A stretch of 30,924 nt of DNA, taken from the NCBI GenBank assembly GCA_964016885.1, contig CAXHJY010000939.1:1-30924 (forward strand), read 5' to 3'. Origin of the DNA: Eledone cirrhosa (lineage: Eukaryota). Positions 1-30,924 of this stretch are shown piece after piece. The translations under genes and the position numbers were made by a program. The notes beneath the pieces were generated by a model. It was not told where the DNA came from. It worked only from the letters and a program-made list of their open reading frames with translations, and searched no databases. Position 1 is the first letter of the stretch. Each line of letters starts with the position of its first letter.

Positions 1-9520
<9,520 letters not shown>

Positions 9521-9957
9521 AAAACTGGTAACTTGTATCACATGGATATTGAAGATTATAATGAGTTCATATATAAAGAACTCAGGAAAAATTATAAAAA
9601 ATCTAATAATGCGTCACTCACCAACATCAACAACAAAACACACAACATAGTAAAAAAACTAAACATTGAAGATAGAACTGAACCTTTGGCATTGAAAAGA
9701 CCACACTTCAACCTGAAGGATCATAAATCAAACTTTAACTCAAATCCTTCTATAAGACTTATATGTCCCTCCTAATCTGATATTGGAATAATTAGCAAAA
9801 ACATTTTGGATAGAGTCATCCCACAAATAAGAAAACACGTTAATTTACCACTCTGGGAAAACACTTCCCATGTAATTAACTGGTTTAAAAATATTAGATG
9901 TAAATCTTCTGCTTCATTTCTACAATTTGATATAGATAATTACTATTCTTCTATATC
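9521..9957 (+). pseudogene. Internal RT fragment of a Nematis-like PLE (fragment F)
   Basis: [73 protein letters not shown] is colinear with element D ([39 protein letters not shown]). In-frame TAA at 9773-9775; (TA)n on both sides. Confidence 0.88.
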
Positions 9958-9988
<31 letters not shown>

Positions 9989-10002
9989 CTACCTAGACAG
10001 CC

Positions 10003-11682
10003 ATGAGCTTGGATGTGGTGTCACTGTACCCATCCATTAACATTGATTTTCCTGTGAAAAGATGTGTGGAGATGATCATTGAGAGTGAGGTGGAGTTCTG
10101 CGACGTCGACACAGACGAACTGTGCATCCTACTTAGACTTACCTACGACACTGACTACCTAGACAGCCATGAGCTTAGATGTTTCTGCCCTAGTAGACCT
10201 ATAAGAGGTAGATCCCCCACCATAACCTCAATGGCTAAAAAGACTCCCATAGGAAGGTGGATTGGGTGGACCAAAGCTATACGGACCCCCCAAAACACTG
10301 ATCAGGTAAGAAAAATGGTCGCACATGCAATAGGGGCCAGTATCAAAACTACCCTAAAGGGCCACATATTTAAGTTCAATGAGAAAATCTACACCCAAAA
10401 TGAGGGAGCAGCCATCGGCGTCAGCATAGCTGGTGATGTTGCCAACCTTTTCATGGTATGGTGGGAAAGGAGACTTAAAGATCTCCTTAATGAAAGCTCC
10501 ATAGACCTCATCATGTACTCTCGTTATGTAGACGATATCAATATAGTTATAAGAACACCCCCACTAGAGAGCACTAACAAGTTTGATTTAGAACGTAGCA
10601 CAATGGAAAACATCCAGCAGATAGCTAATTCCATACACCAGAGTATAACTGTAACTATAGACTTCCCTTCCAAACACCCTAACAATAGACTACCTGTATT
10701 AGACACAGAACTCTGGATTAACACTATAGACGAGAGAGCCCAAATTCTCCACTCACACTATGCTAAACCCATGGCCTCCAAATACCTGATACTCAAAAAC
10801 TCAGCAATGTCCAGTAGTGCTAAGTCTAATATTCTGATCGCAGATTTGGTACGAGTGATGAAGAATGTGTCCAGCATGTGCGACCCAACAGAAATGGAAG
10901 GACACATCCAACACTTCATCAACCGCATGCAGTTCTCTGGCTACAACCAAAGAGACAGAGTCAGAGTATACGAAGGAGCCATGGAAAAGTATAAGACCCT
11001 CATAGAACTGGACATGAAAGGAATTTGCCCACTATACAGGAGCAAATCATGGAATAGCTTAGATAGGGCTAGACATAAGATAGGGAAGGCCACGTCATGG
11101 TACGACAACCAGAGATATCAGAGTGTCATGTTTGTGGACGCCACCCCTGGAGGGAAATTAGCTAACCAGTGTAGAAAGGCCCTGAGAAAGACCCACTTAA
11201 AAATAAAGGTGGTAGAAAAGCCAGGAACCACCATAAAATCCCTGATCAGCAAAACCTACCCTTTTAAGAAAACCCACTGTACCAATAGGAAATGTATCAT
11301 ATGTAAGGTGAACCCCCGGATAAACTGTAAAACTAGAAACGTAGTCTATAGCATAAGATGTACAGAGGGTACTTGCAGAAACATGACAACAACATACATA
11401 GGTGAGACAGCTCGTAGCATAGGTGAAAGGATAGACCAACACTGGGGGGAACTAAAAGGACGAAAAAACGGGTCAGTACTATACGAACATGCTAGACAAC
11501 AACATGACGGTAACATAGACAACATAGAAATTAGAATAATATCTAAACATAGGAATGACCCAGCAGATAGGCAAATCAGAGAGGCCAGTGAAATAGAAAT
11601 TAGAAGACCAAAGCTAAACAGAAAGAATGAGTGGAACAACAACAACACCCAAACAAACAACACTGACCTAAGAGAAGTATAA
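10003..11682 (+). CDS. PLE reverse transcriptase (from motif A) + CxxxxCxxC linker + GIY-YIG endonuclease, N-terminally truncated
   Basis: SLDVVSLYPSI (motif A), QNEGAAIGVSIAGDVANLFM (B'), YSRYVDD (C), LPVLDTEL, CTNRKCIIC, NVVYSIRC..C..YIGETARSIGERIDQH..H..H..RQIREASEI..LNRKNEW. Uninterrupted 559 codons. Confidence 0.93.
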   Translation: MSLDVVSLYPSINIDFPVKRCVEMIIESEVEFCDVDTDELCILLRLTYDTDYLDSHELRCFCPSRPIRGRSPTITSMAKKTPIGRWIGWTKAIRTPQNTDQVRKMVAHAIGASIKTTLKGHIFKFNEKIYTQNEGAAIGVSIAGDVANLFMVWWERRLKDLLNESSIDLIMYSRYVDDINIVIRTPPLESTNKFDLERSTMENIQQIANSIHQSITVTIDFPSKHPNNRLPVLDTELWINTIDERAQILHSHYAKPMASKYLILKNSAMSSSAKSNILIADLVRVMKNVSSMCDPTEMEGHIQHFINRMQFSGYNQRDRVRVYEGAMEKYKTLIELDMKGICPLYRSKSWNSLDRARHKIGKATSWYDNQRYQSVMFVDATPGGKLANQCRKALRKTHLKIKVVEKPGTTIKSLISKTYPFKKTHCTNRKCIICKVNPRINCKTRNVVYSIRCTEGTCRNMTTTYIGETARSIGERIDQHWGELKGRKNGSVLYEHARQQHDGNIDNIEIRIISKHRNDPADRQIREASEIEIRRPKLNRKNEWNNNNTQTNNTDLREV

Positions 11683-11959
11683 ATAAGTAAATAAAATAAA
11701 ATAAAATAAGATAAATAAATACATACACAAGCACAATAACAACAAGCACATAAACACACACTAGTCACCCAGCAGACACAACACTATACACACTAGTCAC
11801 ACATCACACATAACACTATACACACACGCAAACGCATGCACAAAGAAGACAAAATAACATAAGATAAACAAACAAGCAAATAAATAAATAAATATATAGA
11901 CAGACTGAACAAAAAAAATGGCGTAGACATACAACACAACAGGAGGAACAATGAATATA

Positions 11960-12002
11960 ACACCACTGACGATGTTGCAGATGTGCAACGAAAGATTTGT
12001 GT
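11960..12002 (+). ncRNA. Minimal type I hammerhead ribozyme-like motif (element A)
   Basis: CTGACGA (11966-11972), stem II GTTGCA/TGCAAC, GAAA (11990-11993), then GATT. Stem I is imperfect (ACACCA/TGTGT with a bulge). Confidence 0.55.
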
Positions 12003-12215
12003 AAATTATGTAAACTATATATATGTGTTTCTGTCTATATTGTATCTGTATTATTTTTGACCGTTTGTCAGTCAATGGCAACATTGAGGACCGAGTAAGT
12101 TAGATCGCAGATATAAAAGACAGCGAGAAGCGAAAACCAACCAAACAGTGAGTGTGTTCTGTTATTAATTCTGGCAATATTACGCAAATATGACCCTCCC
12201 CAAATATAACAATAT

Positions 12216-12491
<276 letters not shown>

Positions 12492-12577
12492 TTATGTCAG
12501 GTCACCAGTTGGTGCTACTGGTAACATGTATCCCAGTACAACCTGTCTCATGGTCGGGTCGTTGGCGACTAAACTGG
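12492..12577 (+). ncRNA. Candidate HDV-like ribozyme at 5' end of RTE-derived element (also 26583-26668)
   Basis: P2 CCAGT(12533-37)/ACTGG(12573-77), L3 CC with GG after CATGGTC, P4 TCG-TTGG-CGA, J4/2 C-TAA, J1/2 hairpin ACCAGT/ACTGGT. P1 only partial (TTATG/CATGG). Confidence 0.4.
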
Positions 12578-13133
12578 CAACCCCACCAAGGTTTCTTGGT
12601 GAGGAGGGTGACTTTGGACATCCTGCAGGACTAAAAACAAAACCTGTCAAAGGGCAAAGGAGCTCTTAAGAGTCAATGGCCATCCAAAATCACCGGGAGA
12701 GATGACCCCTTTAGCCTTAGTCAAGGCAGAATTCTAGGAGAAGGAAAACTCTGATATAACACCTGCAACCCTGATGGTATCCAATGATGTTGACTTGTTC
12801 TTCTTTTTGGTAAATAGCATCTTGGTTAAGAGAGTGGGACTGGCTTTGTGCAGTGCCTTTGCTCACTATAAAAGCTTCACGGCACAGGCATTGCTTTATA
12901 TCTGGAGATCTCTCTGCACTTGTCCTCACATGGGCCCAGCACTATGTGTCAATGATTGTCCTACCATGGGCCTAGCACTATGTGTCAATGATTGTCACAG
13001 GTGTAGTGTTTGTACCAGAGGTTTCAAGTCGCTGGCTGGACTAAAAAGTCACACTCGTTCAGCGCTTCGGTAGGGGTTATCATACATGGATGTAAAGTAG
13101 TGGCCGTACTCGAAAACGAGTTGGCAGCCACCA
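12492..13133 (+). mobile_element. Non-autonomous RTE-derived (bipartite SINE-like) element, copy 1
   Basis: Highly similar copy at 26583-27195 with the same ends. RTE-5'UTR-like GGAGAAGGAAAACTCTG, remnant C2H2 finger [17 protein letters not shown] then stop, 3' hairpin GTGGC..ACTCG-AAAA-CGAGT..GCCAC. Internal ~36-bp tandem duplication at 12921-12996. Confidence 0.72.
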
Positions 13134-13135
13134 TG

Positions 13136-13171
<36 letters not shown>

Positions 13172-13270
13172 CATATATGTATATGTATATATATACATAT
13201 ATGTATATGTATATATATATATATGTATATGTATATGTGTATATGTATATATATATGTATATGTATATAT

Positions 13271-13302
<32 letters not shown>

Positions 13303-13429
13303 GTATGTATATGTATATATATATGTGTATATATATGTATATATATATGTATATATATATATGTATATATATGTATATATATATATGTATATATATATGT
13401 ATATATATATGTATATATATATGTATATA

Positions 13430-13486
<57 letters not shown>
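13134..13486. repeat. (TA)n/TATG microsatellite spacer
   Basis: Direct inspection. Confidence 0.97.
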
Positions 13487-13490
<4 letters not shown>

Positions 13491-13510
13491 TTATTAAAAT
13501 AACAGATTAA

Positions 13511-13561
13511 AGTTTAAGCAAAGAATCGCTGCTTTCACCCTTAACGGGATCTTCTGAAACT
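13511..13561 (-). ncRNA. Degenerate type I hammerhead (element C)
   Basis: Minus strand reads AGTTT-CAGAAGA-TCCC gttaa GGGT-GAAA-GCA..TGC-TT-AAACT. Three stems form but the core reads CAGA instead of CTGA. Confidence 0.5.
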
Positions 13562-14473
13562 AACAAAGTCAATCTGTAAACGCAGAACTGGATATTTCAA
13601 AAAACGTTGCAACCGGAGGAAGACAGGAAGACGATACTTTGGTTCGTGGTAACGTTCGCTGGCAAAGAACGGGAAAAAAACGAATAATACGTCATTAATA
13701 GGAGCGGTGAAAAACAATTACGCGCAAAGACAGAACCACGTTTATGGTATAAAAGAGGTCGTAGACTAATGTTCTCTTAGGTGGTGCATAGAGACCTTCC
13801 CTGGCAATGAACGAAAAAACGAAGATAATGAGTCATATGTGGAGCGTGGAGAACAATAGCACGCAAAGACAAAACCACGTAAATGGTATAGCAGAAGTCG
13901 TAGACTAAAATTAATCTCCGCTACAGAGTTAAGAACCAGGTAAATAAATACAATACAGAAGTAATAGAAACAAATAAATACATACATGCAAACAGATACG
14001 TACATACACAAGCATACGCAAAACCTTACCATAGGTATACAAAACCACGCACATATAAATATGTGTGTGTGAGTGTATGCTTGTATACAAATAAATAAAT
14101 AATTATATCAACGTATATGAGTAAATAAATACGTATATAACAAGCGCACACGCATACCTACATATAAATACACGAATGTTCGGAGACGTAAGTCAACTAA
14201 AACAAGAAGTACACATATACACACACCCACCATACGTACGAACGTGCATACTCACGCAGACGCAAAACTCCCGTATCCACATAGCCAAACCCTAAATACC
14301 AGACTATGTAAAAATTATACGCCATAACAGTCAAATATACGTACGAGAAAGTATACATACCTTCACAAAACGTACGGGTAATATATACTTACCTATGCAA
14401 ATAAGTAAAGGAATAAACAAAACATATACTTAGCTCCCACATCAAGACGTAACATATCCACGTATAGGTCGTG

Positions 14474-15106
14474 CTATCCGTTAGGGTATAACGTGGGGCT
14501 GTAATACAGGAAAGTTTTGTGCAATTTATGTTTACAAGCCGAAATTGCCTCAGATTTTTTGTTTAAGATGTGGTCTGTGGCGTAGAGTATTTCCAGGGCC
14601 TCAGCGGCGCAGAGGTTACATGGTCTTTTATTTCCGTTATACGATCTACCCCTAGCTAGGATCTCCCAGTGTAACTTATATTGGGTGTGGTTATATTTTA
14701 GACTCCAGATATAAGCTGAAAGTGACGTCATATTCCTTCTTAGAGGGTAGCGAAAAGAATGGGTCTGCATGTAAAGACGCTGCTTGAAACTATTGGCGAT
14801 TAACCCTATGTAGGCCCTATGGGACGCGGGTGTTACAACCTTACATTTGTAGACAATGTTACTAGAGAGGCATTTCCCGGATAGGGGGCAATGAGCCCGA
14901 TTCCTACAATTACAGTTAGTACTAACTACAGGGTTGCACGTGTTCCTACAGCTAGGTAGTTTAGCTAAATTTGAAGCTGTGATGTTATGTGAAAGGTTAG
15001 GAGTCGTAGAGTAATAGTATTTCTATTAAAAAATTTACTATATTTATGTGTAGGGGGAAAATGCTTCGTAATAAGGGAAAGAAAGATCTTAGCTAATGGT
15101 GTGGCC
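14474..15106 (-). pseudogene. PLE C-terminal thumb/linker + GIY-YIG endonuclease remnant (frameshifted)
   Basis: FLSLITKHFPPTHKYSKFFNRNTI / YSTTPNL..CNCRNRAHCPLSGKCLSSNIVYKC..YIGL..SFKQRLY..LSAYIWSLK..WEIL..CNLCAAEALEI..CKH; homologous to element D. Confidence 0.88.
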
Positions 15107-15242
15107 AGCAGCGATTCTTTGCTTAAACTTTAATCTGTTATTTTAATAAATATTTGCTCTACGGTTCTTATATATTTGATATATATTTTCCTTATCGAGC
15201 CCTCTTTGGATTTTAGTCTTCAATTTTATTATTATTACTATA

Positions 15243-15289
<47 letters not shown>

Positions 15290-15300
15290 GTATATATATA

Positions 15301-15330
<30 letters not shown>

Positions 15331-15332
<2 letters not shown>

Positions 15333-15495
15333 GATAAATCTATACTTACCTATTGTTTAATATAAGGAATTGTTTATTCATTATTTGTTTAATATTTTAT
15401 ATATGTATATATATATATATATAGATAAATCTATACTTACCTTTTTGTTTAATATAAGGAATTGTTTATTCATTATTTGTTTAATATTTTATATA
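15331..15495. repeat. Two-copy ~91-bp tandem duplication inside (TA)n
   Basis: TAGATAAATCTATACTTACC..TATAAGGAATTGTTTATTCATTATTTGTTTAATATTTT starts at 15331 and 15422. Confidence 0.9.
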
Positions 15496-15625
15496 TGTAT
15501 ATATATATATATGTATATGTATGTATATGTATATGTATATATATATATATATGTATATGTATATGTATATATATATATATATGTATATGTATATGTATAT
15601 ATATATATATATGTATATGTATATG

Positions 15626-15656
<31 letters not shown>

Positions 15657-15857
15657 GTATATGTATATGTATATATATGTATATATGTATATGTATATAT
15701 ATGTATATATGTATATATGTATATATGTATATATATGTATATATGTATATATATGTATATATGTATATATGTATATATATGTATATATGTATATATATGT
15801 ATATATGTATATATATGTATATATATGTATATATATATGTATATATGTATATGTATA

Positions 15858-15916
<59 letters not shown>
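15496..15916. repeat. (TA)n/TATG microsatellite spacer
   Basis: Direct inspection. Confidence 0.97.
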
Positions 15917-16137
15917 TTCGTTTCTGAATTTGTTTAGCAAGATTCTTTATCTGAAATCGTGTGTTGAAACCGATATTGTTATACTTTGGGAGGGTCATGT
16001 TGCCAATAAGAAACACACGCACCATTGCTTTCACTTCAATTTATTATATATTTATAAATTTATAAATTTACAAATTTACAAACTTATAAATTTCTGGTTG
16101 GTTGGTTGGTTCCACAACCAGATAGTTGTTTATATAT

Positions 16138-16182
16138 AGTCATAGTCCTTTCGTCACAAACTCTGTGTCCTCTTCAGTGACT
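16138..16182 (-). ncRNA. Minimal type I hammerhead, inverted arm of B
   Basis: Minus strand: AGTCA-CTGAAGA-G-GACACA gagtt TGTGAC-GAAA-GGAC-TA-TGACT. Perfect stem I, one stem II mismatch. Confidence 0.8.
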
Positions 16183-16607
16183 GGGGATTCCTTTCTTTGT
16201 TTCTGTGCCTTTCCTTTCTTCTATCCTACGCCATTTTGTTTCTGTGTGTGTGTTGTGTGCTCAGTTTGCGCATGCGCCACATCCGGGTGTCCGTGTGTGT
16301 TTGTGTTCATTTATCTATTTGATTATTTATTTATTTATTTATTGTTGGTTGGTTGTTTGTTCTATGTGTGTGTGTGTTTTCATTTTGTCCTGTGTGTGTT
16401 TTCATTTTGTCCTTAATTGTAAGTTGTTTGTTCTATGTGTGTGTGTGTTTTCATTTTGTCCTGTGTGTGTTTTCATTTTGTCCTTAATTGTAAGTTGTGA
16501 TGTTGCTGTTCCACTCATATTTTCTATTTAATTTTGGTTTTAATTCTTTTATGTTTACTGCCTCTGTAATTTGCCTAAACATTGCGTCTTTTCTGTGTGT
16601 GAACATA

Positions 16608-17846
16608 GGCGACATAGCTAACTTATTCATGGTATGGTGGGACAGTAGACTTAAACAAAAACTTAAAGAACAATTAGAAGACAGTTTAACCCTGATAATG
16701 TACTCCCGCTACGTAGATGATATAAACATCGTAGTTAAGACACCCCCACTAAAGAACAGTCAGGAACTAGAGAAAAACACAATGGAAAGCATCCAGCAAA
16801 TAGCAAACTCCATCCACCAGAGCATTAGAGTTACTATAGACTACCCAAGTAGACACCCCAACTATCGATTACCTGTACTAGACACAGAGCTCTGGTTAGA
16901 TACCATTAACAACCAAAAACAAATCCTCCATTCCCATTATGCCAAACCCATGACTTCCAAACATCTGATCCACCGAAACTCGGCCATTTCGGACCATACC
17001 AAAATAAACATACTGATTGCGGATTTGGTACGGGTGATGAGAAATGTGTCCCGCATGTGCAACCCCGAAGAACTAGAGAGACACATACAACACTTCATCC
17101 ACCGTATGCAGTTCTCTGGCTACAATCAGAGAGATAGAATCAGAGTGTATAAAGGAGCCAGAACCAAATGGGAAAAAATGGTAAATAATGACATAAATGG
17201 GACCTGCCCCTTGTATAGGAGCAAATTTTGGAATAGAATAGAAAGAACTAGGAACAAGGCCAATAGAATAAACTCATGGTATGATAGCAATAAATACCAG
17301 AGTGTAATGTTCATCAATACAACCCCTAGAGGCGAACTAGCCTACAAATTTAGAAGGGCCCTAAATAAACATAATCTCAATATTAAGATAGTAGAAAGAC
17401 CAGGTACCTCCGTAAAAACACTTATTAGCAAGACATACCCGTTCCAAAGACCCTCATGTATAGATAAGAAATGTATAACCTGTAAAATAAGCCCCCATAT
17501 TAACTTTAACTGTAAAACTAGAAATGTAGTGTATAGCATAAGATGTACTGAAGGACAATGTAGAAACAAAAATATAGTGTACATAGGTGAGACAGCTCGT
17601 AGTATAAGGGAACGAATAAATGAACACCGGCGAGACCTCCAAGATAATAAAGAATCATCTGTGCTCTACCAACATGCTAAGATAGAACACAGGGGTAGAT
17701 TAGAGAACATAGAAATAAAAATAGAATCCACACACAGAAAAGACGCAATGTTTAGGCAAATTACAGAGGCAGTAAGCATAAAAGAATTAAAACCAAAATT
17801 AAATAGAAAATATGAATGGAACAGCAACATCACAACTTACAATTAA
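16608..17846 (+). CDS. PLE RT (from motif B') + GIY-YIG endonuclease, 5'-truncated
   Basis: GDIANLFMVWWD, YSRYVDD, CIDKKCITC, NVVYSIRC..YIGETARSIRERINEH..LNRKYEW. The first 37 codons of the called ORF (16497) come from the inverted arm and junction. Confidence 0.92.
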   Translation, partial: GDIANLFMVWWDSRLKQKLKEQLEDSLTLIMYSRYVDDINIVVKTPPLKNSQELEKNTMESIQQIANSIHQSIRVTIDYPSRHPNYRLPVLDTELWLDTINNQKQILHSHYAKPMTSKHLIHRNSAISDHTKINILIADLVRVMRNVSRMCNPEELERHIQHFIHRMQFSGYNQRDRIRVYKGARTKWEKMVNNDINGTCPLYRSKFWNRIERTRNKANRINSWYDSNKYQSVMFINTTPRGELAYKFRRALNKHNLNIKIVERPGTSVKTLISKTYPFQRPSCIDKKCITCKISPHINFNCKTRNVVYSIRCTEGQCRNKNIVYIGETARSIRERINEHRRDLQDNKESSVLYQHAKIEHRGRLENIEIKIESTHRKDAMFRQITEAVSIKELKPKLNRKYEWNSNITTYN

Positions 17847-18071
17847 GGACAAAATGAAAACACACACAGGACAAAATGAAAACACACACACACATAGAAC
17901 AAACAACCAACTAACAATAAATAAATAAATAAATAAACAAATAGATAAATGAACACAAACACACACAGACACCCGGATGTGGCGCATGCGCAAACTAAGC
18001 ACACACACACAGAAACAAAATGGCGTAGGATAGAAGAAAGGAAAGGCACAGAAACAAAGAAAGGAATCCCC

Positions 18072-18116
18072 AGTCACTGAAGAGGTCACAGAGTGTGTGA
18101 CGACAGGACTATGACT
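18072..18116 (+). ncRNA. Minimal type I hammerhead, direct arm of B (core GAAA mutated to GACA)
   Basis: AGTCA-CTGAAGA-G-GTCACA gagtg TGTGAC-GACA-GGAC-TA-TGACT. Confidence 0.75.
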
Positions 18117-18203
18117 ATATATAAACAACTATCTGGTTGTGGAACCAACCAACCAACCAGAAATTTATAAGTTTGTAAATTTGTAAATTTATAAATTTAT
18201 AAA

Positions 18204-19017
18204 TCTATATATATAAAACTGTGGTTGTCTGTCTGTCTATCGATTTTTGGCACACATCTCCTCTTAGAATCTCTCACGGAATTGCACCGAAATTGCTATA
18301 CTTGTACATTGAGCCCTAGCGAAGACATTGGAAAAAAATATTTCAAATTGACCCGCCCTATCTGACGAAATCGAATATAATGTATCGATTTTTGAGCGTA
18401 AGTGATCAGTTATTTCCCTTTGTTCTGTTTACATTGAGCGTCTTACGTAAAAAATTACGATGGCTTTCTCAGCGTTTAAAATGACATTAACACAATACAC
18501 GAACAGTTGTCGAGCCAGCAAAATTTTGACCTGCAAAATTCATCAGTTCGAACACTAGGCTTCCGTTTTGCTTCATTTCCATTTAAAAGCATTTTAAAAC
18601 AATATTTTTACTTGAAAACAAGTCTATTTAAAGACTACGTAAAACAAGCAAATATTTCAGGCGTGCAGACAGACAGTCGTGCAGAGAGGTGATATAGGCG
18701 TGCAGACAGACATAACTGATAATTTGGTTACGCTAATGTTTTTCTCTGCGTTGCAGTGTTTACATTTTCGATCTTTGTTAATAAATAACCAGTGCAGTTT
18801 TTATCCCCAGCATCCTCTTTTGTTATAACATTCGGGTTATCGTTATGTTTTCTTAACTTCATAAGGCATATTGTTGGTTGAGGGAATATTAATCAAAAAC
18901 ACCACATGCAAGTCTGCACAGTAGACACTACAGTTTTTAAGCCAAAAAAGAAACTTAACATTGTAACTTTAACACAGCTACTGAGCGACCTCGAGCAACG
19001 CCGGGCTTTACTGCTAG
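18204..19017 (+). mobile_element. Non-autonomous Helitron (814 bp)
   Basis: 5' TCTATATATATAAAA followed by GTCT repeats, subterminal imperfect hairpin CCTCGAGCAACGCCGGG, 3' CTAG. Inserted between A and T with no TSD; the empty site AATTTATAAA|TATATAATAA is seen in the inverted arm at 16041-16060. Confidence 0.9.
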
Positions 19018-19096
19018 TATATAATAAATTGAAGTGAAAGCAACTGGTGCGTGTGTTTCTTATTGGCAACATGACCCTCCCAAAGTATAACAATAT

Positions 19097-20200
<1,104 letters not shown>

Positions 20201-20303
20201 GAAGAGAAACATAGAATATTCGAAAATATTCTGTATGTTTATAATAAACATTTCGAAGACCCAATCGCTATAGAATAGAATACGTCACGTATTACAATTT
20301 GAG

Positions 20304-20392
20304 ATTCTCGATAAAAGCAAGGGAAGTAACCTACGCGTTTCATTCTTATTAGAAATCATCAGGATTACATATCCAGTGCTTTTATCGAGAAT
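20304..20392 (-). ncRNA. Type I hammerhead ribozyme, retrozyme unit 1
   Basis: Minus strand: ATTCTCGATAAAAGCA..GTAATC-CTGATGA-T TTCT aata AGAA T-GAAA-CGCG-TA^GGTTAC..TGCTTTTATCGAGAAT. 6-bp stem I plus 16-bp distal helix; palindromic ACGCGT stem III. Confidence 0.87.
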
Positions 20393-20615
20393 GACACAGC
20401 TAGAGACTTATAGAATACTTAGCTGTGTACAGGAACTGGTTTGAAAGAGCGGTTGCCGGTCCGGCAGAAATTAGAATTTGGATATAATGCTCTGAAATAG
20501 CGATATATATGTGAAGACAAACATAGAATATTCGAAAATATTCTGTATGTTTATAATAAACATTTCGAAGACCCAATCGCTATAGAATAGAATACGTCAC
20601 GTATTACAATTTGAG

Positions 20616-20704
20616 ATTCTCGATAAAAGCAAGGGAAGTAACCTACGCGTTTCATTCTTATTAGAAATCATCAGGATTACATATCCAGTGCTTTTATCGA
20701 GAAT
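20616..20704 (-). ncRNA. Type I hammerhead ribozyme, retrozyme unit 2
   Basis: Same sequence as unit 1, +312. Confidence 0.87.
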
Positions 20705-20927
20705 GACACAGCTAGAGACTTATAGAATACTTAGCTGTGTACAGGAACTGGTTTGAAAGAGCGGTTGCCGGTCCGGCAGAAATTAGAATTTGGATATAAT
20801 GCTCTGAAATAGCGATATATATGTGAAGACAAACATAGAATATTCGAAAATATTCTGTATGTTTATAATAAACATTTCGAAGACCCAATCGCTATAGAAT
20901 AGAATACGTCACGTATTACAATTTGAG

Positions 20928-21016
20928 ATTCTCGATAAAAGCAAGGGAAGTAACCTACGCGTTTCATTCTTATTAGAAATCATCAGGATTACATATCCAG
21001 TGCTTTTATCGAGAAT
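20928..21016 (-). ncRNA. Type I hammerhead ribozyme, retrozyme unit 3
   Basis: Same sequence as unit 1, +624. Confidence 0.87.
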
Positions 21017-21190
21017 GACACAGCTAGAGACTTATAGAATACTTAGCTGTGTACAGGAACTGGTTTGAAAGAGCGGTTGCCGGTCCGGCAGAAATTAGAA
21101 TTTGGATATAATGCTCTGAAATAGCGATATATATGTGAAGACAAACATAGAATATTCGAAAATATTCTGTATGTTTATAATAAACATTTC

Positions 21191-21375
21191 GCAAGGAATT
21201 GGGCATATCAGAGTATTGACAATATCATACACCTAAACAACATATGTACTTGTCTATACCATACTAATTCAAACTGCCTGAAGAGGTCACAGCCAAAGAT
21301 GGCTGTCACTGAAATATATATAGCAGTAATAAACGAAGCTAAATTGTAATCATTTGACTTTTATTTAACTTTATT
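21191..21375 (+). repeat. 5' pseudo-LTR of D
   Basis: Direct repeat of 25295-25479. Confidence 0.95.
21273..21327 (+). ncRNA. Type I hammerhead in 5' pLTR of D
   Basis: ACTGC-CTGAAGA-GGTcACAGCCA aaga TGGCTGTcACT-GAAA-TATATA-TA^GCAGT, immediately followed by AATAAA. Confidence 0.88.
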
Positions 21376-21529
21376 TTACACTACTCCGGAGTAACCAAAC
21401 CAACCTGCGCACTCCGTCGAGTGCTCCAGCCTGCATACTGAGGTGTTGGTATACAACCAACATAAACTCAAAATCTATCTAGCTCCCACACGGGTTGAGC
21501 GCTTCAAACAGTAGCGGACCTAAGTCACT

Positions 21530-24205
21530 ATGGATAAACTGGCAACCTTAGCGTCACTGAAGGACATCCCCCTACCTGATAAACGAGAATACACCAGTGA
21601 TCTCATCAAGAGTACGGACTCCCTCATCCGTAGGATGAGATGGAAGGCGTTCCACTTCGAAAGAGGAACGCAGAAAACTATAAACACAGAAAACATGGAG
21701 TACCTTTTTCGATCAAGGAGGAATCCCCCCCATAACAGACTAATGGAGGAGTTTGAAAACGAGATGATTAACATCATATCCAACCTCAAATTCTCCGGAA
21801 ACCCAACCAGAAGTCAGGAGTACCTCAGATACCTGAGAAACCGGATTACAGTACTTAAAGGGACAACTGGAATACTTGTCCATGCTGACAAAACAAACAA
21901 CCTCTACAACATGAACACTGAACTGTACAATAAGCTAATCCTCAGGGAACTGAGGAAGTGCTACAAAAAACACCTGGATTTACCCTGGATGAGATCAATG
22001 CCACAGCTTACAGGATTATATCCAGAATCGGCATAGAGGACAGGACGGCCCCATACCAACCAAGGGAGCCGCGGATTACCCTTAAAGACCACAAGTCAAA
22101 CTTTGAGTCCGACCTCCCTGTCAGACTAATAGCCCCCTCCAGATCTGACCTAGGGATCGTCAGTAAAAGAATACTGGATAGGATTTTGCCCAAGCTTCGG
22201 AAAAAAACCAAATTACAGCAATGGTCATGCACGAGAGAAGTAATAGAATGGTTCAAAATACTGCATGAGAAAAGTAGGACCAGCTTTATACAACTGGACA
22301 TCGCAAGCTACTACTCCTCAATCTCACCCATAGTACTTAATAAGGCCCTATTTTTAGCGATGTCCAATACGGACCTAACCCGAGAAGAGGTGAGCATCAT
22401 CCACGCCGCAAGAAAGACCTTAATCCGCTTCGATGGAGACCTGTGGACCAGGAGTGATTGGCCAAATAACTTTGACATCACGATGGGCTCCAGCGACTCA
22501 GCGCAGGTAACGGACCTGGTTGGGCTCTACCTGCTGAAGCAGATAAAAGATGAAATCCCCTGCCTGGGCGGCGGATTATATCGTGACGATGCTCTATTCA
22601 CAGTACATGACCACAGCACCAATATGTTGGAGGGTATGAGGAGGCGTATTCGCCATTTCTTTAAGAACCAGGGGCTCAGCATAGAAATAGACCCAAATAG
22701 GAAGGTAGTTAACTTCCTAGACACCACCCTAAACCTGAACACCGAGCAATACTACCCCTACCACAAGCCCAACGAGAAACTAGTATATGTTAACGCCAAA
22801 TCAAACCACCCTAGATCCATAACCAAGGCAGTGGTGAAGAGTGTCTCGGACAGGATCTCCAGCCTGTCCGCAAGTAAGGAAATATTCAACAACCACGCGG
22901 AATATTACAACGCAGCTCTAAAGAAGGCGGCACATGGACAACATATAACATATAGTCCGAAAAGCCGGGAGGTGGATAGCCCAACAGACACCCACAACCG
23001 CGTTACCAGAGGGGGGAGGGCGAACCCTAACAATACAGGCAGAGCAAAATCAAATAGGCACCATGTACCAGACACCACCACACGGGCGGTGGGGACTAGT
23101 GCGCTTGACCACGAGATGGAGCACAATATGAGTAGCAGTCTCAGGCGTGATGCTAACTACCCCAGGACGGACAACCCCAACCGCAGGACACGTGGGGGGG
23201 GGGGAACGGGCGACCACCCCACGATGGATCTCCCGGGGCAGACAACAACCACCCCACAAATCCGGGCCGTGAAGATAACAAAAAGTATAGAGCCCAAAAG
23301 GGAAGCAACAGTGCGGAAACCACCAGCAAACCAACAAATCTCCAACAAATCACGAAGCCCCCAACCCACACATATAGGAGGAGACACCGACAAATCACGT
23401 GGTACAACCCACCCTACTCAGCGGCCCTAAAGAAAAGCTTGGCCCGATTGTTCTTTGGAGCACTTGACAAATGCTTCCCGAGGGACCACAGATACCACAG
23501 GATCTTCAACAGACACACTGTGAAGCTTTCGTATTCCACCACGAGAAATTTGGCCCAACACATAGCTAGCATCAACAGAAGTAGGCTTAAAAACCACACA
23601 CAACCAGAAGATAGCAATACAAACACTCAGCAGAACCATGTGAAAGGAGGGAAGGGGGTCCCAGAGCCCACCCAAGAAACACAAACAGACCCAAGGACCC
23701 CCCACCGAGCATGGGGGAAGACCAACATGTAGCACATAATGAGAACCCTAATCTAAGCACGCAGAGGCCGCCCACCCTCTGCAACTGTAGAAACCCCGAA
23801 TCATGCCCCCTTGGTAATGAATGTCTCAAGAAGAACATAGTGTACGGTTGTAGGGTTAAAACTCCCAACTCCGAACACCTCTACATAGGAGCCACATCAA
23901 CGAGCTTTAAGGACCGCTGGTACAACCATCGCCATTCATTCAAGAAGGAGGCCAAAAGGAAAAACATAGCTCTCTCCGACCTGATCTGGAAGCTTAAGCT
24001 GGACAGGACCCCATACTCTCTGGCCTGGTACATAATCAGGAAAGTACCATCCGATAAAGGGGGATCTTGCATATGCAAACTATGCCTGAATGAGACCCTC
24101 GAGATACTAAGAGGTGGAAGCGGCCTGATAAACCCCAGAACCGACTTCTTCGGGACATGCAGACACCTTAGAGCCTGGACATTTCTCAAAATATATGGAC
24201 AGTAG
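21530..24205 (+). pseudogene. PLE RT + GIY-YIG ORF broken by three -1 frameshifts
   Basis: [140 protein letters not shown]. Confidence 0.92.
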
Positions 24206-25294
24206 CAACACAAGAAGATGTGAACTCCCCTCAAGCTATAGGGACTTCTACAGAACATGAAAACACCTCTCGGCCAGACCTCCCTCAAGCTATATGGACA
24301 ATTACAACACCCTAGGTTGTGAACTCCCCTCAAGCCATAGGGAACAACCCAGGCGGAGCAGACACCATGATAGCCTAGACATAGAATCGGACACAGCCAT
24401 AATAATCTGGCCAACATCTATAACACAAACACTTTTAATTTACCAGATTTCTGACTTTAAAGTTCCAATCTTAAATCTTGATTTCTCTTTATTAATTTGT
24501 TATTTGTTTTCTGCCCTCTTCACTGTATAACCTTATATTTATTTTAAGTTGAGATAGATTATAACACAAACACATTGAATATCTCATCTTAACATCTTGT
24601 ATCATACCAATCTATCCAACATATTCTGACCTTGAGATTGGTTATAGCACACACACACTTTATCCTACATTATTTCTCACTTCTCCATATACATTATCAT
24701 TACTTTTTCACCAATCTCCCATTTACTCTTTATTCTTTATTCTCTATTTATTTATTTATTTTCAAATTACACAAATTATATTAATTATTTTATTTTATTA
24801 TATTATTTATTTATCTTCTGTTTTCTTCATTTATTGCCTTATATTTCTTCATATACATGAAATAACCCCCCCCCCCCACTACGATGGTGGCGGGCGGGAT
24901 GAAGAGAAAACACAAACTGAATACTTCTAAATTGTTAGCAGTAGCAAGGTATAAGCTGACCACTACAACAACAACAGTACCAAAATAATGGTGGAGGTCA
25001 AATGTACTGAACAATAGCAGGCATAAACACTACAGGGAGCCTCACCCCAGAAAGAATTCTATAGACTTCTGACTGAGGAATGCTCTCAGAACTGAACAAT
25101 GGGAAGTTTGACACATTTTTTGATATTTTGTTCCTTCAACACCTTGTCCCTTCTACCATTTTATCAATTTTTAAGCTAACTCCAACAATGACAACACTAA
25201 TAACTGACCAATGAGAGGAGAAGGGGACCTGTGACACGAAAATTCGTTTGTTTGAATTCATATGACTCCAGTTCCCCAGTGAATTAACAACCCA

Positions 25295-26582
<1,288 letters not shown>

Positions 26583-27195
26583 TTATGTCAGGTCACCAGT
26601 TGGTGCTACTGGTAACATGTATCCCAGTACAACCTGTCTCATGGTCGGGTCGTTGGCGACTAAACTGGCAACCCCACCAAGGTTTCTTGGTGAGGAGGGT
26701 GACTTTGGACATCCTGCAGGACTAAAAACAAAACCTGTCAAAGGGCAAGGGAGCTCATAAGACTCAATAGCCATCCAAAATCACCGGGAGAGATGACCCC
26801 TTAGCCTTTGTCAAGGCAGAATTCTAGGAGAAGGAAAACTCTGATATAACACCTGCAACCCTGATGGTATCCAATGATGTTGACTTGTTCTTCTTTTTGG
26901 TAAATATCATCTTGGTTAAGAGAGTGGGACTGGCTTTGTGCAGTGCCATTGCTCACTATAAAAGCTTCACAGCACAGGCATTGCTTTATATCTGGAGATC
27001 TCTCTGCACTTGTCATCACATGGTACCATGGGCCCTGCACTATGTGTCAATAATGGTCACAAGTGTAGTCTTTGTACCAGAGTTTTCAAGTCGCTGGCTG
27101 GACTAAAAAGTCACATTCGTTCAGCGCATCGGTAGGGGTTCTCCTACATGGATATAAAGTAGTGGCCGTACTCGAAAACGAGTTGGCAGCCACCA
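26583..27195 (+). mobile_element. Non-autonomous RTE-derived element, copy 2
   Basis: Matches 12492-13133. Retains a complete C-x2-C-x12-H-x4-H ([23 protein letters not shown]). Confidence 0.72.
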
Positions 27196-27433
27196 TATAT
27201 ATATATATGTATATATATGTATGTATATATATATATGTATGTATATATATATATGTATATATATATATGCATATATATATATATGTATGTATATATATAT
27301 GCATATATATGTATATATATATATATGTATGTATATATATATGCATATATATGTATATATATATATGTATGTATATATATATGCATATATATGTATATAT
27401 ATATATGTATATTTATGTATATATATGTATATG
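27196..27433. repeat. (TA)n microsatellite with TATG/TGCA interruptions
   Basis: Direct inspection. Confidence 0.96.
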
Positions 27434-27450
27434 TAGGAGGTGAGTTTTAT

Positions 27451-27907
27451 TGTAATAATCTCTCTAATTGCAATTGCAATTGCAATTGCCCTATTAAAAA
27501 TAAATGTCCTCTCACAACCATTGTCTTGATAAAAACTTAATTTACGAATGTAAAGTTATAACTGACACCAATTCCTTCACCTATTTCGGCTCCACTTCCA
27601 CCTCTTTTAAAGCTCGTCTTTATAACCATCATTCGTCTTTAAATACAAACTTAAAAGAACCAACACGGCTCTCTCAGAACTCATATGGTCCTTGAAAGAC
27701 AAAAACATTAAATATAGCATCTTTTGGAAGAAGGTTTCTTCTGCGTCTACATTCTTGAACAGTTCTCTATCTAAAATCTGCAATCTCTGTCTAAATGAAA
27801 AAATTACCATTATCTCTAATCTAGATTGTATAATAAATAGACGCACTGACTTGTTTTCTATCTGCTTGCATAAATTCCATAAAACCTTTCACAAAGTATA
27901 CAGCTAA
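27451..27907 (+). pseudogene. GIY-YIG endonuclease remnant, two frameshifts
   Basis: [11 protein letters not shown] / [31 protein letters not shown] / LSELIWSLK..W..CNLCLNEKITI..INRRTDLFSICLH. Confidence 0.88.
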
Positions 27908-28851
27908 TATTCAATTCTTTATCAATTTAGAATCTTTTTCTCAAAGGCATATATATACACTTCTTTTAATAATATACCCATCTTTCTACCTTATTCTATA
28001 ATACTTGTTTACTCATTACTCTTACTCTATATCACCTTGTAAAAATCCTTCGTAAACATATACATTTTTTTGACGCTAGATTATTCATCCTCAATTCATT
28101 ATCCTTTCTCCCTATCATCTAACTCATTATTCTCAATACATTTTCTTTTTCTTCGCACATATTATCAAATCCTTCAATATACAAACCTTAACTTTACATT
28201 ATTTTCCTTTTCGTTAATTTTCAAATTCTATAATACTTGTTTACTCTTTCTACATCACCCATATTTATCACTTCCTTTTCTTCTCTTCTAATATCTAACC
28301 CCTAATCTGTACCATTTCTCACTCTTGCCTAACATAGAATCAATTATTACATAATACAACACATTCTTACTCTATATCACCCTGTAAAAATCCTTCGTAA
28401 ACATATACATTTTTTTTTTACGTTAGAATATTCATCCTCAATTCATTATGCTTTTCTCCTTATCATCTAACTCATTATTCTCAATACATATTAACTCCTT
28501 CTTTTTCTTTGCACATATTTTTCTCTTCGTTAATTTTCGAATTCTTTTAATTTATACATTATCTTCCAACGGTTTTCAACCTCTCTATGTAAAACAATAT
28601 ATCTTTCTCAGTTATAAAAACTATCTCTCTCTCTCTCTCTATCACCCATCTCTCCTATCTCATCCTTCCTCATTATACTCCTCCCTCTCCACCTTCACTC
28701 TCATCTCCTTTTTTATTTTTTTTTCACCCCCCCCCCTCTAAATAAAATATTTTTCCCAATATCACACATCAATCTAAAACTACTTCTCATATGTTGATTT
28801 AAAACTGAACCATCCACAAGTGTTTTGTAACCTCCATATCATGTCCTCCTG

Positions 28852-28918
28852 TTTTATCTGATGAAAACACAAATATTATTGCATGATGATATTTGTTTTT
28901 GAAATGCGCATAATAAAA
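28852..28918 (+). ncRNA. Type I hammerhead with long stem II (element E)
   Basis: TTTTAT-CTGATGA-AAACACAAATATTATT gcat GATGATATTTGTTTTT-GAAA-TGCGCA-TA^ATAAAA; palindromic ATGCGCAT stem III. Confidence 0.82.
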
Positions 28919-29022
28919 TACATGGAACTCCTTTAACCATCTTTTGTTCTTATATATTATATATATGTATATATATATATGCATATATATGTATATATAT
29001 ATATATATGCATATATATGTAT

Positions 29023-29758
29023 ATATAATATGTTGAGAAGGTAACACACCAGAGAGAGAGATTTTTCCCTGTATTATTGATAACGCACTATATATCTCTC
29101 TCTGGTGTGTTACCTTCTCAACATATTATATTTTAAAGGGCTCAGGATCTCTTCCCCTTTGAGCACATTATTTACAGGGAATAACGACGGCCTATGCCTC
29201 CGTTAATTTATCGTGATATTTCGCTCCTAATAACAGCCTTTCCTATCTCTGTTTGGTTGAGCACACTTCTCTGAGTGGCTTTGGGCTGCCCTTTCTAGCA
29301 GTTCGTCTCTCAGAGGCCACTGGTTCACTGCCCTTAAACACGCTGTGACTTCTCTCTCCCACGTGTAGCTGGACAGTCAATTGTAAAATTCTCTTAGTGT
29401 TGTCTGAAATGTATGGCCTTACACACGCTGCTGAACCGAGACTAGACCATTTCTTTCAACAAATTTTTTGGTGAAACATATCTTTGGATTTGTACGTGTT
29501 ATATAGTTATAGAGGTATTTATTTACGCTTTAATTTATATTTTTAATTATCGTGTCTATAGTCTGCCTTTCATAGGTTATAGATTCTATACACTGGTGGT
29601 TTTTTCCCTGTATTATTGATAACGCACTATATATCTGTCTCTGGTGTGTTACCTTCTCAACATATTATATTTTAAAGGGCTCAGGATCTCTTCCCCTTTG
29701 AGCACATTATTTACAGGGAATAACGACGGCCTATGCCTCCGTTAATTTATCGTGATAT
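29023..29758. mobile_element. Unclassified non-coding element: 539-bp unit in 1.3 tandem copies plus an inverted terminal piece
   Basis: Direct repeats at 29062-29219 and 29601-29758 (1 mismatch seen). 29023-29059 is the reverse complement of 29095-29131; (TA)n flanks. Confidence 0.6.
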
Positions 29759-30177
29759 ATATGTATATATATATATATATGTATATATATGTATATATAT
29801 ATATGCATATATATGTATATATATATATGCATATATATGTATATATATATATGTATATATATGTATATATATATATATGCATATATATGCATATATATGT
29901 ATATATATATATATGCATATATATGTATATATATATATACATATATATGTATATATATATATGCATATATATGTATATATATATATGCATATATATGTAT
30001 ATATATATATGCATATATATGTATATATATATATGCATATATATGTATATATATGCATATATATGTATATATATGCATATATATGTATATATATATATGT
30101 GCATATATATGCATATATATATATATGTATATATATATATGCATATATATGTATATATATATATATGCATATATATG

Positions 30178-30208
<31 letters not shown>

Positions 30209-30224
30209 GTATATATATATGTAT
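29759..30224. repeat. (TA)n microsatellite with alternating TATGCA/TATGTA units
   Basis: Direct inspection. Confidence 0.96.
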
Positions 30225-30799
30225 AGGCTTGGTAACTTGTGATAAGACGTGGTTTTCGTATCTCCAGACTTGAAATTTTGATATTTTAAATCGACAGTAA
30301 ATCGGATTTATGTATGGCTTTAAATTTTCAGAGGACAAGGAAAACATACAAAAAAGATAAGTTTTGTGCATTGACGCAATTATTTTGAAGTATAGTTTAC
30401 ATATACTACCGTTTTAAACATGTTTATTTTCACTGTGTGATACCTTCATAGGAGACAACACACACGTGCTTTCTATTTTTTCTTGACTACCATACAGAGC
30501 ATACGTAATCTAATTTTAATTTAACTTAAACAGATCTTGTATTATTTTGATTTTTCTGAGTAACATAATTTAATTTAATATAATCTTATTTGTTTTTGAC
30601 TAGGTGAGCATGTGTTTGTTGTTTCTTGTTTGATATGTTGATATTACAATAACTTCGTATATTTGTAAACAAACATTTACATTCAACTTATATACAACTT
30701 ACACCGTGTTTCTATATCTTTATGATTCCGGTTTCTTCCATTCATTAATTTAATTTAAAATTTATTTTTTATATTTATGAACTGCTATTGCTCACGCTG

Positions 30800-30924
30800 A
30801 CTCTATCTCTCTCCTTCCTTCCTTCCCCTCTCTCTCTCTCTAGATAAACGAGCTCTCTCTCTCTCCCTCTCTCTCTAGATCAACGAGCTCTCTCTCTCCC
30901 TCTCTCTCTCTCTATCTCCTCTCT
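30800..30924. repeat. (CT)n-rich repeat with duplicated CTAGAT(A/C)AACGAGCT unit
   Basis: Direct inspection. Confidence 0.9.

Follow-up and report, generated by a model that had tools for sequence, protein, structure and literature searches.

A candidate hammerhead retrozyme array joined 5' to 5' to a Hydra-type PLE among (TA)n insertions

Metazoan non-LTR retrozymes are known from coral, mussel and axolotl (Cervera and de la Pena 2020, PMC7229834). PLEs have been put forward as their movers, with arguments from co-occurrence, shared hammerheads and pLTR homology (PMC7229834, PMC7761336, PMC11722881, bioRxiv 10.64898/2026.07.22.740005), and 24 of 57 Xenopus retrozyme families resemble known TEs, mostly PLE ends (bioRxiv 10.64898/2026.07.22.740005). 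PLEs themselves typically have an adjacent inverted, 5'-truncated copy at their 5' end (PMC8557442; PMC3846280). The origin of these head-to-head structures, by self-priming or from a second template, is not settled in the accessible text of PMC3846280 and PMC8557442. Here we analyse a locus in which a candidate retrozyme occupies the place of that inverted copy. The literature that we searched, which lay largely outside subscription papers and supplements, holds no retrozyme/PLE compound insertion and no cephalopod retrozyme; PMC13282606 mentions neither ribozymes nor hammerheads.

The window (the whole stretch of DNA that was analysed, 30,924 nt) carries a tandem array with the following parts:

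20200-21191, minus strand: candidate retrozyme array, 992 nt, 3.18 x 312 nt, 5' end at 21191 and 3' end at 20200
20304-20392, minus strand: type I hammerhead of copy 1, core 20362-20332, predicted cut 20332/20331, 16-bp stem I extension
20616-20704, minus strand: type I hammerhead of copy 2, core 20674-20644, predicted cut 20644/20643
20928-21016, minus strand: type I hammerhead of copy 3, core 20986-20956, predicted cut 20956/20955
20332-20643, with a second at 20644-20955, minus strand: 312-nt monomer or circle, as a prediction only
20815-20822, also 20503-20510 and 21127-21134: sole (AT)4 tract of the unit, with its equivalent at the array 3' end at 20191-20200

Tandem Repeats Finder reports a period of 312, 3.2 copies and 99% identity, and base-by-base comparison of the copies finds a single difference, G versus C at 20206, in copy 1. 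The unit has a GC content of 35% and is non-coding, with stops in all six frames of the circularised unit and a longest stop-free run of 59 aa. The preliminary description had counted about 3.2 near-identical non-coding units; both points hold (3.18 copies of 312 nt with one mismatch, and stops in every frame). It had missed the context: the array does not stand free but is fused to a Hydra-type PLE.

In a descriptor search, minus-strand cores of the form CUGAUGA...GAAA...GUA were present in 3/3 full units, where a minus-strand type I hammerhead with cuts at 20332/20331, +312 and +624 had been predicted. The same descriptor found a type I hammerhead in 0 of 3000 dinucleotide-shuffled units. 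Beyond a 6-bp stem I and an internal loop, 16 further base pairs form an exact helix; the 4-bp stem II carries the loop AAUA and, at the base, a U.U mismatch; stem III is ACGCGU. The palindromic stem III and the 16-bp stem I helix had been noticed earlier, the U.U of stem II had not. The preliminary description had given minimal type I HHRs as the known metazoan form; the hammerhead here, which has a helix III and a lengthened stem I, is of full-size type I, unlike the minimal PLE type. Because a whole-window Rfam scan was dominated by (TA)n matches to miRNA models, the scan was repeated on sub-regions. The Rfam/Infernal comparison suggested in the preliminary description gave a weak match, Hammerhead_HH9, which at 19.9 bits lies far below the gathering score (52), with E 0.27 for a 5.3-kb query and 0.0054 for one of 105 nt; Hammerhead_1 is not among the Rfam matches listed, which give the best clan member only. 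Five hairpin pairs had been claimed in the unit. Four are exact reverse complements and the first is imperfect; one exact pair, ATCGCTAT/ATAGCGAT, makes a long-range helix 233 nt apart.

According to our folding, in which energies are nearest-neighbour estimates with tertiary contacts not included, the circular unit has an MFE of -72.1 kcal/mol with 60% of its bases paired (z -4.1), a value matched by 0/40 shuffles. The plus strand also folds well (z -5.9), and the circular MFE fold puts the catalytic core into wrong pairs. The idea of a highly structured circle is thus upheld against all 40 shuffles, but the plus strand is equally good and the predicted circle hides the core. In a two-unit transcript, both the centroid and the MEA structures are a symmetric double hammerhead, in which the ACGCGU helix between copies has P 0.58-0.77. 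The energy needed to impose the catalytic fold is 2.9 kcal/mol in the double hammerhead versus 9.4 in the single one, so that the predicted folds favour the dimer mode claimed earlier. Axolotl retrozyme hammerheads cleave better as dimers, one having a U.U in helix II and the other a palindromic helix III (PMC7229834). In Xenopus, 8 of 9 retrozyme dimers gave no cleavage (bioRxiv 10.64898/2026.07.22.740005). In addition, position 1.2 is G in the array and A in most copies of the family, so stem I would be able to slip one register onto C3. Given the U.U in stem II, the G at 1.2 and the Xenopus precedent, we regard cleavage of the array hammerheads as uncertain. Among 16 changes (15 from the 40 listed of 169 variants, plus 20206), 8 fall at unpaired positions, 3 leave their pair intact and 5 disrupt the best predicted pair; of these 5, the change at 20954 restores a Watson-Crick pair in the catalytic register.

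Twenty sequencing runs contain part of 20201-21400, and none is on record as RNA; among 23 runs listed, no RNA run contains it, which is uninformative on expression. Three of the twenty, X1, X5 and X7, and in addition X21, were compared with 20740-22240, X1 and X21 being from organism A. In X1, depth is 1e5-7e5 over the unit versus 7e2-3.5e3 over the PLE ORF, and in X21 about 2400-3700 versus 8-25. This excess of about 100-fold or more is a rough value and not a copy number. The unit family is very abundant and has many variants. X5 and X7 each gave one 340-nt contig, equal to a 310-nt period plus a 30-nt overlap, and the X7 contig 'goes back 312'. Since these contigs fit a closed 310-nt period, the unit stands mainly in head-to-tail arrangement. 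Both runs are labelled with other organisms, contain the unit and the pLTR, lack the ORF and show the majority alleles of organism A; their signal may be trace DNA rather than independent hosts, and we did not count it as host range. Large classes of loose ends in X21 (20798, 20923, 21096, 21266 and 21345) lie at or within a few bases of AATT sites and were set aside as library artefacts. By exact pattern, the unit occurred 0 and 0 times in metagenome contigs and 0 times in viral contigs, and the search found no relatives of it outside the sequencing runs.

The array itself carries alleles that are rare in the family: at most 37 of 3767 X21 reads have its allele at 20878, and 117 of 3939 at 20886. 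Both are carried by all array copies, which argues that the array descends from one monomer. The identity of the units had been attributed to rolling-circle reverse transcription. The rare alleles show the single-monomer origin, but identity does not prove rolling-circle reverse transcription here. The tandem anatomy, a hammerhead in each unit and an abundant head-to-tail family in the runs agree with the earlier retrozyme call. We conclude that the 312-nt unit is very probably a retrozyme. On all features that sequence can test, it appears as one more family of the known metazoan non-LTR retrozymes.

On the plus strand, the array is followed by a second element:

21191-25478, plus strand: complete Hydra-type PLE as judged from its sequence features, 4288 nt, with its own pLTRs and hammerhead
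21191-21374, plus strand: 5' pLTR, 184 nt, 2 differences from the 3' copy, hammerhead 21278-21322
25295-25478, plus strand: 3' pLTR, hammerhead 25382-25426, abutting (TA)n
21530-24205, plus strand: PLE ORF divided into four frame pieces and covering RT, linker and GIY-YIG; low complexity at about 23020-23380

The ORF product is 33-55% identical to its 17 best homologues, among which the only two named matches are octopod proteins, so that a cephalopod host is plausible. The Hydra-clade motif set comprises RWK, DKT, CxCX5C, CxxC/CxH around the E and N of the EN, plus GIY-YIG at the C-terminal end (PMC8557442). The ORF has RMRWK, ADKTN, CNCRNPESC (the CxCX5C linker) and CKLC...E...N...CRH, and its C-terminal GIY-YIG match (E 4e-4) is below the cut-off. 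The RT piece matched no RT model in Pfam and nothing in PDB, and its probable RT identity rests on motifs and homologues. Together with the canonical hammerhead and the (TA)n insertion, the motif set marks the neighbour as a Hydra-type PLE. Its ORF is broken in three places, including one in an A-run of variable length among other copies; either another copy would have supplied the protein, or the breaks arose afterwards or are assembly slips. Other observations on this element are an R/T/G/P-rich low-complexity stretch at 23020-23380 between RT and EN, reminiscent of Adineta Penelope ORF inserts, and an imperfect 100-nt tandem at the end of the ORF (24143-24343). Stem III of the PLE hammerhead (21315-21322) is TATATATA, which is also a two-way TATA-like motif, and if the pLTR were active in antisense, the hammerhead strand of the array would be transcribed. 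In X1 and X21, the pLTR and 5' UTR (21199-21480) match the retrozyme in depth and exceed the ORF hundreds-fold. In X1, 31 contigs stop at 21478 in (TA)n, and others at 21360 and 21378. The RNA template of the PLE family extends beyond the 3' end of the copy in the window, and a second non-autonomous family may be built on the PLE hammerhead.

The unit is not a pLTR of this neighbour, because the PLE has pLTR hammerheads of its own and no similarity to the unit. BLAST between the two found no match, and the local score of 26 compares with a shuffle mean of 25.6. That assignment was rejected on the absence of shared sequence, the opposite strand and the 184-nt pLTR with hammerhead that the PLE already has. 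In a related reading, the unit would be no independent retrozyme but would have arisen when the pLTR of another coding PLE, elsewhere in the genome, was tandemised, which would be compatible with co-insertion. Published Xenopus families often match PLE ends (bioRxiv 10.64898/2026.07.22.740005), and low-copy parents would escape notice in X5 and X7. However, the unit closes on itself in these two runs while the PLE pLTR there continues into the 3' UTR, only one loose end of the unit occurs among the X1 contigs listed, and the unit has no match above shuffles in 8 blocks of the window. We regard a tandemised pLTR of another PLE as very unlikely.

The array and the PLE meet as follows:

21191: 5'-to-5' junction of array and PLE, one common G, no TA between
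13491-15238, 15917-19092 and 29028-29754: blocks with an inverted copy of their own end, from sequence comparison within the window

The 3' ends of both elements face (TA)n. Among nine other non-microsatellite blocks of at least 400 nt, three show a head-to-head form with their own inverted end, and the array occupies the slot usually taken by the PLE's own inverted copy. One difference in 992 nt of array compares with two in 368 nt of pLTRs (binomial p 0.18, a weak test with three differences only), and the ages of array and PLE are compatible. We also considered assembly error in this microsatellite-rich region, in the form of a chimeric join or a miscounted copy number. The frame breaks of the ORF include the one in the variable A-run, and no contig or read among those listed spans 21191. 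Against this, the sequence at the junction is unique and non-TA, and private differences mark the 5' pLTR (two relative to the 3' pLTR) and array copy 1 (one). These features make an artefact highly improbable.

At least ten insertions in (TA)n lie within the window, and in such a nest close neighbours are expected. The others include the following. A second PLE family has two copies, 70% identical, at 9990-12211 and 16494-19092, with a common 3' terminus before (TA)n; its hammerhead cores lie at 16177-16143 on the minus strand with GAAA, with a counterpart at 18077 on the plus strand with GACA and another at 11966. Three pieces resemble the same homologues as the Hydra-type PLE, namely an RT-piece fragment (9522-9956), a minus-strand EN that has an inverted end and is extended by about 90 nt (13491-15238), and an EN piece whose 3' region is long and which has a hammerhead at 28858-28912 (27413-28957). 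The short element at 29028-29754, which has no long ORF, shows direct repeats of 154 nt (99%) and, on the left, ends in an inverted piece of 35 nt; neither strand contains a CUGANGA core, and the element is PLE-like in structure but lacks a hammerhead. An unclassified element of about 620 nt is present twice (92%) in (TA)n, in the same orientation (12492-13131 and 26584-27193).

This nest is the ground for an alternative in which array and PLE entered a long (TA)n tract separately and their 5' ends were united later by a deletion, or by an inversion that also flipped about 350 nt of the tract. The two share no sequence, and the flipped tract beside the array is the expected trace of an inversion of array plus tract. 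Such a history requires young sequences to have been broken at 21191 with no TA left behind, and its outcome would match the head-to-head form of the three other blocks. We consider independent insertion unlikely.

The polarity of the microsatellite adds a second line of evidence:

19845-20199, minus strand: C-interrupted (TA)n (G on the array RNA strand), abutting the array 3' end, with the flip zone at about 19760-19845
25479-26583: right (TA)n tract, G-interrupted on plus

Ten of the 11 tracts (13.7 kb) are G-interrupted throughout on plus, and the sole C-type run, of about 350 nt, is next to the array. Three other minus-strand element ends have G-type flanks. The bias to G on plus extends across 1-30225 irrespective of the orientation of the inserted elements, and palindromic TACATATGTA and TACATGTA occur around the polarity flip (19760-20199). 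A tract of opposite polarity abutting the array weakens the case for rolling-circle reverse transcription at this site; a DNA template or a linear RNA with read-through would account for it no less well. The C-type segment could come from linear RNA running into a (UA/UG)n flank, from DNA-templated capture, from inversion or from slippage from a seed, and we slightly favour the first. Several simpler derivations were rejected. The interruption patterns of the left and right tracts do not match (a target duplication is unreadable in (TA)n); the longest common pattern is 2-3 tokens, at shuffle level, both for the two tracts read as one long target duplication and, at the resolution used, for a C-type tract that would mirror the G-type part. 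Reiterative copying of the unit AT tract would be expected to yield G-type on plus. The array is also not a remnant split by the left-hand insertion, as the window contains no more unit sequence.

Capture from DNA deserves separate mention. Here a free (TA)n end would have invaded another locus in reverse polarity in the same event, while the PLE integration was being repaired, copied its tract and 992 nt of array and joined the PLE cDNA, so that the retrozyme was not reverse-transcribed at this site. This would account for the opposite-polarity tract without three hammerheads staying uncleaved, and arrays are very abundant as donors. On the other hand, the usual inverted partner of PLEs is attributed to the element's own transposition (PMC8557442). 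We judge a DNA template to be quite unlikely.

The explanation that we favour, at somewhat less than even chances, is that retrozyme RNA was co-integrated by PLE machinery at a (TA)n site in one event with the PLE. In this model, the transcript of the three-hammerhead array would cut as a double hammerhead to give 312-nt monomers and then circles. The PLE endonuclease would cut both strands of (TA)n; one cut end, on the bottom strand, would prime on PLE RNA and the other, on the top strand, would use retrozyme RNA, and the two 5'-truncated cDNAs would be joined at the 1-nt overlap at 21191. The template for the array may have been an uncleaved multimer read into a (UA/UG)n flank, for which we have a slight preference, rather than a circle primed at 20200. 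Read-through into such a flank would explain the tract of opposite polarity. In work with a purified PLE protein, both target strands were cut and extended, AT-rich DNA was preferred and the RNA used was for the most part uncleaved (PMC11167929). The array 3' end falls at the sole (AT)4 tract of the unit, by our rough estimate a coincidence of about 1 in 30. PAc begins reverse transcription at sites without homology to the target (PMC11167929), so this position need not mean annealed priming. Two joints in X1 contigs, 20822->21283 and 21474->20815, break at the two edges of the unit's (AT)4 tract and lead into the PLE family end; each is seen in one contig (depth 9.4 and 5.8), the shorter side of 20822->21283 being 24 nt. 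If the two come from one locus, they fit a PLE end fragment in the unit AT tract with an 8-nt duplication, and the unit AT tract would then also be a target of the PLE family. Several considerations count against co-integration, among them the broken ORF of the neighbour, the uncertain cleavage and the fact that none of the contigs or reads listed crosses 21191. This is one locus, and a meeting of two 5'-truncated ends is also left by a deletion between independent insertions. The unit has no sequence in common with the PLE, unlike the Xenopus families that resemble PLE ends. Moreover, no cross-mobilisation between two PLE types is recorded in the accessible text of PMC3846280.

As a broader and more tentative proposal, Hydra-clade PLEs might mobilise unrelated retrozymes, priming both cut (TA)n strands on two RNAs and fusing the products, with the retained (AU)4 as priming site and self-target. 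If true, the autonomous partner of an animal retrozyme would be named from a junction, and a second RNA molecule would be the source of the inverted 5' copy of PLE insertions. With a retrozyme occupying the inverted-copy slot of its Hydra-type PLE, the locus provides a named candidate mover and a junction signature that can be counted in long-read assemblies. The junction also bears on how PLEs build their head-to-head structures.

Compared with the described systems, the unit resembles metazoan non-LTR retrozymes in its tandem, non-coding organisation (150-450 nt, GC <50%), a type I hammerhead per unit and a self-paired predicted circle (PMC7229834). It shares the U.U at the base of helix II with axolotl HHR_Amex2, and the weak palindromic helix III with HHR_Amex1, for which dimer cleavage is reported and here only predicted (PMC7229834). 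It differs from these retrozymes in its exact 16-bp stem I extension and in being joined head-to-head to a coding PLE in (TA)n (PMC7229834). The pLTR-derived retrozymes of Xenopus are similar in unit size and low repeat number, and PLE mobilisation has been proposed for them; the argument there is co-occurrence and pLTR homology, whereas here it is a physical junction with no homology to the PLE (Li, Clavereau, Pollet, bioRxiv 10.64898/2026.07.22.740005). In-trans mobilisation in Adineta vaga likewise involves unrelated sequence moved by PLE proteins, head-to-head inverted ends and 5' joints with microhomology, but the cargo there lies between cognate pLTRs, while here it lies outside, in the inverted slot and without pLTR sequence (PMC3846280). 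The neighbour, in turn, shares with Hydra-clade PLEs, among which Hydra-1_Obim appears in File S1 of Craig et al. 2021, the motif set, the C-terminal GIY-YIG, the canonical pLTR hammerhead and the (TA)n target (PMC8557442). It departs from them in its length of 4.3 kb, where these elements are generally <3 kb (a tendency, not strict), in the low-complexity insert between RT and EN and in an inverted 5' partner that is a heterologous candidate retrozyme and not its own truncated copy (PMC8557442).
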